Assembly: GCF_006345805.1 (NCBI RefSeq)
Contig: NC_043001.1
Location: 72,478,001 to 72,542,000, forward strand
Length of the DNA stretch: 64,000 nucleotides
Source of the DNA: Octopus sinensis
Lineage: Eukaryota
Direction: 5' to 3'
In this document: in pieces, positions 1 through 64,000 of the stretch
How the letters are laid out: the number at the start of each line of letters is the position of its first letter
Position numbering within the stretch: position 1 is the first letter of the stretch
Notes under the pieces: generated by a model
What the model saw: only the letters and a program-made list of their open reading frames with translations
What the model was told of the DNA's origin: nothing
Database searches by the model: none
Program-made: the position numbers and the translations under genes

Positions 1-662
1 AAAAGATATATCTACGGTTATTACAAGTTGTGAGAGTCCAACACGTTATAACGATGCTATAAGTCCAGGTGGAAAAGCTTGCATATGTATACATAATAAA
101 GTAAAACGTTGCTCTCAATAAAAAGACGAAAAAAATAATGAATTTCATAGTTCATAATTTAATTACTTTCATCAGTTGTTTCATTAGGATAATCATCATT
201 AATTTCATAATTACGAAATTAGTTTAAAATTATAAATCTGAACAAATGTAGGGGGTTTACATAATAATAGTAGGAAACGTATTTGATTTCATATATCTCT
301 TGACCACGGTCGGATATTTAACAATCTTACATCTTACAGCAAATTTTACTGACTGACGATATTTAACACAATTAGATCTCTCACCCAATCCTAGGAAGAT
401 AAATCGATAGAAAAAGGATTTTCAACAGACGGAAAAGGTTTCTCAATTGATAGAAAGTTCTTGAATACTTTAACAAGTTTCAAGAACTGAGAGAGAAAGA
501 GTGAAATCATTCTTATATGTGCCAACAAAATTATTAACTGTTGTTCGGAACGGAGATAAAAAAGAGATCAATGTTGAAATATTTGAGTTAAGAAAATTTT
601 GCAAGCTGGACAAAAATCGTGTTCAAGTCATCTTGCAAATTTGCCGACATCGAGTAAAAATA

Positions 663-877
663 TTGGTTTCAAATTTTGGCACAAGGCCAGCAATTTCGGA
701 GGATGGGTAAATCAATTACATCGACTCCAGTGCTCAGCTGGTACTTATTATATCAACTCCGGAGGGACGAAAGGTAAAGTCAACCTCAGCGGAATTTGAA
801 CTCAGAACGTAAAGTCGGACGAAATGCCGCTAAGCATTTTGCCCGGTATGCTAACGATTCTGCCAGTTCGCCGTCTT
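663..877 (-). mobile_element. tRNA-head SINE, family A (tail ...GCTGGCCTTGTGCCAAAATTTGAAACC)
   Basis: Reverse complement matches the well-preserved copy at 23008-23227: head GGCGGCGAGCTGGCAGAATCGTTAGC, B-box-like GAGTTCAAATTCC, central GCCTTTCATCCTTTCGGGGTCGATAAA..AAGTACCAG domain. Confidence 0.9.
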
Positions 878-993
878 GCGTTGAGTAAAAGTATTGGAAA
901 GTATTTTCCGTTGATTCTTGTATCTTTCTTGGAGTGGGAGAAAAATATACTTATGTTAATTGTCAACGAGAAAAAATTACTGTTTCAGGTGTA

Positions 994-1155
994 TTGACGG
1001 AAATTAGGAATGAGAAAGAATTGAAATCACGGCACTGATTAATAGACATAGTTACATTCTGTTTGGCTGCTCGACAGAAACATCCCATCGCCACAATAAA
1101 AGTACTTGAAGCATTCATTTCTTTCTCATGATTTTGTGAGACTGGTTTCTCTGTT
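994..1155 (+). pseudogene. hAT (Charlie/Buster-type) transposase C-terminal dimerization-domain relic
   Basis: Manual translation LTEIRNEKELKSRH*LIDIVTFCLAARQKHPIATIKVLEAFISFS*FCETGFSV carries the CExGFS motif preceded by the typical FW..YP..A.K.L..F layout; in-frame stops. Confidence 0.6.
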
Positions 1156-1704
1156 GAACATAATTTAGAACAAGTCTATATAACGGTAGAGGAGGTGCTT
1201 GAGGCAAATATACTTGTTAACCAGCCGATTACAGACAGGAGACATCATGTGATATCAACAGTCACATGTCCCCCACCACTAATATTATAAGTAATGTAAT
1301 GACTTTTCATATTTTATACATTTTGTTTGATGAATTTTCTTCCATGTTCTTTATACTCAGTGTAAATAGAAAACAATATATGGTCGCTACATTGTTTTTC
1401 GTTTTCAATACATAATATGATATAAATGATGAAATTATTTTATAGAGCAGAAAACGTTGATAAAACAATGATTAAAATTTTAGTTATTGTACTTTTAATC
1501 CATCCAGATGTGAGAATGCAATCTTTACATTATACCTGTCGCAACAAAAATATTTGCACTTTTCCTGCTTGCTCAATGTGTTCAAAACTTACACTGCTAT
1601 TATTTTTTAATTTGTACATGATTTTTTATGCACTGTATTCCATTGTGGAAAAGTGCAACGTATGCTTCCATCTCTGTTTTAAGACAATATTAGAAACATA
1701 TGTA

Positions 1705-2535
1705 CGAGGTGGTATCTAAAAGTTCCTGGATTGGTTTTGTAACGCGCCAGCTGATGGCGGTACAGGGTTGCGTGCGCCGTGAGAGCTAGCAGTGAATTTC
1801 GTAAGACAGTGTGCCGAGTGACATCGTTATGTTTACTTCGCAAGTTGTGAAATTTGTGCTTTGTGATCACGTATGCTGTAGTCTGCGATTTTTTGTCATG
1901 GACGAGAAGTTGAAACGAAGAGCCAAAGTAAAATTTTGCGTTAACTTGGGAAGCCTGCTACAGAGAGTTTGAGCATGCTTCGGCAAGCTTACAACGACGA
2001 AGCAACGGATCGTACGCTCTGTTTTGAGTGGCATGGATGCTTCATAAGCAGAAGAACGTTTCACATCGTTTTTTTTTCGACATCCGTGGTGCATCGAGAA
2101 TTTGTCTTCCCAGATCAGACCGTTAATCGAGAGATCTACTGCGACATTTTGAAGCATTCAAGGGAGGACATTCAGCGAAAGCGACCGGATCTGTGGAACA
2201 CGAAGAATTCGATTCTTCACGACGACAATTCACCCCGTCATCGGGCGCTCCTCACTCGTGAGTTTCTCGCCCAAAACAACATGGTATTGCTTCCGCACCC
2301 CCCCTATTCGCCAGATTTAGCCACTACGGACTTACATCTCTTCCCCAAGATGAAAATGCAGCTCAAAGGTCTCTGTTTTAACACCGTTATCGAGATCAAG
2401 AGTGAATTACAAAAGGTTCTCGAGTCGCTTACGGAAAACGACTTCCAGGCCGGATTTCAAAAATAGCAGGAACGCTGGGACCGGTGTATTGCTGTGCAAG
2501 GTGAATATTTCGAAAGAGATGATGTTAAAACTTAG
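1705..2535 (+). mobile_element. mariner (DD34D) element, internally deleted, defective transposase
   Basis: TA+CGAGGTGGTATCTAAAAGTTCC terminus; N-terminal HTH (MDEKLKRRAKVKFCVNLG..QAYNDEA..CFEWH) fused to catalytic C-terminus (HDDNSPRH, PHPPYSPDLA..D, RWDRCIAVQGEYFE). Right TIR not found. Confidence 0.9.
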
Positions 2536-2689
2536 GTAAATAAGTTTTTTTTTATTAAGCGATCTCATATATATTTACTATCCCGTCCTGTGTGCTGTAG
2601 ATAAAACGGCTGAAAATCACTGAACTCCACAATGAAAAAGAACCTTCAAACAATATCGGTTAGCAGAGAATGAAAGCATTGAATTTATG

Positions 2690-3110
2690 GATTCTGCTCT
2701 TCGCCAAAAAATTGACACTTTGCATTCCTGAGGCCAAATATTTTGGCTCTATGTTTAATTCCATTCCGTATCAAGAATGTAGTGAGCAAAAGGAAGAAAC
2801 AGTTCGTTATGTTAATATTGATTTTAAAGAGAAAAACTGTTTTATTATAAAATAGGTTTTTTTTCTCTTGGGTTTATCTAATTAAAACGAAAGGATGTCG
2901 AAAACATTGTGTAAGATTCTGGAATAACTTGTGAAAAACAATAACAACAACAAAAACGAAATTCTGTTTGAAGACTATCGATCTTAATGTTATGACAGTG
3001 CTGCAGTTATGGCTGGTTATAAAAGTGATGTTCAACAGAGGATTAATTAAAAAAATATAACAAATTGTAAAGCTATTTTTATAAACTATGGTAATCATTC
3101 TCGCAATTTA
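2690..3110 (+). pseudogene. hAT (ZMYM1-like) transposase relic
   Basis: Fragments IPEAKYFGSMFNSIP..SEQ..TVRYVNID and DYRS*CYDSAAVMAGYKSDVQQRI..KAIFINYGNHSRNL match the conserved blocks AKYFSI.D.TPD..H.EQ...RYV and CRGQ.YDNA..M.G..SGVQ..I...A..V.C..HSLNL; stops and frameshifts. Confidence 0.75.
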
Positions 3111-3484
3111 CTCGACATGCTGTTGCTAGTTAAGTATGATGTATTCATGGCCCCCGTTTTTCGGTTCAATTCTGTCACTTTCTTCATTTTTTTCTGCTCA
3201 ACTCTCCTTTACTTAAAGCTAAAAGGTGTGATACCAACAGTTGTCAAGTTTAAATCAGAACCTTGACGGCATTTTAGAAGAGAGATTGCGAACCTTGCTA
3301 ATGTATAATAATCTGATTTTATAGTGGATTTTTTCCCAACGATCAAAACCAATTTTTTGATACAAGAAGCTGGTGTTGAATAAAAGTTTGAGTTGACTTT
3401 TTAGTTTTGCTTGGCTTCTAGTGTTAAGTTCTTATTTCTATTGATTTGCGTTCGAAAACGACTCCAATGTCATTCCATGAATTC

Positions 3485-3485
<1 letters not shown>

Positions 3486-3538
<53 letters not shown>
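3486..3538. repeat. (GAT)n microsatellite
   Basis: Perfect trinucleotide run; source of the poly-H/poly-S ORFs. Confidence 0.95.
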
Positions 3539-3540
<2 letters not shown>

Positions 3541-4184
3541 GAGATTTGATTGTCGTTCCAAGTTGTTTTTTTTTATAAAAGAATTTAGAGTTATTGAGTA
3601 GTGAATCATTGAAAGCTCGGTTAAAATTATGTAAGGAATGAACTAAGTAGAAACACGCCAAAGAAAAATATCAAATAATTTGCAAAAAGCAAGAATGTAA
3701 GGTTTACTGCGATGGCTCGAAATTCCTGTCAACTTTTTCTTTCTAAAACTTAATAAATATGTACTCTACTAAAAGTATTGAGTAATTTTTCAGTTTTATG
3801 TTAGATTGTTTTATATATAACTTGACATAAACACAGACACATTCATATAACGCAAACGTGAAGTAATCTTTATTTAAAATATTTGGAAAGTTTTGCACAG
3901 TTACAAAGCACCGATACAAACAGATTTCAACTTCACGAAGAAACCTTAGATTATAAAGCATTTGTAAACAGCTGTCTATAAATTTAAATTCTTAAGATTG
4001 AAGAATTCATCAAGTTCATTGTCCAGTAATGGTTTCCCAGATTTAAGAGAGTCTATTTAAGTAATGCTAACAATTGCAATCTTGATTGTCAGATTTTGGA
4101 TGATCTTTCAGTATACTGAGATTAATCTTAATAGATTTGTGAGTTTGGTTGAAGCAAGTTAGTCAGTCGGTTTTCAAATTATCC

Positions 4185-4585
4185 GCGCAGAAGTGGCTGT
4201 GTGGTAAGTAGCTTGCTTACCAACCAAATGGTTCCGGGTTCAGTCCCACTGCGTGGCACCTTAGGCAAGTGTCTTCTACTATAGCCTCGGGCCGACCAAA
4301 GCCTTGTGAGTGGATTTGGTAGACGGAAACCGAAAGAAGCCCGTTGTATATATGTATATATGTGTGTGTGTGTGTGTTTGTGTGTCTGTGTTTGTCCCCC
4401 CAACATCACTCGACAACCGATGCTGGTGTGTTTACGTCCCCGTAACTTAGCGGTTCGGCAAAAGAGACCGATAGAATAAGTACTAGGTTTACAAAGAATA
4501 AGTCCTGAGGTCGATGTGCTCGACTAAAGGTGGTGCTCCAGCATGGCCACAGTCAAATGACTGAAACAAGTAAAAGAGAAAAGAG
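4185..4585 (+). mobile_element. tRNA-head SINE, family B (CORE-like box, internal microsatellite)
   Basis: A-box GTGGCTGTGTGGTAAG, B-box GGTTCAGTCCC, CORE-like GTGGCACCTTAGGCAAGTG, internal (TA)/(TG)n, tail ..GACTGAAACAAGTAAAAGAG; multiple copies in window. Confidence 0.9.
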
Positions 4586-4811
4586 AATGTTAAACAAGAG
4601 GCAAAAGATAACAAATTTTATGGTATCAGTTTATGCGTTTGTATCATCAAAAGTCAGAGAAGTGCAGCTTCAAAACGCTGTTTAGAATTATTCATAGAAT
4701 GGCCTAAATCCTTGGGACGCAAATTTCAAAAATCAAATGTGTTTTTTTCTAGGACACACTGTTACTGAGCCTTTCGGTGACATACAGATATACATACACA
4801 CATATATTCTC

Positions 4812-4842
<31 letters not shown>

Positions 4843-5261
4843 TATCGTTCTTCAGTAAGAGAGCTGGTCGATTCATTTTACGCCCGCGAAACTCTAAGTA
4901 ACGTGTAGAGCTAAGATAACGTATTATTCAATAAATACATCTCCGACTATGTGTCCTCTCTTCGTTTGTTATTTGCATTACTTTCTGTCCAATCTTCTTG
5001 TGTGTATGTGTTGTGTCTGTATGTGTGTGTGCACGCGCGTGTATGTATGCGTGTGTGCGCGCGCGTGCGTGTGTGTGTGTATGTGTAACAATGACGAAAT
5101 GGCGATATTAAGTGAACACATTAATGCATAATCTCATAATCTTGTATGTTATTACATTGCCAAGTTGTGTGACGCAACATGTTAATAATGAAGCGTTGCT
5201 ACTGAAACACGTAGATAAGTATCCAAATTTTCCGATCGTTTAGTCTTTATTACAATAACAA

Positions 5262-6111
5262 CAGGGTGCGTAAGATACTTGAGGACTGATTTATGTTTAT
5301 AAAAAAAAAAGCAAAAACAAATATATAACAGATAACTTTATTTATCAAAAAATGCTATGAGGATAAAAATAAACCTTCTTTTCTATAATGTTATTCAATA
5401 AAGCCACCTTCAGCTTCAACAACTGCTTCTATATGAGATCTAAATCATCTACATGCTCGAATCAAGCGGTCCTGGTTAATTTTGGACATTACTCTGACTG
5501 ACTATAGCAGCTTTCAAAGGATCTTTGGTGTTATGGCGTGTTCATTGACCAAAGATCCTTTGAAAGCTGCTATAGTCAGTCAGAGTGCCGAGTTATCTGT
5601 ATGTCACCGAGAACTGGGTTCTCGAGGTAGTCATTAATTTCTGCAGTAATTTTGGGAACTGTACTTTTGTGATCTTGTCTAACAATTCGCATGAGGCCAA
5701 CGGTCCCTATCTGAAAGTTTTGGTTTCCTTCCAGAGTTTTGTTTCGACGACAAGGTTTTTCCCTCTTTCTCAAAGGCTGTCGTTACTTTCGAGACAGCAC
5801 TTCTTGATACACCAAACATTTTGGCTGTTTTCATTACCTGCTATACGAGCACCAACAATTTGACCTCTTCGAAAATCCGATAGGTCTGTCATTTTAATGA
5901 ATTTTAATTACCTTTCTCTGATGATATCTGAGAAGAATAAGCAATTTTAGCAAAACGTATTAAGCAACAATAATAAATAATAAATAAAAACATAAAAATA
6001 AACAAGCTTTTGGCGGTTTTATAGACATTTCAAAATTATGATGCTATGATGCTAGATGTTTTCATTATTTTGTCTAACCCCTGTATGTCTTCAAATATCT
6101 TACGCACCCTG
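5262..6111 (-). mobile_element. Composite Tc1/mariner element: outer TIR pair, one transposase C-terminus, and the 5' end of a different Tc1 element
   Basis: TIRs CAGGGTGCGTAAGATAC/TTTGA at 5262-5286 and 6087-6111; minus-strand C-terminus ..LIRACR*FRSHIEAVVEAEGGF at ~5400-5550; Tc1 N-terminus MTDLSDFRRGQIVGARIAG..FGVSRSAVSKV..NSGRKPKLSDRD at ~5600-5892 with its own TIR CAGGGGTTAGACAAAATAATGAAAACA ending at 6083 + TA. Confidence 0.85.
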
Positions 6112-7310
6112 TACATATGTATACGTATGTATGTGTGTCTATATGTACACACACACACACACGCACGCACACAAACAAATTGTGAATACAATAATGATTA
6201 GTACAAGAAAGAAAAAGATAACACCGGAAGGACAAAGCTTGACATGCTTAAAAGGAAGGAAAGAACCTCAACGTTTCAGAAAAAGAGGAAAGCTTAGAAG
6301 GAATGAGTAAGAGGAAGAGTCGACGAGGGTTAAAATGGTCTAGGGGTTATAAACCAGGTGAGAATGCAGTTTGATAAGGGAAGGACGAGGGACGAGTGTG
6401 TGCGTTCATGTATGAGTGTATCTGTGTTCAGAGATTAACACAGGATAGTAGTGTGTTTAATTTGCGCTGTGTGTATGCGTATGAAGAGTGTAAGTATAGT
6501 GGGGCAGCGAGATGTTGGCAAGTGTGTGTTAGTGTTAAGTGTGTGAGGAAATTGCGAATGTACGGAGGTGGAATCGGGTGCAAGGTAAAAGGAAAGGCAA
6601 GTGGACGGTGTGTTTGAAGTAAGTGTGTACATGTATCTATTTGTTGACTACTGATAAGAAAGTAAATTTCGAACGCAGTATAGCTGTAAAAGCAGCAGAG
6701 TAAGAAGTTTAGTAGGTGGCTATAGGGAACCGAACCCTGCACCCCTCAGGTACAGGGCGAGTGCTCTATCATTAAGCTAAACGGGTCCTGATAACAGTTA
6801 CCGTCAATTTTAATGTTAAATAATAGCTTTGGGATGCAGCACCATTTTGTAAAACAAACTTTGGAAACGTCAAATGTGTTTGGTATTTTACAGACAAGAA
6901 AGTAAATTTCAAATGCAGTATGGCTGTGAAAGTAGTAGAGGAGGATTGTAAATTTGCTTGCTCGCAACTTCGGCGGGTTTTGAACTCAAACCATGTAGAA
7001 ACATAACTAAATATAACAAAGCAAAAGACAAAAATATATTTCAGTGATTCTGTCCCTCAGTGATTCTGCTACTGCAAAGCCTATATTATTATATTATAAA
7101 ATATTAAGTGATATTAAGTTATATTGTATTATACCAGATTGTTATAATATAGTGTTGCTATGTTATTTATATTAAGTGCATCTGAATGTCAGTGAATATT
7201 TCGAAATGTGCCTACTTTTACACAGATATATCATACACGCTCTTTCTGTATATGTGTACATCTATATTTCTGCTTATGCATTCATATATCGTGTCTGTGT
7301 GTATTGTGTA

Positions 7311-7363
<53 letters not shown>

Positions 7364-8236
7364 GTGAAAGAGAGAGACGACAGACAGACAGAAAAGATAG
7401 GAAAAAGAGAGAATAGTTGGCTTAAATATATTTATATAGAAATATATTTATGGAATAAATAATGTTTTTCAAGCATTAAAATCCTAGAATACGTTGATTG
7501 TTATTTTATAGAAATCACTTTACATTCGCTATATATCAAATCTAAAACTATTTTACTGTACTTACCAAATAGTACCAATTACAAGAGAATCTAAATTGGA
7601 ATGAGATATATTTTAAATCACTTTTTTCAACCAGTATTCCTCCCCATGCAGGTAACTTATCGCCGCAGTATGGCTGAAAGATTAGGAAATTCACTTTGTA
7701 ACCACTAGGTCCCGGGTTCGACTTAACTGTGTGGTATCTTGGGCAAATGTTCAATAGACTGTTGGGTCAACTGAAGTAAGTCGGCAGTTTATCTTCATCC
7801 ATAGCAAATTAAAGAAGAACTGCTCATCCCTCTCCAAACATATGCAGTGGCGTATAGGCAGAGTCATTAGATCGTCGGACAAAATATCTTGCGGCATTTG
7901 TTCTCACCATAGCCAACTATGTCGTTCATCTTTTCAGGGTCTACAAAAAGTACCAATCTAAGGCGGGGGATTAGCAAAACTGTAAGAAGGTCGGACCGGG
8001 TGCTCCAGAGATATTTGCTCCGACTCTTTGCGTTCAAATCATGCCATGGACTATTTGTATGGTCGACCGCATCCATTCGTCAACACCATCATCTGTTTAT
8101 GTTCACTGACTTCCCTACTCATTGAACGATAAAGATAAAAAAAATATCTAGAGAAAGAGTTGAACTTGGCAATGCAACTTAACGAGCAGCTTGCCAACAA
8201 CGCTGGCACACCAGCTAATTGGCACGGCGAGGTATA

Positions 8237-8448
8237 GTTTCAAATTTTGACACAAGGTCAGCAATTTCAAGGGAGGGACTAAATCGATTACATTGACCCA
8301 GTGTTCAACTGGTACTTATTTTGTCGAACCTGATAGGATGAAAGGCAAACCCGGCCTCGGCGGCAGCTGAACGCAGAACGCGAAGACGGACGAAATGCAG
8401 CTAAGTGTTTTGTCCGGTGTGTTACCGATTCTACCAACTCACTGCCTT
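8237..8448 (-). mobile_element. SINE family A, diverged
   Basis: Reverse-complement similarity to 23008-23227 over the full length. Confidence 0.85.
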
Positions 8449-8451
8449 GTA

Positions 8452-8926
8452 TTTTATTCTTTTATTCTTTCACTCGTTTCAGTCATTTGACTGCGGCCAT
8501 GCTCGAGCACCACCTTTAGTCGAACAAATCGATCCAAGAACTTATTATGTGTAAGCTTAGTGCTTATTCTTCCAGTCACATTTGCCGATAAGTTACGGGG
8601 ACGTAAACACACCAATATCGGTTGTCAAGCGATGATGGTGGGGACAAACACAGACACACAGATACATACATACATACATACACACATACATACATACATA
8701 TATGTATATATAATATATGTATATATAATATATGTATATATATAATATATGTATATATAATATACGACGTGCTTCTTTCAGCTTCCGTCTACCAAATCCA
8801 TTCACAAGGCTTTGGTTGGCCTGAGACTATAGTAGAAGACATTTGCCAAAGGTGCCACGCAGTGGGACTGAACCCGGAACCAGGTGGTTAGGAAGCAAAC
8901 TTCTTACCACATAGCAACTCCTGCGT
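8452..8926 (-). mobile_element. SINE family B, full length
   Basis: Reverse complement of the 4185-4585 pattern with expanded internal (TATG)/(TA)n. Confidence 0.9.
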
Positions 8927-9199
8927 CTCTATATATTTGTACATTGTGGCGCATTAAATTCAGATTGGTGGACTGTAACATTGAGGGGATTTGTTTCCAC
9001 TAATATAGCATAAAGGAAACAAATCATTGACCTTTCGATTAGTTGTCCAGTCTTCTGTCCTAGTGGTCATTTGCACCTTTCCGAACTGTTTTACAATAAT
9101 GGTTTAAAAAGGGTACGGTGCAAATAAATCGGTTCAAAAGTATGTGTGTACCACCTGTTTTGCTTCGATTTGAATAGAGCAAAATGATTCTATGACATT

Positions 9200-10270
9200 T
9201 GAAGTCAACGTTTGTTATTGAAGCTAAATAAATGCTTTCGTAACTACAAACACGTTAGATAATGAAACTACATGCGCATTAGTTGTTGAACCTGTACAGA
9301 TGTTAGCTATTAAAACTATATAGAATCCACAATCATACGCTTGTTATTGAAGTCGTATTGACGTTAGTTCTTGAAGCACATTTGTTATTGAAGTTACATA
9401 TAGAAGTGATTTACACTGTTATTATGTGAGATGTTTTCGTCACGGTTGTTTACGTTTAAATACCCGGATATCGGCTCCACAAACCTTTTCGTTCCATGAC
9501 CTTGCGATTAGCCGAACTTGTTCGTATTGGTCGGTTTCCAGCCGTCCAATCGTATTGACATAGCTGTTCGTTTTTCCTTTCGCGGGAAATTAATCACCAG
9601 CTCTCGACTACTCTAGGTATTGGCACGCACCACTGACCACACGCAACTCGGCTCTGACAATGATGTATCTGACACCAGCCAGTCTCCGTTTTCATCTCCA
9701 CCAGGCACTTGCCTACATCGTTGCTGTATGAACACCACACGACCAGCAGACCAACGGCTTCCTCTACACACCACCAAACAGTCCGTCAACTTAGTCTACA
9801 AGCTCAACAGTCTAGCCTGACCACGATGTCTCTCACACATCTTTGTTGTAACCTGCTATTTTATTTCATGTATATCAATCATTGTATTTTATAACAGAAT
9901 AAATCATCGCTTATATAGTTCATTTTCATCTCACGTCGTATATCATTTTCCCATTTCCCTTATTTACCATCTTCGTTATATACATATACGCACACATTAG
10001 TATTGAAGTGCCGAAGACATGTCGCTTATTGAAGTTACATATACGTCAGTTATGTAATCTAACTGCATATAAACGCGTTAATTAGTGAAGTGATAAATTC
10101 AAACCAGTTATTGAAGTAAGATACACGCCAATTACTTAACATAATACACGTTAGTTTTTGAAGTTACATATGCACACGTTAATTATTAAAGTGACAAATA
10201 CACGTCAGTTTCTTCAGTTAAAATATACGCTAGCTATTAATGTTTAATACAGGTTAATTATGGAAGCTAC
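9200..10270. repeat. Degenerate ~26-bp minisatellite (ACACGTTAGTTATTGAAGTTACATAT-like), interrupted at 9425-9996
   Basis: Recurrent GTTATTGAAG/ACACGTTAG motifs at ~26-bp spacing; the array resumes at ~11200-11570. Confidence 0.75.
9425..9996 (+). mobile_element. Probable solo LTR
   Basis: ~570-bp GC-richer insert in the minisatellite with TGTG...CACA ends, CCAAT near 9546 and AATAAA at ~9898; TSD not clean. Confidence 0.55.
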
Positions 10271-10290
10271 GTGCGCGCGCACACACACTT

Positions 10291-10338
<48 letters not shown>

Positions 10339-10596
10339 TCACACACACACACCGCATCCATGCATTCACGTTTTCCGCACACTTTTCCTGGGAGAGTCGT
10401 AGGGATAGAGTCTTCAGCTACCTCCTCCATAGGGTCCTGTCAAAGCAACCGCCATTAGACTTTCAAGCTGGATTTTCAAACGTGACCGACTGAGACTATG
10501 AAAATTATCCAACCATCTCGTTCTTGGTCTATCCCTATTGGTTGCTTTGGTAGAATCCGTCTTATGACTCTAAATGCGGAGAAATATATATATGTA

Positions 10597-10780
10597 TAAT
10601 TAGATAAAGATAGTTATGGCCGGCCTATGAGGTTATACAGGGTTTCACATCCATAAAGCGCTCAGCTTTACAACGTTTCTTCTGACCTTAATCGCCTGTG
10701 GCGTATAACCTCACTTCAAAGTGGAGTGAGAAAACTCTGAGTAACCCCATAGACCGGTCCTAACTATCTTTATCTAATTA
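10597..10780. mobile_element. MITE-like palindromic element (~49-bp imperfect TIR)
   Basis: TAATTAGATAAAGATAGTTATGGCCGGCCTATGAGGTTA.. is mirrored by ..TAACCCCATAGACCGGTCCTAACTATCTTTATCTAATTA. Confidence 0.8.
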
Positions 10781-10904
10781 ATCTACTGCTCTATAGCTTA
10801 GAGTGTACTTCTCTTTCGGATTTATGATTTACTGACGATATATATATATATATATACACGTGTGTATGTGTGTGTGTGTGTGGTGTGTGTGTGTGTGTGT
10901 GTGT

Positions 10905-11165
10905 GTGTGTGCCTTTGTATATGTGTTTGTCACCCACCACCGCTAGAAAACCGGTGCTGGTGTGCTTACGTCTCCGTAACTTACTAGTTCGGCAAAAGAC
11001 ACCGATGGAATAAGTATCAGACTTTACAAAAAAAAAAAAATAAATAAATAAAAATACTAACAATAATAAGTACAGGTGTCGATAAATTCGACTAAAAATT
11101 CTTCAAGGCGGGTGCTCCAACATGGCTGCAGTCTAATGACTGAAAAAAATAAACAGATAAAAAAA
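10905..11165 (+). mobile_element. SINE family B, 3' half
   Basis: GCTGGTGTG..CGTAACTT..GTTCGGCAAAAGA..CATGGC..ATGACTGAAA matches the family B 3' region. Confidence 0.8.
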
Positions 11166-11199
11166 AGAATATATGGACACACACACACACACACACGTT

Positions 11200-11570
11200 A
11201 TATATAGTAGCCACAGATAGACACGTAAATTACTGAAGGTTCAGATAAACATTAGTTATTGGTGTTACGTAATAAACACGTTAGTTGTTGAAATAACAAA
11301 TATACATTTATCGTTGAAATTTCATAAACACGTCAGTGATGTTACACACAGGTCAGTCAGTGAAGATATGCACTCGTTATTTACTGAATATGCGAATATA
11401 TTAGTCATTGAAGCTATATACGCGTCGGATATTGAAGATATATACATGGTAGTTACTGAAGATTCCGATATGTTAGTCATTGAAGCTATATACACGTTAG
11501 TTATTTCAACTATGCACACGTTAGTTTTTGAAAATACTGATATGTTTGTCAATGAAGCTAAACAGACGTT
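11200..11570. repeat. Degenerate ~26-bp minisatellite (second block)
   Basis: Same unit as 9200-10270; explains the repetitive ORFs 11314-11619 and 11322-11720. Confidence 0.75.
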
Positions 11571-11881
11571 ACACACACGCACACACACACACACACATAC
11601 ACACACACACACAATATGACCTGGTTCTTCATAACTTAAAATTTTGTGGGCATAGGATACGTCTGTCTCCTGAAATGTTCGGAAACGTCTCCGAAGATCT
11701 GACGAGGTGGATTTGTTCAACGACCTCCAACCAAATGCATTGAGTGCTAATTTTTTGTTTGTTCACTCAGTCGTATTTACGTACATACGTATATACATGC
11801 ATACGTACGTACGTACATACATACATACATACATACATACATGCATACCTACATACATACATACATACATACATACATACA

Positions 11882-11911
<30 letters not shown>

Positions 11912-11912
<1 letters not shown>

Positions 11913-12474
11913 TGGGTTGTCCGGAAAGTTCGTGTCGATTTTTAAAGGAAAGAAAAAGGTCAATAAATACTTGCCATTGAATTTTTAATCAACCAAATAC
12001 GAACCATTTTGTTGCACAATGCATCTCCATCTTTCCATTAACTTGAAGATACCCTCTTTCCAGAATTGAGGAGGTTTCATGACAAAGAATTCATCAAGGT
12101 ATCTTTTTACCTCAGCCAAGGAATTGAAATTTTTACCATTAAGATTATTCTGGAGAGACCTGAATAAGTGGAAATCCAAAGGAGCAATAACTGGTGAATA
12201 TGGAGGGTGGGGTAACACATTCCAGCCGAGCTGCAACAATTTTTATCTGGCTTCCAAAGCAAGTGCCGAAAATGAACTTTCTTATCTTCCAATTTAAAGA
12301 GTTACAGAATTAACACAGGTTATAAGAACATAAATCTTCTTCCACGAAAAGATAGCTTAAACTGTTTTCTAAATGGAGATGTAGTCAAATCCTATTTTAT
12401 GAACTCAACTATGTTCTAAAATAACTCGAAAGGTAACCTACTATAAATCGGCACGAACTTGCCGGATAACCCAA
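11912..12474 (-). mobile_element. Internally deleted mariner with both TIRs and TA TSD, inserted in (CATA)n
   Basis: 30-bp TIRs TTGGGTTGTCCGGAAAGTTCGTGTCGATTT / AAATCGGCACGAACTTGCCGGATAACCCAA flanked by TA; N-terminal MEDKKVHFRHLL joined to LGWNVLPHPPYSPVIAPLDFHLFRSLQN..RWRCIVQQNGSY. Confidence 0.95.
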
Positions 12475-13704
12475 TACATACATACATACATACATACATA
12501 CATACATACATACATACATACATACATACATACATACATACATACATACTCCCTAAAGCATAGTCTCCTTGTAACAGTACCGATATCTATTAGATTCAGA
12601 AGATAAATTCCACATGAAGGTGATAGTAAACGTAGTGAGGATGATGATTATGGCGATGATGGACACTGCCTAGTCGAAAAAACAAATAATTACTGGAGCC
12701 CATATATTGTTGAGTGGCTAATATCCGGAATAAAAATACATACATACATACATACATGACAGATTCTCCAAATCCATTCTATTAGTGGTAGAGTGAAGAT
12801 TTGTAAGACATTCCAAAAATTCTCCATCTGAGATTCTCATGTAAGTAGATGCACACACTTAGGTGTATCCAACGACAGTTCAACCAACACACCAAATCAA
12901 CCATATATTTACGAACACCGAGAGCTCTCTTAACTGAGAATGTCTTGTCGCTTTGTTAACGACCGGCTTGAACTCTTTCAAGGAGTTGAATAAAACTCAA
13001 TGAAAAACCATACACACACACACTCACATACATACGCACATACACAAACATTCACACACACATACATGCGTGCGTGAGCGCGTGTGTTTAGACACGTGGA
13101 CTAATAAAAAGGGTATTGCTCTCGCGATTGCAAGACCATAGGTTCGACGTGCACTGTGTACCTGTACAAGCAATGCCGATTTGATGAAGGGCGTGGCCTA
13201 ATGTGCACCACTAACATTTGATCACTATAAACAAGTTATCTGTGTAGGTTGTTCAGCAAGATGCAGCGGAACCCTCTTCCGTCATTTGCAACGGGAGAAA
13301 TCACTACACACACACGCACACACACACACTCATACACACACGTATACATACACTCACATACATACACGCACACACTCACACACATACACATACATTCACA
13401 CTCATACAAATACATACACATACACACACACCATGTGTTTCATAATTTTATGTCGATTGCCTTTCATTATTTTATGTCGATTGAAAAAAAAGTAGCGATC
13501 CAGGTGGTAGATTGGTAGAAGTATAAGAATGTTTGACTGTATGCCTGTCAGTATTTCTTCCAACATTTAGCCCAAATTGGGTGGTACACTGAATCCCTTT
13601 CCTGCTTAACACCACCACCGGGCACGTTGGGTTCCTTTAGTGGATAGAGTTCACTCTGTTGCAAACACTCAGGGTAAATCTCTGGTCTGATGATACCTTC
13701 GCTA

Positions 13705-14045
13705 CCCTCTTTCTCTCCACTTCCTCCCCACTCCCACCATCCCCTTTTCCACTCCCACCGTCCCCTCTTCTCTCCCACTCCCTCTCCACTCTCCCCTCGC
13801 TTCTTCAATCCATCTCTCACTCCCTCTCTAATCCCTCCCTCCCCTTCGTCTCTCCTTTCCTTTCTTTCCCGCTCCCACTGCCCCTGCATCGTACTCCTTT
13901 TCCTCTCTCCTCTTTCCCCTCACTCCTCTTTCCCCTCACTCCTCTTTTCATTTTCCCATCTCTCTCATCCTATCTCCTCCCCTCTACTCTCCTCGTCCCC
14001 TCCCCTTTCCCTTCTTCTCTCACTCCATACCCTCCCCTACCTCCC
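13705..14045. repeat. Polypyrimidine (C/T) low-complexity tract
   Basis: ~340 bp of nearly pure C/T. Confidence 0.9.
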
Positions 14046-14133
14046 AGTCTTGAAGGCCTTGTGAAAGGTCATGGACACTGCCTTCCTTCCTGATTTAAAG
14101 ATCATTAAAAATAAAAATACTAATTATAATTTT

Positions 14134-14519
14134 ATCTAATTTCGGCGCAAGGTCAGCAAGTTTAACGGGGTGACGTGAGGGTGGGTGCCTAGTCGGTTAC
14201 ATCGACCCAATATTTAACTGGTACTTTATTTTATCGACATCCCCACCCACAAAGTGAAAGATAAAGTTAACCTCCGTGAAATTTCAACTCAGAACTAAAT
14301 AACCGGATGAAATGGTGTTAAGCATGTTGTCCGATGCGCAAAGAATTCTGCCAGCACGCATCTGAGCATAACAACTATTCCTATAATAAGCACAAAACTT
14401 GAAGTTTGGGGGATAGGGTCTAGTCGGTTACATCGACCTAAATGCTCAACAGGTACTTAATTTATCGACTCTGAAAGGATGAATAGATAAGTCGACCTCG
14501 GCGGGATTTGAACTCAGAA
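14134..14519 (-). mobile_element. Two diverged SINE family A copies
   Basis: GGTACTT..TTATCGAC..GAAAG..GTCGACCTCGGCGG..TTTGAACTCAG pattern occurs twice. Confidence 0.75.
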
Positions 14520-14626
14520 GTTCGTCCTCACATTGTAATTTTCAGCAGTTTAGTTGGAGGAGCAAACCAACAAGTTTCACAGATAGATTAAATATATGTT
14601 TATTAAACATATGTCACATATGGTTC

Positions 14627-15124
14627 AAGGCGGGGAGTTGGCAGAAGCGTTACCACGTCGGGCAAGATGTTTAGTAGCGTTTTGTCCGTCTTAACGTTCT
14701 GAGTTCAAATTCCACTGAGGTCGACTGTCTTTCAGCCTTTCGGGATCGATAAATTAAATACCAGATGAGCACTGGGGTCGATGCAATCGACTTACCTCTT
14801 TTCTGTGAAACTGCTGGCCTTGTGCCAAATTTTGAAATCATCCGCTGGGCGAAATGCTTAGCAATATTCCCTCTGCTGCTACGATCTGAGTTCAAATTCC
14901 GCCGAGGTCGACTTTGCCTTTCATCCTTTCGGGGTCGATAAATTAAGTACCAGTTACGCACTGGGGTCGATGTAATCGACTTAATACCTATGTCTGTCCT
15001 TGTTTGTCCCCTCTATGTTTAGCCCCTTGTGGGTAATAAAGAAATAGGTATTTCGTCTGCCGCTACGTTCTGAGTTCAAATTCCGCCGAGGTCGACTTTA
15101 CCGTGTGCCTATAGTAGAAAGGAT
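14627..15124 (+). mobile_element. Tandem SINE family A copies, including one Tx1-like-tail variant
   Basis: Copy 14627-14840; copy ~14842-15046 ends TGTCCTTGTTTGTCCCCTCTATGTTTAGCCCCTTGTGGGTAATAAAGAAATA and joins GGTATTTCGTCTGCC of a further body. Confidence 0.9.
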
Positions 15125-15153
15125 TATTATTATTATCATCATCATCATCATCA

Positions 15154-15206
<53 letters not shown>

Positions 15207-15243
15207 GTTGTTGTTGTTGTTGTTGTTGTTATTATTATTATAT

Positions 15244-15458
15244 AAGGTGACAAGGTGGCAGAATTGTTAGCACTCCGGGCATAATGCTTGGCGGCATTTC
15301 ATCCGTCGTTACGTTCTGAGTTCAAATGCTGAAAAAGTCGTGTTTGCTTTTAATCCTTTCGGGGTAAATAAAATAAGTACCTGTTGAACACTGGGATCAA
15401 TCTAATCGACTTAGCCCCTCTCCAGAAATTGCCGACCTTGTATCAAAATCTGAAACCA
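15244..15458 (+). mobile_element. SINE family A
   Basis: Full-length diverged copy after an (ATT)/(GTT)n tract. Confidence 0.85.
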
Positions 15459-16249
15459 TTATTATTATTTCTAGCAAATCTACACAGCTACCATGGTGGC
15501 ATAAAATAAGGGTAGGAAATCATAACAACAGTATGTATTGAGAAATGTGTAAAAGCACTTGATAGATTACTAGTCGATGTCTTAGAGAAATCGCATTATT
15601 GTTGGTGATACGGCTTTCTATCGCAGATATATGAGATGTGTTTGCGACTAAGTGACGTGTGATGACGATTCACCCCTGAACTGAAATAGGCTCCCAGCCT
15701 CTGTATCATGAATGGTTATGTGAGCCATTCCTAACGAAAGCCAGACCTTCTTTCGACCACTACATAAAAAGTATTAAGAAAAGAATGTTATTTAGATATA
15801 CTTTTATTTTAGTTGTTTACACAATTTAAAGCTTGTTTATACTCTTATACAGTCAAAGTTCACAAATTTCCTTATTTAAATTATGAATCATATTCCTTTC
15901 GATAATATCAATATGATTACAAAACTTCTTTGTAGACGATATTTTCTGTTTGGCTGACACTAAGTTTCAAATTACTGGAGTCCGTTGCTCTACTCATTGC
16001 GACGTATAACTGGCCGTGTGTAAACATCGGAGTGGGTAAAAATACACCTACACGATTTAAAGTCTGGCCCTATATCTTGTTTGTTGTGAATGCGCGAGCG
16101 GAATCTTTAGGAATCTGCACATCTACGATGGAAAATAAAGGGATAGTATCGCAAATGTAAACCCTCTAAATTCACGAATAATACGGGGAGGAAATCCAGA
16201 GTTAATTCTCGTCGCCGGAATTTTAACAAAAAAAAAAAATACAAAAGAT

Positions 16250-16637
16250 CAATATCCACTAAATAATCATACATTTTCATATTTTTTCCTGATTACCTCC
16301 TTCGTAATCCCGAAAAACATCATGACCATTGGTCTAGCCGTTTGACTGTGAAAAGAGAACAGACAGACAGACGGACATAACGCCCATTATTAGTAAGAAG
16401 TTGACTTCGCTTTGCTTCTTTTATTAGCTATCTCCCCCTTAATTTTTATTTCCTTTTTTTTAAAGCCCGTAAAATGAACAATTACCCTCAATATCCACTA
16501 AATAATCATACTTTTTCACATTTTTTTCGTTAAAAACCTTCCTGACTACCTCTTTCGTAACCCCGAAAAAAAAAATCGTGACCAGTCATTTGACCATGCA
16601 AAAAGGAACAGACATACAGACATAACGCCCATTATAG

Positions 16638-16640
<3 letters not shown>
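16250..16640. mobile_element. Two tandem ends of a Helitron/HINE-like non-autonomous repeat
   Basis: AATATCCACTAAATAATCATAC...GAACAGACAGACAGAC..CATAACGCCCATTAT at ~16251-16390 and ~16490-16635; the AGCCGTTTGA..(ACAG)n layout resembles Lep1/HINE-type ends. Confidence 0.5.
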
Positions 16641-16705
<65 letters not shown>

Positions 16706-16719
16706 CATCATCATCATCA

Positions 16720-16780
<61 letters not shown>

Positions 16781-16796
16781 CTATGACGAATATTAC

Positions 16797-17225
16797 ACGG
16801 AGAGGATGGATGAGGAGCGGATGGTAAGGAGATGGATGAAGGTAGAAGTGGTAGGCAGCAGAAACAGAGGCAGACCTCGGTTTGTGTGGATGGATGGAGT
16901 GAGGAAAGCTTTGGTGTTTAGAGGTGTTGGAGTGAGAGAGGCACGAGAGTTTGTAAATGATAGAAAAGCTTGGAGAATATTTGTGGACGGATGAGTGAAT
17001 TTGATGTTGCTCAAAGGGGTACGGAACCAGCATGATGCGGCGGAAGTAAACCAGCATATACTGTCGAGCTACGCTGCTGATATTGGGGGTTCTATGCCTT
17101 GACCCGATTACAGAACGGGGCTCGCCTCTTTGAGCTGGGAATTGAATGGAATACCTTGATGTTTGTCTTGTGGCTACTCACTCCTAAAAGTTTGGGGAAT
17201 AGACCTGGGTATATATATAAAAAAA
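16797..17225 (+). mobile_element. RTE-clade LINE 3' end
   Basis: ERMDEERMVRR..VVGSRNRGRPRFVWMDGVRKAL..DRKAWR* is the typical RTE ORF C-terminus, followed by a 3' UTR. Confidence 0.85.
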
Positions 17226-17512
17226 TACAGTATTTGATAGATCCTCCGTCAGTTATAACTGATGAGTGTCGTAGTCTTTGGATTAACTGAACGCACCTAC
17301 TCGTCAAAATAGCGTGAACGTGGTTGAGTATTCCACAAACACTTTTTCCATTTAATCCAGTTTTCAATTAGAATCAATGTGACAAGGTTGGATATGTTTT
17401 TGGAATTACCAGAACAATCAATGTCCGACGAGCTTCCACACAATTTCTGTCGGTCCATTTTCGTTCACAAAAAGCTTATGGTTATAAAAGGATAATTGTA
17501 CAAGATGATACA

Positions 17513-17513
17513 G

Positions 17514-17559
<46 letters not shown>

Positions 17560-17622
17560 TACGACGATATCGACAATGACGCACGATGGTGATACTGCTG
17601 CAGATGCTGCTGTTGATGGTGA

Positions 17623-17656
<34 letters not shown>

Positions 17657-17750
17657 GGTGATGATAATGATGATAATGATGACGAAGATGATGATGACAG
17701 TGATGACGATGATGGTGATGATAATGAACATGATGACGTTGATGATCATG
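17513..17750. repeat. (GAT)/(GGT)n compound microsatellite
   Basis: Direct reading; source of spurious poly-M/D/H ORFs. Confidence 0.95.
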
Positions 17751-17886
17751 AAGAGAAACAAATAAAAAAATCAAGTGATTTAGAGAAAGAATTACACACA
17801 TACACACATACTCACACATTTGTATGTTTATACATATACATATATGTTTGTGCATATATATATATTTATACACACATATATGTTAA

Positions 17887-17939
<53 letters not shown>

Positions 17940-17958
17940 ACATAGATACGCACACACA

Positions 17959-17989
<31 letters not shown>

Positions 17990-18063
17990 CGTATATATGT
18001 ATAAATACACATTGAAACATACACAGAGAATGGGCGAGGGAAAGACAAAAAGATGGCAAGAGG

Positions 18064-18111
<48 letters not shown>

Positions 18112-18502
18112 TGCGTGTGTATGTGTGTGTGTATGTGTGTGTGTGTGTTATGCTGTGTGTGAGGTGAGAGAAGAGAAAAAGGTATGTATGGTCCAGTAAG
18201 CATTAAATATTGAAATGACATGAAACAAGGGACGCGAAGAGAATTGGAGGAAAAAATACAGGAAAAGGGGGAAAAAAGAATGATATAGAAGTAAAGATTG
18301 CAAAAATACAAAGGGAGATAGATAAGTAGATAGATAGATAGATAGACAGACAGATAGATAAAGATAGAGAGAATGAAAGATTCAGAAAGAGGAAGGGAGA
18401 GGCAGGCAGAGAGTAATGGTTCGACTGTAGAAATTTAAATGAAAAAATTATTTAAAACTGCAGGTATGAAAGTATGAACCTATTCATTTGAAATATTCAT
18501 GA

Positions 18503-18539
18503 CGGAAGCAGAGAAGTTGCTATGGTAACCATTGCGTCA
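18503..18539. promoter_or_regulatory. Candidate RFX X-box with adjacent ETS core and ATF/CEBP-type site
   Basis: GTTGCTATGGTAAC (18516-18529) is a near-consensus X-box; CGGAAG at 18503; TTGCGTCA at 18532-18539; lies in a small non-repetitive island. Motif match only. Confidence 0.4.
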
Positions 18540-18739
18540 GACGCCCGTTCTGAGACCAGCATAACGAAAGTGTCGCTGAAATTTGTATCACTCTCTCTCT
18601 CATTCTCTCCACTCTCTCTCCACGCGCGCACGCACGCACACATACATGGATACGCGCAAATTAATGCTAGGGTTGTTATTAAGTGATAGCAATAATGTAC
18701 TAGTAGTGTCATATGTGTATGTGTTTATATATAGGTACA

Positions 18740-18932
18740 CGCGTGGCTGTGTGGCATGGAGCTTGCTTCCCAACCACATGGTTCCAGGTTCAGTACCTCT
18801 GCGTGACACCTTCGGCAAGTGTCTTTCACTATAGCCTTCTACTATAGCGTTTAGCGGACCAAGCATTGTGAGTGGCTTTGATAGATGGAAACTGAAAGAA
18901 GCCCGTCGTGTATATGTATGTATGTATGTATG

Positions 18933-18966
<34 letters not shown>

Positions 18967-18984
18967 TGTATGTATGTATGTATG

Positions 18985-19063
<79 letters not shown>

Positions 19064-19272
19064 GTGTGTTTTTGTGTCTCCCATCAACGCTTGACAACGG
19101 GTGTTGGGGTGTTTATGTCCCCGTAACTTAGCAGTTTGACAAAAGAAATCAATAAAATAAGTACCAGGCTTTAAAAACGTACAGTGGTTGATTCATTCGA
19201 CAACAAATTCTTCAAGGCAGTGCCCCAGCATGGCCACATTCTCATGACTGAAACAATTAAAACATAAAAGAT
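18740..19272 (+). mobile_element. SINE family B
   Basis: Head, CORE-like box, expanded (TATG)n(TATC)n, family tail. Confidence 0.9.
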
Positions 19273-19481
19273 GTACATACACGTACAAGGCTAGCTAGAT
19301 AGATAGAGAGGGAGAGAGAGAAGAGAGAGGGAGGGAGAGGGAGAGGGAGAGAGAGGGAGAGAGAGGGAGAGAGAGGGAGAGAGAGAGATAGTAGGGTTGA
19401 CTGTGACTTGAAGTTGTATCTATTGAGCTTATTTAAAGAAGCTTCAAGAGGCGACCTGAAGCTACAATCAACCCTGGTTTA

Positions 19482-19512
<31 letters not shown>

Positions 19513-19617
19513 GTGTGTTTGCTTGTGTGTGTGTATGTGTGTATGTGTACGCATTATATACACACATACAAACGTACATACATGCATATATGCATGCATA
19601 CATACATACATACATGA

Positions 19618-19900
19618 CCGTGGTCGGCTTCGCCTTTCATCCTTTCGGGGTCATTGAAATAAATACAGTCAATCAGTGGGGTCAATGTAATCCACTAAAC
19701 CCTTCGCCTAAAATCTTGTGTCAAAATAAGAATGGAAAACGTTGAAGTGGCAAAATCGTTAACACGTCGGACAAAATGCTCACCGTCCGTCTTTATGTTC
19801 TATATTCAAATTCCACCGAGGTCGACTTTGCCTGTCATCCCTTCCAGAGCGATGAAATAAGTACCTGTTAAGCACTACGGCTAATATAATCGATAAGCCC
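19618..19900 (+). mobile_element. Two partial SINE family A copies
   Basis: GCCTTTCATCCTTTCGGGGTC and TTCAAATTCCACCGAGGTCGACTTTGCC. Confidence 0.75.
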
Positions 19901-19924
19901 CATCCACACGACTAGCCCCCGCCT

Positions 19925-22105
19925 CCACACGTCATACTCAGCTTATTGCTGGAAGTGCCATTAATGTACCAGGTGTTCACTTCCTATGAACTAAGTCGGT
20001 ACATTCTTTTCAAGTTAGGAGAACTTTGCGGAGACTCCTCGTCAAGTAATCCTGTTTTCTCTTGTGCTCTATTTTTGTTTTTATTCTTATTTTCCAACTA
20101 ATTGTTGTTTTTATTTACTCACTGTACCTAGGCACTAACAATTATTAGAATAATGTTCACTTTTTTCATTGACTACATCTTTTTGATTTCTCCCTTCAGA
20201 TTTTCATGTTGCGTTAGTTTTTCTCCTCTTTCTGCTGTCCGTAGGCCAAGTGATCTCTATGGTCATACATTTGTATTCTGCATTTATCAGATTCTGCTGA
20301 TTTGTCAAGTTTTTACTAGATGTAGTTTGTTCTCAATGCTTGTTTCTGTGCTGCACTTATCAAGACCTCTCTTTTGGGTTCCAGATCATTTCTTGTAACC
20401 ACAAACAGAATTTATTCGGGCCTGTGTCTTTGTATCTCTCACAAGAACTGACCGAGCACCCTCTTATCGTTTCCTCTTCATTTTTGTCTTTATTCTTTAA
20501 TTCATCTTGTCCAGAATGCTTCCCGTATGTAATAGATCAGCCTTTCTTACTTGTACAAGTATGTTTCCATTGCATTCTTTATATACCAAGCGACATTGTT
20601 TTCTTCAACTGAATACAATCCTCGCAACTTATCAATCTCCGAACTCCTTTTCTTTCTTGTAAGGTGTAGTCTGTCAAGATCACGTTTCGGGTGGAACGCA
20701 CCGTGTATTATCAGTAGTTTCCGTATTTCCTTGTCTAAGGAATACAGTTCCTCAGTTCACCATAGCACCACTCCCCCTCTACGTCTCAAGAGAACAATTG
20801 CCCATGAATTTTTGTTTGGAAGTTATTCAACCTATTCACTTTCATTTTAATAAACACTCTCATCCTTCAGTAATATTCCTGAGAGAATATCTTCATTATT
20901 TGGCATTCCATCAATTTGCCTCACTTCCTGTATCCCTCCTTGTTTATTCTCTTCGTTATCTCTCCCGTGGGCAACTCCACACCATCTAGTTTACCGCTTT
21001 TTAGAATCACTCCACGCTTTTCCAGTTCAAATTCTATTATAATATCCGCACTAAAGCAATGCACTGTTTGAATCAGTGAATTCAGCAGGTTTTCATATTT
21101 TTTATAGTCTCATGCCAACTATAAAAAGAAGATTGATCTTATTTTTTCTTTCTTTGAACTCACACTTAGCTTTCGTATTTCTCAAAATGAAAGTGGAAAG
21201 TATACACAATACAAAAGGCAATGATAATAAGCTATCTCCTTGGAAGATTTCATGTTTGTTGCTGACAAAGCTTGAACCTTTCCTCCACCATGCGAGTTCA
21301 GCGCTCCAATCATTCGTACTTCGATTCAATATTGTGCGCAGTTCCAAATATTTTTAAGCAGTTCAGAATCTGCGAATAAGGTATCATATCATAAGCTTTC
21401 CGTTAGTCATTCCACGTCATTCCTAAGTGTGTTTTTCACTTTTTACTGTCTCTCAGCATTGTTTTCTCTGTCAATAGTTGATCTTTGGTTTCTCTACACC
21501 CATGTTTGCACCCTTTTTTGCTCTTCTGGTAAGATGTTATTCTAGTCCATCAACACATACATTTCATCTGCCAGTATTCCAGTTAACAGCTTCCGCATGA
21601 TGGGCAGACAAGATATTGGCTTGAAGCTGCCAATAGCCTTTTCCCCTCGATGCTACTACCTGGCACAGTATCGGTCTGTCTCTGGTGAGAACATGATTTC
21701 TGTGTGGTTTTCAAGTAATGTACGTAATTATTCCGCTATCCTTTTGTGGAACTCCATAAATTTCTGCTGGGTCTGCTGCTTTCCAGATGCTTATCGTTCT
21801 ATTTACTCATTGACTACCCTCCTAGCTTACCTTAATGTCTCCTTGCTGAAGATTTATATTGGTTTCACTCATGTTACTTAGTCACCCTGCGTTACTGTTG
21901 TGCATTTCTTCTTTCCCCCACATAGACTGTCCAAGAATCTTCGAATTTCTTCCTCATTTGAGGTGTATGTATCTTTGTTTGTTTCTCCATTTATTTCCTA
22001 ATAAAATCTTTTTTGGCCAATTTTGAAAAGTCTGTTTTGTCTATTGTTTGATTCTCTGATCATATCGAGTGACATTTGTTTTCTTGGCTTGCACATGCTT
22101 CTTTT
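19925..22105 (-). mobile_element. Decayed R4/Dong-type (RLE) non-LTR retrotransposon
   Basis: Minus-strand RT motifs LPEEQKG..TKDQLL, W.D.RKAYDMIP, IFQGDSL.SL.FVLC, KINLLF, and AFHPKRDLDRL.L.RK.G; many stops and frameshifts. Confidence 0.85.
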
Positions 22106-22272
22106 TAGCTAGCAAACTTCCAAAATAAAGATGTATGTTTCTAACGTTGATGAGAATATATATATATATATGTATGTATGTATGTATTATGTATGTATGT
22201 ATGTATGTATGTATGTATGTATGTATGTATGTATGTATGTATGTATGTATGTATGTATGCATGTATGCGTGC

Positions 22273-22339
<67 letters not shown>

Positions 22340-22759
22340 GTATGTATATGTGTATATATGTATGTATCTGTGTATATTTATGCATGTGTGTGTCTAACGT
22401 TGATAAGACAAAAATTTAAATATTTATAAAAGATATGCAGTAACCAGCCTCAGAATAACTGTATCTAAAGCATTAGACAAAGCTGCGACGACAAAACCCA
22501 GTAAAATAGAAAAACGACGTCAGCATATTTTAACTCATATTATTGTTTCTACGGGGAGACAGAACGGGGGAGAGAGCTAACAAGCTTTTTACATTGGTGA
22601 GAGAAAACATTTTCGAATGTTGTAAGTTGTTTCGAAATAACTATTTAAAATAAAAACGTTAGGACGACGGGAGCAAGCAAGCAAGCAGGCCTCCAAGGTC
22701 GATGTGACAAAGAAAAAAAAAAACAGAACCCCCCCCCCCCCCCGAAAACATGGTATCTA

Positions 22760-22955
22760 TTACCATACCCCTGCAGTGCACTGATGACACTACAATGAAA
22801 GTATTCCAGCTGCCTTCCCAATGTTGTCCAATCAGCTGTTGCTTATTGTCCATCCATTGCATTATTTGCCTGCATCTTAACGAACTGTCCTCAATTCTTC
22901 CTTCCGTGATGATGTTTTCCCAAACTTCTACTTCGAATATCGCTATAACAGGTGA
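22760..22955 (-). mobile_element. RTE/BovB-like LINE 3' fragment
   Basis: ENIITEGRIEDSSLRCRQIMQWMDN resembles the EG.IEG.R.RGRQR..W.DN C-terminal motif. Confidence 0.55.
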
Positions 22956-23007
22956 GCTTTTGCATTTTCACATTATAGCAATTATTATTATTGTTATTGC
23001 TATTATT

Positions 23008-23226
23008 AAGGCGGCGAGCTGGCAGAATCGTTAGCATGCCGGGCGAAATGCTTAGCGGTATTTCGTCTGCCGCTACGTTCTGAGTTCAAATTCCGCCGAG
23101 GTCGACTTTGTGTTTCATCCTTTCGGGGTCGATAAATTAAGTACCAGTCGAGTAGTGGGGTCGATGTAATCGACCAGTCCCCCCTCCCAAAAAAAACATT
23201 TCAGGCTTGTGCCTCTAGTAGCAAGG

Positions 23227-23227
<1 letters not shown>
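23008..23227 (+). mobile_element. SINE family A, best-preserved copy, (ATT)n-tailed variant
   Basis: Complete tRNA-like head, central domain, tail ..CAGGCTTGTGCCTCTAGTAGCAAGG(ATT)n. Confidence 0.95.
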
Positions 23228-23259
<32 letters not shown>

Positions 23260-23295
23260 GAGTATAGGTATATTATTATTATTATTATTATTGAG

Positions 23296-24082
23296 TATAG
23301 GTGGTAGAGGCCTTATACAGCTGGAAAACTACTATAAAATAACCACTATAGGACTGCAAAAATATCTACTTCAGAAGGAAGGAAAACTGATACAAATAGC
23401 GGCAAAACACGAGCAAGATAAAAAACTGTTCTCAGTATTTAAGGAAGCTGACAAATACAAACAAGAAATTATACCACCTAATAAATATGAAGAACAAGAA
23501 GAAGAAGATGAAAAAACAACAAAAGCTATAAAACAAATGAAATCCAAACTAAAAATAGAACAGCAACGAACCATGATAAAACGATGGCAAGAAAGGCCCC
23601 TTCATGGTAAATACTGGACTAAACTAAACGCAAAAGAAATAGACAAAGAAAAATCCCAGCAATGGTTGAGAAGCTCAGGACTCAAAGCAGAGACAGAAGG
23701 ATTTTTAATTGCAGCACAAGACCAAAGCCTCCCCACCAGAAATTACCAAAGAAATATAACAAGTAACTGCAGAATATGTGGAGATGGACAAGAAACAATA
23801 AATCATATTATCTCTGGCTACCCAGTCCTGGCTAAGAAGGAATATATTCACAGACATGACAGAGTTGGAACCTACGTACACTGGAAGCTATGCCAACACT
23901 ATGGAATAACAACGGAAAAAAGATGGTATAGGCACACACCAGAAAAGGCACTGCACACATCCTACGCAGAACACTTTCCATACAATAACCATCAGAGCAT
24001 CACAACAAATCACAGCACATACCCAAGGCACGCAGAGCTGCGCTCGGTAGTGAAGTGAAAGCACGCTATAAAAATAAAACTA

Positions 24083-24148
<66 letters not shown>
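23296..24148 (+). mobile_element. R4/Dong-type LINE 3' fragment, endonuclease region deleted, (AAT)n tail
   Basis: GGRGL..PLHGKYW..LKAETEGFLIAAQDQSL..CRICG..ETINHIISG..YIHRHDRV..WYRHTPEK, then jumps to the ORF end/3' UTR and (AAT)n. Confidence 0.9.
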
Positions 24149-25760
24149 CAAGAAAGGAATCTTCCAAGGGGACAGTTGATATTCGTGCTGGAAATGATCC
24201 CCTTGAGTGAAGTACTACAGAAAACAAAGTTGAGTATGATCTGATAGAGGTAAGGAAAAACTAAACTACTTGCTATTCATGAACGACCTGAAGATATTCA
24301 CAAAATTTAAGGCTGAATTGGACAGCCTATTCCAGGCTGTGCGGATTTTCTTCAATGATATTAAGATATTTGGACTCTCAAAATGTGCTACGATGGTGAT
24401 GAGACGAGGAAAGCTTGCAAGGACTGAAGGCTATAAATACCAGGGAATACTTCAGGCAGATGGAGTCAAACACCACGACATGAAGGGAAAGACAAAAAGA
24501 GAGTACCTGCGGCGAATGAGAAAATATTGGCTTCAAAGCTGAATGCTAGAAACATAATTTCGGCAATAAACTCGCGCGCGGTCGGCAATAGTTCGGTATG
24601 GCACTGGAATCCTGAATTGGGCAGAGGAGGAGTTAGAGGAGATGGACAGGAAGTCAAGAAAGCTTCTAACGATGCACAGAGCACATCATTCTCGTGCAGA
24701 CACTGATCGCCTGTACATGAATAGAACAAATAGAGGAAGGGGATTGATAAGTGTGGAAGACTGTGCTTATCGAACTCGAGAGCTTAATGAGATACCTAGC
24801 CCAAAGTAAGGAAACCTTGCTTGTGATTGTTAGGAACGAGGGAGTATTGAGAGCAGAGAAAAAAGAGAAAACAAAGTAAAAGTACAAAAAGGACGTGCAG
24901 AAGAATTGCGCAAGAAGAGACTACACAATCAATTCCATGTAACCACAGCAGAAGTTACTGGAAAAAATAGGTGGGATTGGCTGATGAAAGGAAACCTAAA
25001 AAATGAGATAGAGAGCACTATACTGGCAACGCATGACGAAGCTCTGGCCATGAACTAGAGGATCAGCCTGAAGAATGAGCAAATGTCTCCGCTGTACCGC
25101 ACCTACAATATAGTGGATGAAACCATTGCCCATATCCCGAACGAATGCCCTAGACATGCCCAAAACCATTACAAGTTGTAGCGACACGACCAGGTAGCGA
25201 GAGTGCTACATTGGAAACTATGCGAAAAGTAGTGGCTAGAGAGAGGCAAGACGTGGTATGAGCACAAACCGCAGAAAGTGGTGGAGGCGGGAACTAGCAA
25301 AATCCTCTGGGATTTCCCAATCCAAACAAATCAGGTGCTAGAGCGTAACAGACTGGACCTAGTGGTGGTGGACAAGGTGCCCCACATACGCTATATAGTT
25401 GATGTTGCATGCCACTTTGACTTACGAATATTCAAGAAGGAAGGCGAAAAGATAGATAGATATAAACTTCTTAAGTACGAAATAGTCCGTCTATGGAAAA
25501 TGAAACAGGTGAAGATAGTACCAATTATTATTGGGTCCTTGGGAACAGTATAAGAAGGCATCAAGAGGAATATAAAGGAAATTGGAATAGAGTGTCCAGT
25601 AGAACTGTTACAAAAGCTTTGCCTCCTTGGCACGGCCAGAATAATCAAGAAAGTATTAGAGAGCTGAAAAGAACAGATAGCATGGTACCATAGGCTGCAG
25701 GTAGTAAGCCCGCTACACATGCAAGACTCCAAGAGTTCCAACAAAACCTGTGATAAAAAG
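24149..25760 (+). mobile_element. R4/Dong-type LINE, second family, 5'-truncated and decayed
   Basis: GIFQGDS, LLFMNDLK, FGLSKCA, YKY.GIL, RHDQV, KILWDFPIQT..NRLDLVVVDK..IVDVACHFD..K..KY..VPIIIGSLG (RLE PD-(D/E)xK domain); ends in (AAT)n. Confidence 0.9.
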
Positions 25761-25988
25761 ATAATAATAATGATGATGATGATAATGATAATAATAATGA
25801 TAATAACAGTAGTAGCAGCAGTAGTAGTAGTAGCAGTAGTAGTAGCAGTAGTAGTAGTAGCAGCAGTAGTAGTAGTAGCAGTAGTAGTAGTAGCAGTAGT
25901 AGTAGTAGCAGCAGTAGTAGCAGGAGCAGCAACAGCAGCAGCAGCAGCATTAGTAGTAGTAGTAGCAGTAGTAGTAATAATAATAATG

Positions 25989-26049
<61 letters not shown>
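25761..26049. repeat. (AAT)/(GTA)/(GCA)n compound microsatellite
   Basis: Direct reading. Confidence 0.95.
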
Positions 26050-26051
<2 letters not shown>

Positions 26052-26606
26052 GCCCTGATGCAGTATCAGGCAGTGGCTCTCATGGCTTCTGATCTTAACT
26101 GATTGGAAGTGTTATCATGTACATTGTTTTGTCTTGGTATAAAAGATGGGCTACAGCAAATATTCTGCTCAATACCACAGATTTGCTTGTCAGTTGTTTG
26201 ACCTTAATCAGTTGAGCATGCCCCTTAGTGGCTGACGATATGTGCATCTCTGATCACGAGCAGAAGTAGTGGGGGAGCATCATAGCCATGTGCTGAGAGG
26301 GATTCTTTGGGGTTTGAATAGTTCACCTCTGGAAACATGGGTGGTTCTTTCAACATCCTTAAACAACCCTTATTCAGGGACCGTTTGAGCGGGATGGGCT
26401 ACTCAACCTGAAGAAAATTTTAATTGGGCCCCACCTGCAAGGTCATGTGCTGTTTATCTTGATATGAGATCACCATGTCGCGCACATATGGTTGTGATGC
26501 ATGTGCCTGGTGTACCCTTATCAGACGGGTAGTCATGATGGGTATATTGGGCTTCGTATATTTTACCCCAGTGTCACTTTGATGGCATGAACTGCTCTCT
26601 CACTCA
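26050..26606 (+). mobile_element. Non-coding ~555-bp retro-repeat X with (AAT)n tail
   Basis: Nearly identical to the inverted, 5'-truncated copy at 30428-30846; both sit in (AAT)n; no ORF and no recognisable tRNA head. Confidence 0.75.
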
Positions 26607-26629
26607 GTAATAATAATAATAATAATAAT

Positions 26630-28240
26630 AAAGATCAGCTAATGATCAATAAAGCCATAACTGAAGATAGCCGCAGAAAGAAGAAGGATCTATGTATGGC
26701 CTAGATCGATTACCGAAAGACTTTTGATTGTATTCTCTACACATGGATCTTAGAAACACTAGGCATGAACAAAGGTAACACCAATAATCATATAAAATAT
26801 AACAAACGACATGAATAAATGGCAGACAGTGCTACAGCTCCAGACAAACAGGGACTCATAAAAACCAAAGCCATCACCATTAGAAGAGGAATATTCCAAG
26901 GAGACATGCTCTCTCCACTCCTTTTCTGCCTAACACTGAGACCTTTTTCTAACATGCTAAACAGAACTGAATGTGGATACAACTGTTACGGCAAAACAAT
27001 CACCCACCTCTTATATATGGATGACCTAAAACTGTACGCTGCAAATGATAAACAGCTGGAAACATTACTACAGACAGTACATGAATTTATCAAAGAAATA
27101 AACATGAAATTTGGCTTAGAAAAATGTGCTAAAGCAAACTTGAAAAGAGGAAAACTAGTTAAGAGTGGCATCATCACACTAGATAAGGCAAATGAAATAA
27201 GAGAATTAGACCAAAAGCCAGACATACAATACTTAGGAATCAATGAACTAGACAAGATACAACATATACAAATGAAAGAGAAAATAAAAAAAGACGAGTT
27301 AGATTAATACTGAAAACAGCTCAATGCGAAAAACAAGATAATAGTCATCAACGCTATAGCCGTTCCAGTTATAAATTACAGCTACAATATCCTTAACTGA
27401 ACACTAAGTGAACTAATCAAAATAGACAGGAAAGCAAGAAAGATAATGACAGGATTTAGGATGCACTACCAAAAATCTGACTGAAATCTGACAAAATCTG
27501 ATAGAAAGGTTATATATACAACGTATAGAAGGTGGTAGAGGCCTTTTACAGCTAGAAAACTATTGCAAAAAACCATAGGACTACAAAAATACCTACTTCA
27601 GAAGTAAAGAAAATTAATACAAATAGCCACAAAACACGAACAAAACAAAAAACTGTTTTCAGTCTTTAAGGAAGCTGACACGTACAAAAAGGAAGACATA
27701 CTACCTAACAACTATGAAGAAAAAGAAGAAACAATAAAAGCTATAAAACAGTTGAAATCCAAACTAAAACTGGAACAGCAACGGGTCATGATAAAACGAT
27801 GGCAAGAAAACCCCTTCATGGCAAATACTGGGTTAAACTAAACGCAAAAGAAATGGACAAAGCAAAATCCCAATAATGGCTGAGAAGCTCAGGACTCAAA
27901 GCAGAGACTGAAGGATTTTTAATTGCAGCACAAAACCAAAGCCTCCTCACCAAAATTTACCAAAAACGTATAATGAAAAGAAACATAAGTAAATGCAGAA
28001 TATGTGGAGATGGACAAGAAACAATAAACCATATTGTCTCTGGCTGCCCAGCCATGGCTAAGAAGGAATATATTCCCAGACACGACAGAGCTGGGACGTA
28101 TATACACTGGAAGCTATGCCAACACTATGGAATAACAACAGAAAAACGATAGTATAGGCATACACCAGAGGTCACAGAAAATGAGAAAGCAACTATACTA
28201 TGGGATATGCTATACAGAGAAAGAGAAATTAAAGCCAATA
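26630..28240 (+). mobile_element. R4/Dong-type LINE RT-to-zinc-knuckle fragment (same family as 23296-24148)
   Basis: KDQLMINK, IDYRKTFD, RRGIFQGDMLSPLLFCL, HLLYMDDLKLYA, FGLEKCA; 27530-28170 aligns with 23296-23945. Confidence 0.9.
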
Positions 28241-28244
28241 GTAT

Positions 28245-28570
28245 TCTCCGGGACATTTCCTTTTCAATCAGTATTTCTTCTCCATATTTGGTATGATTCT
28301 CTTGTTATCCCTATGTCTACCGGGTATAGTTTTGCAGTGTAGAATGCATATAACACTTCGATGTAGACGTCATCTGTCCACCGTTCTCTTTTGGTTTTGT
28401 TTTTCGCTTGCGCAGTCACATTAGGAGAGGTATCTGCTTGTTCAGAGTAAACTTTTTGGCAGAGTACCGTCTCTGGTTTTATGCTGTTTTTATTTTCGTA
28501 TCTCGAGGGCTTCAAACTCATAGATAAAAATCTGCCATTATTGGTTTTCGAAGTTTTATTACTGAGCATA
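28245..28570 (-). mobile_element. R4/Dong-type ORF N-terminal fragment
   Basis: KRERWTDDVYIEVLYAFYTAK..RESYQIWRR resembles the Myb-like N-terminus of R4/Dong ORFs. Confidence 0.55.
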
Positions 28571-28864
28571 TCTGCTTATTTTCTCTATTTAAAATGAGAT
28601 GTGTTGCATTTTATATCTATTGTTATTATTTTTTTCGTTTAATTTGTTTAAACACTGTGTTCTTCGTTGTCTTGTTTATGTACGATAAGTACGGGTGCAT
28701 GTGTGAATCATATAAACATTACATTTATGTGTATTTTTGTAGAAATGAGACTGCATATACGATTATTATTTGTACTCACATTTTTTTCTGTAGCAACATC
28801 GCATTCTCGCGTATTGCATCAATTCTTGTATAGGCAATAACGGAGCAGTCCAGGGTAAAACAGA

Positions 28865-29720
28865 GACCGAGGGGGAGCATTTGGATAGTGGAATGTCTTC
28901 AAGCGCTTAGAACTCTCAGCCAATCGGACAGTGCGATAGGTGGAACGTCCACTTTAAGCTTTTTATAGAGGATTAGAGGAGGGAAAGTGCGACGATGTTC
29001 TTGGGGAGACCTTGGGCGTCGAAGATCAGCTAGTCGCTCTTTTCCGGAGAACCTTCGGGTCGAGACCGATGGAAAATTCCGAAAAATCTCTGGCCTGGCA
29101 GTGCTACCGGGGAGCTTTGCCTGTTCGAGATAAACTTTACAGCCACGGAAGTGCTGTCAGTCGAGCATGTCTGTGATGCGCGCAGGACGACGAAACGGTC
29201 CTGCATGCATTCGTCCAGTGCCCGGGCATTGCTGACCTGTGGGTTTATGTCGAACACCTGCTGTCGCGCGTGGGATGGATCCGGCTGTCAACCGAATTCT
29301 TCGTGAAGATCGCCCCGCCACTTTCCTTCAACCGGAAGGAAAGGCTGTCTTTATATGTCTGGTTGTCATGGCGAAAGAAGTTGTATGGTAGACGAGATTG
29401 AAGGGGCTGAAGACAAACACTTTTCTTCCTGATGAACTTCAAGTTTCACTTGAAAAGGGAAATAAGGGTAGAGAGGGAAGTGTTGTCTTCTAGCCAGTTT
29501 GCTGAAAGGTGAATGAAAGTGGCGAGAATAGTGCGAGTGAACGGGCCCTGAGCATACGCCTGTAGTTGGAAAAAGGAAAGAAAAAAAGGCTCCTGCCCCA
29601 AAACTCATGGCTTTTTATGGGGTTTTTTCTATGAGCAGCCCTCGAACAGAATAATTTTTATTTTTTCCTTTTCTCTCTGTCTTTCTTCCTCTTTTTCTCT
29701 CTCACATGACTTTGTAAATG
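28865..29720 (+). mobile_element. L1/Tx1-type LINE 3' end
   Basis: KSLAWQCYRGALPVRDKLYSHGSAVSRAC..C..DETVLHAFVQC (zf-RVT-like CCHC), then ORF end and pyrimidine-rich 3' UTR; homologous to 32247-33330. Confidence 0.85.
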
Positions 29721-29899
29721 AACAATTTGGTGTGTTTATTTTAATGTGACATAATAGTCATTCCTAGCAGCTTCCCTCTGTTGGTGCCTTTTAATGCTGG
29801 CAATCGTTAAAGAGAAAGGATTTGGGACAGTAATAGAAGAGTTGAACAGCGTATCATAGCAGTAGCAGGCAAGCTCTCCAGATATCAGAAAAAATAGAT

Positions 29900-30405
29900 C
29901 AGTATCAATAGAAAAGATTATTTGAGACAGACCATAAATCAATTATTGGTATCTATAATTGTTTTGTTCAGTCTGTTATTTTCTACTTCTTGTTCGTTTG
30001 AATAGGTAAGTCCCACAAATCTTACATTTCTCCGACTCTAGTACTCTTTCGACTCGATAATTTTACCATGTGGTTCCAACTTCAAATAACCATTTCTATC
30101 AAAGTTTCCGGTGTAAAACCTTTACAATCTGGTCGTGCCTCCGTTTCTTATATTCTTCTGTGCCAACTTGGGGCATTCTATCATAATATGTGCCATTGTC
30201 TCGTTCAAAGTTCCAGAGGCTCTGCATTTTTCTAGCACATTCTCACCATATATTTTTTCTCGAGTTGTTTGTTTTTACCGCTTGATCTTGGGCTAGTACA
30301 ATTAGGATCCGTTATTTTTTTAATTGCCCTATAATTAATAAAGTTCAGGATTTTGTTCCACATACATCCATAAGGGCTTTCCAATATTGGCCATGTAAAG
30401 GCTTT
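29900..30405 (-). mobile_element. Decayed R4/Dong C-terminal fragment
   Basis: PLHGQYWK..; CRA.GTLNETMAHIMIECPKLAQK. Confidence 0.7.
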
Positions 30406-30427
30406 TTATTATTATTATTATTATTAT

Positions 30428-30846
30428 TGAGTGAGAGAGCAGTTCATGCCATCAAAGTGACACTGGGGTAAAATATACGAAGCCCAATATACCCATCATG
30501 ACTACCCGTCTGATAAAGGTACACCAGGCACATGCATCACAACCATATGTGCGCGACATGGTGATCTCATATCAAGATAAACAGCACATGACCTTGCAGG
30601 TGGGGCCCAGTTAGAATTTTCTTCATTTTGAGTAGCCCATCCTGCTCAAACGGTCCCTGAATAAGGGTTGTTTAAGGATGTTGAAAGAACCACCCATGTT
30701 TCCAGAGGTGAACTATTCAAACCCCAAAGAATCCCTCTCAACACATGGCTATGATGCTCCCCCACTACTTCTGCTCGTGATCAGAGATGCACATATCGTC
30801 AGCCACTAAGGGACATGCTCAACTGGTTAAGGTCAAACAACTGACA
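30428..30846 (-). mobile_element. Retro-repeat X, 5'-truncated copy
   Basis: Reverse complement of ~26187-26606 with few substitutions; (ATT)n on both sides. Confidence 0.85.
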
Positions 30847-30847
30847 A

Positions 30848-30919
<72 letters not shown>

Positions 30920-30971
30920 CATTATTATTATTATTATATTTCGTTTTTGGATTTGTTTTCTTTTTGTGCGA

Positions 30972-31189
30972 TATAATTTAACAGACTCACTGGTAAAATT
31001 TCCACTTATTTCTTAGTTTAATTTTCCTGACCCACACACATGCGCACAAACAAACAAAAAGGAACGCAGTGTAAATAACGGAATAACGGACAGAGTCAAG
31101 ACTATTGAAAAGGTTGCAAGACGCAACGAAAATTTTAGGAAAATAAAAATAATAAGTGGACATTTTACCGGTGAGTGTGTTAAATTATA
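30972..31189. mobile_element. MITE-like element, 39-bp imperfect TIR
   Basis: TATAATTTAACAGACTCACTGGTAAAATTTCCACTTATT vs AATAAGTGGACATTTTACCGGTGAGTGTGTTAAATTATA (3 mismatches). Confidence 0.8.
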
Positions 31190-31269
31190 AGGCATAAAAA
31201 GAAAATGACTCTCCCCAGAAACAACAGAATATTATTATTTTTTAAAATACAAACTCAACACATGACTGA

Positions 31270-32170
31270 TTGTTGAAGTCTCACAACATCTTGTATTTCT
31301 TACTTTCTAGTATTTTACTAGGTTCATGTCCATACCATTTATCAGTACGTTCAAATCCTAGCTTTCTGCATAGCTTCTAGTGGATTGCTCTCCCTAGATT
31401 GTCGTGTCTTTTCATGCATTCTTTCTGTGCCAGCATGCTACATTCACTTACTATATGAGTAACGCTTTCCTCTCTTGATTTGCATAATCTACATTGGACA
31501 TCTACTTGGTTTTTGACTATCTTGGCGTTTATCCAATTAGTCCTTAATGCTTGATCTTGTGCAGCTACTAGCAAACTCCCTGTCTCCCTCTTCAGCTTTC
31601 CTTTCTGCAACTATAACCATATCTCACTACTACTATTTTCTGCAACTATCTTTACGAATCTACCATGTAACGCCTTCTCCTACCGGTCAGATAATCTCTG
31701 TTCTTCCTTCTGGTTTTAAACTTCATTGGGTTTTTGGTTTCCCTATATCTTTTGACTTCCCTATGTGACTCTGGTAGCTTTTAATAAACTTGTTTCACAA
31801 TTACCAGTATAGGTGTCTGTATCTACTCTAGCTAACTCCACGCAGCCTTCACTAGATTCGTACAATTTAGCTTTGACTTTATTAGCTTCTTCGCCCTTAT
31901 GATGTACTCCTCAATTTTCGTTTTCATTTCTGTAGTTAGTACTCTGTCAGATTGTAACACTCCTAGATACTTATAACTCTCTCCTCCTTTCAATGCTTTT
32001 AATGTCTGGCCATCTGATAATTGGATGCCTTCGCTGTTGACTACCTGTCCTCTTCTCATGACTAATATTGCACACTTATCTACGCCAAATTCTATGCCTG
32101 TATCTTTACTGAAGAGCTTTACAGTCTGTATTAAGGAATCTGTCTCTTTTTCATTCTTACTAAAAATCTT
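31270..32170 (-). mobile_element. R4/Dong-type LINE fragment, further family
   Basis: IEFGVDKCA..GESYKYLGVLQ; LKRETGSLLVAAQDQALRT..CRLCKSREESVTHIVSEC..KRHDNL..WYGHEP. Confidence 0.9.
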
Positions 32171-32191
32171 TGCTCCTACTACTGAGTGTTG

Positions 32192-32246
<55 letters not shown>

Positions 32247-32247
<1 letters not shown>

Positions 32248-33330
32248 TGTTGGTTGGCCAAGGTGGTGCGCTTACTCTTCCGCTTTTTCTGCGGAAGGGG
32301 TGCGTTCCACAGGTCAGGAGCTCCATCTGCTGTTAATAGCTGCTGAATGGTTGCTGATGCGCAGACATGCGCTCAGGCTACGGCATCTCTAGCGTTTCTT
32401 TGACGGTGTGGTCGCCGTTTGTTAGACTCACTTTTCCACAGCTCGTCTCTTTGATTGAGATGCAAACCTGGATTAGGCGTAGACCGAGGAGGAGTGCTTG
32501 GCACCTCAAGTGCCGCCAGTCGGGCAATACGGTCGATGGTAGTTCCACTCTAGCGTTCTATAGAGGGATAGTGGAGAGGAAGTGCGACGACATTCTCGGA
32601 GAAACTCTTGGCGTCGACGAGAATCAACTAATCGGTCTGTTTCAGAAAACTTTCGGGCCTGGGCCTGTAGATAACTTCCAGAAATCCCTTGCCTGACAGT
32701 GCTAACAAGGGGCGGGATAAACTTTACATGTACGGCAGTGTTATCAGCCGAGCTTGCCCAAGGTGCGTGCAGAGCGACGAAACCGTTTTGCACGCCCTCA
32801 TCCAGTACCCGAGCATTGCTGACCTGTGGGTTGCATGTGGGACGGATCCGGCTATCAGTTGAATCCATTGGCCGGGAGGGGCAGGCCAAAGAGGTAGTAT
32901 GGTGGACTCGTCTGAAAGGGCTAAAGTCAGATACGTTCCTCTTTGGCCAAGCCCTCATCAACTTATTGAGTTTCACTTGAAGGGGAAGGTGAGGGTGGAG
33001 AGGGAAGTGTTGCGTTCAAGCAAGTTTATTGAAAAATGGGTGAATGTTGAAAGAATGGCCAGTGTGAAAGGCCCAATTCTGCGCACTTGTGAAAAATTAA
33101 AAGAGAAGGGCTCTTGTCTTGTTGATCAGGCACCCGTGGCTTTTGTGGGTTTTCCCACGAGAAACCTTAAAGCGCCTCCCTCTATTGGGAGATTTCTGTT
33201 TAATTTTTTATTGCTTTCTAATGTTTACACGCTGTAAAATCCTTTCTATCGTCTTGCGTTATCTTTTGTGTTGTGTCATGTCATTGTATGTTGTTTAATG
33301 TAAGCCTTTGTGGCTAATGAAAGAATAAAT
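32247..33330 (+). mobile_element. L1/Tx1-type LINE 3' end inserted in (ATT)n
   Basis: LMRRHALRLRHL..KSLA*QC..RDKLY..C..C..ETVLHALIQY..AKEVVWWTRLKG; tail ..TAAGCCTTTGTGGCTAATGAAAGAATAAA(TTA)n. Confidence 0.85.
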
Positions 33331-33360
33331 TATTATTATTATTATTATTACTACTACTAC

Positions 33361-33406
<46 letters not shown>

Positions 33407-33779
33407 CACTGATACCGGAGAAAGTTATTTACCTGAGTCCAGTGGTGAGGCTCTGGCTATAGAGTTCAGGAGTTTTGGGCCCTTCGTTACCACTTCTCTT
33501 CTGATCCGGGTTGTAATACCAGCTAAGGGCTTTATTTATGTGTTAAATAGCAGAAGGTTGCCTCGTAGCTAAGGCTTACAAGATCTGGAGGATGGCAGAC
33601 CCCTAGATATGCTTTGCACAGATTCACCGGTGTGTGGACATGTTCTAATGTCAATTGAACCAGCTGTCTTAGTGATTATGTAGACCCTGTACTTGGAAGT
33701 AAAGGAGACTAACACGGTACCTATAACAAGTCACACTCGTTCGCGAATAACGACTGGCTGATCTGTCTTTGTATTGGGC

Positions 33780-34278
33780 AGAATACAACAATCTTGGATA
33801 TCGAAGACATTATGTATAAACAAAGAATATACAAAACAAAACCAGAATATGAAATTGGTACGAAAATGGAAAACTTCGGAAAAGAAGAGTTTCTAAACCT
33901 TCTAATAGAACTAATAAGATGAGGATTGTCAGAGGGAGACGATCTAGTTTCACTATTCTTCTGTATAATTCTGAATCAACCCACTAAAGGTTATAAATGA
34001 TGTTATGGAAGAACTTCAAACTAAATCCTCTCCATTTCGATAATTTCAGCTATTTACCTGAGTCAATGTCCAGCTGGAGAACTTACGAAACATTGTATAT
34101 GAATTCAATCTGGATAATATAAAACTTAGTTGGGACTACGAAAAGGCAACTTAAAATATAAAACTTTAAATTAGATCGAGACATGGAAATTGAAAGTTTG
34201 GAACAGAACCAGCTACGCAAATACTTAAAAGAAAATATGTTGAAATTGATAAATTTGAAGATACAAAACTGAAGAAAT

Positions 34279-34280
<2 letters not shown>
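33780..34280 (+). mobile_element. Very decayed R4/Dong RT fragment
   Basis: IR*GLSEGDDLVSLFFCIILN echoes RRGIFQGDSLSPL.FC..LN. Confidence 0.45.
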
Positions 34281-34311
<31 letters not shown>

Positions 34312-34335
34312 CACACACACACACACACACACGCG

Positions 34336-34625
34336 CACTTTTATCTTTTATCCTTCACTTGTTTCAGTCATTATACACCGCCTATAAGAATTTTAGTAAA
34401 ACTTAACGATCCCAGTATTAATTTTTTTTTCATTTTTTTTTTGTAAAACTTGGCACTTATTCTATCGGTCTCTTATAATGAAACACTAAGCTACGGGGAC
34501 ATAAACACACCAATACCGATTGTCGAGCAGTTGTGGGGGACAACCACATGCACAAAACACACACACACACACAGAAGCACACATACACACACACATATAC
34601 GACGGGCTTCTTTCAGTTTCCGTAA
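34336..34625 (-). mobile_element. SINE family B, 3' part
   Basis: CTTGTTTCAGTCATT..TACGGGGAC..GACGGGCTTCTTTCAGTTTCCGT. Confidence 0.8.
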
Positions 34626-34864
34626 ATACATAGGTAACATATATTTATATATATTTGTGTTTGTGTGTGTGTGTGCGTGCGTATTGATACGTGTTCCATA
34701 TATTATCGTATTTCTTCAGCTTTATGACTCAATATTTTAACTCGTTCCAGCACCAACAACTCAAACAACATCAACAACAACAAGTGTTATTGACGTCGTT
34801 TTAGTTGTTCTTGGTTGAGCATTATCATTACCACGTTATAATCATATAATTTCATTCTTTGTCT

Positions 34865-34897
<33 letters not shown>

Positions 34898-35497
34898 CAC
34901 CACCACCACCATCATTACCACCGACCAACCCTTCCATTAAAACTACTACCACCATCAGCAGCATTACTGCAACAACTGCAACAGCAACAACCCCAACTAC
35001 TACTACTATTTCTACTACCACTACTCTCGTCTCCATCATCACTGCCACCACCATATAGAATCACTGTTGCAACCGCCGTAACTCATATATATGACAAAAA
35101 TAAGAAATTGTATCAGAAACAACAAAAGACCGAAAAAAATCCCCACCACCACCACCGCCACCACCAAAAATATAAAAAAATTCTCACGATCATTTCTTTC
35201 TGTTGCAGAGCTTCACGAGACTTCTTGTTGTTTGCCGTTTTGTGGTAAACTGAGCTGAAACATCCGCCTCGATGAGAAGTTTCGATACTTGGGTTACCGT
35301 TTTGTTGACGTCAGTCAAAGATATCCACCAATCAGTAGACGGATAATAAAATAGCATTTATTGAAGATCGCTCGATACAAAATATGTCTCGGATGTGGAT
35401 CCCAGCGCAGGCTTTGGGAAGAGAAGTTCCAATGTCACCAATATCGATATTATACAAACGTTAGAATGTTAACCAAGCTTTTCTTCTTCTTTTTCTT

Positions 35498-35528
<31 letters not shown>

Positions 35529-35629
35529 TCTTCTTCTTCTTCTTCTTCTTATTCTTCTTTCTTCTTCTTGCTTCTCTTCTTCTGCTTATCTTCTTCTTCT
35601 TCTTCTTCTTCTTCATTGGCGTACATTAT

Positions 35630-35662
<33 letters not shown>

Positions 35663-35686
35663 TATATATATTATATATATATCTAT

Positions 35687-35719
<33 letters not shown>

Positions 35720-35762
35720 TATATATATACATATATATATACATACACATACATATACATAC

Positions 35763-35803
<41 letters not shown>

Positions 35804-35884
35804 ATATATATATATATATATATATAATATATATATATATATATAATATATACATATACATACATATATATATATATATATATA

Positions 35885-36100
35885 ATCTTTTATTTGTTTC
35901 AGACTGTGGCCATGCTGGGGCACGGTTTGAAGAATTTTAATCGAACGAATCGAACTCCAGTACTTAATTTTTTGTAAAGCCTGGTACTTGCTTTAACGGA
36001 TCATTATGCCGAACCGCTAAGTTACAGGGAAGTAAACACACCAAGAACGATTTTCTAGCGGGGGTGGGGGACAAACACAAACACACACACACACACACAC

Positions 36101-36156
<56 letters not shown>

Positions 36157-36320
36157 AATACACTCATACACGACGGATTTATTTCAGTTCCCGTCAAACA
36201 AATCCTCTCACAAGGCTTTGGTCTGTCCAAGGCTATAGTAGAAGACACTTTCCCAAGGTGTCACGGAGTGGGAATGGACTATATGGTTGGGGAAGCAAAC
36301 ATCTCACTACACAGCTACGC
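35885..36320 (-). mobile_element. SINE family B
   Basis: Full-length reverse-complement copy. Confidence 0.85.
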
Positions 36321-36548
36321 ATAATGCTCGAAATACGAGACTAGAAAAACGGCCAAAAACTGATGGAGGGCTGTTCTTTATGTTGTTGTTTTGTTTTCCT
36401 TTTGTATCCTTCGTATTCGAAAGAATAGTTCATGTTCCATGTACTCGTACTTCATAATTTTTGTTGTACACTTGTACACGTTTCATGACGTCCTGTGCCC
36501 ACATGTGCATATATATATATATATATATATAATATATATATGTGTGTG

Positions 36549-36579
<31 letters not shown>

Positions 36580-36621
36580 ATATAATATATATATATATAT
36601 ATAAGATATATATATATACTT

Positions 36622-36682
<61 letters not shown>

Positions 36683-37377
36683 GTATAATATATATATATA
36701 TGTATAGATAGATATAGATATGATATAGTAGATATAGATATGTATATGCATATATATATTTATTTTATATATTAAATATATATATATAATATATATTATA
36801 TATATATATATGTGTCTGTGTGTGTGCTGTGTGTGGTGTGTGTGTGTGTGTGTGTGTGTTGTGTGCGTGTGTGTGGTGTAATTTTCTATTAGCGACAGAA
36901 GCAGTATTAGTTCAGAATAGCAAGTTGTGCATCATGGTTAAAGCAGGTACAGTGTTGAAAGCCTTAAGAAACTATGGTATTTGTCTCAACTAACTATCTC
37001 TGTGTTTCTTAACACTATACGTCTATGATAGATGCTTTCTCGAGACGAGTACCACTGTTTACAAGGCTTTCAATGATGCATATGGTCATATGTGTGCATA
37101 TGTCTATATGTCACATCTGCTGCTAAATAGTTATATATATATATAATATATATATATATATATAATATGTGTGTGTGTGGTGTGTGTGTGTGTGTGTGTA
37201 TGTGTGTGTGTGGTGTGTGTGTGTGTATTGTGTGTGTGTGTGTGTGTATGTGTGTGTGTGTATGTGTGTGTGTTCGTGTGCGTGCGTGTGTTTGTATATA
37301 TGTATATGCATGCATGAATACATATATATTTATATGTATATATATTATGTTTTGTATGTATATATATATATATAATA

Positions 37378-37507
37378 CAGGGTGTCCCCAAAAAATGTAT
37401 ACACATAGTGGTTCGGCAAAAGAGAACGATAGAATAAGTACTAGCTTACAAAGAATAACAAATTTACAATTATTTAAGGTGTGTATACATTTTTTGGGGA
37501 CACCCTG
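37378..37507. mobile_element. 130-bp Tc1/mariner-type MITE containing a SINE B fragment
   Basis: Perfect 28-bp TIR CAGGGTGTCCCCAAAAAATGTATACACA, TA on both sides; the interior GGTTCGGCAAAAGAGAACGATAGAATAAGTACTAG.TTACAAAGAATAA matches SINE B 4452-4501. Confidence 0.9.
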
Positions 37508-37517
37508 TATATATATC

Positions 37518-37598
<81 letters not shown>

Positions 37599-37642
37599 TA
37601 TATATATATATAATATATATGTATACATATATGTATAAAAAT

Positions 37643-37764
<122 letters not shown>

Positions 37765-37893
37765 AAATAGATAAATAGATAGATAGATAAATATACCGAT
37801 TTACATTCACCGGTTCTGGGTAACGATGAATAGCAGTACATCTCTGATGGGAGACAATTACTGGAAATAGATCTGGTAGACTAAGATATATAT

Positions 37894-37924
<31 letters not shown>

Positions 37925-38006
37925 TATATAGTTAGATGGATAGATAGATACAAACATACATACATAAATGCATACATACATTCTTATGTGTATGTGTGTC
38001 TATGTG

Positions 38007-38051
<45 letters not shown>

Positions 38052-38499
38052 GTAAATGAGATGTAGAAAAAAAAATCAATAAAAACTTTCCAGCTTGCAC
38101 ACACACACACGATCGCGCACACACACATACACACAAGTAGTGTTACAATGCAGTGGTACGTGTAAACTAAAGAGTACTCAGTGTGCATGCAGAGTAAATT
38201 TCATTATTATGTTAAAGTCATTGTCTATAACATCTAAACAATTACCGAATAGTATATCAACAACGAAAGGTTTCAAATGGTGATAGTTTTTGATTGCCAT
38301 TCAGCAGAACAGGGGATTAAGTTGTACAGTTCCAAAATAATATTCTTATCGCTGGCGTTTCGCGGCACAGAACAACGTGATCTTAAGGTTTATTATCTTA
38401 TTATTCACATCCTTTATGTTGATATTATTGATCACATCTTATTCTGTATATCAACCGATCTCTATTGTTCATTGTGGTTTCCTAGGAAGAATTTATTTT

Positions 38500-38968
38500 G
38501 GCGGAATTCTGGTTTAAGCATCTTATAAAACTCCTCATAATTTTTTTTATTTTTTGGAATTTTCAACAAATTGTTACGAATTTGTGTTATACGCACGTGA
38601 ATTCATGCGATTATGGAAAAAAAATTGTGTATGGTCTAAGGGCGATTTAGCTGTTATTTTTAGTACACCTCACGACCACCTGATACCTTCCACGTTTCTT
38701 TGACACTCTCACATGTATTGATGTTTTTCAATATTTTGATTTAATGGAATGATTATGTACCTAAGGGTGGTCCACTGCTAGGATTTAAGCAAAAAATTCG
38801 GACTGTACTTTAAACACTGATTTTCGAAAAAATCGTAAAAGAGTGAAACTTTTAGGATTTAGAGAGAGGGTGGATAAAAAATTCTTTTTTATTTCTATTT
38901 TTCATAATCTTATGAATTCCTGTGTGTAGATATGTAAAAATATGGGCTGCTTAAACCAGAATTCCGCC
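38500..38968. mobile_element. Non-autonomous DNA transposon, 21-bp TIR, 8-bp TSD (Merlin-like)
   Basis: Perfect TIR GGCGGAATTCTGGTTTAAGCA / TGCTTAAACCAGAATTCCGCC; flanks TTTATTTT and TTCATTTT (7/8). Confidence 0.75.
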
Positions 38969-39711
38969 TTCATTTTAATGATAGCATATTCGTTATTCTG
39001 TTTAAAGTATGAATTTTGTAACTCGGTGGTATTTCCTACTAGTATGAAGTCTGCATATCTTCGTTACAGTTATGCGTGATATGCTGTAATCGATGTTTGA
39101 CCAGTTTATATTAAAGTTGTCGAAAATTGTATAGTCCCGCTGAATGTCATTCACACCTGGATGTATATGTAAAAATCATAATTTTCATAATTTTTTAAAC
39201 TGCTTTCTTACCTACTAGTACAATATTTCTTTTGTTTCTCCGCAAATCACATAATTTACTTCTGTCTCGCAGGTAATAGCTTTCGTTAAACAATTTTCAT
39301 CAATGATATACATCTGTTTAGTCTAATTACATTCAACCAGTTATTTGTTACTAGAATCTCTTCCGCAAGTTATATGAATCTCTTTTGCAGTGCTACCGAA
39401 TTTTTTTATACAGTTATAACTGACTTTGAGGTTATTTTTGTAAAACAATTTGTTCTGTATGTGAATATTTGTGAAATGTTTGAAAAATTGGTGTTAATAA
39501 ATTTCTTAATATATTTGATTTTATATAATGCAGATGGAATTTTATTTTTCGATATTTCGTTGCCGCACTTGTTTATGTAAAAAGAAACTAATTAGTTTTC
39601 TTTAAACCAGCGTTTGTCTAATGAATTATTGTAACTCATTGTTTTATTATGTAATGTTTTCTGTATCGAAAGATACATTTACTAATATTACAAAATTGCA
39701 ATGTTATTATC

Positions 39712-39856
39712 AGGCGTAGGAGTGGCTGTGTGGTAAGTAGCTTGCTACGAACCACATGGTTCCGGGTTCAGGTTCACTGCGTGGCACCTGGCAAGTGTCT
39801 TCTACTATAGGGGATTGGGTGAGTGGATTTAGTAGACGGAAACTGAAAGAAGCCCG

Positions 39857-39926
<70 letters not shown>

Positions 39927-40087
39927 CGTGTGTATATGTATGTGTCTGTGATTGTTCCCCCTCCCGATGCTGGTTCGGCAAAAGAGACCGATAGAATAAA
40001 TAGGCTTAATAAGTCCTAGGGTCGATTTGCTCGACTTAAGGTACTCCAGCATGGCCACAGTCACATGTCTGAAACAAGTAAAAGAGT
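39712..40087 (+). mobile_element. SINE family B with internal deletions
   Basis: GGCGTAGGAGTGGCTGTGTGGTAAGTAGC head through CTGAAACAAGTAAAAGAG tail. Confidence 0.9.
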
Positions 40088-41778
40088 CCGGATATGCTTG
40101 ATACACGTTCAAACTGGGGTACAAGCTACTCACTGCCAAATGGCGTCGATACACCGCTTATCACTGCTTACTAAAGTTTTAAGTATCTTGGGAGAATGCT
40201 TAGAGTACTTATTCATGTAGGTGAGCATTGTGTTCGGTTTTTCTATAAAATTGTCCTTTGTCTTATGTCATCTGTAAGAAGTTACGTCCTTGATCTTTCT
40301 ACCTTTTCATATATCTAGACGTTGGAAATGTATTTTCATATATGTTCTTCCTACTTACAGATGTGTCATTTGAGGTAATCTTACAGCTATTTCTAACAGG
40401 CCGAACAACCACGCCGATGCCCCCTCATTGACTCTCTATAAATGACCTTGTTGATGATCATGTCTGTATCGATAAGTGTATGTATGTATGTATGTATGTA
40501 TGTATGTATGTATGTTATGTATGTAGTATGTATGTATGTATGTATGTATGTATGTATGTATGTATGTATGTATGTATGTATGTATGTAGTATGTATGTAT
40601 GTATGTATGTAGTAGTATGTATGTATGTATGTATGTATGTTGTATGTATGTATGTATGTATGTATGTATGTATGTATGTATGTATGTCTTCTTTATGATG
40701 TTGCATGGATGAATGGATGTGTATATGTATGTGTATGCATATATATGTGTAAGTATGTGTGCATACGTATGCATAAGTGTATGTACATACATGTTTCTAT
40801 ATATATGTGAATGTACCTGTGTTTATGTATGTTGTGTGTATATGTATGTTGTGTGTATATGTATGTTGTGTATGTGTATGTGTATATGCGTACGTGTGTA
40901 CGTATCTATGTGTATACATGCATGTGAACATGTATGCATATATGTGTATGTTTGTATATATATGCATGTGAGTGAGTATGTATGTATATGATAAAATGTT
41001 GTTAGCATCAACGAGGAAACATACCTGAGAACAGGTGAAATAAAACAGAAAATAGAAAACGAAAACGAAAAAAAATGTGAAAAGACAGGAGAAGGAAGAG
41101 GGGAGGAAGAGAGGAAAAGGGTAGGGAGAAGGTGGATGGAGAAGGGCAATAGAATTCAGTTCATCAAATATCGAATGAGGGTGATGACGTCAATAGGACG
41201 CCATTGATTTTGAACTACAAACTGACGAGTAAATATACGCAGTGAGCAGAAAGAGGAGGAAACTATATATATATATTATATATATATATATATATAATAT
41301 ATATATAATATATATATATAATGTATGTATATATAGTTCATCTATATATATATATATATATAGATATAATATATATATATATATGCACACGCGCGCGCGC
41401 ACACACACAACGAAGAATAGTAAATAATCGACAAAAAATAATAAAACATAGAACATAAATAAAAAATGTATTTTTGTCTCTCTTTTTCTTAAATGTGAGC
41501 TGTGCATTGAGATCGAAACCATGTCAAATTCATGTCACTGTGTCTCCAGTTTTTATTTTATTTTCATATTTTGTCTTGTATTTTATGTTTTTTTTTTCAA
41601 ACTAAAAGTATATAAACAAACAGTATGAATATGGTGCAGAGGAAAATGTTTTTCTTTTCATTTTTAATTGAACCCACCGTGGTTGACTTTGATTTTTAGC
41701 TATCAGGGATCAATGAAATAAAGTCAAATATTGAGTCTGATATAATTATCTTTTCTCTACTCTCAAAATTTCTTATAC

Positions 41779-41819
41779 TTATGCGAGAGAATCTTCTTCT
41801 TCTTCTTCTTCTTCTTCTT

Positions 41820-41850
<31 letters not shown>

Positions 41851-41957
41851 TTATTATTATTATTATTATTATTATATTATTATTATTATTATTATGCGAG
41901 TTAAGGCAGCGAGCTGACAGAAGCGTTAGCACGCCGGGCGAAATTCTTCTTCTTCTT

Positions 41958-42039
<82 letters not shown>

Positions 42040-42154
42040 TATTATTATGCGAGTTAAGCAGCGAGCTGACAGAAGCGTTAGCGCCGGGCGAAATTCTTCT
42101 TCTTCTTCTCTTCTTCTTCTTCTTCTTCTTATTATTATTTTATTATTATTATTA

Positions 42155-42191
<37 letters not shown>

Positions 42192-42988
42192 ATTATTATT
42201 TTATTATTATGCGAGTTAAGGCAGCGAGCTGACAGAAGCGTTAGCACGCCGGGCGAAATGCGCAGCCGTATTTCGTCTGCCGTTATGTTCTGAGTTCAAA
42301 TTCCGCCGAGATCGACTTTGCCTTTCATCCTTTCGGGGTCGATAAATTAAGTACCAGTTACGCACTGGGGTCGATGTAATCGACTTAATCCGTTTGTCTG
42401 TCCTCTCTGTATTTAGCCCCTTGTGGATAGGTATTTCGTCCGCCGCTGCGTTCTGAGTTCAAATTCCGCCTAGGTCGACTTTACCTGTCATCCTTTCGGG
42501 GTCGATAAATTTAGTACCAGTTACGCACTGGGGTCGATATAATCGACTTATCCGTCTGTGTGTCCTTGTTTGTCCCCTCTATGTTTAGCCCCTTGTGGGC
42601 AATAAAGAAATAAGAAACGTTAGCACGCCATGCGAAATGCTTGGCAGTATTTCGTCTGTGTTTATGTTCTGAGTTCAAATTCCGCCGAGGTCGACTTTGC
42701 CTTTCATCCTTTCGGGGTCGATAAATTAAGTACCAGTTACGCACTGGGGTCGATGTAATCGACTTAATACCTATATCTGTCCTTGTTTATCCTCTCTATG
42801 TTTAGGCCCTTGTGGGTAATAAAGAAATAGGTATTTCGCCAGTCGATAAGTTCTGAGTTCAAATTTCACCGAGGTTGACTTTGCCTTTCATCCTTTCGGG
42901 GTCGATAAATTAAGTAACAGTGGAGTACTGGGTCGATGTGATCGACTAGTCCCCTCCCCACAAATTTCAGGCCTTTCCAGTAGTAAGG

Positions 42989-42990
<2 letters not shown>
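41779..42990 (+). mobile_element. SINE family A array: repeated heads with (CTT)n(ATT)n spacers, then four chained bodies
   Basis: Head AAGGCAGCGAGCTGACAGAAGCGTTAGC at ~41903, ~42056, ~42218; bodies joined at 42429/30, 42612/13, 42829/30; the last ends in the (ATT)n-type tail. Confidence 0.9.
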
Positions 42991-43024
<34 letters not shown>

Positions 43025-43099
43025 TATTATTATTATTATTATTATGGACGGCTTATCGTCCGTCTTCACGCTCTGATAGACAGACAGACAGACAGACAG

Positions 43100-43143
<44 letters not shown>

Positions 43144-43148
43144 ATAGA

Positions 43149-43179
<31 letters not shown>

Positions 43180-43869
43180 GCAGATAGATAGATAGACAGA
43201 CGGACAGATATTGATGGAAGGATAAATTGATAAATATCTAACTAAGCATAGAGTTAACTAGATAGATACCTCTAGAGATAACTAGAGAGAGAGAGGGAGA
43301 GAGAGAGGGAGAGGGAGAGAGAGTGATAGAGAGAGCGAGTCCTGACCTTTAAAACATTTCATGAAAGATTGATGAATGACGAATAAAGTGTTGGTGGAAG
43401 GGTCAAGTCAGAAGCTTCCTTTGAAGCTTGACAGCACGTAGTGGGCGCTTGATTATTTGTTGAGGGCAATTGAAATCTACGTAGGATGTTTTCATTTTCT
43501 GTATGTTGCTATTTCTTTTAAGGAATATTATTATATTTTGCATTTTATATTTCTATTACAATTATGTATTTGAATTTTTTTAAGTAATCATCATTTTTAT
43601 TATCTAAACTGTAATACTTATTATGTGAGAATTCAACTGAGTGACTCTTCTTATTTACAAGAGCGAAACAAAGAATATCCACTTTTGTGGTAGGATTACA
43701 TTTGAGGAAACTTTACTGCTATTTCCAGCAGGCAATGTTATTCTTGAATTTTCTTTTACGAAGGACGTGAATTCAGCATTGTACGTCAACAAGACTCATG
43801 TCCTTGCAGCTTCCTTTCCAGATGACCTTATCACTTTAAACGGGGGACTATAATATGACTTTCCTGCTT

Positions 43870-44245
43870 ACCTATAATATGATCTACCTACCGCAGGGAT
43901 ACTTTCCTCTCTTCTTTATGAAGAGTTGATTGCGATCGATCTTTACAGCAGACTCAAATGTAAATCAGATCCTCTCTACAAGCAACATCAGGTTTTAGGC
44001 GTAATACCTCGAGTCAGTTTTGTTCGGACTCTGAAAGAGTGAGTGGACGAGTTACTTCTCTATACACGCATCTTGGACAGGACTAGCTGATAGTACTACC
44101 ATATCTATAGAGTTTATCCTGAACTAGCAACAGAACAATACACCTGGTAGCATTACTAAGCCAATGATGTTTAGAAATTCACTACAGTCTTTAATCTAAA
44201 AAGCTTGAAGAGTATTTTCAGTTGATCTTTATCGGACGTCCAGAA
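43870..44245 (-). mobile_element. Old L1/Tx1-type fragment
   Basis: DQLKILFK..TSLA**CYQ..VQDKLYRYGSTIS*SCPRC aligns with the zinc-knuckle region at ~29020-29220. Confidence 0.6.
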
Positions 44246-44899
44246 CATGTCCTCATAAAATCGCCACACACGTTCGTCGTTCATACACACAATCGTTCAT
44301 ACACACAATCGTGATGTATGCTTGACCTAAAAGTGTAGTTCAATTAAAGATATGCTTCAAGCGCTTGTTCTTTGCCCGGCAATTTGTTATGTAGCCTCCG
44401 TGCACCATTGCGAATTGTCAGCTAAAACATTGAGAGAATCTCAGCGAAGTGGGTGCTGGCAATAAATGGAATTTCTGACTAGTGAAAGTCCACAGGAAGG
44501 AAAAGAACAGACGTGCCAATCCCGTCAAGCGCAGACTGGCGTGTGGGTAAGATACAACGATCTGGCAGTAACTGATTACGGTCGTGATATATGCGGTCGT
44601 TCTTCCATCTGTTCGTTATTTCAAGAACAGTTTCTCTCTCAGATTACACACACACACACACGCACACAATCACGCACACACACACGCACGTACGCACATA
44701 CAAACACATACTTACCATATACGTATGTATGTATGTATGTATGTATGTAGTATGTATGTATGTATGTATGTATGATGTATGTATGTATGTATGTATGATG
44801 TAATCATATGCAATGCCATACTCATATATACATACACACATATGTATATATACATCCATATAGATACATTTATCATAAATATATATGCATATATACATA

Positions 44900-45769
44900 C
44901 GAGGGGTACCCAAAAGTAACTGGAAACGTTCTCTGTGGGACAAGCCCGTTGTAGTTCAGGCTTCCGCTGCTAGAAGCCACTTGATGCGACTTCAGGCCGG
45001 CCGGCGTTGTCCAGTGAGGTCATACTGTCATATGGTGCATTTTTGTATTGTAGAGCTTCTTCCCTGTTCATAAATGTTTGCGTTGGCTGAAACAAAGGAA
45101 CAGCGTACTTCCATGATATTCTGTTTTCTGTTGAAGAAAATGGCGGCCGAAACAGTTGTCATACTTCAAACAGCTTACAAGGCTGTTTCCATAAGCAAAA
45201 CACAAATTTACAAGTGGTTTTCACGCGTGTCGCTTCAGACCCAACCTCATTCAGGGCGACCGTCGATCTCCCGAACGAATGAAAACATAATAATTCATGA
45301 AATGGTCTTGGAGGACAGTCACCGAACAATTGACGAACTTGTTGATATGAACGGTGTGTCCTGGAGCTCCTGCGAACGAATTTTGAGCGAGGAATTACGA
45401 ATGGAAAGAGTTGCATCAAAATTTGTGCCTCGTTTGCTCACGGAAGATCAAAAGCAGTCATAACTGAATGCGTGTCCTGAACTGGAAGGACAGTTGGAAT
45501 TTGATCCGGACAATTTATTCGAAGGTTATCACTGGTGACGAAAGCTGGTGCTATGGTATTTGCCGATGTGGAAGAGGTGAAGAAGAACGACGGAAACGTT
45601 AAAAGGCATCACTTCGCAAGTGTTCTATCACTGCTTCGAACTGTGGAAAACGCATCTTGACGGATGCATTGCTTCAAATGGAGAATACTTTGAAAGCATT
45701 AAGTGTAAAGATGTGAACCTAAGTGAATAAAATACTGCAAAATTCGGTGTTCTTTTGGGTACCTCTTCG
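44900..45769 (+). mobile_element. Internally deleted mariner with TIRs and TA TSD
   Basis: TA-CGAGGGGTACCCAAAAG ... CTTTTGGGTACCTCTTCG-TA; HTH (EQRTSMIFCFLLKK.AAET..QTAY..YKWF, SGRPS, FVPRLLTEDQK) and ITGDESWCYG; most of the catalytic domain is deleted. Confidence 0.93.
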
Positions 45770-45775
45770 TACGTA

Positions 45776-45826
<51 letters not shown>

Positions 45827-46144
45827 GAAAATAGTAATGCATTACGAAAGTATGCTTTCCAGTAAAAGATAGCCCGTAAGTAAATATCAGTACTTCGTTG
45901 TACCATTTATTTACTTTGATATGTATATATATATACATATAATATATATATATACATACATACATGCACATAACCCCAACATACATACACAACACACCAA
46001 CACACACACACACACACACACACCACACACACACACCACACACACACATATATATATATATATACGAATGTATGTATGTGTGCGTGTGTGTGTTAGTGTG
46101 AAAAGAGAGCGAAGAGACGGAGGGATATATATATATATAAATAA

Positions 46145-46181
<37 letters not shown>

Positions 46182-46214
46182 GGGAGAAAGAGAGACAGTG
46201 TGACAGAGGGAGAG

Positions 46215-46270
<56 letters not shown>

Positions 46271-46310
46271 GGAGAGAGAGAGTGTGTGAGAGAGAGAAGT
46301 TTGCGTTTAC

Positions 46311-46477
46311 CAAATTTCATGAAGAAATCGTTGATAAAAGTGATAGAGGACACTTGCTCAAACTGCCGCCCACGTAGTGACATCAAGATCAAATACGACA
46401 CCGCTTGTTTCAGGAACGAACTCGTTAACGACGCGGCATAATATCCGCCTGTGATATTGGTGTTATTATTGTTGGTA
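46311..46477 (-). CDS. Candidate internal coding exon of an unidentified host gene
   Basis: Non-repetitive island; pyrimidine-rich ..CTCTGTCTTACATTGTTGTATAG acceptor, 167 nt open as TNNNNTNITGGYYAASLTSSFLKQAVSYLILMSLRGRQFEQVSSITFINDFFMKF, donor G|GTAAAC. No recognisable homology; no partner exon found. Confidence 0.25.
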
Positions 46478-46651
46478 CTATACAACAATGTAAGACAGAG
46501 GTGATGAGAAATAGCATGGTCAGCGATGGAAGTTTATTGCTAGGAGAGGCTTTCTTTTGACATTTGTCAGTTTTCAATGAACAGAAATACATTAAATTGC
46601 TTAGCTTATAGCAAGAGTCATGGCGGTAGAAGAGACAGAGAAGGACGTTTA

Positions 46652-46716
<65 letters not shown>

Positions 46717-46782
46717 AAATGCATACACACATACACACACATAGACACACATGTATATAATGTATATGTGTGTGTTTGTGTG

Positions 46783-46821
<39 letters not shown>

Positions 46822-47552
46822 GTATAAGTATGTGCATATGTGTGTGTATAGGTGTGTGTATATATATGTGTGTGTGCATATATATATATGTATATGTATA
46901 TACATGTATAAATATATATGTATGTATATAGGTGAATAAATATGCGTGTGTATAATTATACAAACACACACACGCACACACACATGAAACCATAGAGAAT
47001 TAGTTGTATTGTCAGATAGACATGATACGGCTTCATCTACTGTAATATCATCATATGGATCAGACATGCTCACACACACACACATACGGACGTCACACAG
47101 ACATATACACACGCACGCATATACACACAGACATATACACACGCACACATGTGGATCCAAAATCATACACATGTACATATGCATGTGTACGTGGATATAA
47201 ACATGCACATCTACTGCCATATCACCAGATGCTTTACGCACGCACACGTAAGCACAAACTAATGCGTAAATACATATGCACATACATGCATAAATACATA
47301 CATATACACATGCATGCATGCACGCACGCAAACATACATACATACAAATACATACATTAGTATTTGTTATATTAACATATGGATTACACTCCCAAAAGAC
47401 ATATACGTACGCACATTTACACACACACACTTATATACACACTTATAGATATATAGATATGTATATATATATGTATATATATGTATATATATATGTATAT
47501 ATATGTATATATATATGTGTATGTATATATATATATATATAGGAATATATAT

Positions 47553-47884
47553 GTGGAAGCACTCCGTCGGTTACGACGACGAGGGTTCCGGTTGATCCGA
47601 ATCAACGGAACAGCCTGCTCGTGAAATTAACGTGTAAGTGGCTGAGCAATCCACAGACATGTGTACCCTTAACGTAGTTCTCGGGGATATTCAGCGTGAT
47701 ACAGGTACAACAAAAACAGGAAGTAAGAGTGAGAGAAAGTTGTGGTGAAAGAGTACTGCAGGGATCACCACCATCCCCTGCCGGAGACTCGTGGAGTTTT
47801 CAGGTGTTTTCGCTCAATAAACACTCACAACGCCCGGTCTGGGAATCGAAACCGCGATCCTAACCACTGGGCCATTGCGCCTTC
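47553..47884 (-). mobile_element. tRNA-head SINE, family C, with 12-bp TSD
   Basis: Minus-strand head GGCGCAATGGCCCAGTGGTTAGG..GGTTTCGATTCCC; TSD AGGAATATATAT at 47541-47552 and 47885-47896; related pieces at ~17240-17410 and ~61115-61285. Confidence 0.9.
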
Positions 47885-47898
47885 AGGAATATATATAT

Positions 47899-48805
47899 AT
47901 AGGAGATAGGGGTACGTTACGCCGCAATAATATATGTATAGAAATTAAATATAAATTATAAATTACAAAGTGGGACAAGAACGCAAAAACACACAAAAAG
48001 ACGACACAAAAAAAAAAAAGACGGGTCACTCGAAGCCTCTAATCTTTCGTCGGGAACCGGATCAGCTTAGCAATTTCGGCTGTTTAATCTCGATATCGCT
48101 CCGATCCGGCCAGCCCCAAAGAAAAACTAAGCCACGGGCATTAGATTTCTTGGAAAGAGGATCGAATGTATACGAAACAAGGACAGGATGCCACACGAAT
48201 ATAAATACAAGAAACAAAAAATAGAAATAAAAAACAAGAATAGTAAACAGGACAAAATCTTGCGGGTGTCTTACGACTTCAGACAATTTTTAACTTATCT
48301 TGGCTGGCGTATTTGAAACAGGATTGGCTTAACAATAGAAGTGACGGTGCAAATAAGAATGGGGGAAGAATCAGAGGCAAAGAAAGAGAAAGACACAGAC
48401 TATAGAGAGAGTGTGTGTAAAGACGTCGTACAAGGTGTGGCCGGATCGGAGCGATATCGAGATTAAACAGCCGAAATTGCTAAGATGATCCGGTTCCCGA
48501 CTGAAGATTAGAGGCTACGAGTGACCCGTCTGTTTTTTTTGTGTCGTCTCTTTGTGTGTTTTTGAGTTCTTGTCCCACTTTGTAATTTATAATTTATATT
48601 TAATTTCTATACATATATTATTGCGGCGTAACGTTCCCCTATCTCCTATGTATGCACATTCCACCTTGTACGACGTCTTTACACACACTCTCTCTATAGT
48701 CTGTGTCTTTCTCTTTCTTTGCTTCTGATTCTTCCCCCATTCTTATTTGCACCGTCATTTCTATTGCTAAGCCAATCCTGTTTCTTCTCCCCTCTTTAAT
48801 TCCTT

Positions 48806-48844
<39 letters not shown>

Positions 48845-49341
48845 CTGGTGCCTTCGTCCCTTTCTTTCTTTCTCTCTCTCTTTGATTCCTTGCCCCCTGC
48901 CTTTCTTTCTCTTTCTTCCGTGCTCTCACGTGACCGCCTTCAAACTGGTCTTTCCGGTTCGACCGCTACCATGTTAACACTGTTGTTTTCGTCTGCCGCA
49001 AAGGCATTTTTCAAATACGCCAGCCAAGATAAGTTAAAAATTGTCTGAAATCGTAAGACACCCGCTGATTTTGTCCTGTTTACTATTCTTGTTTTTTATT
49101 TCTATTTTTTGTTTCTTGTATTTATATTCGTGTGGCATCCTGTCCTTGTTTCGTATACATTCGATCCTCTTTCCAAGTTTTTCTTTGGGGCTGGCCGGAT
49201 CGGAGCGATATCGAGATTAAACAGCCGAAATTGCTAAGATGATCCCGTTCCCGACTGAAGATTAGAGGCTTCGAGTGACCCGTGTGTTTTTTTGTGTCGT
49301 CGCTTTGTGTATTTTTGCGTTCTTGTCCACACTTTGTAATT
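47899..49341. mobile_element. Non-coding Penelope-like repeat: partial tandem plus inverted copy
   Basis: 48438-~48590 recurs at 49192-49341 (period ~754 bp); 47899-48437 is an inverted, internally deleted copy of the same unit. The architecture is typical of PLE pLTRs; no RT/GIY-YIG ORF. Confidence 0.6.
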
Positions 49342-49614
49342 ATAAGTTTTTTTAATTCTATACCCACACAACACACACACACAAAACATATATATATAAA
49401 TAAATATAATATGTATATATATATATATTATATATTATATATATGTAGGGAGACGTAAAGTATACTAGCCATCTCAATATGGCTAACCACTAAGGGTGGG
49501 TGTTTACTGTAGCTTTTAGCCCCAGGAGATCATCGTCTCCAGCTGGCTTTAGGCACACTTTCTGTACTCTTATGGTATTTGCAAAGGGAGGTCATCCCTC
49601 TCTCGCAAACCTAA

Positions 49615-49672
49615 GTGATACGCACGGACTGCAGTTTCGAGGTATTTGCCTCTTGTCAACGTACGGTAATAC
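49615..49672 (-). ncRNA. Type I hammerhead ribozyme, U3-A8 core variant (mirror copy)
   Basis: Exact reverse complement of the core and proximal stems of 49753-49811; one G is missing in distal stem I. Confidence 0.8.
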
Positions 49673-49752
49673 CGGTTTACGATGAAAGGAAGACCTGTTT
49701 GCAAATACTTACGGGTTTTTCTACTAACTTCCGTCACTGATTTCAAAAACCG

Positions 49753-49811
49753 GTGATTACCGTACGTTGACAAGAGGCAAATACCTCGAAACTGCAGTCC
49801 GTGCGTATCAC
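49753..49811 (+). ncRNA. Type I hammerhead ribozyme, U3-A8 core variant
   Basis: GUGAU-UAC-CGUACG [UUGACAA] GAGG-CAAAUA-CCUC [GAAA] CUGCAG [UC] CGUGCG-U-AUCAC. Stem I is 6+5 bp with an internal loop, stem II is 4 bp, stem III is palindromic; predicted cleavage after GUC at 49799. Confidence 0.85.
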
Positions 49812-50020
49812 TTAGGTTTGCAAGAGAGGGATGACCTCCCTTTGCAAATACCATAAGGGCACAGAAAGTGTGCCTAAAGCCAGCTGGAGACAATGATCTC
49901 CTGGGGCTAAAAGCTACAGTAACACCCATCCTTAGTGGTTAGCCATATTGAGATGGCTTGTATACTTTACGTTGTCGAGCAGTTATTGTTTATATCTCGT
50001 TCAGAGATTTCTTATTGCTT

Positions 50021-50225
50021 ATATAGGGAGAGTTTACGAAAAAAAAACAACAAAAGACGAAGACAGGTGGTGTACAAAACAAACAGATATATTAGTATAA
50101 CACTCAGGAATATAAAAAAGTCTTTACGTTTCGAGCCTACGCTCTTCTACAGAAAGGGACACAGAAAAAACAAGGAGAGAAAAAAAAAGGAGAGAAAAAT
50201 GTGGCTAACGATTTATCATGGCGAC
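50021..50225 (-). mobile_element. Penelope-like pLTR fragment with degenerate minimal hammerhead
   Basis: Minus strand 50152-50125: CUGUAGA-A-GAGC-GUAG-GCUC-GAAA-CG-UA (A6 replaced by U). Confidence 0.6.
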
Positions 50226-50258
<33 letters not shown>

Positions 50259-52099
50259 TACACACATACATATACACATACAAACACACAGACACATATA
50301 TGTATAATACATAAATACAGCACATATATGCATACAAATATTCCTGTGCATACACATGTAAATGTACAAAGACACTTATGCATATTCACATATACATACA
50401 TGCACACATATTCGTGTTTGGATATGTATAGGCATACGCATTATCTGTAATAGGCATACACATTATCAAAAATATTCATAGACATAAATACATAAATACA
50501 TAAACACACACACACTGCCTGTATACTACCCACGCACATCCTATAAGCTGCACACGCACGCAAGCATGTGCTCACACACAAATATACAGCGTCAAACATA
50601 AATATAGATATATAATATATACACACATTACGCATGCACACACACACACACGTGCTCAGACACAAATATGCATTTGCAGTATACACTCACACTACGCACG
50701 CGCACGCACACACACGTGATTACATGAACAGCATGCATATACGCATAACATAACTTTTCACACAATGATTTTAACAGAAACATATTCATATACATATACA
50801 TATATTCATGTGTGTCCGCATATATGTATATGAATGTATGTTTGTTTGCGTGTGTGTATGTGTATGCACGCGCTCGTGTGTCCTTTTGCGTGCGTGTTTC
50901 TCTGTGTGTGTGTGTGTGCGTGTGTAATTTGTGTGTATTAATGTTTGTTTTATGTCAAGTTATATGTAAAAACAATTCAATATTAAATTGAAGGGTTACT
51001 CGATACTTTAAGTAAAACATATGTTTATTAAAGTTTTAGAAAGAAAAGGTTGTCAGTGATTTCGAAGTTTCGGCTTGCTCGCCTTTATGAGCTTTTATTT
51101 TACTCGAGTTCTTTGTGGTCTTATATAACATTTGACAGTTTGCTTATTTGTGAGGTAAGTGCAGTTATGTCACCAACTGAATTTGACACATCTGTATGTA
51201 CATTTACTTCCACGCGAGACTGTAACATAAACAATAACAAAATTCCTGTATCAAACCAGAATAAATCTCATCAGCCTATCTTTATATGAATCCACATCTT
51301 ACAAACACATACTTTCCTTCTTTCCTTTTCAATCTCCTTTTCTACATAACTACTTACCTGATCTACTTACACGACACCCAATTATTAGTCATATAGATTT
51401 ACCTACAATACAAAACAAAAAGAAACAAATTAAAGAGCAGTCTGACGAAGGCAACCAAACCAAATCTTTGAAATCCCAGTAAGACATAATATAAATGTTA
51501 CACCCACCTCCACACATTCATAACTTTAAAATATATTTACCCTCATTCATCCACATCAGTTCGTAATTCAAGGTACTGAAATGTTTTGCAAAATAGTTAG
51601 AGAGAAATAAGAAGTCAGGCTTCTTCATTCACAATTTAACATGCTTCTAACTTACTGTTGAAGGTAAATATATTTTAAAGTTATGAATATTTTTTTCATA
51701 AAATATGGAATATACAGCTGAAGATTGCAATATGTACCAAATTTAAATAACATTAATTTTAAAAATTAATTTATTTAGTTTGTGCATTAAACATGAAAGT
51801 AGTTCTGTATTAACCACCGTAATTTTAAAATAAACTTCATTCATCTCGCTCGCATTCTACAATAATTTCGTATCAAGGTAAATTATCGATGTTTTATTTA
51901 AACATTGATAATTCAACACGCAAGGAAGATAAGTTTTTTAAATGCTCTTCTTCCTCTCTCTATGTTTATATATATATATATATACATAATTTGTCGGCCC
52001 AACGTCAAGATAGAAGCATGTTGAATTGTGAACGAAGATGCATGACTTTTTATTTCTCTCTGCCCATTTTGCAAAAAAAAAAGACAATTTGATTTTTGG

Positions 52100-52176
<77 letters not shown>

Positions 52177-52531
52177 TATATATATATATATATATATATG
52201 AAAAATTCCTCAGTCTGGCTATTTTTCTCTCTACAAAACGGAAAGTTGCATTGTGGAACAGTCGTTTTAACGAGATTTGTTTTATTTATTTATCACCCGA
52301 CGAGATACGTCTGCACTACCGGATACTCCTGAACCAGTTTTTGTGTTTCGCACAAGAAGAGTCGATGCTAGATGTGTCGAAACAATTGTTGTGATTTATA
52401 ATATATTCTCGTATATTCCATCTTCTGTTTTTCATTTGTTATTTACCTAACGATCACTCTGAAAGTGACCATGCTTTACCAGTAAGATACCAGCCAGGTG
52501 TAAACCATTCGTTTTATTATCCATTAATATA

Positions 52532-52605
<74 letters not shown>

Positions 52606-52685
52606 CGTGTGTGTGTGTGTGGTGTGTGTGTGTGTGTGTGTAGGTAGAGTCAACAGAAAAAAGTACTCCATCGAGTGAAAGATAA

Positions 52686-52872
52686 ATATCAATTTAATAC
52701 ATAACCGAAAGAGCTATTAATAGTTTCATGCTTTTATGATACTTGAACATGCATATTTATTAGATACGCCATGTATCTCAAAGCAATCTTTGAGGTGTAT
52801 TTTATAAATGTGCCTGTTCAAGTATCATAAAAGCATGAAACTATTAATAGCTCTTTCGGTTGTGTATTAAAT

Positions 52873-52878
<6 letters not shown>
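52686..52878. mobile_element. Palindromic MITE-like element, ~75-bp arms
   Basis: 52686-52760 is the near-perfect reverse complement of 52804-52878. Confidence 0.85.
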
Positions 52879-52909
<31 letters not shown>

Positions 52910-53000
52910 TAGATGATAGATAGATAGATAGATGGATAGATAGATACAAACATACATACATAAATGCATACATACATTCTTATGTGTATGTGTGTCTATG

Positions 53001-53042
<42 letters not shown>

Positions 53043-53724
53043 ATAATATATATATTATATATATATAATATATATATATATATTATATATATACATATAT
53101 GTATATATAGTGTATATATACACACTCACACACATATATTTTGAGTCTATAGTGGAAAAGAAGCTCCCTCTCTTGGTGTTTCATATCTCAAAAATAAAAT
53201 TTAAAAAATATGCAAGGGAGACAACCCCAATAAAGTTAGAATTTACTATAATTCATATAAACGTATCATTGAAGGACTGTATATATATATATAGCCGTTT
53301 AAACCAGCAATAATAGCGGCCAAATCTCCCACGAAGCACAGCAAACGATTTAGGAAATGGAACGAGGTATTCGACAATATAGCCCTTTAGTCCTAGATAC
53401 ACTGTGTTTCAATAGAAAAAGAAGCTGGTCATGGTCTCAGTATATCTTTGGTTACATGTCTGATGAATCAGAGCTGACCTAGAGCAAAGCAACAACTGAG
53501 GTGGCAGGTAGGTGGTAGTGGAGATGGTGGTATTGGGGATAGTATTTATAGTAAGGTTGTGGATGGAAGTAGTGGTGACGGTGATAATGATGGTGGTTAC
53601 ATGATGTTGGTGGTGATGGCGTTGGTAGTGGTTGTAATTACGGTGATTATGATGATGATGATGATGGAAGCGTTAGTGGCGGTGTGATGTGTGGTTGTTA
53701 ACAGATTAGTAAAATTTAACCAAA

Positions 53725-54360
53725 TATGAGATCATGATCATCATCATCGGCTGTAGCGGCTGTAGTAGCAGTAGCGGCGGTAGTAATAGCACCGACGTCA
53801 TCGTCATCATCATCTCCATCATCACTTTCAAAACTACCATCATGATCATCGTCATCATCATCATCACCCTCATGGTCGCCGCCACCACCACTATCAGCGG
53901 CAAGATGGTGATGACGACGATGATGATGATAATGATGATAATAATGATGATGAGGATGATGATGATGGTGATGATGATGATGGTGATCATCATCGACTTC
54001 GTCGTCATCATCACCACTATCATTATCATTGTCAAATCATCATCATCAACATTACCATCATGATCATGAACATCATCAACATCATCAACATCATCATCAT
54101 CATCATCACCATCATCACCATCATCATAACCCTCATGGCTGCCGCCACCACCACCATCAGCATCAAAATGATGATGATGATGATGGTGGTGGTGATCATC
54201 ATCGACGTCGTCTTCATCATCACCACCATCATTATCATTGTCAAATCATCATCATCATCATTACCATCATCATCATTACCATCATCTTCACCATCATCAT
54301 CATTGTCATCTTCATAATCTTTAGAATTATCATCATCGCCACCGCCGCCACCGTCGTTAA

Positions 54361-54398
<38 letters not shown>

Positions 54399-54415
54399 CC
54401 ATCATCATCATCAGT
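53725..54415. repeat. Degenerate (CAT)n/(GAT)n tract with a duplicated higher-order unit
   Basis: CCCTCATGG..GCCACCACCAC..(GAT)n..GATCATCATCGAC..CATTATCATTGTCAAATC at ~53867-54045 and ~54130-54250. Confidence 0.85.
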
Positions 54416-54969
54416 GGACAAATTAGATAGAGGTGAACTGAACTACAAATAATAATAGAAAAAGAGCGACTAAACTGCTGTTGTTGGAACACGTCATCAA
54501 TTAGACAGGATCAAATCGATCGATATTTCAATCGATATTTAAACTGGAGCTAACATCCCAGAAAATATCTCAGTATATTGCTGCAGAAGGGAAATGAAGA
54601 TAAAATGTTTGTGAAGAATTTGCGATGTGTGTATTTTTAACAGGCAACAGGATGCGGTTTCAAGTTCGGCTCTCTCGTGACACAATCATCACCTCTTACA
54701 GCGCAAAACAGCAGCTATTTATGTATATCTTTTATAAAAAGATTTCTAAATTTGATTATGAAGTATAAATGCTATTCGAAATTGTGTGACAATCATGTGA
54801 ATAAATCACATGTTTTGGTGGGTCTTTGTCTCGGTCTATAGAATTCGCGGGCAGACACATATGTATGTACAAACACACACACTCATCCACACACACGCAT
54901 ACATACACACACACAGGCACATGAATGACATGCATACTTACACCCACATACATGTATATACACGTTGTT

Positions 54970-55004
<35 letters not shown>

Positions 55005-55007
<3 letters not shown>

Positions 55008-55284
55008 CTGAGAATGTGTGACTGTCTGTGTGTCTGTCTGTGTGCATCATCACAATAACTCGAGAACTACCCATCCGATTTCATTCAAATTTTACACATG
55101 CCTTCATTAGGGTCCATGGAGTGTCATGGGCCGAAATTTCAACTTCTCGCCTAATGCGAGCCGGGAGCAATCTCATATCTCTTACACTGTTTCGGAATTA
55201 CGTGTTAAAAGTGAAATAACAACATCTCTATTGCAATGTGATATATTTTCAGTATTATATGGTTTCAATTTCCATTACTTTCAC

Positions 55285-55290
<6 letters not shown>
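55005..55290 (+). mobile_element. Helitron/HINE-like non-autonomous fragment
   Basis: TATATAACTGAGAATGTG..(TCTG)n..ATAACTCGAGAAC..CCGATTTCATTCAAATTTT is the common layout of these elements' ends. Confidence 0.5.
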
Positions 55291-55321
<31 letters not shown>

Positions 55322-55391
55322 ATGTGTGTGTGTGCATATTAGTTTCATTTCTATTAGTTTCACCATGTATTTATATACGTTTGTATATGTG

Positions 55392-55422
<31 letters not shown>

Positions 55423-55423
<1 letters not shown>

Positions 55424-58400
55424 GTCAGGTCGCTCTAGAGTGCTACTGGTAACATGTAATCCAGTACAACCTGTTGCATGGTCGGGACGTCGGCGACTAA
55501 ACTGACAACCCCACCAGGTTCGCTTGGTGAGGAGGGTGCTGTTGGACTCCCTGTGGGATGGAAAAATAAGACCCAACAAAGGGCGGATGAACTCCCGAAG
55601 AGTCAACGGGCCATCCAACAAAATACCGGCCTGCCCGCCCAGCCAGTGGGATGGCGTCATCTTATGGCTAAAACAGCACGAAGAAAGAAGAGAAAAGGAA
55701 AAGGGCCTCAGTACCCTGCACGTCAATCGGGCCACTCCATGACGGCGGAGTGCAACTCGAGCGACGAGAAGCTGCTAAGAATCACAGGTTCCCGAAAGCC
55801 GTCATGGAACAGGAGTAAACTTGCCATATGCACCTACAACTGCAGGTCTATGGCAGGATGGCAAGAACTGAACCACCTAATGGAGGAGAGGAAGAAGATC
55901 AGGTGCGACGTGTTAGGGCTGTGCGAGACACGCTGGAAGACGGAAGCGAGTAAACGATGGCAAGATGGATGCATTGTGAGATTAGGAAAAGCAGAAGGTG
56001 TTAGATCGGTCGGAGGTATCGGATTCATCGTAAGTAAGGAATGGGCTTCGAGGGTCGCTTCTTGCCACTTCATATCATCACGGATTGGTGTACTAAATGT
56101 GAACCTCTCAGGGAAGGCCACCCTCAAGATTGTCCAGACCTATGCTCCCACAAGTACCAGCGACGACGACGAGGTGGAAGAATTCTATCGACAACTAGAC
56201 AAAGGGTTGGCTATGAAGTCCACTTACACTGTCGTGATGGGAGACTTCAACGCAAAGGTTGGACATGGACGACAAGGAGAGGAATACGTCGGGAGATTTG
56301 GCATGGGAGAGAGAAACGAGAGAGGGGAACGTTTGGCTACCATGGCAGAGGCGAGGCAGCTCTACATCGGAAACAGCCTATTCAGGAAGAGGGAGAGGAA
56401 GAGATGGACTTGAATATCGCCGAACTCTAAGCACCGAAGCGAGATCGACTACATCCTGGTTGATAAGCGACGCATATTGCATGACGTCTCCGTCATGACG
56501 CCATTCAACGCCGGCAGCGATCATCGTCTGGTAAGGGCGAGAGTCGTCATCGACGAGAAGAGGGAGAAGATGGCGTTATATTTGGCGTCGAAGGGAAAAC
56601 GTGTCCGAGTCTACAACGAGGCAAAGCTGCAGGAAGCCATCATGCAGGAAGACTGGTGCCAAGGAGACGATATAGACGATGACTACAACTCACTGATAGG
56701 GAAACTGAAGGAGTGTTTAAGGAAGGCTAAGGGTGTATGCCCAAGAGAAAAGAAGGGAAGAATCTCGGAAGAAACTACGAAGTTACTCGAGAAGAGGAAA
56801 AATATGAAGAGGACTATTGAAGATCACCTTGAATATTCCATTCTCAGCAGAGTGATTCGTCAGCAACTAAAGAAAGACTTTGAGGCATATCGGATGGAGA
56901 AGCTCTTGAAGGCCGCAGAGAAAAAGAAGAGCCTCAAGAAATGCAAGCGGGACATGGTACTATATAGATCGGAGGTGATGGCCCTGAAAAATACAGATGG
57001 AATACCGGTCAACGAGAAGAGCGAGATGGAAAAAGCTTGTGAAGACTTCTACACCAAGCTCTTTAAGTCTACCAGAAATGTCCAGCCGTTACCACCACTC
57101 CAACAGGAAGAAAACGTGCCACCTATCCTTGTCAGTGAGGTTGAAAGAGCCATCGGCTCGATGAAAAAAGGAAAGGCTCCAGGGAAAGACGGTATAACAT
57201 CGGAGGTGCTAAAGTCAGGCAGAGAGCAGCTCTGGAAAATCCTCGCTGAGCGATTTACGCACTATCTAGACGAGGGAAGAATTCCCTCGCAATGGAAAGA
57301 GTCAAATACCATAAGAAGGGCGACAGAGAAGATCTAAAGAACTACCGACCCATATGCCTGCTATCTCACGTGTACAAGCTGTTCACGAAGATAATTCTGA
57401 ACAGGTTGTCACGTCGTCTCGACGAACAACAACCGAGGGAGCAAGCAGGCTTCCGGAAGAAACTACAGCACAATGGACCATATATTTGCTCTAACGCAAC
57501 TGATTGAGCGAGCAAATGAGTACAAGCTGCCTCTTTGCGTTGCGTTTATAGATTATGAGAAGGCCTTTGATTGCGTCGAAACCAACGCAGTGCTGAACTC
57601 GCTGCAGAGGCAAGGAATCGAAGCACAATATGTGCAGCTGCTCAGAGAGGCAAATTCCGGATGCACCACCGACATAGCTCTACTGTCATCACCCATACGA
57701 GTGCCGGTCGAGAAGGGAGTGAAGCAAGGAGATACAATCTCCCCAAAACTTTTCACTGCATGTCTCGAACAGATCATCAGAGACATCGAATGGCAAGGTG
57801 GTGTCAACATCAATGGCGAGCTCCTCACTCACCTTCGTTTCGCTGACGACATCGTACTCATCGCTGAAAACATGGATCAGCTTCAGACCATGCTGACGGA
57901 GCTCGACATCAAAAGTTCTGCAGTAGGTCTCAAGATGAACCGCATGAAAACAAAGTTCATGCGGTCAGACAAAGTACCAACAGGTCGAATGGTGATTGTC
58001 AGTGATGAAATAGAGGAGGTGAGAGAATATGTCTACCTGGGACAGGAAGTAAATATGTGCCGGATATCAAAGAGGAGAGCTCACGGATGGAAGGCGTTCA
58101 ATGGCATGAGGTATGAGCTCAAGGGAAGGTTGGACAGGACCACCCGCGCCAACCTCATTAACAGTGCAGTTCTGCCTGCAATGTTATATGGTAGTGAAAC
58201 ATGGGCTACCACAAAGAGAGAAGAGCAAAGACTGATAACGGCTCAAAGAGCCATGGAAAGGTCATTGCTTGGTATCTCGTTGAGAGAGCACATAAATAGC
58301 AACATCATCAGAAAGAAGTCCGGCGTGAGAGATGTCATCGCAGAGTATACTCGCAGCAAGTATAGATGGGCTAGACACGTTGCCCGGCTCACCGATAATC

Positions 58401-58608
58401 GGTGGACGCTCGCAGTTGTCGAGTGGTACCCGCGTGAGCGGAAAACACCACCCAGAAGACCTCCACGACGGTGGAGTACGATTTCAAGAGGACGATTGGG
58501 ATCACGTGGATGAGAAAGGCGCGATCCAGAGAGGAGTGGACAGCGTGCTGTGACCAGCGGTGTCAAATGGACGCCTGAAGAACTGGTCGGTCAAAGTGAT
58601 CAAGTGAA

Positions 58609-58612
<4 letters not shown>
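55423..58612 (+). mobile_element. Near-full-length RTE-clade LINE (APE + RT), disrupted
   Basis: APE motifs TYNCRS, LGLCETRW, YAPT, MGDFNAKVG, IDYILV, SDHRLV; RT motifs [58 protein letters not shown] at 56411 plus frameshifts near 57310, 57460 and 58485; tail (AAGTGA)-like repeats; flanked by (TA)n. Confidence 0.97.
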
Positions 58613-58674
<62 letters not shown>

Positions 58675-58699
58675 GAGATGTGGAACACGAGTTGTGATA

Positions 58700-60928
58700 T
58701 ATAAAAAAAGGAAATGAAGAAAATGCTGACAAAATAATTTGAGTAAGGGAGAGTGTATTTAAGTAGGTGAAAGTTCTTTTTTTAAACATAAAAAGAGAAA
58801 AATTGGGTTAGAATACAATGTTCATTTTTTGTGAATGATTTCAGTGTATAAGTAAAAATGTAAGAGTCTTTTACAGTGTTCTGTTTCAGAATAAGATATT
58901 TAGTAAAAGCGTGTAATATACAGTTTTTTGTGGAAAAGTTCAATGTCAGATTTCAGTGTAGAAAAAAAAAAGTAAGAGTTTACTATTGCGCATTTGTTAT
59001 GCTTATCAAAAGATATTTTGAGTGAGATAGAGTTCCTTTCTGATTGATTTTTTCTCTTATTGACTTTATGTTGGGTTTGCTGTCTCTTATATGTGAAAAA
59101 AGAGGCTCCAGAGTTGTTAAGATTTGCTTGGTTTCGCGCTAAAATTTCTTGTGGACAATGGTCAATACAATTTTGATTGGTCATTATAAAGGAGTCACGT
59201 GAATGTTTGAATGGAAGTTGGTGTTGGGTAAGAAAATAGGCTCCAGAGATGTTAAAATTTGGCTGGTATCGCGCCAAAATTTCTTATTGGTCATAATAAA
59301 GAGGTCACGTGAAGTGGTCATAATAGAGAGGTCACGTGAATGTTTAGAATGAATGTTGGTGTGGGTGGGGTGGGTTTTCGAAAATAGCGTGTTGAAAATT
59401 CTTATTGTTCAGGCTGGTCAGTAGACGTCATGTGGATATTTTGAATAGCTTTTTAGCGCGTAGTTCAAAGGAGTGTATTTTCCGCTTGACTGAATTTGGG
59501 CTGGAAAAGTAAGTTCGTTTAGGACAGGAAGAGCTACATGTATGTGTGTGTGTGGTGTGTGCGCGCGCGCGCGCGCGCGTGTGTGTGTGTGTTTATATGT
59601 ATGTTGGGGCGCGCGCGCGTGTATATATGTGTGCGTGTGTGGGTACAATTTTCAATATTTATAGTACTGCTGGCCTTGTGCCTGTATCGGGAAGCAACGT
59701 GTTTGTGTGAAGTCAATATTTACAGTCATTTCAAAAAAATAGTGTTGGATGTTTTGCACCCGTATCAAATTATGTGTATGTGTGGACCATATGTTTGCGT
59801 GTGTCATGGTGTTAATATCTGGGTAAAAGTGTGTGTAGGGTGTGTGCAGGTGTAAGTGTGTTTGTTGTGGGTTCGTGTTAGGGGGATGTGTTTAGAAGTG
59901 GTAAATATTGACTTCAAACAAACACGTTGCTTTCCGATACAGGCACAAGGCCAGCAGAACTATAAATATTGAAAATTGTACCCACACACGCACACATATA
60001 TACACGCGCGCGCCCCAACATACATATAAACCCACACACACCACACACACACGCGCGCGCGCGCGCACACACACACATACATATAGCTCTTCCTGTCCTA
60101 AACGAACTTATTTTTCCAGTTCAAATTCAGTCAAGCGGAAAATACACTCCTTAACTACGCGCTAAAAAGCTATTCAAAATATCCACATGACGTCTACTGA
60201 CCAGCCTGAACAATAAGAATTTTCAACAACGCTATTTTCGAAAACCCCACCTACCACCCACACCAACATTCATTCTAAACATTCACGTGACCTCTCTATT
60301 ATGACCACATTCACGTGACCTCTTTATTATGACCAATAAGAAATTTTAGGCGCGATACCAGCCAAATTTTAACATCTCTGGAGCCTATTTTCGTACCCCA
60401 ACATCAACTTCCATTCAAACATTCACGTGACTCCTTTATAATGACCAATCAAAATTGTATTGACCATTGTCCACAAGAAATTTTAGGTGCGAAACCAAGC
60501 AAATCTTAAACAACCCTGGAACCTCTTTTTTCACATGTAAGAGACAGCAAACCCAACATAAAGTCAGATAAGAGAAAAAAATCAATCAGAAAGGAACTCT
60601 ATCTCACTCAAAATATCTTTTGATAAGCATATTAAATGCGCAACCGGTAAACTCTTACTTTTTTTATTCTACACTGAAATCTGACATTGAACTTTTCCAC
60701 AAAAAACTGTATATTACACGCTTTTACTAAATATCTTATTCTGAAACAGAACACTGTAAAAGACTCTTACTTTTTTTCTTATACACTGAAATCATTCACA
60801 AAAAATGGACATTGTATTTTAACCCAATATTTCTCTTTTTTTGTTTAAAAAAAGAACTTTCACCTAATTAAATACACTCTCCCTTACTTAAATTATTTTG
60901 TCAGCATTTTTTGCATTTCCTTTTTATA
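58700..60928. mobile_element. ~2.2-kb foldback element (~1.02-kb inverted arms, ~177-bp spacer)
   Basis: 58700-59723 is the reverse complement of 59901-60928 throughout, with scattered substitutions; no ORF. Confidence 0.9.
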
Positions 60929-60951
60929 ACACACACACACACACACACCAC

Positions 60952-61015
<64 letters not shown>

Positions 61016-61312
61016 TTATATTATACATAATATATATATACGAAAACATCTAAAAGCTCGTATATATATAATATATATATATATTATAGATTATATATAT
61101 ATATAATATATATATACGAAAACACCTAAAAGCTCCACGTATGGGGTGTTGACGACTCTGTTGTACTTTTTCACCACAACTTTCTCCACCCTCTCTTCCT
61201 GTTTCTTGAAGCTGGGGGGAACACATACGCTACAGAAACCGGGCCCATGAGCCTGGCTAGGCTTGAAAAGGGCAGCGTTTACCGCTATATATACATCTAT
61301 GTATATATATAT

Positions 61313-61652
61313 ATTTATGTTGCAAATAAGAAAATGGAGGAGTGCAATAGTTGGTTCATCAACTTTAGGACATTAAATTATGTTAACTTATTTATTTATT
61401 AAACTGATAATTATAATAACATACATATAGCATATTATCCTATGCATATAAAATAAGGATACCAGTAATTAATTAAAAAAAACATGAATTTACTTGTATC
61501 CTTATTTTATATGCATAGGATAATATGCTATATGTATGTATGTATATTATTATAATTATCAGTTTAATAAATAAATAAGTTAACGTTTTTAATGTCATAA
61601 AGTTGATGAACCAACTATTGTGCTCCCCCATTTTCTTATTTGCAACATAAAT
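61313..61652. mobile_element. 340-bp palindromic MITE-like element
   Basis: ATTTATGTTGCAAATAAGAAAATGG.. mirrored by ..CCATTTTCTTATTTGCAACATAAAT; arms ~155 bp, short spacer. Confidence 0.85.
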
Positions 61653-61768
61653 TAATGGAATTCTCTTTACCTTCACCCATTTAATACACTAGATAAATTA
61701 ACTGCAATGCAATATAAAACACTTGTGTATTAATAATTGGGTATTATACCAACACACACACACGCACG

Positions 61769-61823
<55 letters not shown>

Positions 61824-61827
<4 letters not shown>

Positions 61828-61959
61828 AAGGGCTTCTTTCAGTTTCCGTCGACCAAATCCGCTCACAAGGCTTTGGTCGGCCCGAGACTATAGTAGATGA
61901 CACTTGCCCAAGGTGCCGCGCAGTGGTACTGAACCCGAAACCATGTGGTAGGTAAGCAA
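61824..61959 (-). mobile_element. SINE family B 5' region lacking its A-box
   Basis: Minus strand TTGCTTACCTACCACATGGTTTCGGGTTCAGTACCACTGCGCGGCACCTTGGGCAAGTG.. Confidence 0.85.
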
Positions 61960-61960
61960 T

Positions 61961-63056
61961 AATATTTGTCATAAGGCAATACATAGAGGGGACGGACAAG
62001 GACAGACAAACATAAACAGGGGGAAGTAGCTTTAAACGATTAAAAATAAACAATGATTATCATACAGATGAGATTAAAAATGAATACATTGCTAAAAGCA
62101 ATATTTAACACGAAGGAAAGGCATCCTACAGCAGAGTAGAAACTTTGCTTACTTTCCGTGGCTCCGCTCACTTGGTGCTAGTTACTCCCAGTTTTCTCTC
62201 CACAAGCTTCCATCTTTTTCTGAATTTTTCACGTGACAGGTACCTCTTCTCCAGCCTGATCTTACTGCTGAGGTGGTAACTAAAAAAGTTGACCAACCTC
62301 TGGCCAGATACGGAGCTACCTGTCACAATCCCTTTCAACCGCGTCTTCCATACTCTTTCTTTCAATATGGCCACCACGCAGAAAAAAACAGGCCTTCCTC
62401 TCCCCGCTAAGGGAAGGAGGCGTCACAATCTCGATGATGTACTCAGCTGATAGCTGTACTCTTCCCATCGAGGACAACATTTGCTACTATTGAGGTGGGT
62501 AGGATTTCTGAAGCTCATAGTCTTAGGATCTAGCGGGTGAGGTTGGGGTCCAGATGAATAGTTCGTAGAGCTCACAATAAGGTGGCTAAGTTTGCGTCTA
62601 ATGGAAGAGGCAGTTATAGATCCCAAGTTTGTTGTTGTAGTGTACAAGATTTTAAGATTTGTTTATGGTGTGGAGGGAAATTGAAACTTAGGATTTTGAA
62701 AAGTAGCTTGGATAGAGATTTAACCTGGAGAGAGAATGGTGGTGCAGGGTATAAGATATTCTGCTTCTTCCCTTGGAGGACTTAGAACGCAGCGTAGTGT
62801 CGGGTAGGTGACCCAGGCGAAGCTGGAGATAATTCAAACGCCGTAGCGGCCGGAATACCCGTCGAGTACTGGCTGCAGCGGAATTCTGTTGGAGGGTGAT
62901 GTGGATGGGTAGAGGCATGCCTAGTGGTCTTAGATCCTGCCATTAGTGGGATAGTAAGTATATTTCAAACTCAAATCTAGCCGCTTTTTCTGGATTTGGT
63001 TCTGGAAAAGCAGCAGCGAGTTGTTTCTCAACGTAATGTAGATTCACTCGTTCTCA
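61961..63056 (-). mobile_element. L1/Tx1-type LINE derivative, probably internally deleted
   Basis: 62460-62168 encodes LSAEYIIEIVTPPSL..LKERVWKTRLKG..LVNFFSYHL..KIRLEKRYL..KFRKRW, homologous to the ORF ends at ~29280-29520 and ~32850-33090; 3' tail at 62012-61961. The assignment of 62460-63056 as the 5' part is inferred. Confidence 0.7.
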
Positions 63057-63123
63057 GTGTATGTATGTATGTATGTATGTATGTATGTGTATATAAATAA
63101 TATATATATTTCTATACACACAC

Positions 63124-63192
<69 letters not shown>

Positions 63193-64000
63193 TATATTAT
63201 TATATATATATATATATGAGTTTAAGGGAAGATTCCTACAGCTATTAATACTAAGCACCCATACCTCCTAAAAACACTTTATTCATTCAGTGTGTAGATT
63301 CCCTCAGTTTCACTTTGAAACGCGTGTAGGTTCAGAAAAGGATGCCGTAAATAACCGTTAAATAAAATTATGGATGTGAAAAATCTCCAGTCTCCCCATC
63401 ATTATTGATACTATTACTTACTCTACAGAAATTATGCAGTCCTGAATAGGACACTGGGATTTACCAAGCGAGAATAGTTACCAGAACCTAGTAACTTATT
63501 GTTAACTAGGGCATCACAAAAGGACCATTGTGGTTAGCCGGCATCTGAAACTGAATTAAGGGGAAACACGGTAACCGCCAGGATAATATATCCCTTTACT
63601 CTCATTTATAGATATATACATATATATATTTTCTTATACATACAAATATGCATACATTCTGTTTTTGTGTGACATAACTTCGCCATACATTGAGTCACAC
63701 AGATCCTACATCCAGGATTCGAATGCGCAAACTGCTCGATATGCTTTTTCCTTTTTCACCTTTTTCACAAATTTTTTCCTTTTTCACAAATTTTGCGGCA
63801 AAATGAATGGATTTTCAGATTTTGGTTTTTTTTTGGGGGGGGGGGGGCATCTGGTATGAACTATTACAGATGTCTACACATTTGGAAACTTCAGGTGATG
63901 ACTTTCAAGGTTGGTCGCATGCATTTGCGTAAGTGTGTGCGGTGATCCGTGATAAAAATCCTCTCCGAAACAGAATTTCACACAAAGACGTCACTCTGAA

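Follow-up and report, generated by a model that had tools for sequence, protein, structure and literature searches.

A LINE-derived SINE tail joined to the hairpin tip of its own family's head in octopus: a candidate for self-nesting

The closest known system to the element considered here is SINEU-3 of crocodilians with Tx1-Mar (Kojima 2015, PMC4494074), in which 90% of SINEU-3 copies lie beside Mariner-N4_AMi; here and below, papers are cited for parts of their contents. Insertion into the own family is described for Alu, with a hotspot of nearly 19,000 Alu-into-Alu cases at one nucleotide position (Levy et al. 2010, PMC2836564). Target-specific families of the Tx1 clade include Tx1L, Keno, Kibi, Koshi, Mutsu and Dewa (PMC4494074, PMC3706591), and the A box of tRNA genes, TAGCTC, is the target of Dada DNA transposons (PMC3706591). 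In octopus, the tRNA-headed tRNA-Core and tRNA-Deu SINEs and OR1/OR2 are very abundant, and 13 families of L1-Tx1 LINEs are reported to have been recently active in Octopus vulgaris (PMC8967140, PMC13282606, PMC4824008). The parts of two octopus repeat papers used here (PMC13282606, PMC8967140) make no mention of nesting or target preference, and a search of the literature, mostly open-access and with Repbase outside its scope, returned no report of a SINE that targets its own head.

What, then, is to be made of a SINE whose tail runs straight into the head of another copy of the same family? The junction described here is real and genome-wide: a LINE-derived SINE tail is joined, at a fixed position, to the hairpin tip in its own family's head.

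The SINE A family and its tails

The window, meaning the whole 64-kb stretch of DNA that was analysed, is animal DNA with many microsatellites and repeats. BLAST and alignment recover from it 15 monomers and two extra head fragments of a non-coding unit of ~220 nt, here named SINE A; the monomers are spread over seven places and 12 of the 15 cluster head-to-tail (Table 1). In this unit a head that carries A-box-like and B-box-like motifs is followed by a conserved body and then by tail A, B or C, and more than 500,000 public contigs per run match it. The sequences TGGCAGAATCG and GAGTTCAAATT are both present, and from the usual consensus we take the former to be A-box-like and the latter B-box-like. 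ARAGORN recognised no tRNA in the head and Rfam holds no match to it, and three short body motifs are missing from the MetaSINE paper's supplement; the Meta sequences in the part of it used here look unrelated to SINE A. A spurious translation of the unit matches an annotated Octopus bimaculoides protein, and the family is thus an octopus repeat; as a proxy for the junction, spurious translations returned two proteins, neither informative on it. Scanning prokaryote, viral and metagenome contigs for motifs was uninformative: most scans had 0 hits, and the one metagenome hit was discarded as fortuitous, lying in AT-rich DNA that appears to be bacterial. The tail-C copy at 660-878 carries an imperfect repeat of ~16 nt on both flanks.

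Table 1. Coordinates of the SINE A monomers, LINE ends and associated features within the window.
Position	Strand	Feature
14627..14841	+	Older SINE A copy, tail C, then head fragment at internal TAGC site
14842..14884	+	Head part of monomer A1, diverged (7 private differences in 43 nt)
14885..14981	+	Body of A1, young, contains B-box-like GAGTTCAAATT; compared with M3, 0 differences in 97 nt
14982..15046	+	Tail A of A1, homologous to L1/Tx1-group LINE 3' ends; 4-bp stem with CTTGT loop, 15022-15034
15047..15122	+	Monomer B1 (downstream), from GGTA; internal deletion, tail-B end, then (ATT)n
15123..15241	+	(ATT)n-type microsatellite
15243-15462		Another complete SINE A copy (tail C), beyond the microsatellite
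23008..23226	+	Intact reference SINE A copy, tail B, flanked by (ATT)n tracts
32248..33328	+	Other L1/Tx1-group LINE 3' fragment, tail-A-like end with the same stem-loop, between (TTA)n tracts
42216..42429	+	M1: complete head; body young; tail A shortened
42430..42612	+	M2: begins at GGTA, older body, tail A
42613..42829	+	M3: begins at AGAA within the A-box-like motif; head diverged, body young; ends in tail A
42830..42988	+	M4: begins at GGTA; body older; tail B followed by (ATT)n
61960..62483	-	L1/Tx1-group LINE 3' fragment, end homologous to tail A, joined to SINE B at the TAGC hairpin tip

The earlier note had described the tail of this variant as Tx1-like, and both a LINE origin of tail A and a place of that LINE in the L1/Tx1 group are borne out by alignment of the tail to LINE ends and by the ORF2 domains. 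Against the 3' ends of the 62-kb and 33-kb LINEs none of 300 shuffles scored as well as tail A in any of the four comparisons, whereas against the 29-kb LINE fragment 42 and 66 of 300 did, and that end is not considered aligned. The protein P0076, an ORF2 that carries APE, RT and zf-RVT domains and is closest, among solved chains, to human L1 ORF2p, matches LINE fragments of the window (E values 2e-66, 2e-62 and 6e-15), among them those at 62483-62171 (minus), 32248-33081 and 28834-29548, and a HMMER search with the LINE C-terminus gave 71 relatives. By their sequence the fragments with tail-A-like ends are members of the L1/Tx1 group. ZCCHC3-type domains are a mark of Tx1 ORF1, and P0076 scores 327 bits against a fish protein with RNA-binding domains of this type and 175 bits, obtained with a different program, against human L1; together the higher similarity to the fish protein and this marker favour Tx1 over L1. 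The relatives of P0076 include no named Tx1 reference, the protein atlas yielded unnamed RT clusters only, a related-locus scan returned nothing and plasmids gave no match. No LINE ending in exactly tail A was found. A fourth L1/Tx1-group ORF2 match, at 43935-44130 (minus), is highly decayed and has no recognisable tail.

Tails B and C have no significant primary similarity to the LINE ends tested against 300 shuffles, nor do they match any other LINE end of the window. Tails A, B and C and the 33-kb LINE end nevertheless have in common a 4-bp stem closed by a YTTGT loop. In the alignment of this stem-loop, 84% of cells are paired and 11 cells have changed on both sides over 11 distinct rows, a result reached by none of 500 shuffles and with lower values in slid controls, the structure having been chosen from the same sequences and the rows of three monomers with deletions there, plus c9 and c10, left out. 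By analogy with the stem-loop of L2 (PMC4176376), it is probably the signal that is read by the LINE protein. Two contig pieces leave tail A at 15010 or 15022, near the point at which the 62-kb LINE end departs from it, and from such sequences there may be further tail variants beyond the known ones.

The window also contains elements of other kinds. A long SINE B at 8450-8930 (minus), with head, microsatellite, second part and a AAAAGAAT-type end, directly abuts the 5' end of a full SINE A copy, and a second long SINE B of this kind is present at 4183-4590. A different LINE type, presumably resembling Dong/R4, has left fragments at 23222-24085, 26819-28240 and 30940-32194, with an RT hit at 26819-27304, most of them beside (AAT)n/(TTA)n; a long, interrupted APE-RT LINE (Exo_endo_phos and RVT_1), which we take to be RTE-like, spans 55460-58513. 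At 1945-2466 and 45074-45463 there are fragments of Mariner-type transposases, with matches to Transposase_1/DDE_3 and HTH_48 that just reach or come close to the cut-off. The stretch 59320-60300 is a long, near-perfect inverted repeat of foldback- or MITE-like type, with arms of ~400 nt that are 83-100% complementary in pieces, a 177-nt spacer and, in each arm, a 30-nt stretch that resembles the tail-C stem-loop.

Junctions of tail A with SINE A heads

Among the 15 aligned monomers, every one with tail A (4/4) runs straight into another SINE A body. The junctions given in the earlier note are exact: at 15046/7, 42429/30 and 42829/30 the sequence resumes at GGTATTTCG (GGTA), equivalent to 23056/7 of the intact copy, and at 42612/3 it resumes at AGAAACG, equivalent to 23023/4. 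These four junctions stem from two loci only. The accompanying claim that copies with other tails are not chained in this way holds for most of them but fails for one of the 10 recognisable tail-B/C monomers, the tail-C monomer at 14627-14841, which enters a head at the internal site 14841/2 (equivalent to TAGC|A, 23035/6, +-1). Two more, at 14370-14520 (minus) and 19614-19740, adjoin the 5' end of the next copy. Internal resumption is therefore far more typical of tail A (4/4) than of tails B and C (1/10), with a Fisher p of 0.005 that is inflated because the tail-A cases share loci and the monomers are not independent.

How general is the junction beyond the window? The stretch is contained in 20 public runs from seven studies with three organism labels, and, with 14780-15122 as reference, the junction is high-copy in the contigs of two species (organisms A and B). 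Summed contig depth in A and B, respectively, is 147 and 135 million over the body and ~82 and 71 million over tail A, which makes tail A one of the major variants; a rough calculation points to copies in the tens of thousands, with the proviso that depth is not equal to copy number. Relative to the bin 15008-15019, depth over the next four bins is 1.00, 0.76, 0.70 and 0.96 in X1 and 1.02, 0.77, 0.71 and 1.00 in X5, where simulated unitigs with all-unique flanks give 0.89, 0.50, 0.21-0.37 and 0.32-0.73. The earlier note had set out random flanks for most tail-bearing copies as evidence against its reading, and random flanks for all of them are rejected by this calibration; the best fit has roughly 40-70% of tail-bearing copies continuing at GGTA, a range that shifts with how many ordinary heads are assumed and with the sequence taken to lie behind the remaining tails, in a simplified simulation with a star phylogeny and assumed divergences. 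At 4/4 in the window and ~40-70% by contig depth, the share lies above the 20% of copies with one target as flank that serves as a criterion in PMC4494074. No loose end behind 15046 is among the best six of a non-exhaustive count for each contig run (the lowest with 655 and 753 contigs), and since unique flanks would head such a list in the simulation, this speaks against unique flanks for all copies.

The claim that the tail is always joined in this way is too strong outside the window. In the 16 contig pieces listed out of more than 443,000, five reach the end of the tail, of which three cross into GGTA and two stop at 15046 and continue with letters that do not match the stretch. Raw reads are sparse, with 22 and 243 of 12.9 million records aligned, and carry no weight for frequencies. 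They do contain, in run X23, the tail followed by 13 nt of the GGTA stretch and then a tail truncated at its 5' end (20 and 45 reads that look like a single variant at one locus in one run), and shorter stubs are seen as a 6-nt form in X23 (9 reads) and a 10-nt form in one X1 joint. The stub joins fit short target-site duplications (TSDs) between successive inserts, or deletions within trimers, and they resemble the SINEU-3 copies that sandwich a TSD (PMC4494074). In X23 there are also 29 mixed-consensus reads in which a SINE A head begins inside a body behind 15099.

The sites at which heads are resumed have a motif in common. The intact copy holds four TRGC motifs, exactly three of them in the head (23020, 23032 and 23053), and each of these three is a resume site, two for tail A (AGAA and GGTA) and the third, within +-1, for the tail-C case, the motif having been defined after two of the sites had been seen. 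A hairpin is predicted at 23041-23068 with the TAGC loop at 23053-23056 (z -1.8 to -2.3), such that the main junction falls at the 3' edge of the loop and GGTA opens the 3' arm; the AGAA site lies away from any loop tip. Below the loop the hairpin has 13 pairs, of which 8-10 are Watson-Crick in each of the nine heads examined except A1 (6), and in M1 the closing pair has changed on both sides. The 62-kb LINE end likewise runs into a SINE B copy that starts just after TAGC, at the tip of the SINE B hairpin (+-2 nt). This is one of six SINE B heads in the window, and no SINE B left half was found upstream of the LINE, where 46 of 200 shuffles scored as well. The junction site is thus common to two SINE families, on few cases and with a motif set after the fact. 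By location, one LINE end lies at a SINE B hairpin tip, one in (TTA)n and none in a SINE A head.

It is at this point that template jumping, with no targeting of DNA, comes into consideration. Reverse transcriptase might stall, or the SINE RNA be cut, at the hairpin loop, followed by a jump to the 3' end of a tail-A RNA, so that a chain would be made in one event. That junctions in two families fall on the loop tips of predicted RNA hairpins would be explained, as would the absent TSD and the absent left half of SINE B at 62 kb, and template jumps have been discussed for 5' extensions of SINEU (PMC4494074). Tail-A RNA would, however, have to accept jumps often yet start insertions seldom, the z-scores of the hairpin are modest, the AGAA site lies off the loop tip and the order of ages in the 42-kb chain (below) is unpredicted. 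We regard this account as improbable.

Monomer ages and the case for self-nesting

Nesting predicts that the monomer which interrupts is younger than the one that it interrupts. In the 42-kb chain, M1 and M3 together differ from the majority core at 1/140 positions and the monomers behind them, M2 and M4, at 9/140 (p = 0.019), which is the order that nesting predicts. The left halves of the heads of M1, M3 and A1 carry 11/103 differences against 1/210 in their own cores, as expected if young copies had entered older heads and been joined to them by homology, but this test is weak given that the left half of the intact control copy also has 4/49 differences. Moreover, the 23 nt that follow the site are diverged in the upstream monomers as well (15/69), which counts against nesting, as a seam at the site does not account for this divergence. 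A 23-nt TSD at the junction was tried and rejected, the first 23 nt after the site differing between each upstream monomer and its downstream neighbour. More generally, the TSDs proposed as a check in the earlier note are absent, in that none links upstream and downstream tail-A monomers in the window.

At 15 kb the picture is less clear. A1 combines an old head (7/43) with a young body (0/97), and the first 53 nt of B1 are identical to the intact copy (0/53); with B1 young and the A1 head old, a young dimer joined to an old copy fits as well as nesting. A-to-I editing was rejected as the source of the diverged stretch in the A1 head, the changes not being A to G. The internal deletion of B1 (15090-15105) sits between two GCCTT-like words, a sequence context that suggests microhomology, and it is rare in public contigs, where depth drops there from 19 million to 9 thousand.

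Such features are also those of a composite master, in which one or a few old joins of tail A to a 5'-shortened monomer gave rise to a multimer that is read through and copied by way of tail B into (ATT)n, with a junction fixed by inheritance and not by targeting. Both chains finish in tail B and (ATT)n and have no T4 terminator within, and no run of four T follows tail A in the copies of the window; read-through multimers are therefore possible. The youth of both B1 and the A1 body, the lack of a TSD and the great abundance of the junction in two species point the same way. Dimeric SINEs are, besides, a known class (PMC3531059), and in arrays of the blood clam the first monomer has a full head, the inner heads are all cut short to the same extent and the last tail is complete (PMC11481361). 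Against a composite master stand the second resume site, AGAA, for the same tail end, the unequal ages of the 42-kb chain in the order that nesting requires, the derivation of the downstream monomers from two subfamilies (M2 and M3 of tail-A type, B1 and M4 of tail-B type) and the LINE end at the equivalent site of a second family, SINE B. On balance we judge this explanation rather unlikely, with a modest lean to self-targeting over it.

The chains might, alternatively, have arisen by local tandem amplification of a SINE fragment in DNA, through unequal crossing-over or slippage as in the SINE-derived satellites described in squamates (PMC10702118). Three near-identical SINE A head fragments with common private changes lie between (TTC)n(TTA)n tracts at 41790-42260, and those at 41890-42260 are a case of local duplication or assembly stutter, which shows that such events occur here; the tandem unit of tail and 13 nt in run X23 is of the same tenor. 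Yet neighbouring monomers are less alike in their cores (85-95%) than the A1 and M3 bodies at different loci (0/97 differences), monomers within one chain being no more alike than monomers from different loci; unit boundaries vary within a single chain and the same junction recurs at separate loci. Tandem amplification thus has a very poor chance of being correct. A Helitron-like rolling-circle unit was also rejected: Helitrons end in TC...CTRR, and by eye the unit ends carry no such signature.

This leaves preferential self-nesting with some copying of dimers, to which we give about an even chance. The earlier note had read the variant as mobilised by a site-specific Tx1 protein whose target is the SINE head, a reading that stands in part. 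In its favour are the LINE tail, the fixed high-copy junction in two species, the age order at 42 kb and the LINE end at the tip of another SINE, the last of which supports targeting of the head tip, together with the two resume sites (GGTA and AGAA) for one tail end, which support nesting. Counting against it are the missing TSD, the monomer at 15047, as young as the one upstream of it, and the 33-kb LINE in (TTA)n.

In such a process the SINE, with its tRNA-like head, would likely insert into pre-existing heads by target-primed reverse transcription. Tail A matches two LINE 3' ends, and its 4-bp stem with the YTTGT loop keeps pairing despite two-sided changes; a LINE protein would recognise this stem-loop and copy the SINE RNA. 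Its endonuclease is predicted to favour TRGC and, most strongly, the TAGC loop that tops the head hairpin, the observed junctions lying just 3' of TRGC and the main one at the tip. Following a cut at TRGC, the 5' end of the new copy would be joined by homology to the left half of the target, giving the order head, body, tail A and rest of the old copy, and repeated rounds would build chains. With no run of four T after tail A, read-through RNAs that end in tail B could also be copied as dimers into (ATT)n, in which case part of the high junction count would have been copied rather than newly made. A further proposal, possible if doubtful, is that a Tx1 endonuclease is specialised on the TAGC tip of tRNA-like SINE heads and is exploited by the tail-A SINE, which would have inserted into itself tens of thousands of times, the left halves with their A box re-promoting 5'-truncated copies, so that the target is regenerated and truncated progeny are rescued.

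If self-nesting is correct, a large part of a very common octopus repeat has grown by self-insertion at a site marked by structure, and the own head would be a safe, self-renewing target that also provides half of a promoter. SINE heads would join the known targets of Tx1 endonucleases, with a nuclease guided by sequence or by the hairpin; repeat libraries would mis-model such loci as dimeric subfamilies, and nested insertions could be used to order SINE waves in time. If instead the multimer reading is right, the element is an ordinary complex SINE.

Comparison with known systems

Like the Alu hotspot, the SINE A junction has the form of a sense-oriented insertion into the own family at one position, but Alu makes use of an A-rich linker and a loose L1 endonuclease, and the hotspot involves a small share of Alus (PMC2836564). 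In SINE A, a share of roughly half or more of the tail-A variant occupies the site, and this site is a hairpin tip in the head. Alu in total amounts to about a million copies.

The target-specific Tx1 families named at the outset are APE-type LINEs that choose repeats, small-RNA genes or microsatellites, and the 33-kb LINE in (TTA)n recalls the microsatellite-targeting members; in the parts of PMC4494074 and PMC3706591 used here, a SINE head is the target of none of these families. SINE monomers that follow one another head-to-tail and begin at a fixed 5' truncation are also found in the blood clam and in squamates (PMC11481361, PMC10702118). The inner monomers of the blood clam, however, have truncated tails and are put down to recombination (PMC11481361), whereas each inner monomer of SINE A has a complete LINE-like 3' end.

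With SINEU-3 the likeness goes further: machinery of the Tx1 clade takes that SINE to one fixed position in a repeat of high abundance, as it probably does for SINE A, and tandem copies of SINEU-3, first called a dimeric subfamily, were later explained as sequential insertions (PMC4494074). The two differ in the nature of both target and element: SINEU-3 enters an unrelated DNA transposon, has snRNA-derived heads and has no 3' tail in common with its LINE (PMC4494074), whereas SINE A, with no TSD seen between its tandem copies, has a LINE-derived tail and, as its candidate target, its own promoter region.

What the first reader, a model, noticed from the sequence alone, without database searches (positions are those of the whole stretch)
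49453..50031. Twin type I hammerhead ribozymes with a compensatory U3-A8 core on opposite strands of a non-coding inverted repeat
Seen: both ~226-bp arms contain stem I (CGUACG/CGUGCG, internal loop, GUGAU/AUCAC), core UUGACAA, stem II GAGG-CAAAUA-CCUC, GAAA, palindromic stem III ACUGCAGU and a GUC site. The ~8 arm differences all fall outside the core. Downstream sequence folds into further hairpins (UUUGCAA..UUGCAAA, GGCACA-GAAAG-UGUGCC, AGCCAU-AUUGAG-AUGGCU). Known: C3-G8 is a Watson-Crick pair in the active hammerhead and U3-A8 is a tolerated natural variant; Penelope-like pLTRs carry minimal type I hammerheads with palindromic stem III thought to act as dimers. Inference: two coordinated core changes point to selection for activity, and a CUGANGA-only search would miss this family. 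It may be a non-autonomous, ribozyme-processed retrozyme-like RNA. Transcription from either side would meet one ribozyme and also form a ~226-bp dsRNA.
Basis: partly seen in the sequence, partly recalled or inferred. Interest (0 to 1): 0.85.

Follow-up and report, generated by a model that had tools for sequence, protein, structure and literature searches.

The report
Inverted insertion of a hammerhead retrozyme
The two hammerhead motifs are the two halves of one back-to-back insertion of a 353-base repeat found at thousands of places in this genome; it is likely a small self-cutting parasitic RNA (retrozyme) copied by Penelope-type transposon proteins, a known kind of element, and its U3-A8 core marks one young branch of a family whose older branches have the usual C3-G8.

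Summary
The motifs are real: two type I hammerheads with a U3-A8 core, predicted cuts after 49799 (+) and 49627 (-). A descriptor scan finds only these two in the window and none in 20 shuffles. They are not a purpose-built twin device. They are one head-to-head insertion of a 353-nt non-coding repeat: arm - is unit 11-305, arm + is unit 77-353, joined by a 7-nt overlap and flanked by a 12-bp target duplication. The 'spacer' is the unit's own 5' part. The family has about 2,600 hammerhead matches, tandem arrays and covarying stems. Older subfamilies carry C3-G8 (398 matches with this stem III), U3-A8 (280) is derived, and mismatched cores are rare (9 and 9). Copies end at two sites 48 nt apart, the Penelope 'tail'; 39 of 41 classifiable inverted insertions have one of each end. 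Best reading: a non-LTR retrozyme mobilised in trans by a Penelope-like element. U3-A8 cores, opposite-strand pairs and inverted copies are all in print. This copy is probably inactive, because read-through RNA is predicted to zip the ribozyme into a hairpin. The partner element, cleavage and circular RNA are not shown.

The parts
49442..49453 (.). Left target-site duplication (matches 50020-50031 at 11 of 12 bases; 8-bp exact core TAGGGAGA) at the end of a (TA)n tract
49454..49749 (-). Inverted arm: repeat unit positions 11-305, ending at the short 3' end (no tail)
   Evidence: (L001), unit taken from the natural tandem L005:1425-1777
49615..49672 (-). Type I hammerhead, U3-A8 core (U3 49659, C17 49627); distal stem I weakened by a 1-nt loss
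49679..49749 (-).
49743..49749 (.). 7-nt overlap (microhomology) shared by the two arms at the inversion junction
49743..50019 (+). Direct arm: unit positions 77-353, ending at the long 3' end
49753..49811 (+). Type I hammerhead: U3 49767, A8 49772, stem II 49774-49787, G12 49788, palindromic stem III 49791-49798, C17 49799 (predicted cut after it)
49972..50019 (+). [quoted passage not shown]
50020..50031 (.). Right target-site duplication

Best explanation
This is one head-to-head insertion of a 353-nt, non-coding, hammerhead-bearing repeat family, likely a non-LTR retrozyme that a Penelope-like element's reverse transcriptase-endonuclease copies into AT-rich DNA. Shown: closed ~353-nt unit, tandem arrays, conserved and covarying ribozyme, two fixed 3' ends 48 nt apart, variable 5' truncation, inverted 5' pieces, target duplications, (TA)n targets. 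Inferred: tandem copies are transcribed; two hammerheads pair through the palindromic stem III and cut after GUC, which would free a compact 353-nt RNA that may circularise. Inferred: a PLE protein cuts both strands of the target and primes cDNA from each end, one starting at unit 353 and the other at 305; the two cDNAs join by a short microhomology, giving this inverted pair with a tail on one side. The U3-A8 core is a compensatory swap that likely arose once in a young branch and kept amplifying. This particular copy is likely a dead end.
For: Family: 3577 candidates, 40 scored, those at 93-100% identity on many contigs; 2676 ribozyme-pattern matches vs 47 for the reversed control. Closed unit: natural tandem periods of 353 (L005), 351-356 (L166, six units) and 354 (L164) in subfamilies down to ~65-73% identity. 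Structure: 91% of cells paired, 11 of 20 pairs with two-sided changes, 0 of 500 shuffles as high on three of five measures; stem III stays self-complementary in 29 of 29 distinct rows with GC/CG swaps. Cut-to-cut units fold as circles at z -7.5, -5.8 and -3.3. PLE signature: right ends at 353 in 32, at 305 in 18, other in 3 of 53 loci; inverted 5' piece in 27 of 53; non-simple TSD >=7 bp in 5 of 53 vs 0.06 in shuffled pairings; (TA)3+ right flank in 22 of 53. Outer ends mixed in 39 of 41 classifiable inverted insertions out of 55 (Fisher p 3e-9). This matches the published tail, inverted copy, TSD and two-site initiation of PLEs. RT+GIY-YIG ORFs of 775-883 aa exist in the genome. U3-A8 nested inside C3-G8 lineages; one clade not rejected, p-AU 0.485, with the ribozyme columns left out. 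Rare changes in the core 8/966 vs 199/11135 downstream (biased towards well-kept copies).
Against: No autonomous element with a similar pLTR was found: the unit has no significant match to the 3' regions or loci of the PLE families checked (12 stretches, one 18-nt hit at E 0.04), and none of 160 unit-bearing loci has the unit as a pLTR (7 had PLE fragments nearby, judged by strand, distance or, for L113 and L162, by reading). No cleavage, RNA end or circle was shown. Most copies are dispersed monomers or partial tandems, not the long arrays typical of retrozymes. In the one PLE tested in vitro, hammerhead cleavage was not needed for insertion (PMC11167929), so the ribozyme's role is open. Two of the five covariation measures were weaker (12 and 44 of 500 shuffles) and the rows are related. 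The loci were the best-scoring hits, not a random sample.
Confidence: 0.8

Rival explanations
1. The copies are 5'-truncated ends (solo pLTRs) of an autonomous Penelope-like element that my searches missed; there is no independent retrozyme RNA.
For: All insertion hallmarks are those of PLEs. The GIY-YIG search scored only 150 of 5029 candidates, so families can be missed. Truncated PLE ends with single hammerheads are common (PMC4209133).
Against: Upstream of unit position 1 lies unit position 353 again, in young and old subfamilies alike. No ORF adjoins the unit in 160 loci. Helices pair the unit's 5' part with its 3' part in the circular fold, with compensatory changes at two pairs in 3 of 26 rows.
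Confidence: 0.12
2. The inverted pair at this locus is a selected device: a bidirectional self-cleaving cassette or a dsRNA/siRNA source.
For: Both cores are intact; a read-through transcript would form a long hairpin (-451.7 kcal/mol predicted).
Against: Inverted layouts occur in 27 of 53 loci with variable junctions. The arms differ at 8 of 227 columns, a rate like other insertions, and the intact core is expected by chance (P 0.28). The antisense arm precedes the ribozyme in either direction and is predicted to sequester it; an opposite-strand copy cannot be the dimer partner in cis.
Confidence: 0.04
3. The family is retroposed by PLE proteins, but the U3-A8 ribozyme no longer cuts; the pair swap is a neutral double change that hitch-hiked with one master copy.
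For: The swap fits a single origin. PLE hammerheads cut poorly in vitro and cleavage was dispensable for PAc insertion.
Against: No amplified C3-A8 or U3-G8 subfamily exists (9 and 9 matches vs 398 and 280). U3-A8 copies went on to change stems II and III while keeping the pairing. U3-A8 is reported as active in vitro (passage in PMC3088659). Other PLE families here also show U3-A8 cores.
Confidence: 0.1

Closest known systems
Non-LTR retrozymes (Cervera and De la Pena 2020, PMC7229834; Li et al. 2026, bioRxiv 10.64898/2026.07.22.740005)
   Same: Non-coding unit of 170-400 nt (350-390 in mussel) with one type I hammerhead per unit, tandem arrays plus dispersed monomers, compact predicted circle, PLEs in the same genome.
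   Different: Circular RNA and cleavage not shown here; mostly dispersed and often 5'-inverted; carries the PLE two-end tail signature, which the passages I read do not report for retrozymes; no matching PLE pLTR found; U3-A8 in one branch.
Penelope-like element pLTRs and their insertions (PMC8557442, PMC3846280, PMC11167929)
   Same: Partial tandems, adjacent inverted 5'-truncated copy, head-to-head junction with short overlap, tail at one end only, TSD of about 8-12 bp, AT/(TA)n targets, hammerhead inside.
   Different: No RT-GIY-YIG ORF; the unit closes on itself; the tail is 47-48 nt against the 30-40 bp reported.
U3-A8 minimal hammerheads of Schistosoma mansoni Cercyon PLEs (PMC4209133) and natural U3-A8 hammerheads (PMC3088659)
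   Same: Same core covariation; opposite-strand pairs 100-700 bp apart were also seen in S. mansoni.
   Different: Here the ribozyme has a 6+5 bp stem I, a 4-bp stem II and an 8-nt palindromic stem III (more canonical than minimal), and close C3-G8 sister subfamilies survive in the same genome.

Membership tests
Type I hammerhead ribozyme | Conserved core with a 3-8 pair, GAA and NUH, three helices, open at stem I | tested here: met
Type I hammerhead ribozyme | Covariation of helices among relatives | tested here: met
   11 of 20 pairs with two-sided changes; slid controls far lower
Type I hammerhead ribozyme | Match to an Rfam hammerhead model | tested here: not met
   none at E<=1 in 47000-53000
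Type I hammerhead ribozyme | Self-cleavage after N17 | not testable with these tools
   needs an in vitro assay
Non-LTR retrozyme | Non-coding 170-400 nt unit with a type I hammerhead | tested here: met
   353 nt; no PLE protein match in the window
Non-LTR retrozyme | Tandem repeats with two or more consecutive units with complete hammerheads | tested here: met
   family level: L005 (U3-A8 dimer), L017, L166; this locus itself has no tandem
Non-LTR retrozyme | Highly self-paired unit RNA | tested here: met
   predicted only: circular MFE z -7.5, -5.8, -3.3
Non-LTR retrozyme | Abundant unit-length circular RNA in tissue | tested here: inconclusive
   no holder on record as RNA; contigs cannot show ends, strand or circles
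Non-autonomous derivative mobilised by a PLE | Tail at one end, inverted/tandem layout, TSD, AT-rich target | tested here: met
Non-autonomous derivative mobilised by a PLE | Sequence similarity to the pLTR of an autonomous PLE | tested here: inconclusive
   none in the families sampled; only 150 of 5029 GIY-YIG candidates scored
Autonomous Penelope-like element | RT plus GIY-YIG ORF between pLTRs | tested here: not met
   no such ORF in the window

The most novel reading that the evidence does not exclude
A long-lived retrozyme lineage whose insertions record the Penelope mechanism directly: each inverted insertion is primed from both cut target ends, one cDNA starting at each of two fixed sites (39 of 41), which would tie animal retrozymes to PLE proteins by mechanism and not only by co-occurrence. 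The same family keeps a graded series of ribozyme cores (C3-G8 with a C.A mismatch closing stem II, then U3-A8 with C.A, then U3-A8 with G-C), a natural experiment on how a catalytic base pair is swapped.
Probability: 0.5. Interest if true: 0.58.

Novelty: new member of a known kind. Interest (0 to 1): 0.36.

Why it matters
The locus itself is ordinary. The family is useful in two ways. It gives countable genomic support for a two-ended priming model of Penelope-type insertion and for PLE proteins moving retrozymes, both still open questions. And it offers close natural C3-G8 and U3-A8 sister ribozymes for a direct kinetic comparison. It also shows that CUGANGA-only and Rfam scans undercount hammerheads in this genome.

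Tried and rejected
Rfam scan: no hammerhead model hit. Autonomous partner: GIY-YIG search and 18 fetched regions gave several RT-EN families; unit relatives beside PLE fragments at L113, L120 and L162 read as separate insertions (TA-flanked, wrong strand, or interrupting the PLE's own hammerhead-like motif). Expression: no RNA holder listed. Four of 24 listed runs, guessed to be RNA (3 studies), hold contig pieces across the unit, but contigs show no strand, ends or circles and no silent control was laid; not used as evidence. Circle versus multimer template: pieces within one insertion differ at 12-15% of polymorphic sites vs 26% between loci, and L016 and L049 mix variants; inconclusive. RNAalifold on the whole unit recovered the local helices but not the long-range pairing, which was counted separately (12-25 of 26 rows paired per position). 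First tree kept the trait columns and was redone without them; 18 of 137 copies were dropped as too short. Earlier scan notes: nothing. Literature: 8 searches listed no paper that describes this family by title or abstract; I did not see supplements or Repbase, where it may be catalogued. Lunse et al. 2017 was not held and is known to me only through a review passage.

Full report
Observation. On the + strand U3 is 49767, G12 49788 and C17 49799; on the - strand U3 is 49659 and C17 49627. The arms align over 227 columns with 8 differences. A relaxed type I descriptor finds only these two sites in the window and none in 20 shuffles; Rfam misses them. Details to correct: the - arm lacks one G of the distal stem I, the clean core is expected by chance (P 0.28), and one of the listed hairpins depends on a change private to the + arm.

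What it is. A DNA search of the own genome gave 3577 candidates; the best hits of the 40 scored are 93-100% identical and lie on many contigs. A natural tandem (L005) defines a 353-nt unit. Mapped on it, the window holds unit 11-305 on the - strand (49454-49749) joined by a 7-nt overlap to unit 77-353 on the + strand (49743-50019). The 'spacer' is therefore the unit's 5' part. An 11-of-12 match flanks the whole (49442-49453 and 50020-50031), so this is a single insertion at the edge of a (TA)n tract.

Family anatomy. Of 60 loci from two searches, 53 are distinct. Among them 27 have an inverted 5' piece, 36 have more than one same-strand piece, and right ends fall at 353 (32), 305 (18) or elsewhere (3); 5 have a non-simple TSD of 7 bp or more against 0.06 in shuffled pairings, and 22 end in (TA)3+ (L035 and L049 were trimmed to the central cluster). 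Two more subfamilies, about 74% and 72% identical to the unit, show the same two ends (26 and 29 distinct loci). Pooling, 55 insertions are inverted; in 41 both outer ends are classifiable, and 39 have one short and one long end, 2 have two long ends, none two short (Fisher p 3e-9). These are best-scoring hits, not a random sample, but the end of the inverted arm was not selected for. Unit position 353 is followed by position 1 in young and old subfamilies, with periods of 351-356 and an array of six units in L166.

The ribozyme. A wider pattern gives 2676 matches against 47 for the control; of 20 regions fetched from that list, 18 align to the unit and 2 do not. With stem III fixed as here, cores count C3-G8 398, U3-A8 280, C3-A8 9, U3-G8 9 (controls 0, 4, 0, 0). 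On 29 distinct representatives 91% of cells pair, 11 of 20 pairs show two-sided changes, and the 8-nt stem III remains self-complementary in all rows, as needed for a dimer (duplex -11.1 kcal/mol; the monomer hammerhead fold is 4.8 kcal/mol above the MFE). A tree built without the ribozyme columns nests U3-A8 inside C3-G8 lineages and does not reject one origin (119 of 137 copies, p-AU 0.485). The nearest C3-G8 sisters have a C.A mismatch closing stem II; one U3-A8 copy (L038) still has it and most others have G-C. Cut-to-cut units fold as compact circles (z -7.5, -5.8, -3.3).

Mechanism. Shown: the points above. Inferred: tandem loci are transcribed, hammerheads dimerise and cut, and a 353-nt RNA or its multimer is bound by a PLE protein that cuts both target strands, primes cDNA at 353 from one end and at 305 from the other, and the two cDNAs join by microhomology. 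This follows the in vitro behaviour of the anole PLE, which extends both strands from two start sites that define the tail (PMC11167929). RT-GIY-YIG ORFs of 775-883 aa with a CxnCxxC linker are present in the genome, but none sampled shares sequence with the unit. For this locus a read-through RNA is predicted to form one hairpin of -451.7 kcal/mol covering the ribozyme, so I read the pair as a by-product.

Against this reading: no partner element, no cleavage data and no RNA evidence (searches are uninformative); cleavage was dispensable for insertion in the anole system; circle versus multimer template is unresolved.

Comparison with print. PMC4209133 (parts 1-2 of 4 read) reports U3-A8 in Schistosoma PLE hammerheads, opposite-strand pairs and low in vitro activity. 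PMC3088659 (passages) reports natural U3-A8. PMC8557442 and PMC3846280 (passages) describe inverted copies, one-sided tails and TSDs. PMC11167929 (parts 1-2 of 4). PMC7229834 (passages and section 14) describes 350-390 bp mussel retrozymes expressed as circles. bioRxiv 10.64898/2026.07.22.740005 (part 1 of 5, passages, section 14) derives retrozymes from pLTRs. PMC6765202 and PMC3884650 (passages). No supplements were seen. Hammerhead numbering and the general twin-priming idea are recalled.

Verdict. A real, well-supported hammerhead in a new member of a known class. The twin layout and the U3-A8 core are both precedented. The family's value lies in its countable insertion signature and its series of core variants. 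Interest 0.36.

Noticed in passing
window 47886-49363: A separate repeat family right beside the finding (4427 candidates, 40 scored; period about 710 nt in L183) with partial tandem plus inverted layout and two 3' ends about 44 nt apart, but no hammerhead by my descriptor; may be another non-autonomous PLE derivative.
   Followed up: partly
L111 2424 (-), L112 5163 (+), L121 5069 (+), L126 2058 (-), L073 328 (-): Two RT-GIY-YIG families of this genome have hammerhead-like motifs with U3-A8 cores and short palindromic stem III downstream of their ORFs; another family (L122 5132) has C3-G8.
   Followed up: partly
L113 3242-6318 (-), L115 674-4377 (+), L118: These PLE-like elements show two overlapping ORFs (an upstream one of up to 479 aa with no Pfam match, then RT-GIY-YIG), whereas canonical PLEs are described with one ORF.
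   Followed up: no
L091-L110 and other C3-G8 copies: A C.A mismatch at the base of stem II (10.1-11.1) is fixed in large subfamilies; others have U.U, A-U, G.U or G-C there.
   Followed up: partly
L177, L178: Hammerhead-like cores with the same ACUCGAGU palindrome that do not align to the 353-nt unit; possibly another family.
   Followed up: no
window 55460-58513 (+): Broken non-LTR retrotransposon ORFs with endonuclease- and RT-like sequence (RTE-like by recall); further fragments near 23222-27307 and 31832-32194.
   Followed up: no
window 58612-61021: Inverted repeat with 1.1-kb arms, 93% identical.
   Followed up: no
window 1945-2466 and 45074-45463: Mariner-like transposase fragments, named by recall.
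   Followed up: no
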